Source: an uncultured Pseudomonadota bacterium
Lineage (GTDB): Bacteria > Pseudomonadota > Alphaproteobacteria > Rs-D84
DNA length: 64,000 nt
Reading direction: 5' to 3'
Assembly (NCBI GenBank): GCA_902771695.1
Contig: CACXXP010000005.1
Location: 16,944-80,943, forward strand
Part shown: positions 1-64,000 of the stretch, in pieces
Layout: each line of letters begins with the position of its first letter
How positions within the stretch are numbered: the stretch's first letter is position 1
The notes under the pieces: generated by a model
Database searches by the model: none
Told to the model about the DNA's origin: nothing
What the model saw: the letters and a program-made list of their open reading frames with translations, nothing else
Program-made: the position numbers and the translations under genes

Positions 1-9382: not shown

Positions 9383-9916
9383 ATGGAAGATAAAATGCAA
9401 TGGTTTGTCGTTAATGTTCATACTGGGTGCGAAGACAAAGTTGCCCGTAATTTGCGTGAACAGATTGATAAACGTCGTTTAAATGCTTATTTCGGTGAAA
9501 TATTGGTTCCAACGCGTGAAGTGACCGAAATCAAGGCGGGCAAACGTGTAAAAACAGAAAAGAAGTTTTTCCCGGGCTATATTGTTGTCCAAATGGTTAT
9601 GAATAACGAAACGTTTTCATTGGTGAAATTGATGCCCCAGGTTGTAATGTTCTTGGGTGCACGTCAAAAGCCGGTGGCGGTCAGCGAAGAAGAAGCGCGC
9701 CGTCTGTTGAAACAGGTAGAAGAGGGCAGCACTGTCCCAGACGATATGGTTTACGAAGTTGGTCAAGAAGTACATGTTATTGATGGGCCGTTTGCGAACT
9801 TTAACGGTGTTGTTGCCGAAGTTGATAATGTAAAACAGAAAATGACTGTGACTATTTTGGTCTTTGGTCGTGAAACCAGTGTTGACCTGGAATTTGAACA
9901 GGTTGAAAGAGTTTAA
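9383..9916 (+). CDS. nusG: Transcription termination/antitermination factor NusG
   Basis: WFVVNVHTGCE, FFPGYIVV, KOW domain VIDGPFANFNG...VFGRET. Confidence 0.97.
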   Translation: MEDKMQWFVVNVHTGCEDKVARNLREQIDKRRLNAYFGEILVPTREVTEIKAGKRVKTEKKFFPGYIVVQMVMNNETFSLVKLMPQVVMFLGARQKPVAVSEEEARRLLKQVEEGSTVPDDMVYEVGQEVHVIDGPFANFNGVVAEVDNVKQKMTVTILVFGRETSVDLEFEQVERV

Positions 9917-9961
9917 TCGGCCGTAAAACGCCGACGGGCATGTGCAAGGCATGCCAACAAC

Positions 9962-9989
9962 CGTGGTAGATGCGCCACATCGCACCACG
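9962..9989 (+). promoter_or_regulatory. Probable L1-binding autoregulatory leader hairpin upstream of rplK
   Basis: CGTGG-taga-TGCG...CGCA-CCACG hairpin with internal bulge just before the rplK RBS; position matches known rplKA leaders. Confidence 0.45.
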
Positions 9990-10022
9990 AATCCAAAAAA
10001 ACAAAATAAAAAGGATTAGAAA

Positions 10023-10454
10023 ATGGCAAAAAAAGAACTTAAGGGGATTGTGAAACTTGTTGTCCCCGCAAAACAGGCAAATCCTGCACCACCAATCGGG
10101 CCGGCGTTAGGTGCGGCGGGTGTTAATATCGCCGAATTCTGCAAACAGTTTAACGATAAAACGTCTGATAAAGAACCAGGTATGCCGATTCCGTGCATAA
10201 TTACTGTTTATACAGACCGCAGTTTTGAATTTATTATGAAACTGCCACCTGTTTCTTATTATATTAAAAAGGCGTTGAAATTGAAAATCGGTTCTCATAA
10301 ACCGGGACGCGATTTTGTTGGCACAATAACCAAGGCACAAATCAAAGAAATTGCCGAAAGTAAGATGCCGGACTTGAATTGCTCTACCATTGAATCTGCG
10401 ATGAACATCGTTGCGGGTCAATGCCGTTCAATGGGCGTAAAGGTGGAGGAATAA
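10023..10454 (+). CDS. rplK: 50S ribosomal protein L11
   Basis: [31 protein letters not shown]. Confidence 0.98.
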
Positions 10455-10457
10455 GCC

Positions 10458-11132
10458 ATGAGAATTACAAAAAGACAAAAAACATGGTCTGATTTGGATC
10501 GCGCAAAAACATATTCTTTTGCCGATGCAATTGAAGCGTTGCGTCCATACAGTTCCAAGAAATTTGATGAAACGTTGGAAATTGCGGTTCGTCTTTCTGT
10601 TGATGTAACCAAGGCGGATCAAAACATTCGTGGAATGTTGTCTTTGCCAAATGGTACGGGTAAAAAGGTTCGCGTTGCGGTTTTCACTAATGACAAACAA
10701 GACGAAGCCAAAAAGGCGGGTGCGGATGTTATCGGTGGTGAAGATTTGATTGAAAAAGTCGCCGCAGGTCAAATTGATTTTGATCGCGTGATTGCAACAC
10801 CGGAAATGATGCCCAAGATGTCCAAGGTTGCACGTGTCTTGGGGCCAAAGGGTTTGATGCCAAATCCGAAATTGGGAACAGTGACAAATGATGTTGCAAC
10901 GGCTGTTGCAAGTGCCAAGGCCGGACAAATTGAATATCGTGCGGAAAAAAGCGGTATTATCCACGCCGGTATTGGTAAAATGTCATTTTCAACAGAAAAA
11001 TTGGTTGAAAACGCAAATGCGTTGGTTGACCAGTTGAAAAAGGTGAAACCTGCATCTTGCAAAGGTCAATATATCTTGGGTATTGCAGTTTCTACGACCC
11101 AAGGGCCAGGTTTGCAAATTGATGCAAAATAA
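10458..11132 (+). CDS. rplA: 50S ribosomal protein L1
   Basis: KFDETLEI, LPNGTGK, LGPKGLMPNPKLGTVT, STTQGPG. Confidence 0.98.
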   Translation: MRITKRQKTWSDLDRAKTYSFADAIEALRPYSSKKFDETLEIAVRLSVDVTKADQNIRGMLSLPNGTGKKVRVAVFTNDKQDEAKKAGADVIGGEDLIEKVAAGQIDFDRVIATPEMMPKMSKVARVLGPKGLMPNPKLGTVTNDVATAVASAKAGQIEYRAEKSGIIHAGIGKMSFSTEKLVENANALVDQLKKVKPASCKGQYILGIAVSTTQGPGLQIDAK

Positions 11133-11175
11133 AAATATGGTTTGCGGATTTTTCCACAAACCATAAACAAGATTT

Positions 11176-11223
11176 CTGTCCGTGACTGATGGTGCGGAAA
11201 CGCTTAATTTCCATCATAGACAA
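11176..11223 (+). ncRNA. L10 leader (rplJ autoregulatory element)
   Basis: GTCC-gtGAC-tGATGG-tgcggaaacgc-TTAA-tttCCATC-atAGAC fits the L10-leader layout, upstream of rplJ. Confidence 0.7.
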
Positions 11224-11331
11224 AGACAATTCTTTGGGACAGGAAATGGTCCCATCCCGGATAAAACCGGATGGAAAGTTTAACAAGAAATGGTTTGTGC
11301 ATTTGCATAAATCAGAAGTAAGGGTAAAAAG

Positions 11332-11811
11332 ATGAAACGCGAAGAAAAGTCAACTTTGATTTCAGCGTTGCAGTCGTCCTTGAAAGATGCGAACGGTGTT
11401 TTCGTCGTTGAAAACCACGGGCTTACCGTTAAAGAAATGGAAGGGTTACGCAATGAATTGCGTCCACTCGTTTCGGTTTTCAAGGTTGTTAAAAACCGTC
11501 TTATGAAATTGGCGTTGCAAGACACCGATTTTGCACCTGTATCCGACCTGATGAAACGTCCAACTGCGGTTGCGGTGGCGACAGATGGTTTGGCGGTGAC
11601 CAAGGTATTGGTTAAATTCGCCGAAGAACATCCAAACCTTACCATCGTTGGTGGTAAGATGGATGCGGATGTATTGGGCGTGGACGACATTGTGCAATTA
11701 TCCAAGCTTCCGTCACTGTTGGAAATTCGTGGTACGATTGCACGTATCTTGGTGGAACCAGGATCACGCCTTGCACGTGTTTCGGCAGAGTATGGAAAAA
11801 AGAATCAATAA
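11332..11811 (+). CDS. rplJ: 50S ribosomal protein L10
   Basis: VVENHGLTV, FKVVKNRLMKLAL, LSKLPSL; operon position. Confidence 0.96.
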   Translation: MKREEKSTLISALQSSLKDANGVFVVENHGLTVKEMEGLRNELRPLVSVFKVVKNRLMKLALQDTDFAPVSDLMKRPTAVAVATDGLAVTKVLVKFAEEHPNLTIVGGKMDADVLGVDDIVQLSKLPSLLEIRGTIARILVEPGSRLARVSAEYGKKNQ

Positions 11812-11856
11812 ATTATTGGAATATAACTTTCCAGTAAAGATAAATAGGAGCAAAAA

Positions 11857-12225
11857 ATGGCAGACATTCAAAAATTAGTTGAAGAATTGTCAAAATTAAC
11901 TGTCTTGGAAGCAGTTGAATTGTCCAAGGCATTAGAAGAAACATGGGGCGTTAGCGCAGCCGCCGCAGTTGCAGTTGCCGCAGGCCCAGCCGCCGGTGCA
12001 GCCGCCGAAGAAAAAAGTGAATTTGATGTTGTTCTGACAGATGTCGGTGCAAACAAATTGGCTGTTATCAAGGCAGTGAAAGATATCACAGGTTTGGGAT
12101 TGGGTGAAGCCAAAGCTTTGGTTGAATCCGCACCAAAGGCCGTGAAAGAAGCAGTTGCAAAAGATGAAGCAGAAAAAATGAAAGCAACCATCGAAGCAGC
12201 TGGTGCAAAGGTGGAATTGAAATAA
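11857..12225 (+). CDS. rplL: 50S ribosomal protein L7/L12
   Basis: LTVLEAVEL, Ala-rich hinge, [23 protein letters not shown]. Confidence 0.98.
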
Positions 12226-12231
12226 TTATTT

Positions 12232-12330
12232 CACCGAACCAACACGGTTCGTAAAAAATAGTGGTCACGACTATCGTGACAAAATCCGTGCCCGCCATAG
12301 AGAAATCTATTGGCGGGCGACGGGCGAAAA
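12232..12330 (+). promoter_or_regulatory. Multi-hairpin rplL-rpoB intergenic leader (possible attenuator or processing site)
   Basis: CGAACC/GGTTCG, GTCACGA/TCGTGAC and a long GCCCGCCA-TAGA-gaaa-TCTA-TTGGCGGGC hairpin. Confidence 0.4.
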
Positions 12331-12388
12331 AAAGTATACGTAATAGTTTCGTTTGCAAAGCACACAATAAAAAAAAGGATAGAAACCC

Positions 12389-15300
12389 ATGGCAGTTATC
12401 CAAAAACTTAGAAAATCTTTTGGTAAAAGTTTTTTGCAAACTCCGCTTCCTGATTTGATAGAAATTCAATACAACTCCTACAGGGATTTCTTGCAGGCAG
12501 ATGTTGCGCCACAAAATCGTAAGAATGTGGGGTTGCAAAATGTATTTTCTTCCATGTTCCCTATCAAGGATTATGCGGGGGCCGCTGAATTGGAATTCGT
12601 TGAATACAATTTAGAAAAACCGGCATACAACGTGAAAGAATGTCTTGCACGCAAGATGACATATTCCAGCAAATTGAAATTGAAGCTGAGATTAATCTTA
12701 TGGGATGTCGCCGAAGATGGTAAAAAAACCTTGCGCGATATCAAAGAACAAGAAATCTTTATGGGTGAAGTGCCACTTATGACTGAACGTGGCAGTTTTA
12801 TTGCATCGGGTGTGGAACGCGTTATTGTTTCGCAGATGCATCGTACCCAAGGTGTCGTCTTCGCAACAACCAAAGAAGCCAAAATTGCGGGCAATCCTAT
12901 TACGTATACTGCGCGTATCATTCCAGAACATGGTTCTTGGATTGATTTTGAAGAATCCAAAGGCGTTATTTATGTTCGTATTGACCGTCGTCGTAAAATA
13001 CCTGCGACGGTTTTGTTGCGTTGCCTGCCATGTGCCGAAGACGAAAAGAAATGGATTGCCGAACCACGCAAAACAACAATTCGTGGTATGACGGATACAG
13101 AAATTTTGTCTGTATTCTATAAACGTATCCCACTTAAGACCAATGGTAAAATGTGGATTGGTGCGACAAATGTTTTTGAAGGTTTGGATAAATATCGTTT
13201 GAACTATGATTTGATAAATCCAAAAGATAAAAAGGCATTGGCGTCCAAGGGTGATAGGTTGAATGCAAAACGTTTGTCCAAGATTACCACCGTATCCAAA
13301 GAATTTGGTATCATGCCAGATGCATTGATTGGCGAATACTTGTTTGATCCAATTATGTCTGGTGACCAGGTTATGTATCAATCGGGTACAGAAATCACCG
13401 AAGAAGTTTTGGCAGATATTGAAAAGTTGGGTATCAAAGAGATATCTCTTATATCCATAGACAATACAACATTAAGCGCACATATGCGCAATACGTTGAT
13501 TGCGGATAAAACAACAAACCGTGAAGAAGCACTGATTGAAATTTATAATATCATCAGACCGGGTGAACGTCCAACATTAGAAGCAGCAATCAATCTGTTT
13601 ATGCGTCAAGGTTTTGAATTAGCATATTATGATTTATCGCCGGTTGGTCGTTTCAAAATGAACAAACGTCTGAAAATTGATTCTGGGAAAAAACCAGAAG
13701 ACGAACGTTTGCTGACGAAAAACGATTTCTTGGCGGTATTGAAAACATTAACCAATATCATTGATCACAAAGATACAATTGATGATATTGATAATCTGTC
13801 AAATCGTCGTGTTCGTACAGTTGGCGAATTGTTGGAACAGAATTTCCGTACAGGTATGGTTCGTATTGAAAGATTGGTGCGCGAAAGTTTGTCTTCACCA
13901 AACATTGCGACAATGCAACCCCAAGATGTTGTTAACGTAAATCCGTTGATGTCATTGGTTGCGGAATTCTTGGGAACCAGCCAATTGTCACAGTTTATGG
14001 ATGCGTATAATCCGCTTTCTGAATTGGAACACAAACGTCGTATTTCTGCATTGGGGCCTGGGGGGCTTAATCGTGAACGTGCCGGTATTGATGTCCGAGA
14101 CGTTCATCCAACACACTATGGTCGTTTATGCCCAATTAACACACCCGAAGGTGCAAACATTGGTTTGATTAACCACCTTGCGTCATATGCACGTGTTAAT
14201 CCGTATGGGTTTATTGAAACACCATACTATGTTGTAGAAAACAGCAAGATTACCGATAAAATGGTGTATTTGACGGCTGATGAAGAATTGGGTCACAAAA
14301 TTGCCCAAGGTAACACCCCAACAAACGATAAAGGTGTTTTGACCGAAGAATTGGTTACTGCACGTGTTGACGGTGAATTTACCCGTGTACCGCGCAGCGA
14401 AGTCGATTTGATTGACGTTGAACCGCGTCAGGTGGTGTCAATATCAACTGGACTTATTCCATTCGTTGAAAACGACGACGCGAACCGTGCGTTGATGGGA
14501 TCAAACATGCAACGCCAGGCCGTGCCTTTGATGCGTGTACAAACACCGTTGGTTGGTACCGGTATTGAACGCGAAGTTGCACGTGATTCCCGTACAGGTA
14601 AAGTTGCAAAACACAGCGGTATCGTTGAATCTGCAGACGCAAATCGTATTGTGGTTAAATGTATGAACAGTCGCAACGTTGTGACCGGTGTTGATATTTA
14701 CAACCTTGAAAAATACGAACGTTCAAACAACGATACAATCTTGCACCAAAAACCATTGGTCAAAGCGGGCGATCGTATTTCTGCGGGTGACATTATCGCA
14801 GACGGTTCGTCAATGAACTATGGTGAATTGGCGTTGGGTCGTAATGTGTTGGTCGCATTCGTGCCATGGCGTGGATACAACTATGAAGATTCTATTGTGA
14901 TTTCCGAAAAGATTTCACGTGACGATGTTTATACATCTGTAAAAATCGTTGAAAAAGAAATCAAAGTTCGTGATACACAATTGGGACCAGAAAGTTTAAC
15001 ACGTGATATTCCAAATGTTAGTGAAGAAGCATTAAAGAATTTGGACGAATCTGGTATTATTTACATCGGTGCGCGCGTAAAGCAGGGTGATATTTTGGTT
15101 GGACATGTTTCACCGAAATCTGAAACATTGCTTACACCTGAAGAAGCACTGTTGCGCAACATCTTTGGTGACAAGGCACAAAATGTAAAAGATACATCTT
15201 TACGTGTTGGTCCAAACGAAGAAGGTACGGTTATCGGTGTGAACATCTTGACACGTCACGGTGTTAAAAAAGATGAACGTACCCAGATGATTGAACTTGA

Positions 15301-16525
15301 AAAAATCAACAAGATAAACAAAGACCGTGATGAAGAAATCTTGATTATTGAAAAGGGTTTCGCAGACCAGGTATTCCAAATGGCCGAAGGTCAAACAATT
15401 GAATCTGGCACGGGCAGTATTAAACCGTTTGTTGGTAAAAAACTTACGCAAGAAGTTTTTGAAGCAATCAAACCGGTTGATGTTAAAAAATTATCTGTGG
15501 GCAATAAAGAAGTTCAGGCCAAGCTTGACGAATTGCGTGAACAACATGCAATAAAGTTAAAACAATTGAACGAAAATGCAGACCGCGAAATTGAAAAGGC
15601 AACCGAAAGTAATTCTTTGAATGCGGGCGTTTTGAAAGAAGTCAAGGTTTACATTGCACACAAGATGAAATTACAACCAGGTGATAAAATGGCCGGTCGT
15701 CACGGAAACAAGGGTATCGTATCTCGTGTTGTGCCGATTGAAGACATGCCACACATGGAAGATGGAACCCCGGTTGATATCGTGTTGAACCCATTGGGTG
15801 TGCCAAGTCGTATGAACTTTGGTCAGATTTTGGAAACACACCTTGGGATGGCGGCACGTGCATTGGGTGAACAGATTGGCGCCGTATTAGACGAAGTAAA
15901 ACAAAAACGCGCTGTCACGGATGACTTGCGTGCAATTATGGGCAAGATTTATGGTAAAGATACCGCCGAAAAATTGGCCAAAATGACCGATACCGATGTT
16001 CGTGCCCAGGCCGCGTTGTTGCGTGATGGTGTGCCAATGGCAACACCTACATTTGACGGTGCAACCCCCGAAGATGTTCGCAAGATGTTGAAATTGGCGA
16101 AATTGCCGGAAACAGGTCAGTTCACATTGTATGACGGTGTGACCGGTGAAAAGTTTGCACGTCCGGTTACGGTTGGTGTCATGTACATGTTGAAATTGCA
16201 TCACTTTGTTGATGAAAAGATTCACGCACGTTCCACGGCAAGTTATTCGCTTGTCACACAACAGCCATTGTCCGGTAAGGCACACATGGGTGGTCAGCGT
16301 CTTGGAGAAATGGAAGTGTGGGCATTGGAAGCACACGGTGCAGCACACTTGTTGCGTGAAATGTTGACGGTGAAATCTGACGATATTGTTGGCCGTAACA
16401 AGATGTATGAATCCATCATATCGGGCAGTGATGACATCCAAACCGGTACCCCCGAAGCGTTCAACGTGTTCGTACGTGAATTGCGCGGGCTTGGGTTGGC
16501 AATGACACCAAAGAAGATTGATTAG
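12389..16525 (+). CDS. rpoB: RNA polymerase beta subunit
   Basis: 1378 aa; SQLSQFMD, HKRRISALGPGG, GDKMAGRHGNKG, GGQRLGEMEVWALEAHGA. Confidence 0.99.
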   Translation: MAVIQKLRKSFGKSFLQTPLPDLIEIQYNSYRDFLQADVAPQNRKNVGLQNVFSSMFPIKDYAGAAELEFVEYNLEKPAYNVKECLARKMTYSSKLKLKLRLILWDVAEDGKKTLRDIKEQEIFMGEVPLMTERGSFIASGVERVIVSQMHRTQGVVFATTKEAKIAGNPITYTARIIPEHGSWIDFEESKGVIYVRIDRRRKIPATVLLRCLPCAEDEKKWIAEPRKTTIRGMTDTEILSVFYKRIPLKTNGKMWIGATNVFEGLDKYRLNYDLINPKDKKALASKGDRLNAKRLSKITTVSKEFGIMPDALIGEYLFDPIMSGDQVMYQSGTEITEEVLADIEKLGIKEISLISIDNTTLSAHMRNTLIADKTTNREEALIEIYNIIRPGERPTLEAAINLFMRQGFELAYYDLSPVGRFKMNKRLKIDSGKKPEDERLLTKNDFLAVLKTLTNIIDHKDTIDDIDNLSNRRVRTVGELLEQNFRTGMVRIERLVRESLSSPNIATMQPQDVVNVNPLMSLVAEFLGTSQLSQFMDAYNPLSELEHKRRISALGPGGLNRERAGIDVRDVHPTHYGRLCPINTPEGANIGLINHLASYARVNPYGFIETPYYVVENSKITDKMVYLTADEELGHKIAQGNTPTNDKGVLTEELVTARVDGEFTRVPRSEVDLIDVEPRQVVSISTGLIPFVENDDANRALMGSNMQRQAVPLMRVQTPLVGTGIEREVARDSRTGKVAKHSGIVESADANRIVVKCMNSRNVVTGVDIYNLEKYERSNNDTILHQKPLVKAGDRISAGDIIADGSSMNYGELALGRNVLVAFVPWRGYNYEDSIVISEKISRDDVYTSVKIVEKEIKVRDTQLGPESLTRDIPNVSEEALKNLDESGIIYIGARVKQGDILVGHVSPKSETLLTPEEALLRNIFGDKAQNVKDTSLRVGPNEEGTVIGVNILTRHGVKKDERTQMIELEKINKINKDRDEEILIIEKGFADQVFQMAEGQTIESGTGSIKPFVGKKLTQEVFEAIKPVDVKKLSVGNKEVQAKLDELREQHAIKLKQLNENADREIEKATESNSLNAGVLKEVKVYIAHKMKLQPGDKMAGRHGNKGIVSRVVPIEDMPHMEDGTPVDIVLNPLGVPSRMNFGQILETHLGMAARALGEQIGAVLDEVKQKRAVTDDLRAIMGKIYGKDTAEKLAKMTDTDVRAQAALLRDGVPMATPTFDGATPEDVRKMLKLAKLPETGQFTLYDGVTGEKFARPVTVGVMYMLKLHHFVDEKIHARSTASYSLVTQQPLSGKAHMGGQRLGEMEVWALEAHGAAHLLREMLTVKSDDIVGRNKMYESIISGSDDIQTGTPEAFNVFVRELRGLGLAMTPKKID

Positions 16526-16610
16526 TGGATAGTGTAAGTGGTTAGTGGTTAGTAAAATATACTAATCACTGCCATCACTAATCACTATCACTAACCACTA
16601 ATAACTACTA
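16522..16610. repeat. Inverted array of heptamer repeats (TAGTGGT-like, then ATCACTA/ACCACTA-like)
   Basis: About 5 left units and 7 right units around the TTAGTA-aaata-TACTAA centre, between the rpoB stop and rpoC RBS. Confidence 0.85.
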
Positions 16611-16624
16611 AGGAGCTTAGAAAT

Positions 16625-19600
16625 ATGACAAATATGTTGCAAAAGATATTTGGACAAATTGAAACCAGGGAACAATTTGATGCATTGCGTGTGACGATTG
16701 CATCCCCAGAAGAAATTCTTTCTTGGTCTCATGGCGAGGTCACAAAGCCAGAAACAATCAACTATCATTCGTTGAAACCCGAAGCCGATGGTTTGTTCTG
16801 CCAAAAGATTTTTGGACCTGTCAAAGATTATGAATGTGCATGCGGAAAATATAAAAGAATTAAATTCCGCGGAACAATCTGCGAACGTTGCGGGGTTGAA
16901 GTTGGCGCGTCATCTGTGCGTCGTGAACGTATGGGACATATTAAATTAGCAATGCCGGTTGCGCATACGTGGTTCTTGCGCGAAGGCAAGATTGCAACAT
17001 TGTTGAATAATTTGTCACAAAAGAAATTGGAACAGGTTATTTCGTATGATGCGTATATTGTTATTGAACCAGGTCTGACAAGTTTAAAACCGTATGATGT
17101 CATCAGTGAAGATGAATATCGTGCCGCAGTTGAAGAATTTGGTCAAGACAGTTTCCGCGTTGGAATCGGTGCCGAAGGTGTTCGTAGCATAATTGCTAAT
17201 TTGGATATGGGTGATGAAAGAACACGTCTGCGCGGTGAATTGGCGAATACTCAATCCGAAGCGAAACGCAAATCAATCATCAAACAATTGAAATTGGTTG
17301 AAGCGTTCTTGGATTCTAAAACAGAACCGGCGTGGATGTTGCCAGATATTATCCCGGTTATTCCACCAGATATGCGACCATTGGTCACGTTGGATGCGGG
17401 GCATGTTGCGGCATCTGATTTGAACGATTTGTATCGTCGTGTTATTATTCGTAACAATCGTTTGAAACGCTTTATGGAAATGCATGCACCTGAAATCATT
17501 ATTCGTAATGAAAAACGCATGTTGCAAGAAGCGGTTGATTCATTGTTTGATAACGAACACAAGGCACGTCCGATGGTTTCACAAAATCGTCGTCCACTTA
17601 AATCATTATCTGGGTCGTTGCGTGGTAAATCTGGACGTTTCCGTATGAACTTGCTTGGTAAACGTGTTGATTATTCTGGTCGTAGTGTGATTGTGTCTGG
17701 ACCATCATTAAAGATGCACCAAGTTGGTTTACCAAAGGCAATGGCATTGGAATTGTTTAAACCATTTGTGTTTGCACGTTTGATGGCGGGTGATTATGCG
17801 AATACATTAAAGACCGCACGTAAAATGGTTGAAAACGGTGAAGATATCGTATGGGAAATCTTGGAAAAGGTTATCCACGAACATCCGGTATTGCTGAACC
17901 GCGCACCTTCGTTGCACAGATTGTCATTGTTGGCATTTGAACCTGTGTTGATTGAAGGCAAGGCAATTCGTTTACACCCATTGGTATGTAAGGGATTCAA
18001 TGCGGACTTTGACGGTGACCAGATGGCTGTGCACGTTCCAATTTCTTTGGAAGCACAATTGGAAGCACGCACACTTATGTTATCAACAAATAACATTTTG
18101 TCACCGGCGAATGGTGAACCAATGACCGTTCCATCACAAGACATGGTGTTGGGTATTTACTATATTTCATTGATAAATGGTGAACATACTGAAAAATCAC
18201 CGCGCTTTATCAATATGGACGAAGTAAAATTAGCATTGGAAAACAAAACGATTACATTACACACCCCAATCGTCGCACGTATCAACGGGAAAAATTATAA
18301 AACAACCGCTGGGCGTATGATTATTGGTGAATTGTTACCAAAATCTGACAATATGCCATTTGATTTGGTAAACAAAGTAATGGGTCGTGGTGATTTGGAA
18401 TCTCTGTTGTCAATTACATATGAACGTTGTGGTGACAAAGCAATGATTCTGTTGGCCGATGCGTTAAAGAACACAGGGTTTGAACAAGCGGCCCGCAGTG
18501 GTATTTCAATTGGATTTGATGACGTTGTCATTCCAGAAGAAAAAGAACAAATGATTGCTGACGCTGAAAAAGCCGCCGCGGATATTGAAGAACAATATCA
18601 AAACGGTTTGTTGTCATCTGGGGAACGTTACAATAAATTGATTGATATGTGGCAGCGTACAACCGATAACCTTGGGAAAATGGCGTATGCCGCGTTGGGT
18701 AAATCAACGGGTGATAATTGGAATTCAATTTACATGATGGCTGATTCCAAGGCCCGTGGTTCCAAAAACCAGATTCAACAGTTGGCGGGTATGCGTGGTA
18801 TGATGCAGAAGCCAGATGGTTCAATTATTGAAGTTCCGATTATTTCAAACTTTAAAGAAGGTTTGACAATGGCGGAATACTTTACATCAACCCACGGTGC
18901 ACGTAAAGGTTTGTCCGATACCGCGTTGAAAACCGCCCAGGCAGGTTACCTGACACGTCGTTTGGTTGACTTGGCATTGAATACGGTTATTACAGAACAT
19001 GATTGCGGAACCAAAGAATTTATTACCGCACGTCCAGTTTATCAAGGCAGCACACTGTCTGTACCACTGGGGGATGTGGTTTTGGGACGTACCGCCGCAA
19101 AAGATATCGTTCATCCAATAACCAAAGAAGTTATTGTGCCGGCTGGCGAATTGATTACCAAAGTTGCCGCGCGTCAAATCAACGAATCTGGATTACCAAG
19201 CGTTGATGTTCGCAGTGTTCTTACATGCTGCAGTGATGGTTTGTGTGCAAAATGTTATGGTATGGATTTGTCACGTCAATCGTTGGTTCATGTTGGTGAA
19301 GCGGTCGGTGTTGTTGCCGGTCAATCAATTGGTGAACCTGGGACCCAGTTGACGTTGCGTACCTTCCACATCGGTGGTATTGCGTCTGGGGGTGCCGAAA
19401 GTCACTATATCGAAGTGCCGGTTGCCGGAACAATCAAATTGTCGGGTGTGAATACGATTACTAATTCTGTGGGTCGTGTTGTTGTATTGTCGCGTAATGG
19501 CAAGGTCGCAATTGTTTCACCAAAAGGTGATGAATTGTTCAGTTGCGCATTACCGTATGCATCCATGTTGATTGTAAACGATGGCGACAAAGTTGAAAAG

Positions 19601-20734
19601 GGCGCCAAGGTTGCAGAATGGGATCCATATTCTAACACAATCATCGCAGAAAAAGACGGTATCGTCAGTTTCAACGATTTGACTGAAAACGTATCGTTCC
19701 AAGAAGAAGTTGATGCGATGACTGGTATCGTTTCACGCAAGGTGATAAATTGGAAAACAAATACCAAGAAAGCATTGCAACCGGCAATCAGATTGGTTAA
19801 CGAAAAAGGCGATGTGTTGTCGTTGGGTGGCAAGAAAATCGCAGAATATCTGTTGCCAATACATTCTGTGTTGATGGTTGAAAACGGTGCAAAGGTTGCC
19901 GCAGGTGATGTTTTGGCGCGTATTCCAGTTCAGGCAAAGCGTACAGGCGATATTACCGGTGGTTTGCCACGTGTTGAAGAATTACTGGAAGTTCGTCGTC
20001 CTGCCAACCCAGCATTGCTTGCAGAAATTGATGGAACCATTGAATTGGAAGATGCAAAATCCAAGATTATTGTTCGCATCGTCCCAGACGATGGTACACA
20101 ACCGTTTGAATATGCAATACCAAAGGGAACCAACCTGTTGGTCCGCAGTGGCGATGTTGTTAAGAAAGCAGATAAATTGGTTGATGGTGACCCGGTACCA
20201 CAAGACATATTGCGTATCTTGGGGCAAAAGGCACTTGCAACCTTTATGGTTGAACAGATTCAACAGGTTTATCGTTTGCAGGGTGTGTCCATTAACGACA
20301 AGCATATTGAAATTTTGATACGTGAAATGACACGTCGTGTTGAAATCACTGACCCAGGTGATACAGTGTTCTTGACAGGACATGTTGTTGACCGTGTTGA
20401 TTTTGAAGAAGAAAATGAACGCGTTAAACATGATGGTGGTCGACCGGCGGTTGCATCCCAGGTTTTGGTCGGATTGACCCGTGCGTCACTTACCACACGT
20501 TCGTTCATATCCAATGCATCGTTCCAACAGACAACCAAAGTTTTGGTTGATGCGGCAATCAATGGTTCAACCGATAAATTGGTCGGTATAAATGAAAACT
20601 TGATTGTTGGTCGTTTGATACCAATTGGAACAGGTGCATATGTCCGTCGTGTTCGTGAAATCGCCAAGGCCGAAGAAAAAGCCGAACGCATTGCACGCGA
20701 AGGTGGTGAACATCAACAGTTGTTGGATTTATAG
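16625..20734 (+). CDS. rpoC: RNA polymerase beta' subunit
   Basis: 1369 aa; Zn finger CACGKYK...CERC, RFRMNLLGKRVDYSGRSVI, NADFDGDQM, TLRTFH. Confidence 0.99.
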   Translation: MTNMLQKIFGQIETREQFDALRVTIASPEEILSWSHGEVTKPETINYHSLKPEADGLFCQKIFGPVKDYECACGKYKRIKFRGTICERCGVEVGASSVRRERMGHIKLAMPVAHTWFLREGKIATLLNNLSQKKLEQVISYDAYIVIEPGLTSLKPYDVISEDEYRAAVEEFGQDSFRVGIGAEGVRSIIANLDMGDERTRLRGELANTQSEAKRKSIIKQLKLVEAFLDSKTEPAWMLPDIIPVIPPDMRPLVTLDAGHVAASDLNDLYRRVIIRNNRLKRFMEMHAPEIIIRNEKRMLQEAVDSLFDNEHKARPMVSQNRRPLKSLSGSLRGKSGRFRMNLLGKRVDYSGRSVIVSGPSLKMHQVGLPKAMALELFKPFVFARLMAGDYANTLKTARKMVENGEDIVWEILEKVIHEHPVLLNRAPSLHRLSLLAFEPVLIEGKAIRLHPLVCKGFNADFDGDQMAVHVPISLEAQLEARTLMLSTNNILSPANGEPMTVPSQDMVLGIYYISLINGEHTEKSPRFINMDEVKLALENKTITLHTPIVARINGKNYKTTAGRMIIGELLPKSDNMPFDLVNKVMGRGDLESLLSITYERCGDKAMILLADALKNTGFEQAARSGISIGFDDVVIPEEKEQMIADAEKAAADIEEQYQNGLLSSGERYNKLIDMWQRTTDNLGKMAYAALGKSTGDNWNSIYMMADSKARGSKNQIQQLAGMRGMMQKPDGSIIEVPIISNFKEGLTMAEYFTSTHGARKGLSDTALKTAQAGYLTRRLVDLALNTVITEHDCGTKEFITARPVYQGSTLSVPLGDVVLGRTAAKDIVHPITKEVIVPAGELITKVAARQINESGLPSVDVRSVLTCCSDGLCAKCYGMDLSRQSLVHVGEAVGVVAGQSIGEPGTQLTLRTFHIGGIASGGAESHYIEVPVAGTIKLSGVNTITNSVGRVVVLSRNGKVAIVSPKGDELFSCALPYASMLIVNDGDKVEKGAKVAEWDPYSNTIIAEKDGIVSFNDLTENVSFQEEVDAMTGIVSRKVINWKTNTKKALQPAIRLVNEKGDVLSLGGKKIAEYLLPIHSVLMVENGAKVAAGDVLARIPVQAKRTGDITGGLPRVEELLEVRRPANPALLAEIDGTIELEDAKSKIIVRIVPDDGTQPFEYAIPKGTNLLVRSGDVVKKADKLVDGDPVPQDILRILGQKALATFMVEQIQQVYRLQGVSINDKHIEILIREMTRRVEITDPGDTVFLTGHVVDRVDFEEENERVKHDGGRPAVASQVLVGLTRASLTTRSFISNASFQQTTKVLVDAAINGSTDKLVGINENLIVGRLIPIGTGAYVRRVREIAKAEEKAERIAREGGEHQQLLDL

Positions 20735-20747
20735 TAGAAAACAAAAA

Positions 20748-20782
20748 TGGCGCAGATTGTTTTATAATCGGTCTGCGCCAAT
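20748..20782 (+). terminator. Hairpin after rpoC
   Basis: TGGCGCAGATT...GGTCTGCGCCA. Confidence 0.55.
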
Positions 20783-20857
20783 GATGTGAAAGTTTTTTAC
20801 TTGCAAAACGGCAATATTGTAATAGAATAACAGGCATAAAATAAAAAAGGATAAGAA

Positions 20858-21007
20858 ATGGCAACGCCAAGAAGTAAAACAAGTAAAGCACGCGGTGCAC
20901 AACGTCGCAGCCATGATGCATTGTCTGTAATGCCATGCGGTGTTTGCAAAACATGTGGCGAAAAAAAACGCCCACATCATATATGCCCTGCATGCGGTGC
21001 AAAATAA
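20858..21007 (+). CDS. rpmF: 50S ribosomal protein L32 (49 aa, Zn-ribbon type); not in the supplied ORF track
   Basis: Translated by hand: MATPRSKTSKARGAQRRSHDALSVMPCGVCKTCGEKKRPHHICPACGAK; AAGGA RBS; directly upstream of plsX. Confidence 0.93.
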   Translation: MATPRSKTSKARGAQRRSHDALSVMPCGVCKTCGEKKRPHHICPACGAK

Positions 21008-21024
21008 TAACCGAATAAAATAAC

Positions 21025-21063
21025 TGCAGATTGGGCACGCGTTCGTGCCTGTCTGCATTTTTT
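21025..21063 (+). terminator. Terminator-like hairpin between rpmF and plsX
   Basis: TGCAGATTGGGCACG...CGTGCCTGTCTGCA then T tract. Confidence 0.6.
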
Positions 21064-21070
21064 ATGTGCG

Positions 21071-22135
21071 ATGGATACAGATAAAAAGATTATTGCAATA
21101 GATGCTATGGGGGGTGACAAAGGACCCGCCGCGGTTCTTGGTGGAATGAACCAATTTCTGTATCAACATGGCGAATCAACAATAACATTCCGTATTTTTG
21201 GAGACGAAAAGAAGTTGCGCAAAATGATGGCACGTTATCCACGTGTTGCACGCAACAGTGTGGTCATAGATGCCCCAGATGTAATTCATGGCACGGATAA
21301 AGTTCGCGATGTTATCCGTCATGCGCAAAATACATCCATGTATATGGCAATCAAAGATGTTCGCGAAGGAAATTCTGCGGCGGTGGTCAGTTCTGGTAAT
21401 ACCGGCGTTTTAATGTCGTTATCTAAATTGGCGTTAAAAACGGTTGATGGTATTTCGCGGCCAGCGATTACAACAATGTTGCCATCGGGTGCCGGGGATT
21501 CACGTGTCGTTGTGTTGGACTTGGGTGCCAATGTGCAGTGCGATGCGGAAAACCTGTTTGACTTTACAATTCTTGGTGGTGTGTATGCCGAAATCATTGG
21601 TAAAATGCCGCGACCAAAACTTGGGGTGTTGAATATTGGGGAAGAAGAAACCAAGGGTAACGAAACACTGCAACGTGTGAACAAGGTATTGTTGGCACAC
21701 CGTGATGAATTACCGTATGAATACCTTGGGTTTGTGGAACCAACAGATATCAGTGCCGGTCGTGTCCAGGTCGTTGTGACAGATGGTTTTACCGGAAACA
21801 TTGTGTTGAAAACGGTGGAAGGTACGGCAAAATTGATAAAGCGTGTTATTACCGAAAATATGAAAAAATCATTTTTGGCGGTTATCGGTGCGTTTTTCTT
21901 GGTTCATGTTTTCAAGAGATTAAAACATAAAATAGATCCGCGTTCTTATGCCGGTGCAACATTTTTGGGGCTGAACGGTTTTGCGGTAAAAACTCATGGA
22001 AATTCTGACGCGTTGGCATTTGCAAATGCAATTCAATATGCGGCAGATATGACAGGTGCAAACCTGAATGATGTTATTCGTGGACGTGTTGCAACAATGG
22101 CGCACATTCGTTCGGAATTAAAGGCAACCGAATAA
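21071..22135 (+). CDS. plsX: Phosphate acyltransferase PlsX
   Basis: IAIDAMGGD, VSSGNTG, LDLGANV, LLNIG-like GVLNIGEEETKG, VVVTDGFTGN, KTHGNS. Confidence 0.97.
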   Translation: MDTDKKIIAIDAMGGDKGPAAVLGGMNQFLYQHGESTITFRIFGDEKKLRKMMARYPRVARNSVVIDAPDVIHGTDKVRDVIRHAQNTSMYMAIKDVREGNSAAVVSSGNTGVLMSLSKLALKTVDGISRPAITTMLPSGAGDSRVVVLDLGANVQCDAENLFDFTILGGVYAEIIGKMPRPKLGVLNIGEEETKGNETLQRVNKVLLAHRDELPYEYLGFVEPTDISAGRVQVVVTDGFTGNIVLKTVEGTAKLIKRVITENMKKSFLAVIGAFFLVHVFKRLKHKIDPRSYAGATFLGLNGFAVKTHGNSDALAFANAIQYAADMTGANLNDVIRGRVATMAHIRSELKATE

Positions 22136-22197
22136 TTCTGTTTTTCATAATTATAAAATGTGATATAATGAACACATATAGTTTTGTGTGGTGATTT

Positions 22198-23367
22198 ATG
22201 TTTAAAATATCTGTATCTTGTTTGGCGGCGATATGCGTTGTGGGTAATTTATACGCAATTGAAAATGTATCACCACAAATTCAAAAATTATTGGCGCAAA
22301 AGCAAGAAAAAATCGCTGAATTAGAAAAGTGCGATGGCAAACGCAAGGGCTTTATGATTGCGGGTATATCAACCATTGGTCTTACGGCGGTGGGGGTTGG
22401 TGTTAATGTTGCACAGGCGAATAAAAGCAATAATTTGTCTGGCCAAATAGAAGCAAAAAATAAAGAATTGGCCCTTAAAAACATAAATTCACAAATAGAA
22501 AAATTAGAAAAAGAAAAATTACGTGTCAATTGCGAACAAGATGAAACAAAACAATGGTCAAATGGGCAATGTATTGCCAAAACCCCTGGAATTGTTCAGC
22601 AGGCACAACCGGTCACAGAAACCCCGACCCCAATTGTTAATACGGGGGTGCCGGTGGCGGCAAGTGGCCCAACCGAACCAAAAGTTGATGCCACCAAGTG
22701 GACCAAGGAAGCATATCAACAATGCCTTGCAAATGTGTACACTGATTTTGCAATGACATTGTCATCAAACCCATCAGAAAAGGTTGGAATAAGGTGGTAT
22801 TGGTCAAAGTCACATAATGGAAAATGGTGCGAAGGGTACCAAGGCGGCAAATATTTCTATGATTACAAAAAAAATCAAAACCCATGTACGAAATCAAAGT
22901 TCACATCACTTGCCAATGGCGAATGGACGGTGACGTTGCAAAACGGCAAAACAATGCAAGGCATCGCAATGTGCAGTAATACACGTGGCACCGTTAAAGA
23001 TGAATTAAAAGATGTAATAGATGTTAATGGGGGCGGGGCAAATTGCTGGTGTAAATTAACGAAAACAGATTTATCAGAATGTTTGGTGACACAAAAGTTT
23101 TCTTGGATTTTTATGGATAATTTTACCCCGATTGATGCGTCTGATATGGAAGACAAGGGTATTTATGATTCATATCATAATCCTATGCCAGATGAATATT
23201 ATAAATTGGGCCAGAATACTTGCCTTTGGCAATGTGCAAACGAATGTGGGTACCAATTGTTTGATTACGGTGGACGTGACAGAACAAGAACAATGCACGG
23301 TGTTCCATGGATAGATATGTATGATACAAATAAAGAAGCATTGTTAAATTTGATGCATTCAAAATAA
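22198..23367 (+). CDS. Secreted modular protein: signal peptide, hydrophobic helix, coiled coil, Pro/Thr linker, Cys-rich C-terminal domain
   Basis: 389-aa ORF after a TGATATAAT extended -10; N-terminal hydrophobic leader; GIAMCSN...GANCWCKLT...CLWQCANECG. Confidence 0.8.
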   Translation: MFKISVSCLAAICVVGNLYAIENVSPQIQKLLAQKQEKIAELEKCDGKRKGFMIAGISTIGLTAVGVGVNVAQANKSNNLSGQIEAKNKELALKNINSQIEKLEKEKLRVNCEQDETKQWSNGQCIAKTPGIVQQAQPVTETPTPIVNTGVPVAASGPTEPKVDATKWTKEAYQQCLANVYTDFAMTLSSNPSEKVGIRWYWSKSHNGKWCEGYQGGKYFYDYKKNQNPCTKSKFTSLANGEWTVTLQNGKTMQGIAMCSNTRGTVKDELKDVIDVNGGGANCWCKLTKTDLSECLVTQKFSWIFMDNFTPIDASDMEDKGIYDSYHNPMPDEYYKLGQNTCLWQCANECGYQLFDYGGRDRTRTMHGVPWIDMYDTNKEALLNLMHSK

Positions 23368-23374
23368 AAAACAA

Positions 23375-23430
23375 CGCCGGCAATTACTCGCCGGCGCGCT
23401 CTCCTTCCTTCCGGAACCCGGAAACTTTTT
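23375..23430. terminator. Paired hairpins between convergent genes
   Basis: CGCCGGC...GCCGGCG and TTCCGG-aac-CCGGAA-acTTTTT. Confidence 0.6.
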
Positions 23431-23438
23431 ATGCGGAA

Positions 23439-23774
23439 CTATGCCGCCATTGCAACGTTATCGCTTGATTTGTCGCTTTCTGCATCCAAGATACGTTTTG
23501 CTTCGGCGAAAACCATTTCTTTCACACGCAATGCCAATTCTTTTGTTTCCAAACTTTCGGCGGCAACATCAAAGTTGTCCGTACGAATTTGCAAGGAAAC
23601 ATACGCACCAATCAAGGATGTACGTGGTAAATCTTCAATAGAACGTGGCGAATTGTTGTGACCGATTTGCAATTCATCACTAAGTGATATTATTTGGCGA
23701 TCCGCGTTGACCCAAACAGTTGTGCTTAAAACCTTGTGCAACGCAATCATTATTTCTTTGATGTTTTTTGGCAT
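23439..23774 (-). CDS. Hypothetical protein, 111 aa, ending ...SDKSSDNVAMAA
   Basis: Strong GAAAGGAGGG RBS before ATG 23774. Confidence 0.85.
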   Translation of the reverse strand: MPKNIKEIMIALHKVLSTTVWVNADRQIISLSDELQIGHNNSPRSIEDLPRTSLIGAYVSLQIRTDNFDVAAESLETKELALRVKEMVFAEAKRILDAESDKSSDNVAMAA

Positions 23775-23949
23775 GTGTGTCCCTCCTTTCTCGGGCGTTG
23801 TTGGCAAAATCTAAAGCAGTTTTGTATTTACACGATGTATTTACAAAAAACCGAATTAAATTTTTCTTTTGTTCCTTGTTTTTCCCAGAAAACCAAGTTT
23901 TTCCTAGATTTCTGGGGGTTTTATACTTATGTCCCTTGTCTATACACGG

Positions 23950-23979
23950 ATGATAGAATAAAAACGAATCGTGGGTCAA
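23950..23979 (-). promoter_or_regulatory. Candidate sigma70 promoter of the 111-aa gene
   Basis: TTGACC-18 bp-TATCAT on the minus strand, about 170 nt upstream of the ATG. Confidence 0.5.
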
Positions 23980-24035
23980 GAGAAAAAATGTAAAAAAATA
24001 AAAAAATTTTTTATCAGTGGGTCAACATATTGCAA

Positions 24036-25631
24036 TTAGACGAATTTTTCAGGAATAATTTTTGTGAAAATTTTGAACAGTCGTCTAAAAATGGTTGTAT
24101 CAGGTCCATGATGATATACACGTGGTTTCGTGTCGCCCGGTCTTAGCCCCGTCCACGTTGTAACGCCTTTTTTATTGGTTACATGCCAAGATATCTTTGT
24201 GTCATCAATAATCATGTCGCGCAGTTTTTGTGCAAATTCTGCACTTTCAAATATAACAACATTTTCAGTGTTATAATATGCACTGCGCGGGTCCAGATTA
24301 AAACTGCCTATCCATGATATTTTATCGTCAAATACGATGGTCTTGCTGTGCATAACAGAAAAACTGGATTGTTTACGTTCACGATCGTGTATTTTACCAC
24401 GTCTGTTTTCAGCGGACAGCATAAATTCATACACATCCACCCCCGATTGAATCAATTTTGTACGATATTTTTCCCATTTGCCGTACACAGTTGGCGCATT
24501 TGTTGATGCCAACGAATTTGTAACAATGGTTAAATGCACCCCAGATTTTTCTTCGTTGCACATCATGCGCATGCCACCACGACCTGGGACAAAATATGCC
24601 GCCGATACATATGCGCTTTTTTCTGTCTTTTGCCACAGTTTCCCAAGTGCCAACATAATTTCGCCACTGTAATTTTCTTTATCGGCCATTGACATTTCAA
24701 CTTTTTCTGGTGGGTCGGCGATAAATTGACCATGTCCCCATGAAAAATCAAAATTCTTGCGATTAAATTCACGTATTGCCAACGAAATAATTGTATCATA
24801 TTTTCGTTTGTTTATTGGATTTGTCCGGTTCAGTTTTTTTAGTTGGCGTCTTAATTTTCTTAATGCATGCCGTGAACACGCCTTGGGTATTACAGATGCA
24901 GGCACGGCCAAGTGATGATTCCAATACATGTTAAAACTTGTTGTTGCATCGCGTGCAACCGCCCCCATAAATAACACATCTGTATCTGAAAAATTTGCGG
25001 CGGTTTCTGGCATAAAATAATTGCTGCCCACGTTGCGACCACCAGTAATAAATGCGACATTGTCCACAATAAAAAGTTTATTATGCATGCGAGAATTCAG
25101 ACGATTAAAATCCATCAGCATTTGCGGATAATATAAAAGTCGTGAACGATTTTTTACCGCATTAAAAATTTTAACTTCTATGTTTGGATGCTGGGTCAAA
25201 ATAATTACATCCGCAATATTAGAATTTGTCCCGTAATCGTCAATCAGTATTCTTACTTTGACGCCACGATCCGCCGCGTTTTTCAATTCGTCTATTAAAA
25301 TGTGTGATGAAAAATCGTTACTGTAAATATATGTTTGCAGGTCAATGGTTTTTGTCGCCATACGTGCAAATGCCGCCCGAATAACAAATGCCGACAGACC
25401 GTCATCAATTAGTGTTGCACCACTGATATTTTCTTTTTTGGTTAATTCTTTTTTGTATGGTTTAACAATGGGCGTGGTAATGGGGTCATATTCAAAATCG
25501 TGTTTAGTGATTTTTGGTTTATATGTTGCCAATTTTTTGTCGTGCATGCTGGTTGGTATGGTTGCACAACCAAAAAAAGGAAACTTACAAGATGACAAAA
25601 ATTTTTTATTCAAGTTTGTTACAATTTTCAA
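24036..25631 (-). CDS. Phospholipase D family protein (two HKD motifs; ClsC/YmdC-like); start uncertain
   Basis: MHNKLFIVDN...GGRNVG and MHSKTIVFDD...IGSFNLDPRS. Confidence 0.9.
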   Translation of the reverse strand: MKIVTNLNKKFLSSCKFPFFGCATIPTSMHDKKLATYKPKITKHDFEYDPITTPIVKPYKKELTKKENISGATLIDDGLSAFVIRAAFARMATKTIDLQTYIYSNDFSSHILIDELKNAADRGVKVRILIDDYGTNSNIADVIILTQHPNIEVKIFNAVKNRSRLLYYPQMLMDFNRLNSRMHNKLFIVDNVAFITGGRNVGSNYFMPETAANFSDTDVLFMGAVARDATTSFNMYWNHHLAVPASVIPKACSRHALRKLRRQLKKLNRTNPINKRKYDTIISLAIREFNRKNFDFSWGHGQFIADPPEKVEMSMADKENYSGEIMLALGKLWQKTEKSAYVSAAYFVPGRGGMRMMCNEEKSGVHLTIVTNSLASTNAPTVYGKWEKYRTKLIQSGVDVYEFMLSAENRRGKIHDRERKQSSFSVMHSKTIVFDDKISWIGSFNLDPRSAYYNTENVVIFESAEFAQKLRDMIIDDTKISWHVTNKKGVTTWTGLRPGDTKPRVYHHGPDTTIFRRLFKIFTKIIPEKFV

Positions 25632-25779
25632 CTTAGTCTGATTTTATGTGATGCGTTCGTAATTTGCAAGTTAAAAGAAGAAATCACAAATATAAAATTC
25701 ATTTCATGTGATACTTTTTCGCTTGCGTTATCACGCGCGATAATGATAAAATAATTGCAATGGAAGGAAAGATTTTACA

Positions 25780-28700
25780 ATGAAACGATTTGCTATGTTC
25801 CTTGGGGGACTGTTGATACTGCCCGCATTTGGCGAGGTTGCACCGATGTTCTATGACGAATATGATATGGAATATGTTGATGCGGATTACGCAGATGATG
25901 CATATTACGATGATGCAGATGTCATAGAAGAGGAAGAATTTGAAGAAACAGATAAAAAATCTGTTAAAACGCCGGTCAAGGTTTCGCGTCAACAGGTTGT
26001 GTCACGTAATATTGCAAATCGTTCCACCGCTTCGCGTGTCACACCGTCAAATGCAACATCTGTTGCGTCTGGACGTGGTAAATCAACCGGAAATTCATCG
26101 CGTGCGGTTGCGGCCCGAACAACAACGGCCGTATCGCCACGGACAAATGCATCGCGCACAGTTTCATCGCGTACCGCAACAACCAGTGCAACACGTGCGG
26201 CGGCCGCGCGTGCGACCGGGGGCGCAACACGGACGGCAACCCGTACAGGAACGGTTGCGTCGTCTGGGGTAAAATCATCGTCTGTGGCACGCACATCAAC
26301 AAATTCGTCGGGTTCGCGTATTTCACGTGCGGCGCGTACACAAAACAAGGTTGTAACGTTGTCGGGTAATGAAAATATCGTCGGTGCCCAGACTGGTTTG
26401 TATTACAATCCAAATGAAAAGAGTGAATCAACTTCTTTGTATAATTCTAATCGTGCAAGTATTCGAACCAGTTCTACAAGACGTTCGCCGGTTCTGCGTG
26501 CATCGTCGATGAGTGGCTTGTCTACGGAAACGGCGGCACCGTTTGCCAAAGATACAACAGAAATGGACGAATTGGCGGAATTGACAGATTACTGCAAGGC
26601 CCAGTATATGGCATGTATGGATAATTATTGTAATGTCTTGGATGAAAACCAGGGACGTTGCAGTTGTAGTGCAAATCTGAAGAATTATGCAAAATCCGAG
26701 GCGGCATTGAAGCAGGCGACCGAAGAATTGCAAGATGTCGCACAAAAAATTCAATACATTGGTTTGTCCGCGCGTGAAGTTGAAACATTGTTCAGTCAGA
26801 CCGAAGCGGAATTGAAAATGCAATCCAATGTGGATACCAGTCAATTAAAGACCAGTTTGGATAAAGTCAAAGAAATGATAATAGACGCCAAATCTGGAAA
26901 TGTCAGCACTTCTTCCAGTGGTATGAGTTTTGACATCAGTGGTTTGTTGGATTTCACCATAGACAGCACCGGATTTGATTTGTCATCGTTCCTTGGTGGA
27001 TTGGCGGGTGGTAATAATAATGTCAGCAACCAACGTGGTGAAGAATTATTCAAAACTGCGACAACGCGTTGCAAGGCGAATGTGTTACGGGCTTGCACCG
27101 CCCAGGGGGTTGATGCATCAATAATAACAAATGCATACGATTTGGAAATAGATAAAGAATGTATCGCATATGAAAAATCGTTGAATGAATCAAACGATCA
27201 GATGGTGGCAACTGTTCGTAATGCCCAAGGCGTTCTGCAAAAGGCGCGTTTGATGGTTGCAAAATCCAAAAATGAATATGATATGCGCGGATGTATAAAC
27301 GCACTGGATGCGTGTATGCAGGATGAATTTGTTTGTGGTTCTGATTATGAAAACTGTTTGGACCCATCGGGCCGTTACATTGTTAATGGTGAAATCGTTG
27401 TCGGTTCGCAACCAGGCCATGCAATTGATCCGGAATTGGCCGCAAATGTCAGTACTGTTATGACCAGTGACGTTTGTGACATCAACCTGTATCGGACATG
27501 GGATTTCCCGGATTCACAATGTGCCGGTTATGATGGCACATATACATCGGCGTTTCAACAAAACAACGCATGGGGATCGGGTGAAAATGATACATTGGCC
27601 AAATATATTGACGCAACGGTTGTTACCGGGGCGGCCAAGAAAGCCAGTATAAATATGTCTGAATATTTGCAGAAAAAGATTGGTTATGTAGAAGGCGATA
27701 AAAACTTTGGTATGTGTGTTGGTGTTCTGAATAAATGTCAAGATTATACATATACGGGCAAGGGGACAAATGTAAAATATAATCAAGAAAACGAGGTTGT
27801 TAAACAATACCTGTCACGTGTTTTGGTACAAATCAAGGCGAAGCAAGACCAGGTTTTATCTGAATATGCCGAAAGTTGTATAACCGACGTTTCGTCATGT
27901 TTGGCACAAAACGGTTATCCAACCGAAGAACCCCAGGACGAATACGGCACGGAACAATGGACGGGAACCGAACAGACCCAGGCGAATATTGCAATAAATG
28001 CATGCCGTGCAACAATTGTGACATGTATGTCGGTTAATGGTTATTCAATTTCAACCCCAACCCCCAGCGAGATGAACTGTTGGGTTATGGGATTGCAGTT
28101 TAACACCGCAACATCTGAATGTGCCACCAATGGCAGTGGTATAACCCCAACCCCAACGCCCGGTGGCAACGGCGGTGGCACGGAATATACCGTAAGTTTT
28201 AGTTGTGGTCAGGGGACGGGAAGTGTATCATCGCAAACAACGACAAATGGTTCCGTGACATTACCGAAGTTCGGTTGTACGACACCTGCGAACTGTACGT
28301 TTGTTGGGTGGGATTGTCCGGGTAGTTCAAATTATTTACCGTATAGCACATCGTATAGTCCAAGTAGCGATGCACAATGCGTGGCACATTATAATTGTGG
28401 GGGCAGCACCACAACTTCGTATACGATTACGTATAAATGTGGTTCTGGGGCAACGGGCAGTGATTGGACCAAGCAAGTTACTGGCACGAGCAGTAGTGTA
28501 AGTGTGACATGGGATAGTGCATCTTCGGTCAACAGCCATTGTTCGTATACGAATTATACCGCAAGCAATTGGAATTGTGCACGTGAAGGATACACATCGG
28601 GAACAGACCAAAACTTTGGTCAATCCACAACAATCAGAAGTAACGTAACATGTACGGTGGTTTGGACGCCAAATGCCGGGAATACAGAATGCAGTCCGTC

Positions 28701-29154
28701 TAATCGTCAGTATTGCGATGAATCTAATTGCGCCACAACCGGCCAAGGTGCATGGTGCTATGCGTCGTCAACCGCGAGATCCAAGAGTTGTTTGGCCAGT
28801 GAATCATCCTGTAAGTGTCATGCACTAGATTTGGAACGTTGCACAGGTTCAACGTGTGCAGCGTTGGGTAATAATTATCATTACTGTGCAACTGGAACAA
28901 GTAAGGCAAGTTGCAGCACATCAGGCAGTGGATGTTGCTATACAACCACAACAGTATCACCTGCGTGTAATAATGAAACAATTTGCAGATTGGTTGGTAA
29001 CAGTTGGTGCGCAAGCAGCAGCACATGTTTACCGGCAGGTCAGAATTGTATTAGTGGTGGTGATACACCGATAATGAGTACGAGTCCGCAATGGTCAAGT
29101 GCAATTGAAACGGACGAAAACAGCAGTATAAGTGCTGTTGTTGGGGCAATATAA
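25780..29154 (+). CDS. Large secreted protein, 1124 aa: acidic Tyr/Asp tract, R/S/T/A low-complexity region, Cys-paired helical core, Cys/Thr/Ser-rich tip
   Basis: Long ORF, GGAAG RBS, signal peptide MKRFAMFLGGLLILPAFG. Confidence 0.85.
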   Translation: MKRFAMFLGGLLILPAFGEVAPMFYDEYDMEYVDADYADDAYYDDADVIEEEEFEETDKKSVKTPVKVSRQQVVSRNIANRSTASRVTPSNATSVASGRGKSTGNSSRAVAARTTTAVSPRTNASRTVSSRTATTSATRAAAARATGGATRTATRTGTVASSGVKSSSVARTSTNSSGSRISRAARTQNKVVTLSGNENIVGAQTGLYYNPNEKSESTSLYNSNRASIRTSSTRRSPVLRASSMSGLSTETAAPFAKDTTEMDELAELTDYCKAQYMACMDNYCNVLDENQGRCSCSANLKNYAKSEAALKQATEELQDVAQKIQYIGLSAREVETLFSQTEAELKMQSNVDTSQLKTSLDKVKEMIIDAKSGNVSTSSSGMSFDISGLLDFTIDSTGFDLSSFLGGLAGGNNNVSNQRGEELFKTATTRCKANVLRACTAQGVDASIITNAYDLEIDKECIAYEKSLNESNDQMVATVRNAQGVLQKARLMVAKSKNEYDMRGCINALDACMQDEFVCGSDYENCLDPSGRYIVNGEIVVGSQPGHAIDPELAANVSTVMTSDVCDINLYRTWDFPDSQCAGYDGTYTSAFQQNNAWGSGENDTLAKYIDATVVTGAAKKASINMSEYLQKKIGYVEGDKNFGMCVGVLNKCQDYTYTGKGTNVKYNQENEVVKQYLSRVLVQIKAKQDQVLSEYAESCITDVSSCLAQNGYPTEEPQDEYGTEQWTGTEQTQANIAINACRATIVTCMSVNGYSISTPTPSEMNCWVMGLQFNTATSECATNGSGITPTPTPGGNGGGTEYTVSFSCGQGTGSVSSQTTTNGSVTLPKFGCTTPANCTFVGWDCPGSSNYLPYSTSYSPSSDAQCVAHYNCGGSTTTSYTITYKCGSGATGSDWTKQVTGTSSSVSVTWDSASSVNSHCSYTNYTASNWNCAREGYTSGTDQNFGQSTTIRSNVTCTVVWTPNAGNTECSPSNRQYCDESNCATTGQGAWCYASSTARSKSCLASESSCKCHALDLERCTGSTCAALGNNYHYCATGTSKASCSTSGSGCCYTTTTVSPACNNETICRLVGNSWCASSSTCLPAGQNCISGGDTPIMSTSPQWSSAIETDENSSISAVVGAI

Positions 29155-29176
29155 GTTAAATAATGGGGACATCGTG

Positions 29177-32100
29177 ATGAGAAAAACATTCCTTTATTCG
29201 CTTTGTGGATGCTTTATGACCAGTGCGGCCGTGGCGTTCACTTTTTACGTTGACTTGAATCCAAACAGCGATTGTCCCGATGGTTATTCTTTTTGTATGA
29301 CACGTCCCCAGGATGGTTACTGTTGTCCATCAGATATGGTTTTGCGTGGGGTTACATCCAGTGGTTATACCTCTTCTAAGGTTGTGGCAGGTTTTGTTGT
29401 ACAAGATGGTGCTGGCAATCAAGCTACATTGTTTAATGCGGATGGCAGTGCACGCAGCAACAAGGGATTTACCACAGAAGAAATTCAGATAATTAATAAT
29501 GCATCCATGGAAACAGGAACAGCTTCAAATATCGGTTTGGGCAGGAAAGAATACGATAATACGGGTAATATTACATATATTGTACTTGGTGACGGTGATG
29601 AAATAACAGAAACGGGGCAACAACCACGCAGTCCATCGTGTGAACGTGTGCATATGAATTTGTACACTTGCAATACGTATACATACAATTCAAACGGTGG
29701 TGGAACCACATGCACCGGTAAACAAAAGGTTGGTGAAATATATTACAAAAAAGATGCGGGGTATTTTACCAATCCAAATTACAGTTCATCATCACGTCTG
29801 AAAGATGAAAATATGACCAGTGGTACCACATTATCGGTGCCCACGCGCAGTGGTTATACTTTCCGTGGATATTTCACATCTGTGTGGACGGATGCCGTTG
29901 GCGGTTCTTCGTCATTGACGGATTCTTCGTCATATATAAACAATTTAAGTCCATATCGCACGATTGGAAACGCGTACATCCCGTGGAAAGAAAATTTGGT
30001 CAATGGAAATACGGCGGGTAATGAATTATTCCTGCGTGCACCCAATTGGGTGGTATCAGGTCCCGGTGTTTCATGTCCATCGGCCGGTTACCAGATTGAT
30101 TTATATGCCGGTTGGGCAGAAAATTGTGAAGATAGTTCTTATTGTAAAATGACGATTACCGGTAAAAATGGTAAAGACATGAACCATATGGTAATGGCAA
30201 CAAATAACACATCTATTACGGGGCAATGGTTGCCGGGTGCGGTGGAATATGAACGTGCACAAACATGTAAAACTGGTACGCCAATCGGTACTGAATACGT
30301 GACGAAAAAATATGGTTCACAAAGTTTAACTTTTGCATTGGGAACATCTGGGTTGGGGTGCGAAGACAAGGGTGGTAACGGTGCCGGCGCATCGCAAATA
30401 ACAATAAATTACTATGATGCCAGTGGTAATAAAAAAGGATATACATCTTGTAATATCGGCGAAACCGTAACATTGAATGGTGCAACTACGTTAACCAATG
30501 TTACGGCATTTAAATTCAAAGGTGTCGCATCGGGTGGAACCACATTTAACCGTGGCGAAACATATTCTTGTAATGTCACGCGCGTATTTACGCAATACAC
30601 AACCAGTGGTGATAACTATATCGTCAATTTGGAACCGGCCACAACAGGTGGTAATGGCGGTGATTCCGATGGTAAAATTAACGTGACGATAAATTTGGGT
30701 GGTGGTGAAATAGACGGCGAAGGCAGTGTCAGCGGAAAATATAACGAAGGCACAAATGTGAGTGTTGGGAATTTGGGCGACATAACCCGTGGTGACGGTG
30801 CGATAGCGACGGGATTAAAGGGGGCTGGGGAATCCAGTTCTGATGCCCGAGATACCGTGACGGTTTCTGATAATGGTGGCGGTTCCGCTGAATACGAGGT
30901 TGTATGGTCATGCCCAGATGGTATGGTGATGAATCCCCAGGGTGTCTGTGTTGATCCCGATGGTGATTATATTGACCGTGGCGGAAATTCTGTTCCACCA
31001 TCACAATTAACATGCTGGCGTGATGAAAATGGTGATGGCATACATGATACAAATTATTGCTATTGGCATGTGAATATTACATTCCATGGTAAACCAGCAG
31101 GTTCAAATTTGAATGTGACAGATCCAAACGAAGGTAAAACATTGAATTGTTATGGTGGCCAGGGATGTCACACAACGAGTACGGACAGATTTTGTGCAAG
31201 TTATCTTGCAGCCCCGGCGGCTCCGAATACATGTGCTACGATGCACATGCCTACGGCCACGGGGTATAAATTCCGTGGATATTATCGGACACCATTACCA
31301 ACGGATATCATAACACAAACCAGTACAACAAACGGTGGGGCGTATAATAATTTCTTCCCGAAAAGTACCGCAACAAATGCGACAACTATGTCCATTACCG
31401 GACATGCGATTGTCGTGATGAGTGATACACCTGTTGCGACCAATGCGTCCATAAACATTGATGTATATGCCGGTTGGGCACGTGAATGCGATACCAGTGA
31501 CCCGAATGCAATCTGTGATTTAAAACAGGGTATCTGGTGGAATACTCGTGATAATTTGGGCAAGGGGGATGTCCGTTATGATACAGGTTGTACCGATGGA
31601 TATGTTTTAAGATCGGGCGGTGGCACATATAAACCGATTTGTGAAACAGAAAAGGGCGGCGATGGAAATATTGCATACGTATTCAAAGACCAATGGGGTA
31701 ATACGGTGTCTTGTAATGGGCCGGCCGCAAATTGCACATTGGGTGATACTTTCAGGTTGACCGATACATCTGCGGTTCAACAGGCATGTGGTAGTAATTA
31801 TAAACTGAAATACCTGATTACCACCGGGGCATCGGGCGATTGGTGGAAACCAGGTAAGAGTGGTATGTCGTGCAGTACGAATTTATTGGGGTCGGGTAAT
31901 CCACGAACCATCATCGGAACGGTGTGCAATAATTTTTGCACAATTGGGCAACATTATGACAATTTACATGCAACTTGTGTTGGCCTTACGACCCAGGGAG
32001 ACACCCCGACCAGTTTGGGCGTGACGATGCCACGGACCACAACCTATAATGGCACAAATTATTGGGTTGTTAATGGCAGTGATATGGTCCAAAACCTGTG

Positions 32101-33013
32101 GGGAACATGTTCTGGTAATTCTTGCACCGCGGATTGTCCAACGTTACAATGCGATGATGGTTATGGTTTGGTTGTTGACAGCACGGGTCCACATTGTGTT
32201 GTTAAAACTGGTGGTGGCGATGCCCCAAGTTACACTTGTCCAAGTTTAAGTGAATTGGGAATAAACCTGCCGGGTGTAACGGTTAATGTGACAAAATCCG
32301 GGGCGGATGCATGTACGTATACTCTGTCTTGTTCTGGTGACCATATGACGGTGGTTGGTAACAGTTCTGTGACATGTTATGGTTCAAACGGAACACACGG
32401 TTGTACGTATGCATGGTTGTCCAGCCAGATTGGCAGTTCACAATGCCAATTCCAATGCCCATCCCCCGCAGGCAGTGCGGCGCACACATCAGTCAGTCGT
32501 GCACATGCCTATGGCGAAGGAACAAGTGGTAAAAAATGCGATTACAAGGTTGTTTGCAACACTGATTGCCCGGCAAGCAACGGTTGGCAGATGACATATG
32601 ATGGCATCCTGTTCGGGTTTGGTGGATATGCAACAAGTGGTGATGATTGGACACCTGTAATAGTGTCATGTGAAGGTAATGATTGTTATAACAATATGCC
32701 GGGGTATACGAACATGATTAACCCGAATATGAACGGTGTTATGCTTAGCAAGTTTGCATGTCTGCAAAGACCATCATTTACGAAATGTCCGGCGGTTCGT
32801 TGGTTGAATATGACCAATTTGGCAAATGTGACAATTGGTAATCCGGCATTATCTGGAACAACATGTTCATATGATATGGGATGCAGTTCTGGTACATTAA
32901 CTGGTTCTGGGTCGGATCCACTTACATGTACTGGTGATGCATGCACGGTCAAGGCCATTAACAACAGATTGACCACAACGAACTACTCTTGTTCAATCAG
33001 TGGCGGCAACTGA
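29177..33013 (+). CDS. Large secreted Cys/Gly/Thr-rich surface protein with InlB B-repeat-like motifs and sushi-like modules; N-terminal part of an interrupted gene
   Basis: GGGGA RBS, signal peptide MRKTFLYSLCGCFMTSAAVA; PTRSGYTFRGY..LYAGW and PTATGYKFRGY..VYAGW; ends at TGA 33011-33013. Confidence 0.8.
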   Translation: MRKTFLYSLCGCFMTSAAVAFTFYVDLNPNSDCPDGYSFCMTRPQDGYCCPSDMVLRGVTSSGYTSSKVVAGFVVQDGAGNQATLFNADGSARSNKGFTTEEIQIINNASMETGTASNIGLGRKEYDNTGNITYIVLGDGDEITETGQQPRSPSCERVHMNLYTCNTYTYNSNGGGTTCTGKQKVGEIYYKKDAGYFTNPNYSSSSRLKDENMTSGTTLSVPTRSGYTFRGYFTSVWTDAVGGSSSLTDSSSYINNLSPYRTIGNAYIPWKENLVNGNTAGNELFLRAPNWVVSGPGVSCPSAGYQIDLYAGWAENCEDSSYCKMTITGKNGKDMNHMVMATNNTSITGQWLPGAVEYERAQTCKTGTPIGTEYVTKKYGSQSLTFALGTSGLGCEDKGGNGAGASQITINYYDASGNKKGYTSCNIGETVTLNGATTLTNVTAFKFKGVASGGTTFNRGETYSCNVTRVFTQYTTSGDNYIVNLEPATTGGNGGDSDGKINVTINLGGGEIDGEGSVSGKYNEGTNVSVGNLGDITRGDGAIATGLKGAGESSSDARDTVTVSDNGGGSAEYEVVWSCPDGMVMNPQGVCVDPDGDYIDRGGNSVPPSQLTCWRDENGDGIHDTNYCYWHVNITFHGKPAGSNLNVTDPNEGKTLNCYGGQGCHTTSTDRFCASYLAAPAAPNTCATMHMPTATGYKFRGYYRTPLPTDIITQTSTTNGGAYNNFFPKSTATNATTMSITGHAIVVMSDTPVATNASINIDVYAGWARECDTSDPNAICDLKQGIWWNTRDNLGKGDVRYDTGCTDGYVLRSGGGTYKPICETEKGGDGNIAYVFKDQWGNTVSCNGPAANCTLGDTFRLTDTSAVQQACGSNYKLKYLITTGASGDWWKPGKSGMSCSTNLLGSGNPRTIIGTVCNNFCTIGQHYDNLHATCVGLTTQGDTPTSLGVTMPRTTTYNGTNYWVVNGSDMVQNLWGTCSGNSCTADCPTLQCDDGYGLVVDSTGPHCVVKTGGGDAPSYTCPSLSELGINLPGVTVNVTKSGADACTYTLSCSGDHMTVVGNSSVTCYGSNGTHGCTYAWLSSQIGSSQCQFQCPSPAGSAAHTSVSRAHAYGEGTSGKKCDYKVVCNTDCPASNGWQMTYDGILFGFGGYATSGDDWTPVIVSCEGNDCYNNMPGYTNMINPNMNGVMLSKFACLQRPSFTKCPAVRWLNMTNLANVTIGNPALSGTTCSYDMGCSSGTLTGSGSDPLTCTGDACTVKAINNRLTTTNYSCSISGGN

Positions 33014-34350
33014 CTGGCGTGCCCCACGGGGGGTGATATTCCAACAATTACGCATGGAAGGGTGACCAAAACCGGTTCAACAACCACATCGTGTTCTTAT
33101 CAGGCAACATGCACGGATACAGGTTATAACTGTGATACAACAACCGGATTGTGCGGAACAAAAACATGCAATTCTGAATCAGGGTGCAATACATTGATGA
33201 ATCAATATCGTAGTGTGTCATCAACATTGTGTAAAACGACAACATCCCAATGTCCAACAACAGGTTGGCAGATGCAGCCAAATGTTAGTTTCAATGGACC
33301 ATCATCGTCAGGTTCAAACTGTACATATACACCAAAGTGCACCAATGGTGGAACATTGTATAATGGTGATGCGGTATCCAATGGCGCCACAATAACTTGC
33401 ACACTTGGGATAACCTGGGAACAATGTTCAGACCTTATTTCTGTCCGGTGTCTGTCACATGTCCACCGGAGGGTACGTTTGGTAATTTGGCAAATGGAAG
33501 GATTGAGGAACCAACAAAACCAAATGTTTCAACATGTCAGTATCAGTTATCGTGTAACACAAATTATACGCTTAATGGATATAATCCAATTGAATGTTCT
33601 GGGGATACTTGTAATACGAATTATCTAAGTTCACAACTTCAGCAACGTTCTTGTCAACAGGATTTCAAATGTCCAGATGCATCGGTTCCAGGTGGATATG
33701 GTAGCATTCTGAACACACAAACTGGTAACAAATGTGATTATACGTTAAAGTGCGATACTGGCTATGCCTATCCGAATGGCACAGCAACACATACCTGTAC
33801 CGGCAGCGCATGCACCACCGGCACCAACAGCGTCACCACATGGGCAAGTGGATTAGAATGTAAAGCCAAAGTCACATGTCCAAGTTCCAAGATAGTAACG
33901 CATGGTCAGATTACAATGGAAAGTATAGAAAATGGAACAGCATGTAATTATACGATAAATTGTAATGCACCAGCATATATATGTAATACGGCTAATTTAG
34001 CAGACCAGTGTACTAATGGATTCAGATGCGAAACAGCCGAAGCGTGTAATACATTCTTGAATATGACCCGTGGTGTTGAGGCGTGTGTATTTGAATGCCC
34101 GTCTAAGGAATATGTGAAAAGCAAAATACCACATTTGGACTATATTGGTAGAGTGACAAGTGGTACACAGCCTAATTGTACATATGGCTATGCAACATGT
34201 GCTAGTTGTTATACCAAGACATCAGGTTCAGCCAGTAGCGTAAAGTGTAACGATGAAGGTGAACAGTGTAATGAAACCGGGGCTAATGCTTGGTATACGG
34301 GCATAGTTTGTGAATGGGTTGGTGGTGATGGTTGTGGGCCTGATCGATAA
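33014..34350 (+). pseudogene. In-frame continuation of the 29177 gene beyond the TGA, with a further -1 frameshift near 33435
   Basis: Same frame resumes as LACPTGG...CSYQATC; the same CP..CxYxxxC module continues in ORFs 33062-33628 and 33397-34350; no RBS or signal peptide of its own. Confidence 0.75.
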
Positions 34351-34352
34351 AC

Positions 34353-34379
34353 AAAAAACGGGGCGTTGCCCCGTTTTTT
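34353..34379. terminator. Bidirectional terminator
   Basis: AAAAAACGGGGC-gtt-GCCCCGTTTTTT. Confidence 0.8.
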
Positions 34380-34396
34380 GTTTATAATTATTAGCA

Positions 34397-34726
34397 CTAA
34401 TGATGCGAAATTAAATGCATTACTATGCCACCAATGGTAAATACCGTAATGCACAGCAAGAATATCTTTTGTGCACGATGATGGTGCGTTTCACCGCAAT
34501 GGTCGCAATTGCATGCATCATGGTTAAAATACATAACCCATGACAAAATCAGCATTAAACCAGAAAATACGAACACCCAAATTTCTGCGCTTTCGGGAAT
34601 AATTTCATGATCGGCAAAATCAGGTGCAACCATGCCGATAATGCCCAATACAACCGGCAATACGCAACAAAACAGGTGCGGCAATATTCCGGCGATAATT
34701 CCAACTTTGACGGCTTTGTTTTTCAT
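34397..34726 (-). CDS. Small 3-TM membrane protein, MerC/MerT-like metal-binding
   Basis: HLFCCVLP in TM1, CNCDHCGETHHH loop, C-terminal HH. Confidence 0.65.
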   Translation of the reverse strand: MKNKAVKVGIIAGILPHLFCCVLPVVLGIIGMVAPDFADHEIIPESAEIWVFVFSGLMLILSWVMYFNHDACNCDHCGETHHHRAQKIFLLCITVFTIGGIVMHLISHH

Positions 34727-34744
34727 ATCTTTTCACTTTATCCT

Positions 34745-34820
34745 TGGTATCCCCAGTTGGAATCGAACCAGCATCTAATTCTTAGGAGGAATTTGTTCTA
34801 TCCAATTGAACTATGGGGAC
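34745..34820 (-). tRNA. trnR: tRNA-Arg (CCT)
   Basis: Minus strand GTCCCCA...TGGGGAT-A-CCA, anticodon loop CT-CCT-AA, GGTTCGATT T-loop. Confidence 0.96.
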
Positions 34821-34853
34821 GTGTGCATTATATTTTAATCACAGATTTTGATA

Positions 34854-34881
34854 TTGCAAGTTATATTAAAACCTGTATAAT
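34854..34881 (+). promoter_or_regulatory. Candidate promoter for fabH-ihfA
   Basis: TTGCAA-16 bp-TATAAT. Confidence 0.55.
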
Positions 34882-34908
34882 ACCAAAACACGAAAAAGAA
34901 TTATAGAA

Positions 34909-35847
34909 ATGGGAAATAAACTTATTGGATATGGATCTTATTTGCCCGCACGTGTTATGACAAATGCGGACTTTGAACGTGCGATGGATACAACAGATGA
35001 ATGGATTGTGTCACGTACCGGTATTAAACAACGACACTTTGCCGCCGCGGATGAAACGGTCGCAGATATGGCAACAAATGCCGCACGTCGTGCATTGGAA
35101 AATGCTAAAATCGGTATAGACGATATTGATATGATTATCGTTGCAACAACCACGCCAGAATTAGATTTTCCATCTGTGGCGGTTCAGGTAATGGGGCGTT
35201 TGGGTGCAACAAAAAATATTCCGGCGTTTGATGTACGTGGTGCATGTACCGGGTTTATATATGCGTTGCATTGTGCACGTGGTTTCTTTACCGCGGGCAT
35301 ACATGAAAGAATAATGATTATTGGTGCCGAAAAAATGTCGCGTTTTGTTGATATGACCGACCGGTCCACGGCGGTTCTGTTTGGCGATGGGGCGGGCGCA
35401 TTGATATTTGAACGTTCTACGTCAAGTTATTCCGGAATAATAGATACGGTTGTCATGTCGGATGGTAAAAAGTTTGATATGCTGCATGGATCCCCAGACC
35501 ATAAAATAATTATGAATGGCCCGGAAACGTATAAAATGGCGGTATCACTGATGCCGGATGCGGCACGTTACATTATGGAACATGCCGGTATTACCCAAGA
35601 TGATATAGATTGGATTATTCCGCACCAGGCAAATATTCGTATTATTCAATCATGCGCGGAACGATTGGGATTCCCGCTGGACAAGATTTTAATCACAGTG
35701 GACCGGCATGCAAATACCAGTGGTGCATCGGGTGCTTTGGCACTTGCATATGCGTTTGATAATGGTATAATCAAACATGGTCAGTTAATTTTATATCCCG
35801 CATTTGGCAGTGGGCTAACATGGGGGGCAACATTAATAAGGGTGTAA
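34909..35847 (+). CDS. fabH: 3-oxoacyl-ACP synthase III
   Basis: SRTGIKQRH, FDVRGACTGF (Cys), LFGDGAGA, IPHQANIRI (His), HANTSGAS (Asn), AFGSGLTWG. Confidence 0.97.
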   Translation: MGNKLIGYGSYLPARVMTNADFERAMDTTDEWIVSRTGIKQRHFAAADETVADMATNAARRALENAKIGIDDIDMIIVATTTPELDFPSVAVQVMGRLGATKNIPAFDVRGACTGFIYALHCARGFFTAGIHERIMIIGAEKMSRFVDMTDRSTAVLFGDGAGALIFERSTSSYSGIIDTVVMSDGKKFDMLHGSPDHKIIMNGPETYKMAVSLMPDAARYIMEHAGITQDDIDWIIPHQANIRIIQSCAERLGFPLDKILITVDRHANTSGASGALALAYAFDNGIIKHGQLILYPAFGSGLTWGATLIRV

Positions 35848-35850
35848 GAA

Positions 35851-36141
35851 ATGGCAACGATAACAAGAAATGATTTGGCATTAAAATTGCGTGATAAATT
35901 CGGTTTTACGGCGGCACAGTCGGGGAAACTGATAGATTTAATCTTTGACGAAATCTGTGAATCATTGACCAATGGCGAAGAAGTAAAGTTTGCCGGATTT
36001 GGAACATTCAAGATTTTAGATAAATCTGCACGTATCGGGCGTAACCCCAAGACAGGTGAAACCGCAATCGTTTCTGCGCGTCGTGTGACATCTTTCCGGC
36101 CGTGTAATGAATTTCGCGAACGTGTATCCAAAAATAAGTAA
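35851..36141 (+). CDS. ihfA: Integration host factor alpha / HU-family DNA-binding protein
   Basis: VKFAGFGTF, RIGRNPKTGE, VTSFRP; follows fabH as in the alphaproteobacterial plsX-fabH-ihfA cluster. Confidence 0.85.
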   Translation: MATITRNDLALKLRDKFGFTAAQSGKLIDLIFDEICESLTNGEEVKFAGFGTFKILDKSARIGRNPKTGETAIVSARRVTSFRPCNEFRERVSKNK

Positions 36142-36153
36142 TAGTGATTATGT

Positions 36154-36183
36154 AAAAAACGGTTGCGATGGCAACCGTTTTTT
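36154..36183. terminator. Bidirectional terminator
   Basis: AAAAAACGGTTGC-gatg-GCAACCGTTTTTT. Confidence 0.8.
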
Positions 36184-36185
36184 AT

Positions 36186-38174
36186 TTACCACAAATGCAC
36201 CCGGTTTGCTGGGGCAATATACATTTTGTTTTCTGATTTGATATTAAATGCGTCGTACCATGCATCAATGTGTGGTAATATACCATTCACGCGATTTCTG
36301 TTTAATGAATGTTCATTTGTTTTTGTTTGGGCAATTTCTTGTTCGGGACGTAAATTGCCGGCCCATGCACCCGCATAAGCGATAAAGAACCGCATGTCTG
36401 GGGTTAAACCGTCAATGGTATCAGATTGTGTCCCAAAATTTTTATACGCCGTATATGATATGGTCACACCACCATAATCAGCCAAGTTTTCACCCAATGT
36501 AAATTCACCGTTCGCATTAATGCCCGGTGCAATTACAATTTTATTAAAGAATTCACGCATAACACTTGCGCGCTTTTCAAATTCATTTGCGTCCGTATCT
36601 GTCCACCAATCACGCATATTACCATCTTTATCAAAATGGCGACCAGAATCATCAAATCCATGTGTCATTTCATGACCAATAATGGCGCCAATTGCACCAT
36701 AATTAAATGCATCATCTGCATTCATATCAAAGAACGGATATTGCAATATTCCCGCCGGAAAACAAATTTCATTTGTTGATGGATCATAATAAGCGTTGAT
36801 TTCATGTGCGTTCATATACCAAAGTGTTGGGTCGTTTTCTTGACCAATTTTTTCCAACCAGAAATTATCTTCAAATTTTGCAACACGCAACATGTTTTCA
36901 AATAAACTTTCATTGTCTGATATTTTCAATTTGGAATAATCGCGCCATTTATCTGGGTATCCAATTTTTGCATTAAACGAATCTAATTTTTCAATTGCAC
37001 GGGCGCGTGTTGTATCGGACATCCAATCAACATGTTCAATACGCATTGTATATGCACGGCGCAGGTTTTTAACCAATTTTTGCATACGTTTTTTTGCAGA
37101 TTCTGGAAAATATTTTTTTACATACAAATGTCCAATTTCTTCGCCCAACGTGCCATTCAAAATACCAATTGCGCGTTTCCAACGTGGTTTCTTTTCTTTT
37201 TGGCCGGCAATGGTACGATTGAAAAAATCAAAAGATATATCGTATGTTTTATCATCTAATAATCCATCCGCCGCCAAAATCACGCAGTATTTTAGATAAT
37301 CTTTTATCAAATCTAAATCGGTATCATTTATTATTTTGATAGATTCTTTGATTGCGCTTGGTTGGGCAATATTTAAATATTCGGCGGCATTTGTGCCACG
37401 GGCATCAAAATATTTTTCCCAATCAAAACCACGATATTCTGCAATAAAATCTTTGCGCGACATTTTATGATAATTTGCATGCGGATCACGCAATACTTCC
37501 TTGGTAAAGAAAGATTTTGCCATGCGTTCTTCCAATGCGTATATTTTTTTTGCATCTGCGTTTACGCCAAAGTTTTTCAATTGGGCCGCAATAAATTCAA
37601 TATACTTTTTTCGTATGTTTTTTGTTTGTGCATCATCATCAAAATAATAATCACGCGATAAACCTGTGCCACCTTGGACAATGTTATACAGGAAATGGTC
37701 GCTGTCTTGTTCGTCCAATGCGACCGCATCGCCCCAGAATGATGAAAAGAACGCATGATTTTTCCCAAGGTATTCCGGTAATTCAGATTTGTTTTTTATC
37801 GCGTCTATTTCAGCAAAATATTTTAGAACGGGTTTTATCCCGTCATCATTTAATTTTTGTTCATCCATTGCAATTTTATACAATGTTCCAATTTTGCCAG
37901 TATCATTTTCAGCAATTTCACGAACACGCTTTAAATTGGTTTCTCTTAAAATCTCAATCGCGTCATATCGGGTATAATCATCGGGAATAGGGTGTGCACG
38001 GCGCCATCCCAATGTTGCATAGTCAAAAAAATCATCGCCTGGGACAATTGTCATATCCATATTTTCATATTTAATTCCCATATCCATTGTTTTTCCTTTT
38101 GTGTAAAAGCAAGTCAAAATTATAACAAAGATAACGCAAACTATTCCAATAATATTTAACCAAGTATGTCGCAT
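36186..38174 (-). CDS. M13 family zinc endopeptidase (PepO/neprilysin-like)
   Basis: INAYYDP, FPAGILQ, GHEMTHGFDD (HExxH), GENLADYGG. Confidence 0.95.
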   Translation of the reverse strand: MRHTWLNIIGIVCVIFVIILTCFYTKGKTMDMGIKYENMDMTIVPGDDFFDYATLGWRRAHPIPDDYTRYDAIEILRETNLKRVREIAENDTGKIGTLYKIAMDEQKLNDDGIKPVLKYFAEIDAIKNKSELPEYLGKNHAFFSSFWGDAVALDEQDSDHFLYNIVQGGTGLSRDYYFDDDAQTKNIRKKYIEFIAAQLKNFGVNADAKKIYALEERMAKSFFTKEVLRDPHANYHKMSRKDFIAEYRGFDWEKYFDARGTNAAEYLNIAQPSAIKESIKIINDTDLDLIKDYLKYCVILAADGLLDDKTYDISFDFFNRTIAGQKEKKPRWKRAIGILNGTLGEEIGHLYVKKYFPESAKKRMQKLVKNLRRAYTMRIEHVDWMSDTTRARAIEKLDSFNAKIGYPDKWRDYSKLKISDNESLFENMLRVAKFEDNFWLEKIGQENDPTLWYMNAHEINAYYDPSTNEICFPAGILQYPFFDMNADDAFNYGAIGAIIGHEMTHGFDDSGRHFDKDGNMRDWWTDTDANEFEKRASVMREFFNKIVIAPGINANGEFTLGENLADYGGVTISYTAYKNFGTQSDTIDGLTPDMRFFIAYAGAWAGNLRPEQEIAQTKTNEHSLNRNRVNGILPHIDAWYDAFNIKSENKMYIAPANRVHLW

Positions 38175-38175
38175 T

Positions 38176-39231
38176 TTATTTCACCAATTTTGTTATTAAA
38201 TCATCCAATATCAACAATCCGTTATCGGTTGCAGATATTCTGTTCCCATTGAACGTTAGCATATTCGGATGCGATTTTGCAAATTCTATATTCATGACAT
38301 GCAAAATATCATCGTCCAATAAAACCCCACGCTTTGTGCGCATGCCGGTTATAATTCGTTCAATTGCACGCATATCATTGGTCATTGGTTTTAATAATTT
38401 TTTCCCACCCAGTTCTTCATACCATGTGCCATTCATAAAAATACGCCCCGCCGCGCCATCGCCAATACCGATATATGCATCACCATCCCATACATTTTGA
38501 TTATGACGACATTCATGTCCAGGGGTGGCATAATTAGAAACTTCATATCGGGACAGTTTAAGATTTTCGGCAATCGCCATATACATTTCTGCCATAGTTT
38601 CATTTGGTGGCATATCCAGATTCATTCGCCCAAATGGTGTGTTTTCTTCAATGGTCAATTCATACATAGAACAATGCGAAATACCAAGATTGTTTATCAT
38701 TTTGCATGTTTTAATCACATCGTCTGCATTTTCACCAGGCAGCCCATATATAAAATCGCCAGAAACACGAATGCCGCTATTAAGACCCGCATTTATAAGG
38801 CGCAATGCATCATCTTTGGTATGAATTCGTCCCAAAAATTGTAATTTATTATCATCAAAAGATTGCACGCCGACCGATAACCGATTTACTCCTGCATCAC
38901 AAAATTCTTTTAATCTGGTTGTGGATAATGTTCCAGGATTAGATTCTAATGTTATTTCGGCATCTGTGACCAGATTAAAATTACCACGTATTTCATCTAT
39001 AATTCTTGCAAATATGTCAGTCGGTACTAGTGACGGTGTCCCCCCACCGAAAAAAATTGTTGGAACGGTTATTTTTCCAAGCATATCACCAAAATATCTG
39101 ATTTCTGTTATAATTTTACGGGCATATTCATCCCAGTCCGGATTGGCACATGCGCGTGAAAAAAATGCACAATATTGGCATTTTTTGATGCAAAACGGGA
39201 CATGAATATAGATATTGTGGGACATTGTCAT
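38176..39231 (-). CDS. hemW: Radical SAM heme chaperone HemW (HemN-like)
   Basis: IYIHVPFCIKKCQYCAF (CxxxCxxC), FFGGGTPS, NRLSVGVQSF, YEVSNYA. Confidence 0.9.
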   Translation of the reverse strand: MTMSHNIYIHVPFCIKKCQYCAFFSRACANPDWDEYARKIITEIRYFGDMLGKITVPTIFFGGGTPSLVPTDIFARIIDEIRGNFNLVTDAEITLESNPGTLSTTRLKEFCDAGVNRLSVGVQSFDDNKLQFLGRIHTKDDALRLINAGLNSGIRVSGDFIYGLPGENADDVIKTCKMINNLGISHCSMYELTIEENTPFGRMNLDMPPNETMAEMYMAIAENLKLSRYEVSNYATPGHECRHNQNVWDGDAYIGIGDGAAGRIFMNGTWYEELGGKKLLKPMTNDMRAIERIITGMRTKRGVLLDDDILHVMNIEFAKSHPNMLTFNGNRISATDNGLLILDDLITKLVK

Positions 39232-39323
39232 AATTTGCATCATACAACCCATATATTTGGATGCAAGTTATAAAGTGCTTTTTATCAAACCAAAATTGTG
39301 ATATAATATGCCAAAGAATGGGG

Positions 39324-40847
39324 ATGAGAAAGGGATTAGTTTCTTTATTATCGTTGACCTTGGTTCATTTTGCGGCCTTTGGCGCGAATGAAGGGGTGCC
39401 GGTATACTATCAAGAAATTGAAGCAGCCAATTCAAATCAGATGAATTATGGTGGATATGCTAACAAGGGATACACCAAATATATCGGAAATTCTGGACGG
39501 AAACAGGTTGTCGGAACCCGCACATACAGTTATACCAACGAACGTACGAACACCTATATTGACCCGATGTCTTATCAAGATGGTCTGACATACGCCGGTG
39601 CAAGTGGAATGACCGTTAATGGTGTTGCAAATTCCCCAGAAATAGATCATAAAACCCATGTATATGCCAACTATACACGCAGATTTGCAGATTTTGAATT
39701 TAAAACTGGTGTGAATTCAATCTTGGAATGGGATGATATGGTGTTCAATGAAATAACTGTTGGGGCGCGCCATAATTTTTCACTGCGTAATTTTGATATG
39801 TTCGCATTTGGAGAATATTCATTCGGTGAAATGGAAAGTGGCGGATTATCCATGGATTATGATTTGGAACCATATGATTGGTCAGACCCGTCATACGGTA
39901 TATTCACAATTTCTATGGGTAATCAAAGTGGTAAAACCCAACATTTACGTTTGGGAATCGGTGCGCATCATATTTGGGACATTGGTGGTTGGAAATTATC
40001 GCCAATTATTGGTTATGAAATATTCAAACACGATTTGAAAATGTCGGATCATTTATATCCGAACCAGGGAGTTTATTTGCCGTTGATGACGAACCAGGGT
40101 GAATATGTATATGGTGATGAACAGGGCAATTATTATTCAATGCCCATAGATGTTGTGCCACCGGATACCTGGTACCAGGTATGTATGGGCCCCGAAGATA
40201 TCAAGGTTGTTGAACAAAACGGAACGTCCAGTGGTTATGTCACCGCGTTGGGTGAATATTTGACAACAACGGATTATAATTCTGCGATGGGTGATATTCC
40301 ATGGGGGGTATACGAAGGTGATTGCGTTATAATCGGTGGCGATGGTCCGATTAAGGTTGGTGGTGTGACCCATATTTACAACACTACGTGGAGTGGTTTT
40401 TACTTTGGATTGGAAGTAGAAAAGCAAATGACATTGGCAGATAAACTGCGTTTCTATGTCCAATTCAGTTTGCCAAATTATTCGTCCGAAGGTATTTGGC
40501 CTAATCGTACTGATTGGCAACAGAACCCAAGTTTCCTTGACGAAGGTAGCAATGGCGCATATGCATATGCGGCAGAAATGGAATATAACATGCGTTTGTC
40601 ATCGCGTCTGCAATTGGCGTTAAAGGTTGATACGAATTTCTTCCATGTTGGTAATATCCCAGGAAAACTTTACATTGCCGAATATACCGACTTTGTGTAT
40701 GACGAAGAAGGTCAATATATGTTGGATGAATATGGGTTGCCATATTTGGAAACGGTTCCGGCACATACAGAACATGTTAGTGATTCTCTGAAACAGGCCA
40801 ATTGGCAATCATTTGGATTACATATCGGTGTTAAATACGCATTTTAA
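39324..40847 (+). CDS. Outer membrane beta-barrel protein, omptin-like
   Basis: Signal peptide; SILEWDD..., SMDYD, alternating beta-strands, C-terminal GLHIGVKYAF. Confidence 0.6.
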   Translation: MRKGLVSLLSLTLVHFAAFGANEGVPVYYQEIEAANSNQMNYGGYANKGYTKYIGNSGRKQVVGTRTYSYTNERTNTYIDPMSYQDGLTYAGASGMTVNGVANSPEIDHKTHVYANYTRRFADFEFKTGVNSILEWDDMVFNEITVGARHNFSLRNFDMFAFGEYSFGEMESGGLSMDYDLEPYDWSDPSYGIFTISMGNQSGKTQHLRLGIGAHHIWDIGGWKLSPIIGYEIFKHDLKMSDHLYPNQGVYLPLMTNQGEYVYGDEQGNYYSMPIDVVPPDTWYQVCMGPEDIKVVEQNGTSSGYVTALGEYLTTTDYNSAMGDIPWGVYEGDCVIIGGDGPIKVGGVTHIYNTTWSGFYFGLEVEKQMTLADKLRFYVQFSLPNYSSEGIWPNRTDWQQNPSFLDEGSNGAYAYAAEMEYNMRLSSRLQLALKVDTNFFHVGNIPGKLYIAEYTDFVYDEEGQYMLDEYGLPYLETVPAHTEHVSDSLKQANWQSFGLHIGVKYAF

Positions 40848-40859
40848 CGGGGGAACGTG

Positions 40860-41897
40860 ATGCAACGTGCATGCTCTTTTTTTGCACTTTTATCTACATT
40901 GTTTTTTTGTGTTGGGGGTTTTGCCGAAGAGTGTAAATTTAATACAGAACGTTGGGATTCAATATTGTCGGATGTTCGGGCACGTGCATCGGCCAAAGGT
41001 ATATCCGAAGAAACAATAAATGCAACATTACGTAATCCGGCGTTTATACCGTCTATTGTAAAAAGCGACAAAAACCAATCGGAATTCAAATTAAGTTTGG
41101 ATGCGTATCTGAACAGAACTGTTAATTCAACGCGTGTTGCACATGGACATCAAATGCACGGAAAATATCCAACATTGTTGTCGCGTATTGATAATACGTA
41201 CGGTATACCACCACATGTAATATTGGCATTTTGGGGAATGGAATCAAATTATGGCGAAGTCAAAGCCAGACACCGTTTGGTTGATGCATTCTTTACATTG
41301 ATGTATGACGGTCGTCGTGAAAAGTTTTTTGGTGAACAATTACTTGCACTGATGAAAATTGCCGATGATAATGAATTGGATATAAATAACATTCGGGGCA
41401 GTTGGGCCGGTGCCATGGGACATTTCCAGTTTATACCGACAACACTTGCAACATACGGTGTTGATGGTAATGGTGATTCACATGTTGATATTATCAACAG
41501 CATCGGTGATGCGATGGCCAGTGCGGGAAATTATTTGAATAAACTTGGGTGGAATAAAAACGAACGTATTGTACGTCGTGTTGTGTTACCTGGAAATTTT
41601 GATACAGGTTTACTAGATGGCAAAACCAAAAAGACACTGACTGAATGGGCCCAAAAGGGTATATTAAATCCAGATGGCACCCCGATTCCATCGGGTAACA
41701 TGGTTGCCGGTCTGGTTGCAGATGTGGCGAATTTGCCGGATTCGTCTGCGGATGATTTTAACCCAGATACAGATGTTGCGCCAAAACCCGTAATAACCGC
41801 ATATTTAACATATCCAAATTTTTATCGCATCAAGAAATGGAATAATTCTAATTGGTATGCAATTGCGATTGCAGAATTGGCGGACAGATTGAAATAA
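40860..41897 (+). CDS. Lytic murein transglycosylase (MltB/SLT_2 family)
   Basis: AFWGMESNYG (catalytic Glu), GSWAGAMGHFQFIPT, DGNGDSHVD, IKKWNNSNWYA. Confidence 0.93.
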   Translation: MQRACSFFALLSTLFFCVGGFAEECKFNTERWDSILSDVRARASAKGISEETINATLRNPAFIPSIVKSDKNQSEFKLSLDAYLNRTVNSTRVAHGHQMHGKYPTLLSRIDNTYGIPPHVILAFWGMESNYGEVKARHRLVDAFFTLMYDGRREKFFGEQLLALMKIADDNELDINNIRGSWAGAMGHFQFIPTTLATYGVDGNGDSHVDIINSIGDAMASAGNYLNKLGWNKNERIVRRVVLPGNFDTGLLDGKTKKTLTEWAQKGILNPDGTPIPSGNMVAGLVADVANLPDSSADDFNPDTDVAPKPVITAYLTYPNFYRIKKWNNSNWYAIAIAELADRLK

Positions 41898-41996
41898 AAA
41901 ATTACCAAAAATATGACAAAAATAAAAATATTGCACCGGCTTGCAATGTTTGGTATCCTATCCTTGTAATTGAAAAAATATTCAAGGGTTATAGAT

Positions 41997-42950
41997 ATGG
42001 CTATTAAGGTTCGTGATTTTGAGGTTCGGCTTACACGCAATAAAGAAGAACGCCGTTTGGTGCGTCGGTTGCGTTATGATGTTTTCGTCACCGAAGAAGG
42101 TGCATCTGCAACCCCAGAACAGCATGAATTGCAAGAAGAATTTGATTCTTTTGATAAATATGCTGACTATATGGCGGTGTTTCATGATGGCAAAATTGTT
42201 GGTGCGTATCGTATTATTGATAAAAAGGCCGCCGATAAAATGGGCGGGTTTTACACCGAAACAGAATTTAATATTTCCAAGATAAAAAAAGCATCTGATA
42301 ATATTGCCGAAATGTCACGCGCATGCGTGGCCCAGGAATACCGTGAAAATGCGTTGGTAATGCGTATGTTGTGGGCGGGACTTAGTGAATATGTATTGCG
42401 TCGTCAAATTGCGGTATTATTTGGTGTTGCATCATGGACTGGGGTAAAACCTGTGGAATCGGCCCAGGCAATATCATACCTGTATTATAATTATTTGTCG
42501 CCTGTGCGTCTGCGGGCACGTGTTATCCCAGAAAAGTTTGCCGAAGGTGCAGATCCACGCATGGCAAAAATGAATATATTGCCACGTGCATTCGTTGATG
42601 AAGAAAAGGCAAAAAAACAAATGACGCCACTTATCAAGGGGTATTTGCGTATGGGTGCGACATTTGGTCAGGGCGTATTTATTGATAAACCGTTTAATAC
42701 ATACGATGTGTTCGTTATGTTGCAAACAAAAAATATGGATGCCGCATATCAAAAGCATTTTTATGGTCGTGAAAACGCACTGGAACATTTGGATGTAAAA
42801 CCACGGCCTTTGCACACATTGGGAAAAATAATGCTAAAGCCAATAACTGGTTCATTAAATATGTTAGGGGCGTTCTTTGAATTCTTGTTGCGTGAAGATG
42901 CCGCCGATGCAGAATTTATTGATGAAGTTCCAGAATCAGACGAGGAATAA
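41997..42950 (+). CDS. olsB: GNAT-fold N-acyltransferase, OlsB-like (ornithine/amino-acid lipid synthesis)
   Basis: RLRYDVF, GFYTETEF, EMSRACV..YR, PLIKGYLRMGA, DKPFNTYDVF. Confidence 0.75.
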   Translation: MAIKVRDFEVRLTRNKEERRLVRRLRYDVFVTEEGASATPEQHELQEEFDSFDKYADYMAVFHDGKIVGAYRIIDKKAADKMGGFYTETEFNISKIKKASDNIAEMSRACVAQEYRENALVMRMLWAGLSEYVLRRQIAVLFGVASWTGVKPVESAQAISYLYYNYLSPVRLRARVIPEKFAEGADPRMAKMNILPRAFVDEEKAKKQMTPLIKGYLRMGATFGQGVFIDKPFNTYDVFVMLQTKNMDAAYQKHFYGRENALEHLDVKPRPLHTLGKIMLKPITGSLNMLGAFFEFLLREDAADAEFIDEVPESDEE

Positions 42951-42959
42951 TTATATAAA

Positions 42960-43781
42960 ATGGCAACGGTCAGAAAACAAAATCTTTTTAATACAATAAC
43001 TGGTTCACTGCGATTTGCGGCATTTTGGATAATGGTTGTTGCGCAATTGCCAATAATTATACTGTTACCAAAACGCAAAAAGATAACCGTTAAATATATG
43101 GCTGTATTTATGAAGATTCTGTTGATATTGGCCAGTATCAAGATTGTGAAACATGGACAAATATCAAAAAAACGTCCTTTGTTGGTTGCAGGTAATCATA
43201 TATCAGTATTTGAAATTGCAACTTTCCCTGTGATGTTCGGGGGCAGTTTTATTTCCAAGAACGATGTTCGCCATTGGCCGTTGGTCGGATACATTGCAAA
43301 CAAATTTGGGGTGGTGTTCATTGACCGCCGTCCTTCGCATGCACTGGATGCGTTAAAATTAGTTCAAGATGAAATAGCCAAAATTTCATACCCATTGTAT
43401 ATTTTCCCCGAAGGAACAACAACAAACGGTGCATATGTGAAAGAATTTAAAAGCAGTTTGTTCAATGTTGCCGAAGGTACAGATGTCACGCTGCAACCTG
43501 TGGTGACACAATATTGTTTCCATGATGGCACACCGATTGATGAAGAAAATTTGGCCGAACATTTTGCGTACTTTGATAATGCAAAGCAGACCCAGGGACC
43601 AAAGTGTTCACGTGAACGCAGCGCGTTTGGTCAAATTTTTCATGTAATGGTTTTGGGTGGATTTACCGTAAATGTGTATATGTTGCCGCCGCCGCCTTTG
43701 GCGGGTAAAGACAGAAAAGAAATGGCAAATGCTATGCACAAAATTATTTCAGATAAATATACGGAAATTCAGAAAAGGTAA
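42960..43781 (+). CDS. Lysophospholipid acyltransferase family protein (OlsA/PlsC-like)
   Basis: GNHISVFE, FISKNDVRHWPLVG, FIDR, IFPEGTTTNG; directly after olsB. Confidence 0.85.
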   Translation: MATVRKQNLFNTITGSLRFAAFWIMVVAQLPIIILLPKRKKITVKYMAVFMKILLILASIKIVKHGQISKKRPLLVAGNHISVFEIATFPVMFGGSFISKNDVRHWPLVGYIANKFGVVFIDRRPSHALDALKLVQDEIAKISYPLYIFPEGTTTNGAYVKEFKSSLFNVAEGTDVTLQPVVTQYCFHDGTPIDEENLAEHFAYFDNAKQTQGPKCSRERSAFGQIFHVMVLGGFTVNVYMLPPPPLAGKDRKEMANAMHKIISDKYTEIQKR

Positions 43782-43786
43782 TCAAA

Positions 43787-45070
43787 ATGAAAATAGAAAA
43801 TTTATGTGTAAGACGCTTGATTGGTGATGTATCAGGCGCAACGACACGTGGTCATAAAATTGCAATTAAGGGTGGTTATATCCATCAAACATTTCAGGGT
43901 GGTTATACACTTTCACCATTGGGTTGGCGCGTCGTTAAAAATATAGAAAACATCATTCGTGAAGAGATGAATGCCATTGACGGTCAAGAAATCTTGATGC
44001 CGGTTGTCTGTGGGGCGGATCTGTGGCGCCAAAGTGGTCGTTATGACACCATAGATTCTTTGGTAAAATTTACCGGGCGTAACGGAACAGATTATGTCAT
44101 TAGCCCAACGCACGAAGAAATCGTTGTTGATTTTGTCAGCAGTGTTTTGGAAACATATCGCCAAATGCCTTTTATGGTATATCAAATTCAGGGCAAATTT
44201 CGTGATGAATTACGCGCACGGGCCGGGCTTGTGCGGACACGCGAATTCATTATGAAAGATGCGTATTCGTTCCATGAAACGTGGGCGAATTTAGAAAAAT
44301 ATTATCAACGCTGTTGGGCCGCGTATAACAAATTGTTCCGCAGGTGCGGATTAAAAAACTTTGTTATAGTTGAATCATCAACCGGCGATATGGGCGGCAA
44401 GATTGCACACGAATTCCAACTTATAACCGATATGGGTGAAGATACAATTTTCATCTGTGATGAATGCGGATACAAATGCAACAAAGAATTGGTAGATAAT
44501 GAAACCGCGATATGTCCAAAATGTGGTGCAAAAATGCGCGTCGTTCGTGGAATAGAGATTGGCAATATTTTCCAATTGGGGACATTCTATTCTAAATCAA
44601 TGAACCTGACATATACCGCATCAGATGGAACACAAAAACATCCAATTATGGGATGCTATGGAATTGGTGTCGGGCGCGCCATGGCCGCAATATTAGAAGA
44701 AAGTTCTGATGATAATGGTCCGGTATGGAATATGGAAACGGCGCCTTTTGCGGTTCATGTAATCGGCCTTAATGGCAAAGACATGCGCGTGATGGAATTG
44801 GCACAACGTATTCACGATGATTTGGTCGCAAATGGCATAGAAACCATATTGGATAATCGTGATATTCGTGCCGGTGAAAAATTCGCAGATGCTGATTTAA
44901 TTGCCGCACCAATTCGGTTGATTGTGTCCGACAAAAACATAAAAGAAAATGTGATAGAGGTTAAATATCGTGTTAACGATTTTGATACATCCAACATGCC
45001 AAACCAATTTGGTGTATCAGATTTTCTGACGAAAGTAAAAGATACAATATGTACGTTGGCGCATAAATAG
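43787..45070 (+). CDS. proS: Proline-tRNA ligase, bacterial type, short form (no INS editing domain)
   Basis: PTHEE, KFRDELRARAGLVRTREFIMKDAYSFH, GIEIGNIFQLG, MGCYGIGVGR, anticodon-binding domain. Confidence 0.9.
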   Translation: MKIENLCVRRLIGDVSGATTRGHKIAIKGGYIHQTFQGGYTLSPLGWRVVKNIENIIREEMNAIDGQEILMPVVCGADLWRQSGRYDTIDSLVKFTGRNGTDYVISPTHEEIVVDFVSSVLETYRQMPFMVYQIQGKFRDELRARAGLVRTREFIMKDAYSFHETWANLEKYYQRCWAAYNKLFRRCGLKNFVIVESSTGDMGGKIAHEFQLITDMGEDTIFICDECGYKCNKELVDNETAICPKCGAKMRVVRGIEIGNIFQLGTFYSKSMNLTYTASDGTQKHPIMGCYGIGVGRAMAAILEESSDDNGPVWNMETAPFAVHVIGLNGKDMRVMELAQRIHDDLVANGIETILDNRDIRAGEKFADADLIAAPIRLIVSDKNIKENVIEVKYRVNDFDTSNMPNQFGVSDFLTKVKDTICTLAHK

Positions 45071-45071
45071 G

Positions 45072-45096
45072 AAATGGGGCAAACGCCCTATTTTTT
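45072..45096 (+). terminator. Terminator between the two proS genes
   Basis: ATGGGGC-aaac-GCCCTAT then T tract. Confidence 0.6.
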
Positions 45097-45161
45097 ATAA
45101 TACTTGTTTTATGCTTTTTTTACGTGTATGATATGTGGCATGAATTAACAAAGGATATAAA

Positions 45162-46601
45162 ATGAAGACAGCAATAACACCAACCAGAGCGGAAAATTTC
45201 AGTGAGTGGTATCAAAATCTTATCGTTGCAGCCGATTTGGCAGAAAATGCCCCTGTGCGTGGTTGTATGACGATAAAGCCATATGGTTGGGCAATTTGGG
45301 AATTGATGCGTGATGAAATGGATAAGCGTATTAAGGCATCTGGTGTACAAAATGCGAATTTCCCATTGCTGATTCCAATTGAATTCTTCAATAAAGAGGC
45401 CGAACATGTCGCAGGATTTGCCAAAGAAGCCGCGGTTGTCACACATTATCGTTTGAAAATGATAGATGGCAAATTACAACCAGACCCAGAATCAAAACTT
45501 ACCGAACCATACATTATCCGTCCAACATCTGAAACCATTATTGGCGAAGCAATGTCGCGTTGGGTGCAATCTTATCGTGATTTGCCATTAAAATTGAATC
45601 AGTGGGTAAATGTTATGCGTTGGGAAATGCGTCCACGTATGTTCTTGCGCACATCCGAATTTAATTGGCAAGAAGGTCATAATGTTTTTGCAACGCATGA
45701 AGATGCAAACGAAGATGCGCGTAAAATGCATAAAATGTATGGTGATTATATGCGCGATGTCTTGGCAATTCCATGCATTATGGGTGAAAAAACCCCCGAA
45801 GAAAGATTTGCAGGGGCCGACCATACATATACGGTTGAACAAATCATGCAGGACGGCAAGGCATTACAGGCCGGAACATCACATGATTTAGGGCAACATT
45901 TTGCAAAATCTTTTGGAATTCAATATTTGGGGACCGATGGAAAATTGACGCATGCATGGACAACATCTTGGGGAACATCAACGCGTATGATGGGCGGATT
46001 GTTGATGACACACAGTGATGACGATGGGCTGATTTTGCCCCCGGCTGTTGCCCCACACCAAGTCGTGATTATTCCAATTACACGTGGTGACGAAGATACA
46101 TCCGCATGGAAAGCATTTACAGATAACCTGGAATCACAATTGCGGGAACGTGGTATTCGTGTGTTGACCGATAATTCTGATATGCGCAGTGCCGATAAAA
46201 TGTGGAAATGGATTAAACGTGGTGTGCCGTTGCGTGTAGAGGTTGGCGCACGTGAATTTGAAACCAGCACCGTCACAATAACACGTCGTGATTTGGGCAA
46301 ATCGTCCAAAGAAACAGTATCCGTTGTTGATTTTGGTGAATTGGTTGCGGCGAAATTAGATGCAATTCAACGTGATATGTATATTGCCGCCGCTGAACGT
46401 AATAAAACGATGATTCATGATGTAAAAACTTTGGCCGAACTAGAATCCGCATTGGCGGACGGCAAGGTCGGATTTTTCCGTATTAAATATAATGAAACAC
46501 AAAATGAAAAGTTTGATGGACTGATTGAAAAATACAAAATTTCACGTCGTTGTTTGGATGACAGTGATCCAAGTTTTGTATTTGTTGCAAAATCGTATTA
46601 A
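45162..46601 (+). CDS. proS: Proline-tRNA ligase, archaeal/eukaryote type
   Basis: FSEWYQ, GCMTIKPYGWAIWE, RPTSET, LPLKLNQWVNVMRWE, FLRTSEFNWQEGH, SWGTSTR, C-terminal AKSY. Confidence 0.95.
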   Translation: MKTAITPTRAENFSEWYQNLIVAADLAENAPVRGCMTIKPYGWAIWELMRDEMDKRIKASGVQNANFPLLIPIEFFNKEAEHVAGFAKEAAVVTHYRLKMIDGKLQPDPESKLTEPYIIRPTSETIIGEAMSRWVQSYRDLPLKLNQWVNVMRWEMRPRMFLRTSEFNWQEGHNVFATHEDANEDARKMHKMYGDYMRDVLAIPCIMGEKTPEERFAGADHTYTVEQIMQDGKALQAGTSHDLGQHFAKSFGIQYLGTDGKLTHAWTTSWGTSTRMMGGLLMTHSDDDGLILPPAVAPHQVVIIPITRGDEDTSAWKAFTDNLESQLRERGIRVLTDNSDMRSADKMWKWIKRGVPLRVEVGAREFETSTVTITRRDLGKSSKETVSVVDFGELVAAKLDAIQRDMYIAAAERNKTMIHDVKTLAELESALADGKVGFFRIKYNETQNEKFDGLIEKYKISRRCLDDSDPSFVFVAKSY

Positions 46602-46622
46602 ATATGAGTGTAATTAATTATT

Positions 46623-46653
46623 AAAAACGGATGCTTTCACATCCGTTTTTTTT
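46623..46653. terminator. Hairpin A upstream of orphan gene
   Basis: AAAAACGGATG-ctttca-CATCCGTTTTTTTT. Confidence 0.75.
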
Positions 46654-46670
46654 GCAATTGGTAATAAAAT

Positions 46671-47684
46671 ATGATACAATTCATACAAATGAAACAAATG
46701 GAGTGTAACATGCCAGAACAAATGATAGTTGTTGATTATAAAAAGGTTAAACAATTGGAAAAGGACGCCTATGATTTTTCACCCGCAGAAGAAAGGGAAA
46801 AAGGAAGAATACCGGCCAGATTTACCCCCTTTTTGGAAAAGTCATTAGTTTATGGTGTACCAATTAAACCCGAAGATATGAATAAGGTAACAGAGGAATT
46901 TAATAATGGTCGGTTATCACAACAAGAATATGATTTGTTCAAATTTGTTTTTGACCAATGTAATGGTAAAACTCCGGAACAAGCAAAGTATATCATGCAA
47001 CAAATGTCTATTATGCTAGATCCGGTTGTATTGAAATTATACGTAGATGATTCACAGGTTTATTCCGCCGTATTACAAAGATATAATTTATTCAAAGAGG
47101 GAAAAATATCTGGCGCAGAGATGTCTTTTTACCAAATGGAACAGATCATAAAGGACAATGATGCATTGTACGAAGATTTTCTGGTTAGATACTTTGATTA
47201 TATTTGGTCAGATAGTCGCATTGACATTATCAAGGATTTTTATACGGCTCAATCGGCCGGTTATAGAGATCAAGTATTTGATGCACGTTATGTATTGAAA
47301 CAATTTAAGCTTTGGCGGCATCCAAAACCAGAAATTATAGACCATGTTGTACAAAGAACTACCAAAATCGTGGATAAGATTATTGAACAAGAAATAGCGA
47401 AACCAAAACCGGATATGGAACGTCTATCAGAGTTTAGTCTTCTTATGATATTTGTTGTTCGGTTTATTATGATGCAAAATAAACCATCACTAGATGAAAT
47501 TGAAAAGTTCGAAAATGCTTATAGCATGGAAACGATAAAGACCCGTATTGAGCAAAAATTGCAACAACGGCGTGAAACAATCCGACGTATTGCAGATATG
47601 CAAGAAAAAACGAACAGAATATTGCAAAATATGTCACGTGGTGTAAAAGCCCCAATTCCAATGAAACAAAGGGAAAATATGTAA
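46671..47684 (+). CDS. Orphan helical hypothetical protein (337 aa; likely start at a downstream Met)
   Basis: Long ORF, GGAG upstream of MPEQ; charged, predicted helical, no signal peptide. Confidence 0.75.
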   Translation: MIQFIQMKQMECNMPEQMIVVDYKKVKQLEKDAYDFSPAEEREKGRIPARFTPFLEKSLVYGVPIKPEDMNKVTEEFNNGRLSQQEYDLFKFVFDQCNGKTPEQAKYIMQQMSIMLDPVVLKLYVDDSQVYSAVLQRYNLFKEGKISGAEMSFYQMEQIIKDNDALYEDFLVRYFDYIWSDSRIDIIKDFYTAQSAGYRDQVFDARYVLKQFKLWRHPKPEIIDHVVQRTTKIVDKIIEQEIAKPKPDMERLSEFSLLMIFVVRFIMMQNKPSLDEIEKFENAYSMETIKTRIEQKLQQRRETIRRIADMQEKTNRILQNMSRGVKAPIPMKQRENM

Positions 47685-47712
47685 AAAACGGATGCATTTG
47701 CATCCGTTTTTT
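47683..47712. terminator. Hairpin B downstream of orphan gene
   Basis: AAAAAACGGATGC-attt-GCATCCGTTTTTT. Confidence 0.8.
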
Positions 47713-48463
47713 ATTTCTTACATGCCAACACGATGTTGTGGGTTAATGTTTGTTCTGTGGCGCCACGCGAATTTAGTATTATTGTGTTCTTGGCGCCCAT
47801 TAAAAAACACAATGGTTCCCAATTATCACACAGCACGGATAAAGATTTGAATATTGCGTTACCTGTATTGATATTATCAACAACAATTATATCTGCAATT
47901 TCCCCCCCCAGATGTTTTTCAGCCCTGATATTTTTATCCAATGCAACATCCAATTGTTCAATTCGCAATGTAGATTTCGGAAATTCATCTGTGTGTGCCA
48001 TATACCAAGAATTAAGCAACGGTGTTATTTTCGCATTTGTATCCCCACCCGCCGATATCAATGATATAAATGGGAAATGGTTATCACCAAATATTTGCTT
48101 AAATAATAATACCGCATTTTGCACTATATGTGTTAACTGATTTTCATCGGGGGCCGGAACGCATGCCGCATCGGTTAAAATAAACGGCGGGCGGCGGTTT
48201 GTTTTGTCAAAAAATACGGTGCAGTGTGTTAAATAAAACTTTTCACCATTGTTCAATTTTTTATTTATTGCGATAACATGGCGCAAGAAATCTTCAGAAT
48301 GAATATCGCATTTCATCAAAATCAAATCATCATTCGTGCGCGGTAATTCATCGCCATTGGGGGCATATTCCCAACCTGCAATATTTGTACATTCGTTCAT
48401 CGCATTTTCAATGGCCTTTTGATGTTTATCACACACCGTTCCAAAACATAGAATTTTTTTCAT
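47711..48463 (-). CDS. Phosphate acetyl/butyryltransferase family protein (short, divergent)
   Basis: ILTDAACVPAP, QLDVAL, ADIIVVDNINTGNAIFKSL, MGAKNTIILNSRG. Confidence 0.75.
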   Translation of the reverse strand: MKKILCFGTVCDKHQKAIENAMNECTNIAGWEYAPNGDELPRTNDDLILMKCDIHSEDFLRHVIAINKKLNNGEKFYLTHCTVFFDKTNRRPPFILTDAACVPAPDENQLTHIVQNAVLLFKQIFGDNHFPFISLISAGGDTNAKITPLLNSWYMAHTDEFPKSTLRIEQLDVALDKNIRAEKHLGGEIADIIVVDNINTGNAIFKSLSVLCDNWEPLCFLMGAKNTIILNSRGATEQTLTHNIVLACKK

Positions 48464-48569
48464 GACAATATTCCTTGGATTATATACGGGGAAATCTTAT
48501 CAAAATATAAATGTTTTTATCAAATACTTTTTATGATATAATTATTGCAAAGAATACGAGAGAAAAAAC

Positions 48570-49499
48570 ATGAAGATAGCAATTATTGGTGTTGGGTCTG
48601 TTGGTTCTGCTGTGGCAACGGCGGTTAAAAATACCGGTCTGGTTCATGAAATTGTGTTGTTTGACAGGGACGCAATGCGCGCACGTGCCGCCGCCGAAGA
48701 TTTGGGACATGCGGCAACATTTGGATTTGATGTAAAAATATCTGCAGTAAATAATTATCGCGGTATTCGTGGGTCAGACATAGTCATTATCGCCGCAGGG
48801 GCAAATCAACGACCAGGTGAAACAAGAACGGATTTATTGCAAAACAATGCCGAAGTTATTCGTGATATTATTCCGCGAGTGATGGCCAATGTTGATGCCA
48901 AGAAAGTAATTTTAATATTAGTGACCAATCCGTTGGATGTGATGGTTATGTTGGCCCAGTCACTTGCAAAATTACCACCATCGCGCGTGATTGGAACAGG
49001 AACTATGCTGGATTCTGCACGGTTGCGGACGATATTGGCACGACAATTAGATGTATCACCCCAATCGGTGCATTCGTACGTTCTTGGAGAACACGGCGAC
49101 AGCAGTGTCGTAGATTGGTCTTCGGTCACAATAGGCGGGTTGACATTAGATGATTTTTGCCGACAAACCAAGAATCCATTGACCGCGGCTGCACGCAATA
49201 CAATTGAATATCGTGTGCATAATGCGGCGTATGAAATAATTCGTGGGCGTGGGGCAACATGGGATGGTATTGGTGCCGCAGTCGCAGATTTATTGCGTTG
49301 CATTATAAATGATGAACATCGCATCTTGACGGTGTCAACGGTGTCGGGCACAAACGCACACGCATTTGCAATGTCTTTGCCACGCGTGGTCGGTATGGGT
49401 GGGGCCACCGTGACGTTAAATCCAAAAATGTCTGCGGCGGAATCAAATGCATTGCGACGCAGTGGGCGAATTATCCAAAAGAATTTTTCACGCATTTAG
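48570..49499 (+). CDS. ldh: L-lactate dehydrogenase
   Basis: IIGVGSVG, AGANQRPGETRTDL (Gln specificity site), TNPLD, LDSAR, LGEHGDS. Confidence 0.93.
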   Translation: MKIAIIGVGSVGSAVATAVKNTGLVHEIVLFDRDAMRARAAAEDLGHAATFGFDVKISAVNNYRGIRGSDIVIIAAGANQRPGETRTDLLQNNAEVIRDIIPRVMANVDAKKVILILVTNPLDVMVMLAQSLAKLPPSRVIGTGTMLDSARLRTILARQLDVSPQSVHSYVLGEHGDSSVVDWSSVTIGGLTLDDFCRQTKNPLTAAARNTIEYRVHNAAYEIIRGRGATWDGIGAAVADLLRCIINDEHRILTVSTVSGTNAHAFAMSLPRVVGMGGATVTLNPKMSAAESNALRRSGRIIQKNFSRI

Positions 49500-49504
49500 T
49501 TTTG

Positions 49505-49528
49505 GCGGGGAAAACATCCCCGCTTTTT
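49505..49528 (+). terminator. Terminator after ldh
   Basis: GCGGGGA-aaaca-TCCCCGC-TTTTT. Confidence 0.75.
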
Positions 49529-49595
49529 GGTAAACATTCATATTAACGTTGTCATGTGTGTATGGTATTTTTTGTGATACAGGGGGAATACAAAA

Positions 49596-49898
49596 ATGCC
49601 ATCAAATATCATATTTCAAGAATTACAAAATAATGGTGGTTTCTGTGCGAAATATAATGGGCGACAAATCGGAGAAATAAATATAATCACGGTTGGTATA
49701 GATCGGTTAATTATTGAAACCACTCGTATGGATGATGATTATCGCGATACAGATTTATGTTACAATTTGGTTAAATGTGTTGTGGAATTTGCTCGCAATA
49801 CAGGTCGCAAAATATTATGCCGTTGCCCCCGTGCTCAATCCGTATTTAATCGGTGCCCTGAATTTGATGATGTGCGAATGATACGCATCGCAGCGTAA
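49596..49898 (+). CDS. Small GNAT-like acetyltransferase (YjdJ family)
   Basis: LIIETTRMDDDYR...LV..VVEFAR..GRKI...CP; GGGGA RBS. Confidence 0.7.
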   Translation: MPSNIIFQELQNNGGFCAKYNGRQIGEINIITVGIDRLIIETTRMDDDYRDTDLCYNLVKCVVEFARNTGRKILCRCPRAQSVFNRCPEFDDVRMIRIAA

Positions 49899-49920
49899 AA
49901 ACCGCAAAAAACCATAATGC

Positions 49921-50508
49921 CTATAGGTTCATATTATCCAATACAAATTTCCAATCTATCATACTATCCAGAAAAGTATCTATAAAATCTGCACGGCGAT
50001 TTTGGAAATCCAGATAATACGCATGTTCCCATAAATCCAATGCCAGAACAGGTTTTTTCCCGTGCGCAATTGGTGTGTCGGCATTTCTTGTCGCGATGAT
50101 ATCAAACCCACTTTCGTTATCGTGCGTCAGCCAAACCCACCCAGAACCAAATACGGAATTTGCAATTAATCTGAATTTTTCTTTGAATTCGGCAACCCCA
50201 CCAAACGCATCAGAAATTATATCTGGGGTTGCATTGTTACCACGCCCCAAACAATTGAAAAAGAATTCGTGATTGAAAACCTGGGCGGCGTTGTTAAATA
50301 TTTTTTCCGCCGATTCATCATTAACAGAATTTATAATAATTTCGTGTAAATCCATATCTGCGTATTTTGTGCCGGCAATCAGTTTATTCAGGTTCGCTAT
50401 ATATGTCGCCAAATGTTTGCCATAATGAAAACGGATGGTTTCTGCAGACATATATGGTTCCATATCTGTTTCACGAAACGGCAACGGAAAATCATTTAAA
50501 TTAAACAT
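49921..50508 (-). CDS. sodB: Fe/Mn superoxide dismutase
   Basis: HYGKHLATY, FNNAAQVFNHEFFF, FGSGWVWL, DLWEHAYY. Confidence 0.95.
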   Translation of the reverse strand: MFNLNDFPLPFRETDMEPYMSAETIRFHYGKHLATYIANLNKLIAGTKYADMDLHEIIINSVNDESAEKIFNNAAQVFNHEFFFNCLGRGNNATPDIISDAFGGVAEFKEKFRLIANSVFGSGWVWLTHDNESGFDIIATRNADTPIAHGKKPVLALDLWEHAYYLDFQNRRADFIDTFLDSMIDWKFVLDNMNL

Positions 50509-50655
50509 TGGGGCCCCTTATTTGTATTACAGAAATATTTTACATAAAACTTGCCGCCATGCCACAGGAAAAATAGTTTATTTTTTTATAAAATTTGCTT
50601 GCACATTATGGCCTCTTGTTTCTATAATCAAATCACGAACAAAAAAGGAGAAAAA

Positions 50656-51291
50656 ATGAAGAAAATCTTTGGTGCAATTGCGGGGGCGATGTTTGTTGGA
50701 AACGCGTTGGCCGCAGATATTACAATCTATCATATGCCGACATGTCCGCATTGTCATCATGCACGTGAATTTGTTTCACAGAACTTGATTTATGAATATC
50801 CAGAATTAAAGGTGACAACAATTGACGTCACCCAGGATGCCAACAGACAAGAATTTATGGATACATTGAAAAAATGTAAATATGAATCTGGTGGGGTTCC
50901 GGTTATTGTTATTGGTGAAAAATGTTTCCAAGGTTTCGCAGATTCAATGGCGGATGATGTTCGTGCCGCAGTAGAGGCAGATATGGACGATGCCGCAAAA
51001 AAAGTTGCTGCGGATAACAAAAAAGCAATGGAATCTGATGCGGATGCATTTCGTAAAGCACACAGTGATCGCGCATCTGCGGTCACAGAACGCGAAATAA
51101 AGACCGAAGAAAATACCGAAGAACCCAAGGTCGAAGAAAAAGCCGAAGAACAACCGGAAACCGCAAACGAGGAAAAAAACGCTGAAAACACACCGGCAAA
51201 AAAATCAAATGACAGTTGGGTATTCTATTTGATTTTAATCGCATTGGTTGCAGGTTTGGGGTTTGTTTTAACGCGCAAAGGCAAAAAATAA
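50656..51291 (+). CDS. Exported glutaredoxin/thioredoxin-fold protein (CPHC) with acidic linker and C-terminal membrane anchor
   Basis: AAGGAG RBS, signal peptide, YHMPTCPHCHH, GVPVIVIG, C-terminal TM followed by RKGKK. Confidence 0.85.
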   Translation: MKKIFGAIAGAMFVGNALAADITIYHMPTCPHCHHAREFVSQNLIYEYPELKVTTIDVTQDANRQEFMDTLKKCKYESGGVPVIVIGEKCFQGFADSMADDVRAAVEADMDDAAKKVAADNKKAMESDADAFRKAHSDRASAVTEREIKTEENTEEPKVEEKAEEQPETANEEKNAENTPAKKSNDSWVFYLILIALVAGLGFVLTRKGKK

Positions 51292-51303
51292 CGGATTAAA
51301 ATC

Positions 51304-52065
51304 ATGTTTAATTTAACTTGGCTTGATTATTCTTATGTTGCGGTATTGTTGGCATCAACTGTTTGGGCAACAATACGTGGCGGTATTTACGAAACCGTCG
51401 CCACACTGTCATGGGTTGTGGCGGCGGTGACGGCACGTTTTGTTTCACCGATGTTGGATAAGTTATTCCAAGGTTGGTTCGGTGTCAATGAATCTACGGT
51501 TGGAACATTGGTTGCATCGTATTTTATCGTGTTCTTTGTAATATTGCTGATTGTGGGATTTTTCAATCAGAAATTACGGGACAGAATTCAGGCCAGCATG
51601 ATGAGTGTCACCGATCATACGTTGGGGGTGATATTCGGAATTGTCCGTGCAGTTGTTGTAATGGGGGCGGCATATTGGGCGGCACTGTGGTATTTTTCCG
51701 ACACGCCACGCATGCCACGTTGGATAGAAGATGCGCGTTCACGCCCAATTATGCAAATGACGGCGGTTAAACTGGACGAATGGTTTATTCCGGGGCCGAC
51801 CAGTAAGTTGCTGTTGCGTGATATTGATGGAACACGTGAATCAAAAAAGATATTTGATAATTTGATAAACCCACGTGTCGTTGATAAAGAAAATGCCGGC
51901 GACAAAAAAGATGTGAAACCATCGGCACCGGCGGGCAACGAAGAAACCGGGTATAAAAATTCTGAACGTAACGCACTGGAAAATCAATTGTTACAGATAG
52001 AAAGTGTTGCGAATGCGGTTGAAAAGCATGAACAGCGACGTGCCCAGCAACAAGAAACGAAATAA
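51304..52065 (+). CDS. cvpA: CvpA family membrane protein
   Basis: WLDY, RGGIYETVATLSWV, DHTLGVIFGIVRA. Confidence 0.85.
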   Translation: MFNLTWLDYSYVAVLLASTVWATIRGGIYETVATLSWVVAAVTARFVSPMLDKLFQGWFGVNESTVGTLVASYFIVFFVILLIVGFFNQKLRDRIQASMMSVTDHTLGVIFGIVRAVVVMGAAYWAALWYFSDTPRMPRWIEDARSRPIMQMTAVKLDEWFIPGPTSKLLLRDIDGTRESKKIFDNLINPRVVDKENAGDKKDVKPSAPAGNEETGYKNSERNALENQLLQIESVANAVEKHEQRRAQQQETK

Positions 52066-52097
52066 AGAAACGGAACCCAAAAGGTTCCGTTTCTTTT
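52065..52097. terminator. Bidirectional terminator between cvpA and tRNA-Thr
   Basis: AAGAAACGGAACC-caaaa-GGTTCCGTTTCTT. Confidence 0.75.
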
Positions 52098-52102
52098 AAT
52101 CC

Positions 52103-52178
52103 TGGTGCCAGTTGTCGGACTTGAACCAACGACCCTCTGATTACAAATCAGATGCTCTACCAGCTGAGCTAAACTGGC
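52103..52178 (-). tRNA. trnT: tRNA-Thr (TGT)
   Basis: Minus strand GCCAGTT...AACTGGC-A-CCA, anticodon stem-loop TCTGA-TT-TGT-AA-TCAGA, GGTTCAAGT. Confidence 0.97.
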
Positions 52179-52189
52179 GACACCGTGTA

Positions 52190-52217
52190 ATTATACATAT
52201 TGCGATATTAAAATCAA
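52190..52217 (-). promoter_or_regulatory. Promoter for tRNA-Thr
   Basis: TTGATT-16 bp-TATAAT on the minus strand. Confidence 0.55.
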
Positions 52218-52270
52218 GTCCTTTTATTCATTTCTTTTTTATGGTATAATTTTCCTGAGGTTTGTGAGAA

Positions 52271-53245
52271 ATGTACAGGTTTTTTGCGTTTTTTCTGGCA
52301 TTGACTATGCCTGTGATGGCGGTCGCCGATGATGCGGGTGATGCGGCATTGGCGGAATTATATGAAACGTACGAAACCGTTCGGCAATTTTGCGATGGAA
52401 TTTCAGACCGTATTTCATCAGTATCCGGTGTATCAAAGGTTAATACTGCGGTTACGGCGACCGGCACGGTCACCGCGGGTGGTGCATTGGTGGCCGGTAT
52501 TATGAAGTCCCAAACGGACAAGAAAATAGAAGAATTACAAAAGAAAATATGCGAACGTGGCGGATGCGACCCGGACAAAGTTGCCGCCATGTCTGATGAA
52601 GAATTTTTGCATTCTGTGGCACAACCATTTATTCGCCAAATGGAATTGGACCGTGAATTGCAACGTCTGCAGGCGGAAAAAGACGCCGCCACCGCAAAAT
52701 CCAAGAAATTGGGTAATTGGCGGACGGGGTTGTTGGTTGGCACAACGGCAACAAATGTTGCATCGGCAATTATTGCGGGGTTGAACCGAAATCAATCTGA
52801 TTTGATTCAGCAAATAACCGCATGCAACACGGCGGTTGATAAATTGCGTGTTGCACGTACGGCGGCCATTAACAGTGGGGTTGACCCGATTGAAAATCCG
52901 ATGATAAACGAATTTAATACCACGATTGAATCGTGTGGTGCGTTAAATGTTGCGGATGTTGAAAAGATTGAAAAACGTATGACTGTTGTTATGGGGACCA
53001 GTATCGGCGGTGCGGTAATCGGTGCGGTTGGTGCGGGAACCAGTATCGCCGCCAATAAAGATTCTGTGCGAAACGATGATACAGACGCCGGAAAACAGAA
53101 AGAAAAAAATCTGAATACCGCGGCAAATGTATCGGCGGGGTTGGCAACGGCAACGGGTGCGGTTGGAACCGGGTTTAATATATCACTGATTACATTAACC
53201 AAGAAAATGCTGAAATCGGCCGAACAATGCGAAGGCACATTATGA
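52271..53245 (+). CDS. Secreted helical protein with four Gly/Ala/Thr-rich hydrophobic segments and paired Cys
   Basis: Signal peptide MYRFFAFFLALTMPVMA; TGGTATAAT extended -10; ATGA overlap with the next gene. Confidence 0.8.
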   Translation: MYRFFAFFLALTMPVMAVADDAGDAALAELYETYETVRQFCDGISDRISSVSGVSKVNTAVTATGTVTAGGALVAGIMKSQTDKKIEELQKKICERGGCDPDKVAAMSDEEFLHSVAQPFIRQMELDRELQRLQAEKDAATAKSKKLGNWRTGLLVGTTATNVASAIIAGLNRNQSDLIQQITACNTAVDKLRVARTAAINSGVDPIENPMINEFNTTIESCGALNVADVEKIEKRMTVVMGTSIGGAVIGAVGAGTSIAANKDSVRNDDTDAGKQKEKNLNTAANVSAGLATATGAVGTGFNISLITLTKKMLKSAEQCEGTL

Positions 53246-54813
53246 TACGAAAAACAGCACTGTTTTTTATCGGAATTGCATTGGCATTAAACGCATATGG
53301 ACAACAATATGGTACCCAGGGTATCAACGGTAGTACAGATAGGCGAATAGTTATTGGTTGGGATGGTTCACGGCCAGATTATGTTTCACCATCAACACAG
53401 AGTATTTGGAATACATCACCGTATAATAGTATAGTTCATGTGTTACCAGTATATGGATCAGGCGAATTTATATCGCCAAAACATATTGTAACCAATGCTC
53501 ATGTTGGCCAAGAATGTGGAATGGATGGTTATAAAAATTGTGAAATTCATACATCCGATGGATTGGTTTTAAAAGCACGTGAAGTTTTTTATGGCGTAAA
53601 ACTACGGGGATCTGATGGCAAGATGGATGCTAATAAATGGGATAATAATAGGGATAATGATTGGGTGATATTGGAAATTGTTGATAATTATTGCCGGCCC
53701 GAATATAGACAATTTGGTGATTATACACCAACAATGGAAGGATTATGGCGTGCGGGTTTTGGGTCTTTGCGTGTGCTTAGTTCAACGGATATAAGTGCCA
53801 TAAGGAATGCTTATATAGCGCACATAAAAGCAGGTGGTTCAACAGGATATATTTCAGGTGGAATGAATGTTAATGATCATGATCCAGATTACTATACCAA
53901 ATATAAGGTGTTTTTTGAGGAATTTAGACGAATTACTGGTAAAGATTTTAACAAGGATTATAACCAGGATCATAACACATTAAAACTTATTAAAAATTGT
54001 AAGTTTGTTGGTTTTGAAACCGACAAAAGAGTTTCACATACTTGTGATTCTTGGGGTGGGGATTCTGGTAGTAGTATAAAAACTATGTCGAATAATCGCA
54101 TTGTTGGGTTAGAATATGCAGGTTGGGGTAACATAACATCAAGTAATTATGATACTGGTACCGATAGTGGTGTATTGCCATACTTTAGTTCTAACCCAGA
54201 TATTCAATCTGCGTTAAAACGGGCGGAACAAGAATGTAAGAATTGGAAACCAGATGACCCACAACCAATTAAACCCGAACCCAAACCAGATAAAAAGAAT
54301 TGTGATTTAACATGTGAAAATACGACAATTTACGTTGGTGGGCAATCGGGTTGCTATCATTTCGTTGAAAATGAAAATAAGTGTCTTGCGACAACCGGAA
54401 AACATTTGCGTTCCGATGGTATGGCAAGTGATGGTACATTCACATATACATGTGTCGGATATAATGAGACGTTTGATTGTGGTGGACGGTTTAAACCAAG
54501 GCCCGAACCGATTAAACCGGAACCAAAGCCCGAACCGATTCCCGAAGAACGTGAAATTGGTAAACCATGTTGGGCATCCGATTTAAAACCACATGTGATT
54601 GCCGGACACTATATTGGAAACGGTGTTAATAATTTGATGTGCAAAGGACCAAAAAAATGCACGTGTGCGGCGACCGCATGCGAAGATGGTTGGTATTTGG
54701 CGGCAAATGCCAAGGGATGGTCTATGGGTTGGTGCCGTTCGGGAATTTGCCCGCGTGGCAAACATCCAAACATCGTTGGCGGCAATAAAATGACCGGGTG
54801 TGTTGATGATTAG
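53242..54813 (+). CDS. Secreted trypsin-like serine protease with Pro-rich linkers and Cys-rich C-terminal modules
   Basis: Triad: VTNAHV, NDWVILE, CDSWGGDSGS; signal peptide; KPEPKP linkers. Confidence 0.85.
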   Translation: MIRKTALFFIGIALALNAYGQQYGTQGINGSTDRRIVIGWDGSRPDYVSPSTQSIWNTSPYNSIVHVLPVYGSGEFISPKHIVTNAHVGQECGMDGYKNCEIHTSDGLVLKAREVFYGVKLRGSDGKMDANKWDNNRDNDWVILEIVDNYCRPEYRQFGDYTPTMEGLWRAGFGSLRVLSSTDISAIRNAYIAHIKAGGSTGYISGGMNVNDHDPDYYTKYKVFFEEFRRITGKDFNKDYNQDHNTLKLIKNCKFVGFETDKRVSHTCDSWGGDSGSSIKTMSNNRIVGLEYAGWGNITSSNYDTGTDSGVLPYFSSNPDIQSALKRAEQECKNWKPDDPQPIKPEPKPDKKNCDLTCENTTIYVGGQSGCYHFVENENKCLATTGKHLRSDGMASDGTFTYTCVGYNETFDCGGRFKPRPEPIKPEPKPEPIPEEREIGKPCWASDLKPHVIAGHYIGNGVNNLMCKGPKKCTCAATACEDGWYLAANAKGWSMGWCRSGICPRGKHPNIVGGNKMTGCVDD

Positions 54814-54845
54814 CATGCTGTTTTTTATACAGGGGTAATGTTGTT

Positions 54846-55838
54846 ATGATAAAAACATTTGCATTACTTTTTATCGGAACATTTGTAATTGGTAATGCGT
54901 ATGCCGGAATCAACGGCAGTACCGATCCGCGAACCATTATTGGTTGGGATGGTGAACGTCCTGATTATATTGATGCGGCGACGCCGAATCTGTGGAATAC
55001 ATCGCCATATAACAGTATTGTCCGAATTGAAAGCAATGGAACGGGAACCGGCGAATTTATATCACCACGTCACGTTCTAACCAACGCACATGTTGCCGAA
55101 GATTGTGGCGTAAATGGTAATCCTGAATGCGACATTTATACTTCTGATGATGATTTACAGTTTGGACGTGTTGTGTTTCGTGGAATGAAGGTCTTAAAAT
55201 CAGACGGCACATTTGACGAAGACAAAGTGTACGAGCACCCAGATCGTGATTGGGCAATATTGGAAATCACAGGCGATTACTGTCGTCCAGAATACCGCGA
55301 AATGATAGAGGCCGGCACCATAGAACGCGGACTGTGGCGTGCCGGATTTGGTTCACTGCGTGTATTGGATAAAACTGATTTGGATAATATACGCCGTGCG
55401 TATTTGGTGTATCTGGATGCGGATGGACCAGACGCGGTTGAAACCGGTGGAATGAATATTGATTCCCGTAAAGAAAAATATCAAATCTTTCGTGACGCAT
55501 TTGAACAAATTACCGGTAAAGATTTTGATACAGATTACGATTCCGATACGATGACATTAAAAAAAGTGCAAGATTGTCGGTTTCGCGATGTCGTTGAAGG
55601 ATTCCCGGGCGATAGTGTATTGTGGCATTCGTGCAGTGGTTGGACCGGCGATTCCGGCAGTACGCTAAAAATGATGTCTGGAAACATGGTTGTTGGTGTA
55701 CACAATAACAGTTATTTGAATATAACATCATACACCGACCACACTCGGTCAGATATGGCATTGGGTTCATCCACATTTATGTATAATCCGAAAATACAAT
55801 CTGCGATAGAAAAAGCCAAACAAGATTGCAAAAAATAA
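54846..55838 (+). CDS. Secreted trypsin-like serine protease, paralog of upstream gene (catalytic domain only)
   Basis: LTNAHVA, RDWAILE, CSGWTGDSGS; shared GINGSTD and NTSPYNSIV. Confidence 0.88.
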   Translation: MIKTFALLFIGTFVIGNAYAGINGSTDPRTIIGWDGERPDYIDAATPNLWNTSPYNSIVRIESNGTGTGEFISPRHVLTNAHVAEDCGVNGNPECDIYTSDDDLQFGRVVFRGMKVLKSDGTFDEDKVYEHPDRDWAILEITGDYCRPEYREMIEAGTIERGLWRAGFGSLRVLDKTDLDNIRRAYLVYLDADGPDAVETGGMNIDSRKEKYQIFRDAFEQITGKDFDTDYDSDTMTLKKVQDCRFRDVVEGFPGDSVLWHSCSGWTGDSGSTLKMMSGNMVVGVHNNSYLNITSYTDHTRSDMALGSSTFMYNPKIQSAIEKAKQDCKK

Positions 55839-55890
55839 TGATTACGTTAATGATTGACGTGCAATTTTTCTATGCTAGAATCATGTCGCT

Positions 55891-57135
55891 ATGATAAAAC
55901 TGCCTGAACTTTTGGCGCCTGGGGGAACACTGGACGCATTTAAAACCGCGATACTGTACGGTGCAGATGCAATTTATGCTGGGTTGCCGGGGTTTTCTAT
56001 GCGGGCACGCGCAAAAATTACCACCGAAGAGGTTAAAACCGGAATAGAATTGGCACATGGTGCGGGTAAAAAAGTATATTTGGCGTTCAATCTGTTCGCG
56101 CATGATAACGAATTTGTAAATATGCCACGTGTGTCGGAAATAATAAATTATTTGAAACCAGATGCTTTGATTGTGGCGGACCCTGGGGTTTTGACGTGGG
56201 TACGGGAACATCATCCGGATATGCCGATACATATTTCAACCCAGGCAAATATTTGTTCCACTGCATCTGTTAAGTTTTGGCAAAATGCCGGGGCGTCATT
56301 GTGTGTATTGGCGCGTGAAGTTTCGCATAAAGAATTTATTTCTATACGTAACGCATGTCCAGATATAAAACTTGAAATATTTGTTCATGGTGCAATGTGC
56401 ATGTCTTATTCTGGGCGGTGTTTGCTGTCAAACTTTATCACGGGACGTCCGGCAAATCGTGGCGCATGTGCGCAACTGTGTCGGTGGAAATATGATGTTA
56501 TTTTGCGTGAATGTGAAACTGGAATTGAAATGCCAATATCCGAAGATGAACATGGCGCGTATATTATGAATTCCAAAGATTTGTGTTTGATGCCACGTCT
56601 GGCCGAGGTTATAGAATCACACCCTGATTCATTAAAGATAGAAGGTCGGAATCGCAGTGAATACTACGTTGGGTCGGTTGTGCATGCGTATCGTTGCGCG
56701 TTGGATGATTATGCGCGTGACCCAGAACATTTTGACCCAGCCAAATACATGGAAATGTTAAATGTATTAGAATCGCGTGGATATACAACGGCGTTCTTTG
56801 ATGGACCGGTGCCACCAGATGCGCATAATTATGAATCTGCGCGGTCATCGTCCGAATATCATGCCGCCGGTGTGGTCACAGGTAAAACAGATTCTGAAAT
56901 AACACTGGAATTGCGAAATGAAATACGGGCAGGGGAAGAAATAACATTTGTATTGCCACATTCTAGTGTGGGTACAAATGTAAAATTACAACAAATTTTG
57001 GATGCGAAATCACGTCAAGATTTACCAAAACAATCCGCGGGCCAGCATAATGCGATACTGATTCCACGTGCGTGGGTTGATGACACAGTTTGGAATAAAA
57101 TATCACCGTTGATTTTGGCGTATAAACATAAATAG
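55891..57135 (+). CDS. U32 family protein (TrhP/YegQ-like tRNA hydroxylase)
   Basis: ELLAPGG, YGADAIY, EIFVHGAMCMSYSGRCLLS, RGACAQLCRWKY, SLKIEGR. Confidence 0.92.
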   Translation: MIKLPELLAPGGTLDAFKTAILYGADAIYAGLPGFSMRARAKITTEEVKTGIELAHGAGKKVYLAFNLFAHDNEFVNMPRVSEIINYLKPDALIVADPGVLTWVREHHPDMPIHISTQANICSTASVKFWQNAGASLCVLAREVSHKEFISIRNACPDIKLEIFVHGAMCMSYSGRCLLSNFITGRPANRGACAQLCRWKYDVILRECETGIEMPISEDEHGAYIMNSKDLCLMPRLAEVIESHPDSLKIEGRNRSEYYVGSVVHAYRCALDDYARDPEHFDPAKYMEMLNVLESRGYTTAFFDGPVPPDAHNYESARSSSEYHAAGVVTGKTDSEITLELRNEIRAGEEITFVLPHSSVGTNVKLQQILDAKSRQDLPKQSAGQHNAILIPRAWVDDTVWNKISPLILAYKHK

Positions 57136-57140
57136 TTCAA

Positions 57141-57683
57141 TTAACTATTATGTTGTGATTGACTCATAATAAATTTGCGATATATTTTTGCAAAATATTC
57201 TGGGTTGTGTTCCAGTTCGTTTATATCCCGGCGCGATGCCGTTAGTGCCAACCATGTTCGGAACGTGCGGCAACGACTGGAAATTCTGGTTGGATTATGG
57301 GTATGCGCATTATCCGATGTTTCTATGGCATTTGGGTTGGAATTCACGATTAATATTTGATTGTCCAAGTTTGTTTTTGCCGCCGTAACAGCGTTTTTTG
57401 CCTGAATTGGATTTATCGCCTTTACATCGTTTTTATGGTCTGATTCCATTGTTTTTCGTGCAATAACCGGTTTGTGTCCCACAAACAAATGTGTCAGGAA
57501 AGCAATTGCCGGTGTGTCCAGGTTGTCCAGACGTTCGGCCAGAAATTGACGCATGTCTTCTTTGGCATCGTGTTGCGATTGCCCAAGTATTTTTCCTTGG
57601 GACAAGTGTTGGTCAACAAATGCATCATAAAGACGCATGTACGCAGTTATTAAAATGCTTTGTGTTTCCAATGAGAATTTCAT
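57141..57683 (-). CDS. Orphan hypothetical protein, 180 aa
   Basis: ORF filling the gap between convergent genes; GAGG upstream; no recognised motif. Confidence 0.55.
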   Translation of the reverse strand: MKFSLETQSILITAYMRLYDAFVDQHLSQGKILGQSQHDAKEDMRQFLAERLDNLDTPAIAFLTHLFVGHKPVIARKTMESDHKNDVKAINPIQAKNAVTAAKTNLDNQILIVNSNPNAIETSDNAHTHNPTRISSRCRTFRTWLALTASRRDINELEHNPEYFAKIYRKFIMSQSQHNS

Positions 57684-57904
57684 TTGGTGCCTCTTGATAT
57701 TAATAATAGTACAAAATAAGAATTTTTCAATAGCAACGTGTCAATACACGATTGTTTTTGACTTTATTTTAATATCGGGGTATCATTATGTGGTTATATT
57801 CTCATTGTGGCGCTGTTGCCAAGAATGGGCGGCGTTTGGGAATATGACACCAATCTTGCCAATAATGGGGGTTGGTAATTAACAAATAACACAAGGAAAA
57901 ATAA

Positions 57905-58912
57905 ATGAAAAAAATTTTAGGTTTTGCGGTCGCTGTGGCTGCAATGACAACGTCTGCGATGGCGGCAAAAAATATGGAAAATCCGTTGTACATGCCATAC
58001 GGTGGTGAATTGTATTCCAAAACATCGTTTGGGGTCATGTACAAAAAGACGGACGATACATTAAGTCAGATTTTGCGTAATACTGATGGAAACTATGAAT
58101 TCCCAATATGGCGTCCAATGCAAGAATTGGGTTTTGGTATTACTGATCGTTGGATGGTACACGGTGTTGCCGGATACACTCATGATGCCGATGCGGACCG
58201 CAAAGGGTTCCATTTGGGCCGTTTGGGAACAACATATCGTGTAATAAAAACATCTGATGATTTTGTATGGGATTTGTACGGTGATTTCCACCTGGGCGGA
58301 ATTGAAAAAATGCGCGGTGCATTAAAAGAATCTGAAACGACCCCTGGGGAATATGTATTTCACTATAAAAACTATTCCAATGGTCGTTGGGGCGCACATG
58401 TTGGAACCAAGGTTGGTAAAACATGGTCGTCACGTGTCACAACCAGCGGCTTTGTAGAAGTCCTGCGGACATGGGGCAACCATAATAACGAAATAGATGT
58501 TTCTGCACTTGGCTTTCCTGGGCTCCCGGACAAGATGTCTGTTGATATCAGTTCAACATGGGAAATAAACGCGGGTGCAAATGTGTTCTATCAAATGACA
58601 GATGCATGGTCTGGTGGTTTGGGTTTCCGTTATAACCATCATGCCGAAAATGGTTTGGAAGATATTCATACCGATATTTCATCTGTGCCTGAACCGTATA
58701 AAACTGGTCTTAAAAATATGTTAAACGAATATAAACATATGCATGATCGCTTTGATGAATATATCTTGAATTTAACATTGGCGTATCAAATCAGTGATGG
58801 TTTCCAAGTTGCCGCGTATTTCGAAGATACGTTGGATAAAGGTGATCGTTTGTCTGCAAACACAACCGATATTAAAGTTGAAGCTGGTCTTCGTTTGAAT
58901 GTCGTGTTTTAA
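57905..58912 (+). CDS. Outer membrane beta-barrel protein, unknown family
   Basis: AAGGA RBS, signal peptide, amphipathic strands, C-terminal EAGLRLNVVF. Confidence 0.75.
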   Translation: MKKILGFAVAVAAMTTSAMAAKNMENPLYMPYGGELYSKTSFGVMYKKTDDTLSQILRNTDGNYEFPIWRPMQELGFGITDRWMVHGVAGYTHDADADRKGFHLGRLGTTYRVIKTSDDFVWDLYGDFHLGGIEKMRGALKESETTPGEYVFHYKNYSNGRWGAHVGTKVGKTWSSRVTTSGFVEVLRTWGNHNNEIDVSALGFPGLPDKMSVDISSTWEINAGANVFYQMTDAWSGGLGFRYNHHAENGLEDIHTDISSVPEPYKTGLKNMLNEYKHMHDRFDEYILNLTLAYQISDGFQVAAYFEDTLDKGDRLSANTTDIKVEAGLRLNVVF

Positions 58913-58930
58913 TTAACGAAAGTGAGAAAT

Positions 58931-58961
58931 AAAAACAGGTCCGATTTGGGCCTGTTTTTTT
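58931..58961. terminator. Terminator
   Basis: AAAAACAGGTCC-gattt-GGGCCTGTTTTTTT. Confidence 0.75.
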
Positions 58962-59033
58962 GTTTTGTATTAAAACGCTTTTTTTAATGCCCGATTTGTG
59001 ATATAATATCCCAAGAAAGGTAGTCAAGAGAGA

Positions 59034-60212
59034 ATGAGAAAAGTCAGTGTTTCTGCCGCTTTGATTGGTTTTTGTGCGTTCGCATCCGGCGTGGCCGGTG
59101 CCGCTTATCCGGTATATCAAAATTATCCGGGTGCACAAAATATGCCTGTTTATCAACAGCAATATCAGCAGCAATACGCTCAACAATATCCTCAGCAGTA
59201 CCAGCAACCGTATGCCCAGCAATATCCGACACCCGTTCCGGGAACGGTTCAATTGCCCGCAACAAACAGTACAGTGCTTACCGTGAATTCTGCTGTTGCA
59301 GCGGCCCCAACGCGTGTGACGGGTGCGTTGCCCCAGGTCGGTTCTGCGGCGGTTGCGGCGGGGCGTCGGTATTATCAACCATCAGATTATGATCGTTTGG
59401 CCGATAGTGGTCTGTATGTCGGACTTTCTGCGGCATACACGGCAAGTTTGATGGGATCGATGAAATCAGATTATGCTGGTGAAAAAGATGCCTATGTTGT
59501 GCCGGGGGCATTTGCATCGGCCAGTTATGAAAAAGATACTATTATTCCATTACAGGTTTCGGTTGGTGCGTCTATCAACAATGATTTACGTATAGATTTT
59601 TCATACACGCGTTATTCTGGACTTAGTTATGCCAACAACGTGTTCACCGCGGATTATACCGGTGCGGCAAATGTTGCAACATCCGTAGAAGGTGGTGCAA
59701 TTACTGCAAACACGACAATGTTGAATATGTATTACAACCTTGATTCTTATACTGGGTATGTGGCAGGCGGATCGTTGCGTCCATATTTTGGCGTTGGTGT
59801 TGGTATTTCGTTAAATACAATTGCAGATTATGTTGTGTATGATGAAACATATTACACAATTGTTGAAGATTTGAACGATACAATAAATAACGCCGGTGTT
59901 TTAACAGGTATATCGGATGTTTATGCGTATCACAATGGTGGAACAAATGAACAATTGGCATTCATGGTTGAAGGTGGTGTGACGACGGACCTTGGGGGTG
60001 GAATCAAATTGGATTTGTTTGCCAGATATTCAAACCTTGGGAAAGTAAAAACATCGGGCAGTATTGTTTTATCGCAAACTGAATGGTTGTCTGATGGTTA
60101 TGGTGGCGAAGTTCAGGCCGATTACGACAGTGTTTTCCATTACACCAATTGGTATGAAAGTGGCCGTCTGTCAATGGTTGATGTCGGTGCGCGTCTGAGA
60201 TTGCAATTCTAA
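59034..60212 (+). CDS. Outer membrane beta-barrel protein (opacity/Ail/Msp4-like) with Gln/Tyr/Pro-rich N-terminal repeat
   Basis: Signal peptide; LYVGLSAAY, TTMLNMYYNL, RPYFGVGVGIS, LDLFARYSNLG, C-terminal VGARLRLQF. Confidence 0.8.
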   Translation: MRKVSVSAALIGFCAFASGVAGAAYPVYQNYPGAQNMPVYQQQYQQQYAQQYPQQYQQPYAQQYPTPVPGTVQLPATNSTVLTVNSAVAAAPTRVTGALPQVGSAAVAAGRRYYQPSDYDRLADSGLYVGLSAAYTASLMGSMKSDYAGEKDAYVVPGAFASASYEKDTIIPLQVSVGASINNDLRIDFSYTRYSGLSYANNVFTADYTGAANVATSVEGGAITANTTMLNMYYNLDSYTGYVAGGSLRPYFGVGVGISLNTIADYVVYDETYYTIVEDLNDTINNAGVLTGISDVYAYHNGGTNEQLAFMVEGGVTTDLGGGIKLDLFARYSNLGKVKTSGSIVLSQTEWLSDGYGGEVQADYDSVFHYTNWYESGRLSMVDVGARLRLQF

Positions 60213-60259
60213 AGAAGTGCGATTTCGTTTCAATCGCATAATCTGATAGGGATACGTGA

Positions 60260-61960
60260 ATGAAAAAACATATTTATTCTTTGTTGGCGGTTGTGGTTGC
60301 GATTGGTGACGCGGTGGCGGGGATTCGTGTCGGAAACCTGTCACGGAACTATGCGGGTTCATATAAAAATACCGCCGCATTAGAACAGCAATATAATAAT
60401 TCTGTGGCCGCCGCAGCCCAAGAAGATGTTGTGGTGGATGTTGAATTGCCGGTTCGTGTCGCAAACAAGGAATTGGCCGAACAGGTTAAACGTGGCGATG
60501 AAGACGCGAAAACCAATATTGAAACATTAAACAAGTGTGCGTCTATTTACCCCGATGGCGAATTTGTTTGGGATGTTCCAACACTGGGACGTGGTGCCGG
60601 TGGCCAGGCAACGTGTGTTGCGGTTGTTGAAATGCGTGCGTTGGGTTCAAATGGGGGATTGGAATATACAACGGTTGCACGCGGAAAACTGGCTGCGGGT
60701 GATATGGTACATTGCAATATATCGGACTTTGCAGAAAGTACATATTTGCCAGATATTACCAAGGTTACTTTCCCGGCTGATGAAAGACCAACACGTGAAG
60801 ATGTTGTAAAGGTTATGAACGAAGAACAAAAAAGCAAGGCCGGATTGAAAATTGCAGCCGCCGCATTGGTCGGTGGGTTGGGCGGAAACTTTGTTGGTAA
60901 ATCAGCCCCGGGCGAAGATAAAATGTTGGGGACAAACAAAGAAAAAATGAAAACTACTGCAATTGGTGCGGCGGCGGGTGCGGCACTGATGGCGGCGAGT
61001 ACTTTTTCAGGCAAAGTCGCTGGGGATGTCATTTTGCATACTGGTGTAAACGCGGCGGCGGGTGGTGTTATTGGAAATTTGACCCAAACGGGTGACGATG
61101 TACTGCGTGTTGAAAAATGTACATATAACTCTATTGAAACAACATGTTTGTGGGGCACATTGACCAAGACCGAAGATATAACTTCGGAAAATTTAGACGG
61201 GGTATTTTCTGATGTTTCTGGCAAGAACGTGTTTACCTGTAAACGGAATGAAAATGGTGAAAAAATATCTTGCAGAAAACGGTCAGATTTGGTTGTAAAA
61301 ACGGTTGCAGATAAGCCATTGGGAACGTATGGTCGTGCAGATTTGGTACCGATAACAGATGTTAAACAGAAATACTATTTTCATAAAGAAATTACACAGA
61401 TAACTGATCTTAATGATGCGTCTTCCAAAGAGGCCGATGATAATAATCTTTATTTCATGGCAAGTGCAGAAAAGAAAGCCGGACTTGGACAACAGGCGGT
61501 TGTTGTTGATTACAAAGAAGGTGCATTTGGTAATAAAACAGATACGTGGGAATCATGGAAAGCCGGAAACAAAAAGGCGACATTCTGTTTACGTGATACC
61601 AAGGGTAATCCGGTTGCCGATCAATGCAATGATAAGTTGTCCAAGGGAAAAGATAACGAAGGTAATGATATTCCATATACACTGGATGACTTTAAACCCA
61701 AGGCCCTTAGTGCCGATGATGGCAGTGTTATAGATTTTTCCAACAAGGCACGTTTGGGTTCAACCGTCAAAGGTGCGGGCGTTGGTGGTGCAATGGGTGC
61801 GTTTTCTGGATACCAAGGCGCCCAGGCGGATATCGAAGACCGTCTGACCCAGGCGATACGTGAATATAATGATTCACTGGAAAAGATTTATTGTGGAACA
61901 GGCAAGAAATTCTTGTCGTTCTATAACGATGATGCAGGAATTCCACCGATGAAGAATTAA
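60260..61960 (+). CDS. Secreted protein with several glycine-zipper segments
   Basis: Signal peptide; AAAALVGGLGGNFVG, AIGAAAGAALMAA, AAAGGVIGN, GAGVGGAMGAFSG. Confidence 0.8.
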   Translation: MKKHIYSLLAVVVAIGDAVAGIRVGNLSRNYAGSYKNTAALEQQYNNSVAAAAQEDVVVDVELPVRVANKELAEQVKRGDEDAKTNIETLNKCASIYPDGEFVWDVPTLGRGAGGQATCVAVVEMRALGSNGGLEYTTVARGKLAAGDMVHCNISDFAESTYLPDITKVTFPADERPTREDVVKVMNEEQKSKAGLKIAAAALVGGLGGNFVGKSAPGEDKMLGTNKEKMKTTAIGAAAGAALMAASTFSGKVAGDVILHTGVNAAAGGVIGNLTQTGDDVLRVEKCTYNSIETTCLWGTLTKTEDITSENLDGVFSDVSGKNVFTCKRNENGEKISCRKRSDLVVKTVADKPLGTYGRADLVPITDVKQKYYFHKEITQITDLNDASSKEADDNNLYFMASAEKKAGLGQQAVVVDYKEGAFGNKTDTWESWKAGNKKATFCLRDTKGNPVADQCNDKLSKGKDNEGNDIPYTLDDFKPKALSADDGSVIDFSNKARLGSTVKGAGVGGAMGAFSGYQGAQADIEDRLTQAIREYNDSLEKIYCGTGKKFLSFYNDDAGIPPMKN

Positions 61961-61984
61961 AAAAACGGGCATTGCCCGTTTTTT
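61959..61984. terminator. Bidirectional terminator
   Basis: AAAAAACGGGC-att-GCCCGTTTTTT. Confidence 0.8.
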
Positions 61985-62522
61985 ACATAAACTTTTCACG
62001 CAATATGGCAAGCTTTGCATCATATGCATTTGTGAAATGCACACCGCGTCCACCATTTTCACGCCATTCATTTACATTATCAATGCGGTCATCAACCAAA
62101 ATATCATTTAGGGTCGGCGAAACCAATTCACCTTTGGCACCTGTACAAATTATGATGTTTTCAGGTGCAAAATAATTTCCCAAATTGCGCAATATCCAAT
62201 CGCGCTTTTCAGATGCCACAAATGCGACATATTTATCACCCCCAACAAAATTCTTGGCCCGCGGTGTTTTGCTTAACACACACAATTTTCCGATGTTTCC
62301 GGCAACATCTAATACCAATTGTATGTTATCGGTCATTGGCAAATCGTGCCAGAATTTTGGTGTGTTTTCTATATCTAACCACATTTGGCGTTTTGCGGCC
62401 CGTGCAGCGTCATCTAATTTTTCGGTGGGACGGTTGGTGCATAAAGCATACTTTGGCAGGTGTGCGTTGAAATTTACCAACGTATTATCCATGTCAAAAT
62501 AGAAAGTATATCTTTTATCCAT
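61983..62522 (-). CDS. HAD-superfamily 5'(3')-deoxyribonucleotidase-like protein
   Basis: YFDMDNTLVNF (DxD motif I), VLSKTP, ILVDDRIDNVNEW...GGRGVHF. Confidence 0.8.
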   Translation of the reverse strand: MDKRYTFYFDMDNTLVNFNAHLPKYALCTNRPTEKLDDAARAAKRQMWLDIENTPKFWHDLPMTDNIQLVLDVAGNIGKLCVLSKTPRAKNFVGGDKYVAFVASEKRDWILRNLGNYFAPENIIICTGAKGELVSPTLNDILVDDRIDNVNEWRENGGRGVHFTNAYDAKLAILREKFM

Positions 62523-63876
62523 TTATAATCTCCTTTACGCGTTTCGTCACATCAGAAATTGCAACGCGTTCTTGTTCCATCGTGTCACGATGGCGTAATG
62601 TTACCATATGATCTTCCAATGTTTGATGGTCAACCGTTATGCACACCGGTGTTCCGATTTCATCATGACGGCGATAGTTTTTACCGATGTTCCCAGAATT
62701 TTCCAGTTCAATACGGCCAATACCCAACGCGCGCAAATCGTTTTCAATGTTTTCAGCAATGCCGACCAATTCTGGAACATTGCGCGCCAATGGTATAACC
62801 GCGGCCTTGACCGGTGCAAGCCGTGGTTTCAATTTCAGAACCGTACGTGTTTTTCCATCGCCCAGGTCTTCTTCGGTATATGCTTCTAGCATCAGGGCCA
62901 TCATTGCACGATTTACACCCATCGCGGTTTCAATTACATATGGAATAAAACTTTCACCGGTTTGTGGATCAGAATACGCCAACTTTATCGTGCTGTCGGT
63001 GTTTTCCATAACATGTGCCGCAATCTTGAATTCGTTCTGTGATTTTGTGTGTGACCCCAAATCAAAATCTTGACGGTTGTGTACACCTTCTACTTCGTCA
63101 AAACCATCGGGAAATTCATATTCAATATCGCCCGCCGCCTTGGCATAGTGGGCCAATTTTTCATGCGGTGTGAAACGCAATTTATTTGCCGGAATCCCAA
63201 GCACATTTGTCCACCATGCAATACGGGTTTCGCGCCACATTTCAAAATATTTTGCATCTTCGCCAGGATGTACAAAGTATTGCATTTCGGCCTGTTCAAA
63301 TTCGCGCATACGGAAAACGAAACCGCGTGGCGAAATTTCATTACGAAATGCCTTGCCAATCTGGGCAATACCGAACGGCAATTTATGTGGGGTAGAATCA
63401 AGAACGTTCTTGAAATTGATATATGTCGTGGTTGCTGTTTCTGGACGCAGATATGCATTAACTTCGCCATTTGCAACCGCACCAATAGACAGCCCCATCA
63501 TCAATTGGTATTCACGCGGTGGCATTAAATCTGTGGAACCACAATTATCGCACTTTGTTTGGTCGCGCATTTTATCTTGGCGCATACGCGCACCGCATTT
63601 TTTACATTCAACCAGTGGGTCTGAAAATCCGCCTTCGTGTCCAGAATATTTCCACATCAACCGATTGCCAATCAGTGATGCATCCAATCCTTCTATGTCA
63701 TTGCGTGAATAAATCATTGAATTCCACCAAGCATTCTTGATGTTCTTCATCAGTTCCACACCATACGGACCATAATCATATGTTCCGCCCAAACCGCCAT
63801 AAATTTCGGATCCAGTAAATATAAAACCACGTCTTTTACACAGTGCAACAATATCATTTACATTTTTTGCCGGCAT
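62515..63876 (-). CDS. glyQS: Glycine-tRNA ligase, homodimeric alpha2 (archaeal/eukaryote-type)
   Basis: SEIYGG..GTYDYGPYG, LRPETA, FGIAQIGKAFRNEISPRGFVFRMREFEQAEMQYF, GKNYRRHDEIGTP; AGGGG RBS. Confidence 0.93.
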   Translation of the reverse strand: MPAKNVNDIVALCKRRGFIFTGSEIYGGLGGTYDYGPYGVELMKNIKNAWWNSMIYSRNDIEGLDASLIGNRLMWKYSGHEGGFSDPLVECKKCGARMRQDKMRDQTKCDNCGSTDLMPPREYQLMMGLSIGAVANGEVNAYLRPETATTTYINFKNVLDSTPHKLPFGIAQIGKAFRNEISPRGFVFRMREFEQAEMQYFVHPGEDAKYFEMWRETRIAWWTNVLGIPANKLRFTPHEKLAHYAKAAGDIEYEFPDGFDEVEGVHNRQDFDLGSHTKSQNEFKIAAHVMENTDSTIKLAYSDPQTGESFIPYVIETAMGVNRAMMALMLEAYTEEDLGDGKTRTVLKLKPRLAPVKAAVIPLARNVPELVGIAENIENDLRALGIGRIELENSGNIGKNYRRHDEIGTPVCITVDHQTLEDHMVTLRHRDTMEQERVAISDVTKRVKEIING

Positions 63877-64000
63877 CATCAAACCCCTATGTTTATAATT
63901 GCAAGTATAAGTATTATATTTTATTCGTACGTTTGCAACATTTTTTGCCATAAAAAAACGGGGGCAAAATGCCCCCGAAAATTCCGCGATTTTTATTTCT

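Follow-up and report, generated by a model that had tools for sequence, protein, structure and literature searches.

Sushi/CCP domains are regarded as a hallmark of the extracellular proteins of animals, and of viruses that imitate these proteins. The canonical domain has four invariant cysteines, bonded C1-C3 and C2-C4, and a tryptophan between the third and fourth of them. The fifth CCP domain (domain V) of beta2-glycoprotein I (UniProt P02749) has 1-4, 2-5 and 3-6 disulfides and a lysine-rich lipid-binding loop, and is reportedly an aberrant six-cysteine CCP with a C-terminal extension. Host-associated bacteria have phase-variable or antigenically variable surface proteins, and contingency loci with homopolymer tracts and mosaic alleles. 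The A1 protein of phage Qbeta is an example of programmed UGA readthrough.

Features of each of these systems meet in one gene of an uncultured alphaproteobacterium, located in a stretch of 64,000 nucleotides that was analysed as a whole and is referred to here as the window. The region under study is probably the C-terminal array of a large, exported and variable modular protein, composed of CCP-like modules and containing a conserved in-frame UGA that is likely to be leaky.

Organisation of the gene and its module array

The initial annotation had described nine tandem sushi-like six-cysteine modules in a bacterial surface protein. The modules themselves are real: nine cysteine-rich units of 69-109 aa occupy positions 32231-34347 of the forward strand, ahead of a TAA at 34348-34350, and follow the pattern C1-P ... 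C2-x-Y-x3-C3 ... C4-x(2-8)-C5 ... C6 (Table 1). When an HMM was built from the nine modules of the window only, it picked up arrays of 8-10 modules in independent homologues, far beyond chance, with E-values of 1e-5 to 1e-20 for the individual domains. In an alignment of 35 modules, C1, the proline, C2, C3, C4 and C5 were invariant and the tyrosine and C6 nearly invariant; a tryptophan between C5 and C6, which is not invariant, was counted by eye in approximately 16 of the 35. The linkers from C6 to the next C1 comprise 3-9 residues, and no long DNA repeats were found among the modules of the window. The characteristic ending of module 9 is also present in the homologues P0002, P0014, P0016, P0019, P0020 and P0022. 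The array is not a single open reading frame, a point that the initial annotation had missed, being interrupted by a TGA and a 28-nt deletion.

Table 1 Features of the gene and its module array (positions are those of the window)
Feature	Position	Strand	Description
First reading frame of the gene	29177-33013	+	Signal peptide, N-terminal/central region of ~1000 aa, modules 1-3; ends at the TGA
Predicted Sec signal peptide, MRKTFLYSLCGCFMTSAAVA	29177-29236	+	Read from the sequence; putative AxA cleavage motif
Conserved central region	30890-32218	+	443 aa; hallmark of the wider protein family (phmmer against family members)
Module 1	32231-32449	+	73 aa; module HMM
Module 2	32450-32776	+	109 aa; long C3-C4 insertion; module HMM
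Module 3	32777-33010	+	78 aa; module HMM
In-frame TGA	33011-33013	+	Linker between modules 3 and 4; next base C (UGA-C)
Module 4	33014-33244	+	77 aa; 10-Cys variant; in the frame of modules 1-3, past the TGA
G6 tract	33028-33033	+	First codons of module 4; one G longer in L004/L005, frame shifted
Module 5	33245-33453	+	Broken by the 28-nt deletion after 33407; frame shifted
Module 6	33454-33663	+	70 aa; out of frame with modules 1-5 here; the modelled module
Module 7	33664-33870	+	69 aa; module HMM
Module 8	33871-34089	+	73 aa; 10-Cys variant; module HMM
Module 9	34090-34350	+	86 aa; conserved C-terminal C-x-W-V-G-G-D-G-C, then TAA

The gene begins with an ATG at 29177, and its signal-peptide-like start is conserved in P0006-P0010 and in the related locus L006. 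The N-terminal region and the modules lie in one continuous open reading frame in P0004 (1919 aa), P0009 and P0016, and an intact allele of the window's gene would encode a Sec-exported, disulfide-rich modular protein of approximately 1,720 aa. An AF2 model of the 443-aa central region (pLDDT 83) is mostly beta and multi-domain; Foldseek matches to beta-grasp and surface proteins were too weak to assign a function to it. The protein has a Sec-type signal peptide and no anchor was identified; the surface location proposed by the initial annotation is putative.

Predicted fold of the modules and relation to Sushi/CCP

Modelled with AF2 (pLDDT 91), module 6 has five strands and a helix at residues 55-63, a predicted CCP beta-sandwich, with the caveat that AF2 may favour a known small cysteine-rich fold. 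In a Foldseek search of the PDB with this single module, nearly all of the top 50 matches were CCP proteins: beta2-glycoprotein I (prob 0.93, TMq 0.54), CD55, SPICE, CR2, factor H, CD46 and C4BP. Most top matches in BFVD were CCP proteins of pox- and herpesviruses, with best values of prob up to 0.97 and rmsd 1.9 A over 42 columns. The E-values of the CCP matches were weak (0.2-2.6) and their TM-scores just 0.5-0.58.

Sequence comparisons gave similarly faint signals. Pfam Sushi (PF00084; gathering threshold 20.7 bits) found nothing in the ORFs of the window at E<=1, and no excised window module scored. Three excised modules of homologues reached 23.9 (a P0003 module), 18 and 16.7 bits; among whole proteins P0003 scored 18 bits and nine others nothing, all below the gathering score. 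Weak PDB profile matches of the modules were to factor H, DAF and vaccinia complement control protein (VCP), and a phmmer search of PDB sequences with modules 6-9 gave no match. The module HMM retrieved four verified multi-Sushi proteins, with E-values driven by many near-identical repeats that contribute few bits each. Comparison with verified Sushi repeats by hhalign, using a set biased by being drawn from matches of the module HMM, gave 93.7% over 28 columns, the aligned part being the central motif Y-x-C-x-x-G-Y-x-L...C. Sequence similarity to Sushi is limited to approximately 28-47 columns, in which C1, C3 and C4 of the module align with sushi C1, C2 and C3.

The modules are thus sushi/CCP-like at the level of the predicted fold, a reading that is largely supported at that level. 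The local motif and the Pfam matches of the three homologue modules agree with the original assignment; the unmet threshold for window ORFs and whole proteins, the six cysteines and the helix do not. Since every sequence and fold score is marginal, the family is restricted to one small bacterial clade and the cysteine count differs from that of CCP, the resemblance might be convergent, the module being an independent bacterial disulfide-rich beta unit in which the C-P start and the GY-x-L strand arose by chance or structural constraint. Against this, Pfam, the PDB profile, the HMM, hhalign and two Foldseek libraries all singled out CCP from thousands, and the cysteine mapping agrees across these tests; we regard convergence as rather unlikely.

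If the modules are CCP-like, each unit of approximately 70 aa would fold as a beta-sandwich with a short C-terminal helix. Its disulfides may be 1-4, 2-5 and 3-6, as in the fifth CCP of beta2-glycoprotein I, and the short linkers would give a beads-on-a-string rod.

Distribution and variability of the array

The suggestion of a new bacterial family was borne out. Pfam and NCBIfam gave no match to the window's four ORFs, and a survey with the module HMM returned 39 matches among 1.84 billion representatives, the family amounting to approximately 30 cluster representatives. When genome contigs were searched with an N-terminal alignment, the N-terminal signature was present in 2 of 185,579 GTDB species. 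All traced loci lie in one island (plsX...fabH) of uncultured ruminant-gut Alphaproteobacteria, sampled from bovine, sheep and deer gut, and the content of the island varies between species. A literature search for bacterial sushi/CCP proteins yielded nothing relevant. The locus also points to a previously undescribed island of variable proteins in an uncultured rumen lineage.

The array is hypervariable, and a single species carries mosaic alleles. Between L006 and the window, identity is 85-98% for housekeeping proteins, against 32-41% for the array. In strain L020, which belongs to the same species (fabH 99.4% DNA identity), the modules beyond 32995 and beyond 33657 are different ones. Linker interruptions are frequent in family members, whose ORFs are split there at a C9 tract and a G6 tract. 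A search of the window for a silent cassette of an alternative module found none.

These observations bear on the host mimicry proposed in the initial annotation, which would have the modules as true homologues of animal CCPs, acquired horizontally from a ruminant or a rumen eukaryote and binding, for example, complement or selectin ligands. The CCP-like predicted fold, the local match to Sushi and the host association of the organism would suit such an origin. Six invariant cysteines and the helix are absent in animal CCPs, however, the Pfam Sushi threshold is not reached, the GC content of the array DNA (0.44) is like that of neighbouring DNA, and the search of 1.84e9 proteins gave no closer eukaryotic relative. 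Because the modules are hypervariable, their conservation pattern does not suggest a role as complement regulator. Nothing beyond the fold links them to complement regulators, the organism is one of the ruminant gut, and complement is no obvious pressure in the gut lumen. Mimicry is therefore unsupported, and acquisition from animals for that purpose appears distinctly improbable.

The array evolves by replacement, gain and loss of modules, even inside one species. This turnover and the linker interruptions lead us instead to read the protein as an extracellular structure of variable make-up that serves for binding or as a coat, which may be adhesin-like or antigenically variable and is probably not a complement regulator. 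A secreted protein of this kind is more likely than host complement mimicry.

A conserved in-frame TGA and downstream frameshifts

The TGA after module 3, present in the window, L001-3, L004/5 and L006/7, is common to three lineages that are separated by dS of approximately 0.6-1.2 in housekeeping genes. DNA contigs from 7 runs carry it, as do RNA contigs from 4 runs, and the RNA contigs span it, indicating transcription across the site. Past the TGA the frames are open for 455-602 codons with all cysteines kept, and omega is 0.28-0.32 (dS 0.64-2.1) compared with 0.21 upstream, indicating purifying selection on the downstream part. That part lacks its own signal peptide as well as any start codon conserved across the lineages. 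The presence of the TGA in three lineages, together with purifying selection beyond it, suggests readthrough of a conserved UGA. Translation in the window would stop after module 3 unless the UGA is read through, and most likely a low level of UGA-C readthrough would give a short and a long isoform.

The 28 nt deleted here (GCGGTACAGGATCCACGGCATGTACAAC in relatives) are present in L001 and in all public contigs that cross the site (DNA runs X1 and X2; RNA runs X21-X23). The deletion puts modules 6-9 in another frame, so that the window copy cannot make the full array of nine modules.

Two of the four TGA alleles have a frameshift shortly downstream, namely this deletion and the extra G of L004/5, and such lesions could mean that an untranslated tail is decaying. 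The TGA might then be a true stop, and all that follows module 3 an untranslated remnant whose modules are kept intact-looking only by frequent recombination with TGA-less alleles in the population. Alleles with and without the TGA do coexist within one species, even in one sample, TGA does terminate genes at other places in the window, and no recoding RNA structure was found. A remnant is nevertheless difficult to reconcile with a TGA shared at such housekeeping distances, with long downstream frames that keep every cysteine at an omega of approximately 0.3, and with a tail lacking both a lineage-conserved start codon and its own signal peptide. We consider it less probable than leaky termination, and hold it to be a minority reading.

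At the site itself, RNAalifold and RNAfold found only a GC stem of 4-5 bp with z-scores of +0.5 to +1.2, and Rfam gave no match, leaving the idea of a dedicated RNA element at this position unsupported. The near-identity of the DNA around the TGA in the three lineages is no higher than the housekeeping background (82-88%) and so does not by itself argue for an element. A scan of metagenome contigs with GGCAACNNNCTGRCGTGCCCCAC for sense-codon alleles at the TGA yielded nothing but chance matches, all in unrelated DNA of high GC content. A general reassignment of TGA as a sense codon was rejected: other long ORFs are uninterrupted, another gene ends in TGA, and the tRNA-Trp anticodon is CCA.

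Selenocysteine was weighed as a more specific decoding of the UGA, which would place a U-x-x-C motif (N-U-L-A/T-C-P) where module 4 starts. All three lineages keep the in-frame UGA and, three residues on, a cysteine, and the downstream part is under purifying selection. Bacterial selenoproteins offer a poor parallel, as no stable or covarying SECIS-like hairpin was found (the short CCCC/GGGG stem has an unconserved loop and the positive z-scores given above), no tRNA-Sec lies within the window, no homologue has a cysteine at the UGA position, and the site is in a linker and not at a known redox site. This decoding is very improbable, and readthrough at the UGA is preferred.

Comparison with known systems

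We tentatively entertain a further-reaching possibility, that the module is the clade's own member of the CCP/sushi superfamily, carried in a hypervariable secreted protein whose length would be set by the leaky UGA and by frameshifts at homopolymer tracts. The module would then either represent an ancient bacterial line of a fold commonly credited to animals and viruses, or go back to an old transfer followed by radiation. A CCP fold in a self-contained bacterial family that has a distinct six-cysteine chemistry, comprises approximately 30 sequence clusters worldwide and evolves by module shuffling would bear on the origin of the fold, and the module, if CCP-like, would provide a disulfide scaffold that is both new and robust. 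The locus is also a concrete example, open to testing, of purifying selection downstream of an in-frame UGA that is conserved in a chromosomal gene of a bacterium.

The mosaic alleles within one species and the variable island content resemble those of phase-variable or antigenically variable surface proteins. The linker splits at C9 and G6 and the G6/G7 difference next to the TGA, as seen in contigs, recall contingency loci, with the difference that no repeat mediates a switch at the TGA itself. With the Qbeta A1 protein it shares a conserved in-frame UGA followed by C and a conserved, selected extension, but a search for a stimulatory structure gave none here, and any readthrough would be in a chromosomal bacterial gene.

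Like the Sushi/CCP domains of factor H, CD55, CR2, the selectins and poxvirus VCP, the bacterial modules are units of approximately 60-70 aa that start with C-P, share the Y-x-C-x-x-G-Y-x-L-x...C motif and a small beta-sandwich (predicted for the bacterial module), and stand in short-linker tandem arrays within a secreted or extracellular protein, here one with a signal peptide. They differ in having six invariant cysteines, with an extra C2/C5 pair, in place of four, in the added C-terminal helix, in a canonical tryptophan (between the last two canonical cysteine positions) that is matched in about half of the modules, in whole-protein scores below the Pfam gathering score, and in the bacterial host and hypervariable array. 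Beta2-glycoprotein I supplied the top PDB entries in Foldseek, which align over 68-71 columns, the whole module. Its domain V and the bacterial module share a count of six cysteines and an added C-terminal stretch past the canonical CCP core; their cysteine spacings differ.

The module array and its reading frames

Translation of positions 32231-34350 gave nine cysteine-rich modules in succession, each of 69-109 aa, with the pattern C1-P ... C2-x-Y-x3-C3 ... C4 ... C5 ... C6. For the intact allele, a profile HMM trained solely on these nine modules detected nine copies; two divergent homologues had 8-10 each, and per-domain E-values were as low as 1e-20. In an alignment of 35 modules, C1, P, C2, C3, C4 and C5 never varied, and Y and C6 did so only rarely. 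The nine modules described in the initial annotation were thus confirmed, but that reading had overlooked that their frame is broken by an in-frame TGA and a frameshift, and the window's array is not contained in a single ORF.

The ATG at 29177 is the likely start codon of the long ORF ending with modules 1-3, and would give a signal-peptide-like N-terminus (MRKTFLYSLCGCFMTSAAVA). Further downstream, 28 nt (GCGGTACAGGATCCACGGCATGTACAAC) were missing from the window after 33407. These nucleotides were kept in the near-identical contig L001 and in all public DNA and RNA contigs compared across the site; among all contigs examined only the window carries the deletion, which has CGG microhomology at its edges. 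The deletion frameshifts module 5, and modules 6-9 lie in a different frame because of it. Either the strain itself carries this lesion or the assembly is at fault.

Module 9 (34090-34347) terminates in C-x-W-V-G-G-D-G-C. The same ending, following the 10-Cys type of module 8, was seen in six homologous proteins (P0002, P0014, P0016, P0019, P0020 and P0022) that differ in their N-terminal parts. It may represent a conserved C-terminal unit, perhaps with a sorting or anchoring role.

Features of the array and its surroundings (window coordinates unless a related contig is named)
Feature	Position	Strand	Remarks
plsX	21071-22135		
389-aa ORF			island
111-aa ORF		(-)	island
PLD-like gene		(-)	island
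Two giant Cys-rich secreted proteins			island
Upstream 1124-aa protein	25780-29154		signal peptide, Cys-rich regions
Long ORF ending with modules 1-3	29132-33013		table 11, ORF listing
Central region, family hallmark	30890-32218		443 aa
In-frame TGA	33011-33013		linker preceding module 4; possible programmed readthrough
TGA in L001	9815-9817		
TGA in L004	~1013-1015		
TGA in L006	~9962-9964		
109-aa membrane protein	34397-34726	(-)	CC motif in first helix; C-N-C-D-H-C-G-E-T-H-H-H
tRNA-Arg(CCT)	34745-34820	(-)	adjoins the 109-aa protein gene
fabH	34909-35847		

The in-frame TGA

The TGA was present in three lineages. Seven runs belonging to several studies also had it in their DNA contigs, and RNA contigs from four metatranscriptomes extended across it. 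Among 43 long window ORFs (36-45% GC), TAA was the stop codon in 33, TAG in 8 and TGA in 2; TGA is strongly avoided as a stop in the window. A role as a general sense codon was rejected, as TGA terminates elsewhere in the window and the tRNA-Trp anticodon is CCA. DNA identity around the TGA was no higher than the housekeeping background, and neither a significant RNA structure nor an Rfam match was found for the region. A selenocysteine codon is a less likely alternative: it would form a U-x-x-C motif, but no SECIS was found there.

Downstream of the TGA, omega was 0.28-0.32, versus 0.21 upstream, and dS ranged from 0.64 (modules 4-6, L001 versus L004) up to 2.1, the lower values being comparable to housekeeping dS (fabH 0.73, pepO 1.18). 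The frame after the TGA evolved under purifying selection, as did the upstream modules. It is open for 455-602 codons with all cysteines retained, and the downstream part has neither a conserved start codon nor a signal peptide. Alternatively, the TGA may be a true stop, with the downstream modules refreshed by recombination. Purifying selection, the open frame and the lack of a downstream start or signal peptide, taken with the other evidence on the TGA, favour a leaky UGA-C readthrough site after module 3. Termination would then yield a short isoform and readthrough a long one.

Distribution of the family

A word-indexed search across 5.8 billion proteins retrieved three with the module region as query and seven with the N-terminal region. 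When 1.84 billion cluster representatives were scanned in full by HMMER with the module profile, 39 proteins passed E<=0.001, roughly 31 of which are family members. Public runs containing the window's sequence were bovine, sheep and other gut metagenomes. The N-terminal signature occurred in only two GTDB species, 'uncultured proteobacterium RUG12956' and 'uncultured Alphaproteobacteria bacterium Red_deer_3_mag_193', whose orthologues were without the module array. The module family occurs only within one small clade of uncultured Alphaproteobacteria from the ruminant gut.

The N-terminal region and the modules are linked without interruption in P0004 (1919 aa), P0009 and P0016, and the modules therefore belong to one secreted protein, which is hypervariable. 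In the model of its central region (pLDDT 83), small beta domains follow one another in a chain. Foldseek returned weak matches only, with beta-grasp domains and with surface proteins of Gram-positive bacteria; one paralogue had a weak Flg_new match. These matches fit a surface or extracellular protein without assigning an activity.

Allelic variation

The sister species L006 shares 98% (fabH) and 85% (pepO) protein identity with the window, and its array only ~32-41%. L020 belongs to the window's species (DNA identity 99.4% for fabH and 99.5% for pepO), and its gene is 97% identical as far as 32995. There another module replaces module 4 and its TGA; modules 5-6 are again shared with the window, followed by a wholly different set of C-terminal modules. 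The L020 array gene is a single continuous ORF of 1919 aa. Both allele types occurred in public runs, once within one run.

Frame breaks in several family members coincided with homopolymer G/C tracts in linkers. Genes were split at C9 in L025 (~6028-6036) and at G6 in L026 (~5197-5202), and the tract at 33028-33033 was G6 in the window and G7 in L004/5, these lengths being read from contigs only. Such tracts at frame breaks suggest slipped-strand phase variation. Overall, the variation is what an exposed, variable and possibly phase-variable protein would show.

The island between plsX and fabH

All family members traced to contigs occupied one and the same island, bounded by the PLD-like gene downstream of plsX and by fabH-ihf, and coding for between two and four large secreted proteins rich in cysteine, which differ with the species. 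In the window, it interrupts the usual plsX-fabH-ihf neighbourhood at 22198-34350. Its content varies among related species, some of which have toxin-antitoxin genes. The 1124-aa protein, kept in L001, L006, L009 and L020, contains a long low-complexity stretch rich in Ser/Thr/Arg/Ala and had no match in Pfam or NCBIfam. The gene for the 109-aa membrane protein, which from its motifs looks like a metal-binding protein, also adjoins the island in L006/L007; no Pfam match was recorded for it.

Relation of the modules to CCP domains

The window ORFs matched nothing in Pfam or NCBIfam. In single-module scans, three of 35 modules, each of them from a homologue and none from the window, matched Pfam Sushi (23.9, 18 and 16.7 bits; gathering score 20.7) over positions 1-47 of the 56-position profile. 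No whole protein scanned reached the Sushi threshold. Six of seven weak matches of the module profile to PDB sequences were CCP proteins (factor H, DAF and vaccinia complement control protein). Non-family matches among the 1.84 billion representatives included four verified multi-Sushi proteins, whose E-values overstate the match, since a large number of near-identical repeats contribute a few bits apiece. hhalign of the 35-module alignment against seven Sushi repeats, a set biased by its selection from the verified multi-Sushi matches of that profile search, gave 93.7% probability over 28 columns, pairing module C3 with sushi C2 and module C4 with sushi C3.

Module 6, modelled by AlphaFold2 with the 35-module alignment, had a pLDDT of 91; the model comprises five strands, with a helix spanning 55-63. 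CCP proteins filled nearly all of the top 50 Foldseek matches in the PDB, led by beta2-glycoprotein I (beta2GPI; prob 0.93) and followed by CD55, SPICE, CR2, factor H, CD46, C4BP and E-selectin SCRs, with weak E-values (0.2-2.6) and TMq of 0.5-0.58. Poxvirus and herpesvirus complement control proteins ranked best in BFVD. The predicted module fold is CCP-like; the sushi likeness first noted from sequence thus holds at the fold level and only weakly at the sequence level, and remote homology to CCP is plausible but unproven. The suggested host mimicry was not supported.

The fifth CCP of beta2GPI has six cysteines, a C-terminal extension and 1-4, 2-5, 3-6 bonds, which makes the top match suggestive, although the aligned domain may be other than the fifth. 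The bacterial module departs from CCP in having six cysteines and a helix at its C-terminus, and roughly half of the modules lack the Trp; it is a new six-cysteine variant of the CCP kind.

Follow-up and report, generated by a model that had tools for sequence, protein, structure and literature searches.

Why should a bacterium with a reduced genome carry two prolyl-tRNA synthetases (ProRS) of different evolutionary type, one directly after the other? ProRS is among the few synthetases that occur in two architectures; how one gives way to the other has for the most part been deduced by comparing end states between distant taxa. The locus considered here lies in a 64,000-nucleotide stretch of contig CACXXP010000005.1, referred to below as the window, whose host is a rumen bacterium belonging to Candidatus Enterousia (Alphaproteobacteria, order Rs-D84), a group with reduced genomes of about 0.9 Mb (PMC12306168). 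An initial annotation of the window reported the two genes in tandem and offered three readings of them: a displacement caught in progress, a backup for inhibitor resistance, or a repurposed copy.

Two complete synthetases of different type

Both open reading frames are intact on the forward strand, in the order olsB-like, olsA-like, ProRS_B, ProRS_A, with the positions and lengths first called for them (Table 1). The types first assigned are also correct, each gene scoring above a curated cutoff: ProRS_B reaches 431.2 bits against TIGR00409 (proS_fam_II, P-type; cutoff 306.7) and ProRS_A 447.2 bits against TIGR00408 (proS_fam_I, archaeal/eukaryote-type or E-type; cutoff 437).

Table 1. Positions of features at the ProRS locus, numbered from the first nucleotide of the window.
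Feature	Position	Strand	Basis and remarks
olsB-like N-acyltransferase (PF13444)	41997..42950	+	gene call and Pfam; upstream anchor of the conserved synteny block
olsA-like acyltransferase (PF01553)	42960..43781	+	gene call and Pfam; stop codon is the 5' edge of the ProRS slot
ProRS_B, P-type without INS editing domain, 427 aa	43787..45070	+	TIGR00409; starts 5 nt past the olsA stop
ProRS_B catalytic-domain segment of different ancestry (aa ~50-290)	43934..44656	+	sliding-window identity
Four-cysteine knuckle C224, C227, C243, C246	44456..44527	+	two-block alignment to 2J3L
Intrinsic-terminator-like hairpin and T-run directly 3' of ProRS_B	45067..45098	+	folding, 14 pairs
Promoter-like element for ProRS_A	45102..45132	+	TTGTTT 45104-45109, 17 nt, TATGAT 45127-45132
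AAGGA ribosome-binding site	45151..45155	+	read from sequence; 6 nt before ProRS_A start
ProRS_A, archaeal/eukaryote-type (E-type), 479 aa, C-terminus ...VAKSY	45162..46601	+	TIGR00408
Slot terminator hairpin after the last ProRS, AACGGATG...CATCCGTT and T-run	46623..46653	+	folding
Variable segment between slot and ldh	46671..48463	mixed	ORF list and Pfam

ProRS_A consists of PF00587 and PF03129 only, with no C-terminal domain family found by Pfam at E <= 0.01, and its best solved match is the T. thermophilus ProRS 1H4Q (386 bits). Zinc-binding cysteines are absent from its C-terminal domain, the last 85 residues having one Cys; some E-type ProRS have no C-terminal zinc site, and its absence does not exclude membership. 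All of the 60-odd ProRS_A homologs extracted keep the C-terminal Tyr, a conserved feature of E-type ProRS (PMC11229370). The best 120 matches to ProRS_A were all from Enterousia.

ProRS_B joins the class II core (PF00587) to the HGTP anticodon-binding domain (PF03129). Motifs 2 and 3 (FRDELRxRAGLxRTREFIMKDAYSFH and GCYGIGVGR), previously said to be retained, align with those of solved ProRS structures and are invariant in the family. The closest solved relatives are the ProRS of E. faecalis (2J3L), S. aureus and P. aeruginosa, with sequence matches of 322 bits for the Firmicutes/Pseudomonas enzymes versus 267 bits for that of R. palustris. ProRS_B falls below the cutoffs of NF008979 (PRK12325; 388.2 bits against 550) and of the NCBIfam equivalog NF006625. 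Its nearest relatives outside Enterousia carry Clostridia and Fusibacter labels only, a set too thin to name a donor. The AlphaFold model has a pLDDT of 69, with low values at residues 1-43 and in the motif 2 loop.

ProRS_B, like ProRS_A, was intact in every locus extracted. The initial annotation had singled out its divergent N-terminus and an RARAG loop; both are present, but they are conserved throughout the subfamily and so give no sign of decay. The N-terminus, MKIENLCV..GDV.GATT.GHK, is common to all ProRS_B, including those of species with B alone at the locus, and the loop reads RVRAG in relatives, the corresponding residues of the E. faecalis crystal structure being RSRSG.

P-type ProRS typically, though not universally, have an INS editing domain, some 180 residues long, inserted between motifs 2 and 3. 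ProRS_B lacks it: a two-block alignment to 2J3L skips chain residues ~235-398, and about 25 residues, CDECGYKCNKELVDNETAICPKCG, stand at the INS position. All four cysteines of this segment are invariant in sets of 7 and of 14 family members, and the segment is modeled with pLDDT 81-93. The zinc ribbon (CDEC...CPKC) first described in place of INS stands as a four-Cys segment at the INS position; metal binding by it is something we infer, and the zinc is putative. The pattern CxxC...CPxC at the INS site is widespread, occurring also in unrelated short ProRS from environmental contigs. A metagenome scan with the ProRS_B alignment returned three further Enterousia contexts (L099-L101), each with B in the slot, the remaining hits being unrelated ProRS at 33-49% identity. 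The N-terminus, the RxRAG loop and the Cys knuckle are family traits, not decay.

A recurrent junction

A chimeric assembly had been named at the outset as one way in which the tandem could prove spurious. Although every dataset used here is a metagenome assembly, the identical olsA-ProRS-ProRS junction was found in 12 contigs from independent samples and assemblers, and the same arrangement occurs, with diverged sequence, in at least eight other lineages (L019, L025, L028, L036, L046 and L193-L195); the spacer between the genes, moreover, has conserved signals of its own. With at least 12 independent assemblies showing it, the junction is not chimeric, and the probability that assembly or binning joined two strains is negligible. 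It had also been allowed that the pair might be widespread and already described. It does recur, within one clade, and no prior description of this tandem was found in the literature searched. Among the best 120 matches per gene, contigs with both genes were known tandems only (8343, 6525 and 23279 bp).

One slot across the genus

We surveyed the position right after olsA in 80 GTDB species representatives, all 80 of which have an olsB-like gene upstream. The slot holds A alone in 48 species, B alone in 19 and the BA tandem in five; it is empty in five more, and three were unscorable. The tandem species, the window included, form one rumen clade. The distribution across the clade, a check proposed in the initial annotation, is thus that of one slot holding A, B, both or neither, and the survey strongly supports the view that the slot is a single chromosomal site, directly 3' of olsB-olsA, for two complete ProRS of different ancestry. 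As 19 species have no other ProRS at the slot, ProRS_B is predicted to be a housekeeping ProRS.

In single-gene species, whichever type they have, the ProRS start overlaps or abuts the olsA stop (ATGA). Upstream of the slot, the loci L042 (with B) and L043 (with A) share 96.6% identity over 9.3 kb; in steps of 200 nt, identity holds at 94-99% as far as the start codon, and it returns within 50-100 nt of the stop. Four sister pairs of differing type have an identical 5' junction, and in four such pairs a shared lineage-specific terminator is found just past the stop. These comparisons strongly support exchanges that are ORF for ORF, beginning at a common ATGAAAA start and ending a few nucleotides beyond the stop, with the lineage-specific flanks and the downstream terminator untouched.

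No ProRS of either type was found outside the slot in 14 ProRS-anchored look-ups, and no P-type in 10; the statement that there is one form per genome is based on the locus data plus those 14 look-ups. Since five species have an empty slot, ProRS can sit elsewhere, and an A-only genome could hold B elsewhere, or the reverse.

Downstream of the slot, the variable segment contains in the window a 337-aa ORF on the forward strand, without Pfam match, and a PTA_PTB-family gene on the reverse strand (47711-48463); relatives have glycosyltransferases, other genes, or nothing instead. The pair's neighbors are olsB, olsA, the protein of unknown function, the PTA_PTB gene, ldh and sod, and the 6 kb to each side contain no inhibitor biosynthetic cluster or mobile element, nor does a resistance gene adjoin the pair. 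A search for identity elements covered the window and 60 related loci and found no tRNAPro gene. Rfam returned only tRNAs for the window, with no T-box or comparable leader 5' of either ProRS gene. The slot contains A in the circular 958,618-bp sequence OZ007020.1 and B in contigs of 935 kb and 874 kb.

The spacer and its signals

The terminator first placed between the two genes is borne out as a structure, its hairpin and T-run folding at -17.2 kcal/mol (z = -5.5). L019, L025, L028 and L036 likewise have a hairpin and T-run at this place; L046 has a different hairpin, and 950 bp of extra DNA after ProRS_B. The promoter-like motif that follows in the window precedes ProRS_A in all tandem loci, L046 and L193 included despite the extra DNA between their genes, and is absent from all single-gene loci. 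One metatranscriptome contig starts at 45138, which is 6 nt past the -10 hexamer. This conservation and this contig start suggest a putative promoter function for the element. A consensus promoter scan missed it, the -35 hexamer matching at 3 of 6 positions, and promoter-like sites overall were no commoner by that scan than in shuffled sequence. At the ribosome-binding site, AAAGG is conserved in the other tandem spacers.

The slot terminator folds at -13.2 kcal/mol (z = -5.8), and a homologous hairpin follows the last ProRS, of either type, in single-gene relatives. The sequence AAAATGAA, a repeat of 7-8 nt, is found at both start codons of tandem loci.

Constraint, expression and recombination

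The dN/dS comparison that the initial annotation proposed finds both tandem genes intact and under strong purifying selection. Values of omega for the two were ~0.06-0.08 (~0.07-0.08 for B and ~0.06 for A in tandem species, with dS > 1) and lay at 0.05-0.09 in tandem and single-copy lineages alike; all are rough because dS is saturated. Logan contigs from four gut metatranscriptomes cover both genes, and not the neighboring ones, at 95% identity or more, though such contigs carry no strand or reliable depth and may contain DNA.

Phylogeny had been proposed as well, and the tandem forms one clade in each of the neighbor-joining trees built for the flanks, A and B, the flank tree being computed from six flanking proteins, without support values, and distinct from a genome phylogeny. 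This monophyly, together with a promoter motif exclusive to tandem loci, points to a single origin of the tandem. The long retention of both genes, intact under purifying selection, strongly supports the view that the tandem is not a fleeting or decaying intermediate. Divergence of gene and flank is correlated, with rho of 0.71 for A and 0.63 for B, a correlation that accords equally with vertical descent of a long-lived tandem and with recombination between close relatives.

Recombination has left its mark on ProRS_B in the window. Over the catalytic-domain segment in Table 1, the window copy is 56-74% identical to other tandem-clade copies, which are 84-100% identical to one another, and 71-84% identical to L093; over the anticodon-binding domain (aa 300-427), it is 80-88% identical to the tandem clade versus 44-66% to L093. 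The mosaic segment has elevated dN as well as elevated dS. Judged by these identities, the window ProRS_B is a mosaic of two lineages, so recombination acts here. The long branch of the window's B is due to the mosaic, with its raised dS and dN, and not to relaxed constraint.

How the slot states may be related

The reading that we consider probable is that two functional ProRS homeoalleles share one slot, and that the tandem is a stable arrangement of single origin, not a decaying intermediate. Both enzymes would charge the same bacterial tRNAPro, which we infer from their mutual substitution at the slot, and would thus be interchangeable. Switches between A-only and B-only would come about chiefly when related strains or species undergo homologous recombination within the conserved flanks, and not through repeated loss from a tandem. 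The tandem itself would have arisen once, when one type was placed beside the other. It is strongly supported that in that clade B stays translationally linked to olsA, with a terminator of its own, and that A has gained the conserved promoter-like element and ribosome-binding site. The pair may be kept because the isozymes differ in a property of consequence to life in the rumen; stress tolerance, fidelity and inhibitor sensitivity are examples.

Displacement in progress, as first suggested, describes the genus, in which A, B or both occur at the slot, but does not describe the tandem, which is a stable clade. Were the tandem a short-lived intermediate, with a new E-type gene replacing a resident and already decaying P-type gene, then the three slot states would fit the classical pathway of adding and then losing a gene, A-only, which is the commonest state and the parsimony root, would be in keeping with it, and the long branch of the window's B would be expected. 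We think this quite unlikely, as tandem dS exceeds 1 with both genes intact, and B has an omega of ~0.07, as in B-only lineages; its catalytic domain, the window's mosaic copy apart, is 84-100% identical within the tandem clade. The supposedly odd motifs are family-wide, the mosaic with its raised dS and dN explains the long branch, metatranscriptome contigs fall on B, and A's dedicated promoter-like motif is conserved across the clade. A different history would place the tandem in the genus ancestor and derive every single-gene species by an independent deletion, guided by short repeats at start codons and terminators. The divergences of A and B do both track flank divergence, and the trees of the two genes largely agree with that of the flanks; the AAAATGAA repeat before both ORFs could guide repeated precise deletions of B, and the hairpin that follows A in the tandem and the slot terminator of single-gene loci are homologous. 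However, 27 independent and precise losses would be needed, where unordered parsimony counts 11 changes, and a tandem ancestor would have to be assumed for 31 of the 68 internal nodes, or 48% of the internal branch length, for an arrangement now seen in one clade only. L042 and L043 would need a tandem ancestor until very recently, yet their 13-species subclade has no tandem, and the tandem promoter spacer has left no trace in any single-gene locus. Such a history is unlikely.

The suggestion of a repurposed copy finds no support in the survey: in 19 of the 80 species B has the locus to itself, and it never turned up elsewhere in 10 look-ups. An INS-less, Cys-knuckle protein might have taken another role, for example in regulation or tRNA-independent chemistry; ProRS_B does score below the cutoffs of NF006625 and NF008979, and a short Fusibacter protein 47% identical to it is labeled "aminoacyl-tRNA ligase-related protein" by NCBI. 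Such a role is nonetheless very improbable: ProRS_B passes the TIGR00409 cutoff, it retains motifs 2 and 3 and the anticodon-binding domain, on which constraint is strong, and in those 19 species, where no other ProRS was seen, it stands precisely where others have the E-type gene. The remaining suggestion, that one isozyme is insensitive to a gut inhibitor or stress and serves as a backup, is compatible with two homeoalleles sharing a slot and could supply the selective cause; we regard it as a tentative possibility. By analogy, BtProRS2 of Bacillus thuringiensis withstands halofuginone, heat, H2O2 and DTT better than its partner or canonical enzymes do, and IleRS2 is a source of mupirocin resistance (PMC11229370). 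A second 1.4-kb gene of essential function, under purifying selection in a 0.9-Mb genome (PMC12306168), also calls for a benefit. Against this, nothing of the kind searched for (biosynthetic cluster, resistance gene or mobile element) adjoins the pair, and many species do well with either gene alone. Speculatively, the P-type and E-type genes might constitute a long-lived, balanced polymorphism of "structural alleles", maintained across speciation in this host-associated genus by recombination at the slot and driven by a gut agent, whether inhibitor or stress, with both forms fixed in the tandem clade.

Comparison with known systems

With each state present at one position within one genus, Enterousia offers a natural experiment in the swap of an essential translation enzyme. 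It lets one ask whether P-type and E-type ProRS interchange on one tRNAPro set, and it bears on the benefit of having both genes in a minimal genome, on whether homeoalleles switch via a tandem or via flank recombination, and on the role of a four-Cys knuckle that replaces an editing domain. It also carries a warning for annotation: "proS" in these genomes does not denote one orthologous gene.

The Rhodopseudomonas palustris ProRS (PDB 2I4L; NF008979), an INS-less alphaproteobacterial P-type, resembles ProRS_B in being a short P-type without a cis-editing domain and in its fold (TM ~0.65-0.67). ProRS_B differs from that type in its score (388 bits; cutoff 550), in being nearer to the Firmicutes/Pseudomonas enzymes, and in the four-Cys knuckle at the INS site. 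The replacement in place of a gene in a conserved neighborhood by a distant homolog of the same function recalls in-situ xenologous, or non-orthologous, gene displacement, reportedly a concept of Koonin and colleagues; the classical cases involve distant taxa and end states only, whereas Enterousia has all states, the tandem included, in one genus. Duplicate synthetases such as IleRS2 and AgnB2 provide self-resistance or antibiotic resistance, and from these the Enterousia pair differs in having no linked inhibitor biosynthetic cluster or mobile element (6 kb each side).

In B. thuringiensis, a P-type and an E-type ProRS (BtProRS1 and BtProRS2) are both expressed and both charge P-type tRNAPro, the bacterial type with G72/A73, and most Bacillus species carry both types, their retention being ascribed to different tolerance of stress and inhibitors (PMC11229370). 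Like the window, such a genome has one ProRS per architecture, with an E-type that ends in the conserved Tyr. Adjacency or a shared slot is not reported there, the scheme in Figure 1A of that work includes an INS domain where ProRS_B has a Cys knuckle, and most Enterousia species, known from sequence, have one type, either of which may be the sole copy.

A close parallel in pattern is given by the aminoacyl-tRNA synthetase homeoalleles of Andam, Williams and Gogarten: two deeply divergent forms per group, usually one per genome, with each form roughly following the organismal tree (PMC3191353). Their tyrRS homeoalleles lie in the same syntenic context, read as replacement by flank recombination, and rare genomes with both forms are read as transitions (PMC3191353). 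Enterousia is alike in having two divergent ProRS forms, mostly one at the locus (48 A, 19 B and 5 both among 80), in the same syntenic context with intact flanks. It is unlike them in that P-type is set against E-type, at near-species resolution (96.6% identical flanks) and with ORF-exact boundaries; in that its both-forms state is no rare singleton, being a clade-stable tandem in the same slot with a promoter-like element of its own; and in that its hosts have reduced genomes of about 0.9 Mb.

Identity of the two ProRS genes

The initial annotation claimed P-type and E-type prolyl-tRNA synthetase (ProRS) ORFs in tandem, and both ORF listing and profile scores bear this out. ProRS_B, separated by 91 nt from ProRS_A, scores 431 bits against the bacterial-type model TIGR00409 (curated cut-off 306.7), while falling below the cut-off of NF006625 and failing NF008979, the alphaproteobacterial model for enzymes lacking the editing domain INS (388 bits; cut-off 550). 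ProRS_A scores 447 bits against the archaeal/eukaryote-type model TIGR00408 (cut-off 437). Both proteins contain the class II core and an HGTP anticodon-binding domain. The terminator claimed to lie between the genes was likewise found, as a hairpin followed by a T-run.

Features of the ProRS tandem in the window
Feature	Position	Strand	Description
ProRS_B	43787..45070	+	427-aa ORF, bacterial/P-type
Hairpin 3' of ProRS_B	45067-45098		14 pairs + T-run; -17.2 kcal/mol, z = -5.5
Promoter-like spacer motif	45104-45132		TTGTTT, 17 nt, TATGAT
ProRS_A	45162..46601	+	479-aa ORF, archaeal/eukaryote-type (E-type)
Second hairpin, 3' of ProRS_A	46623-46653		with T-run; z = -5.8

The spacer also contains AAGGA, 6 nt ahead of the ProRS_A start codon; Rfam found no leader RNA. 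The junction is not an assembly artefact. The exact window protein occurs on 12 contigs, independent in sample and assembler, all with the order olsB-olsA-ProRS_B-ProRS_A as far as each contig extends, and the chimeric junction that would have undone the initial annotation is therefore not what these contigs contain.

The solved structures nearest to ProRS_B are the ProRS of E. faecalis, S. aureus and P. aeruginosa; its alignment to them is split in two blocks, with the INS domain left out. A weaker match is the R. palustris enzyme, which lacks INS (267 vs 322 bits). For ProRS_A the nearest is T. thermophilus ProRS (386 bits), with eukaryotic enzymes next, and its C-terminus, ...VAKSY, ends in the Tyr typical of E-type ProRS (PMC11229370). 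Among near relatives of ProRS_B, those with a name are all Clostridia. One short enzyme of the ProRS_B type, P0406 (Fusibacter sp., 414 aa), comes from a 3.8-Mb Firmicutes genome and has the NCBI label 'aminoacyl-tRNA ligase-related protein'; because of this, such proteins may be second, accessory copies in some bacteria. In P0304, a 1401-aa entry of the representative library, residues 864-1085 resemble the ProRS_B catalytic region, which suggests a fusion protein.

Conserved peculiarities of ProRS_B

In ProRS_B the INS position is occupied by CDECGYKCNKELVDNETAICPKCG. Its four cysteines are invariant in family sets of 7 and of 14 members, with CDEC in the window's protein vs CDCG (CxC) in relatives. 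The AlphaFold model is of moderate confidence overall (pLDDT 69) and confident in the Cys segment (81-93), and the folds that it matches best are those of bacterial ProRS. The subfamily as a whole keeps both the N-terminus, MKIENLCV..GDV.GATT.GHK, and the motif 2 loop, R[VA]RAG; the loop position reads RSRSG in E. faecalis ProRS. The divergent N-terminus, RARAG and cysteine ribbon singled out in the initial annotation are thus present, but as conserved characters of the subfamily or family rather than oddities of decay, of which none is an indication.

Many unrelated, short ProRS also have the pattern CxxC...CPxC at the INS site; they come from environmental contigs (40-46% identity), and some of them have lost the cysteines. 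Metagenomes, among them those of groundwater and sludge, commonly contain INS-less short ProRS with the pattern (L102-L119, L130, L133, L140); a sister set (L115, L121-L129) shares the short insert but not the cysteines. Among the papers found by a full-text search for INS-lacking or zinc-binding ProRS, no title or abstract describes this variant.

Contents of the slot across species

With OlsB as anchor and one genome per GTDB species, 80 loci from rumen and gut were collected, all labelled Candidatus Enterousia or Alphaproteobacteria; Enterousia, a member of order Rs-D84, has a genome size of ~0.75-1.0 Mb (PMC12306168). The contents of the slot, the position directly after olsA, were classified by tblastn.

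Contents of the slot in 80 species loci
Slot state	Species	Remarks
ProRS_A alone	48/80	4 at contig end
ProRS_B alone	19/80	1 at contig end
Both, B then A	5/80	L019, L025, L028, L036, L046
Empty, ldh or other genes directly after olsA	5/80	L051, L057, L060, L088, L089
Unscored	3/80	

Relatives with a 72%-identical ProRS_B keep the neighbourhood intact (M13 peptidase, radical SAM, Pom, SLT, olsB, olsA ... ldh) and have no ProRS_A; in others olsA is followed directly by ProRS_A, and ProRS_B is absent. All 14 ProRS-anchored look-ups and scan hits (10 B, 4 A) fell in the slot, with no ProRS outside it. From these slot loci we infer one ProRS per single-gene genome. The slot holds A in the circular OZ007020.1 (958,618 bp), and B in ERZ1026780 NODE-1 (935,024 bp) and in the 873,855-bp contig with P0063. 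The five species with an empty slot must encode ProRS elsewhere in the genome.

Additional tandem lineages, in which ProRS_B is of the window's 427-aa type, emerged from look-ups with protein entries P0007 and P0011. At the P0007 locus a MYG1-family gene sits between ProRS_B and ProRS_A; the intervening gene at L193:5347-6174 is a MYG1-family exonuclease on the opposite strand, and L046:6903-7873 comprises 950 bp of extra DNA between the two genes. In L046 and L193 the promoter-like motif still lies directly upstream of ProRS_A despite the inserted DNA. The motif occupies this place in all tandem loci, with or without extra DNA, and in 0 single-gene loci.

The stretch from the slot to ldh is a second variable spot (window 46671-48463; L007-L010, L011, L179-L192). 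It holds a 337-aa ORF without Pfam match and a PTA_PTB gene in the window, and glycosyltransferases, a spermine-synthase-like gene, an HTH gene or nothing in relatives.

Exchange and history of the slot

Two loci of unlike type, L042 (B) and L043 (A), share 96.6% identity across 9.3 kb upstream and 95-97% downstream; in 200-nt steps, values of 94-99% persist as far as the start codon, where homology ends, restarting 50-100 nt past the stop. Four sister pairs of unlike type share the same lineage-specific upstream sequence through ATGAAAA, common to both ORFs, and four pairs of this sort share the same lineage-specific terminator hairpin within a few nt of the stop. In single-gene loci an ORF of either type overlaps or abuts the olsA stop alike, as ATGA. 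Because both edges are shared whichever type is present, the exchanged unit is essentially the ORF.

A neighbour-joining tree built from six flanking proteins has A and B states mixed right out to the tips and groups the tandem loci in one clade. The ProRS_A and ProRS_B trees broadly mirror the flank tree (pairwise gene vs flank divergence, rho 0.71 for A and 0.63 for B). Single-gene loci could possibly have arisen by recurrent deletion, with the AAAATGAA repeat, present at both start codons of tandem loci, as its guide. Under a history of losses only, 31 of 68 internal nodes, with 48% of internal branch length, would have to carry the tandem, and 27 deletions would have to have occurred independently; unordered parsimony gets by with 11 changes and puts A at the root. 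From these counts and the restriction of the promoter-like motif to tandem loci, we conclude that the tandem had a single origin and infer that most A/B switches were replacements, most simply through flank recombination between related lineages.

The main outlier in the gene-vs-flank divergence plot is the window's own ProRS_B. Across residues ~50-290 (43934-44656) it has 56-74% identity to other tandem-clade copies, which are 84-100% identical among themselves there, and 71-84% to L093, a horse-gut lineage; for residues 300-427 identity is 80-88% with the tandem clade, as against 44-66% with L093. The catalytic domain is thus nearest L093, and the anticodon-binding domain groups with the rumen tandem clade. 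In residues ~50-290, dN and dS alike are elevated. Judged from these alignments, the pattern is that expected of a mosaic gene and not of relaxed constraint, and it is direct evidence that recombination acts at the slot. Mosaic-type relatives (427 aa, CDEC not CDC) also sit in tandem loci L193-L195.

Use of both genes

All extracted copies of ProRS_A and ProRS_B are full-length ORFs. Pairwise dN/dS (NG86) lies between 0.05 and 0.09 for ProRS_A and ProRS_B, whether a lineage has the tandem or a single gene; these ratios are rough because dS is saturated (~1.2 among tandem species). Within that limit, neither gene has any sign of relaxed selection. Logan contigs from four gut metatranscriptomes, at >=95% identity, cover the 5' half of ProRS_B and most of ProRS_A, with none on the neighbouring 337-aa ORF or mid-olsB/olsA. 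One starts at 45138, 6 nt past the -10 hexamer of the putative promoter. These contigs are supportive of use of both genes, without being decisive. An abundant 3.2-kb contig (depth 35-46, three metatranscriptome runs) matches only two 21-nt stretches, 41912-41932 and 43734-43754, reported as 'joint', probably through chance similarity to an unrelated, highly expressed transcript.

Comparison with known systems

No description of this arrangement, or of any ProRS of Enterousia, was found in the literature searched. P-type and E-type ProRS coexist in Bacillus thuringiensis and most Bacillus species, where the two are expressed and each charges bacterial tRNAPro, the E-type being more stress-tolerant; E-type ProRS is estimated to occur in ~22% of bacteria (PMC11229370). 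For the Enterousia pair, a search of the window and 60 related loci turned up no tRNAPro gene. The initial annotation, which read the pair as displacement in progress, an inhibitor-resistance backup or a repurposed copy, is supported in part. Divergent synthetase forms that replace each other within a group, sometimes in one syntenic context, are termed homeoalleles, and genomes with both forms are rare (PMC3191353). The Enterousia slot fits this kind. To the known homeoalleles it adds ProRS as the enzyme, and it differs from them in that a single genus displays every state, resolved nearly to species level, in exchange boundaries that are ORF-exact, in a stable tandem with its own putative promoter, in hosts with minimal genomes, and in a P-type partner that has a Cys knuckle instead of INS.
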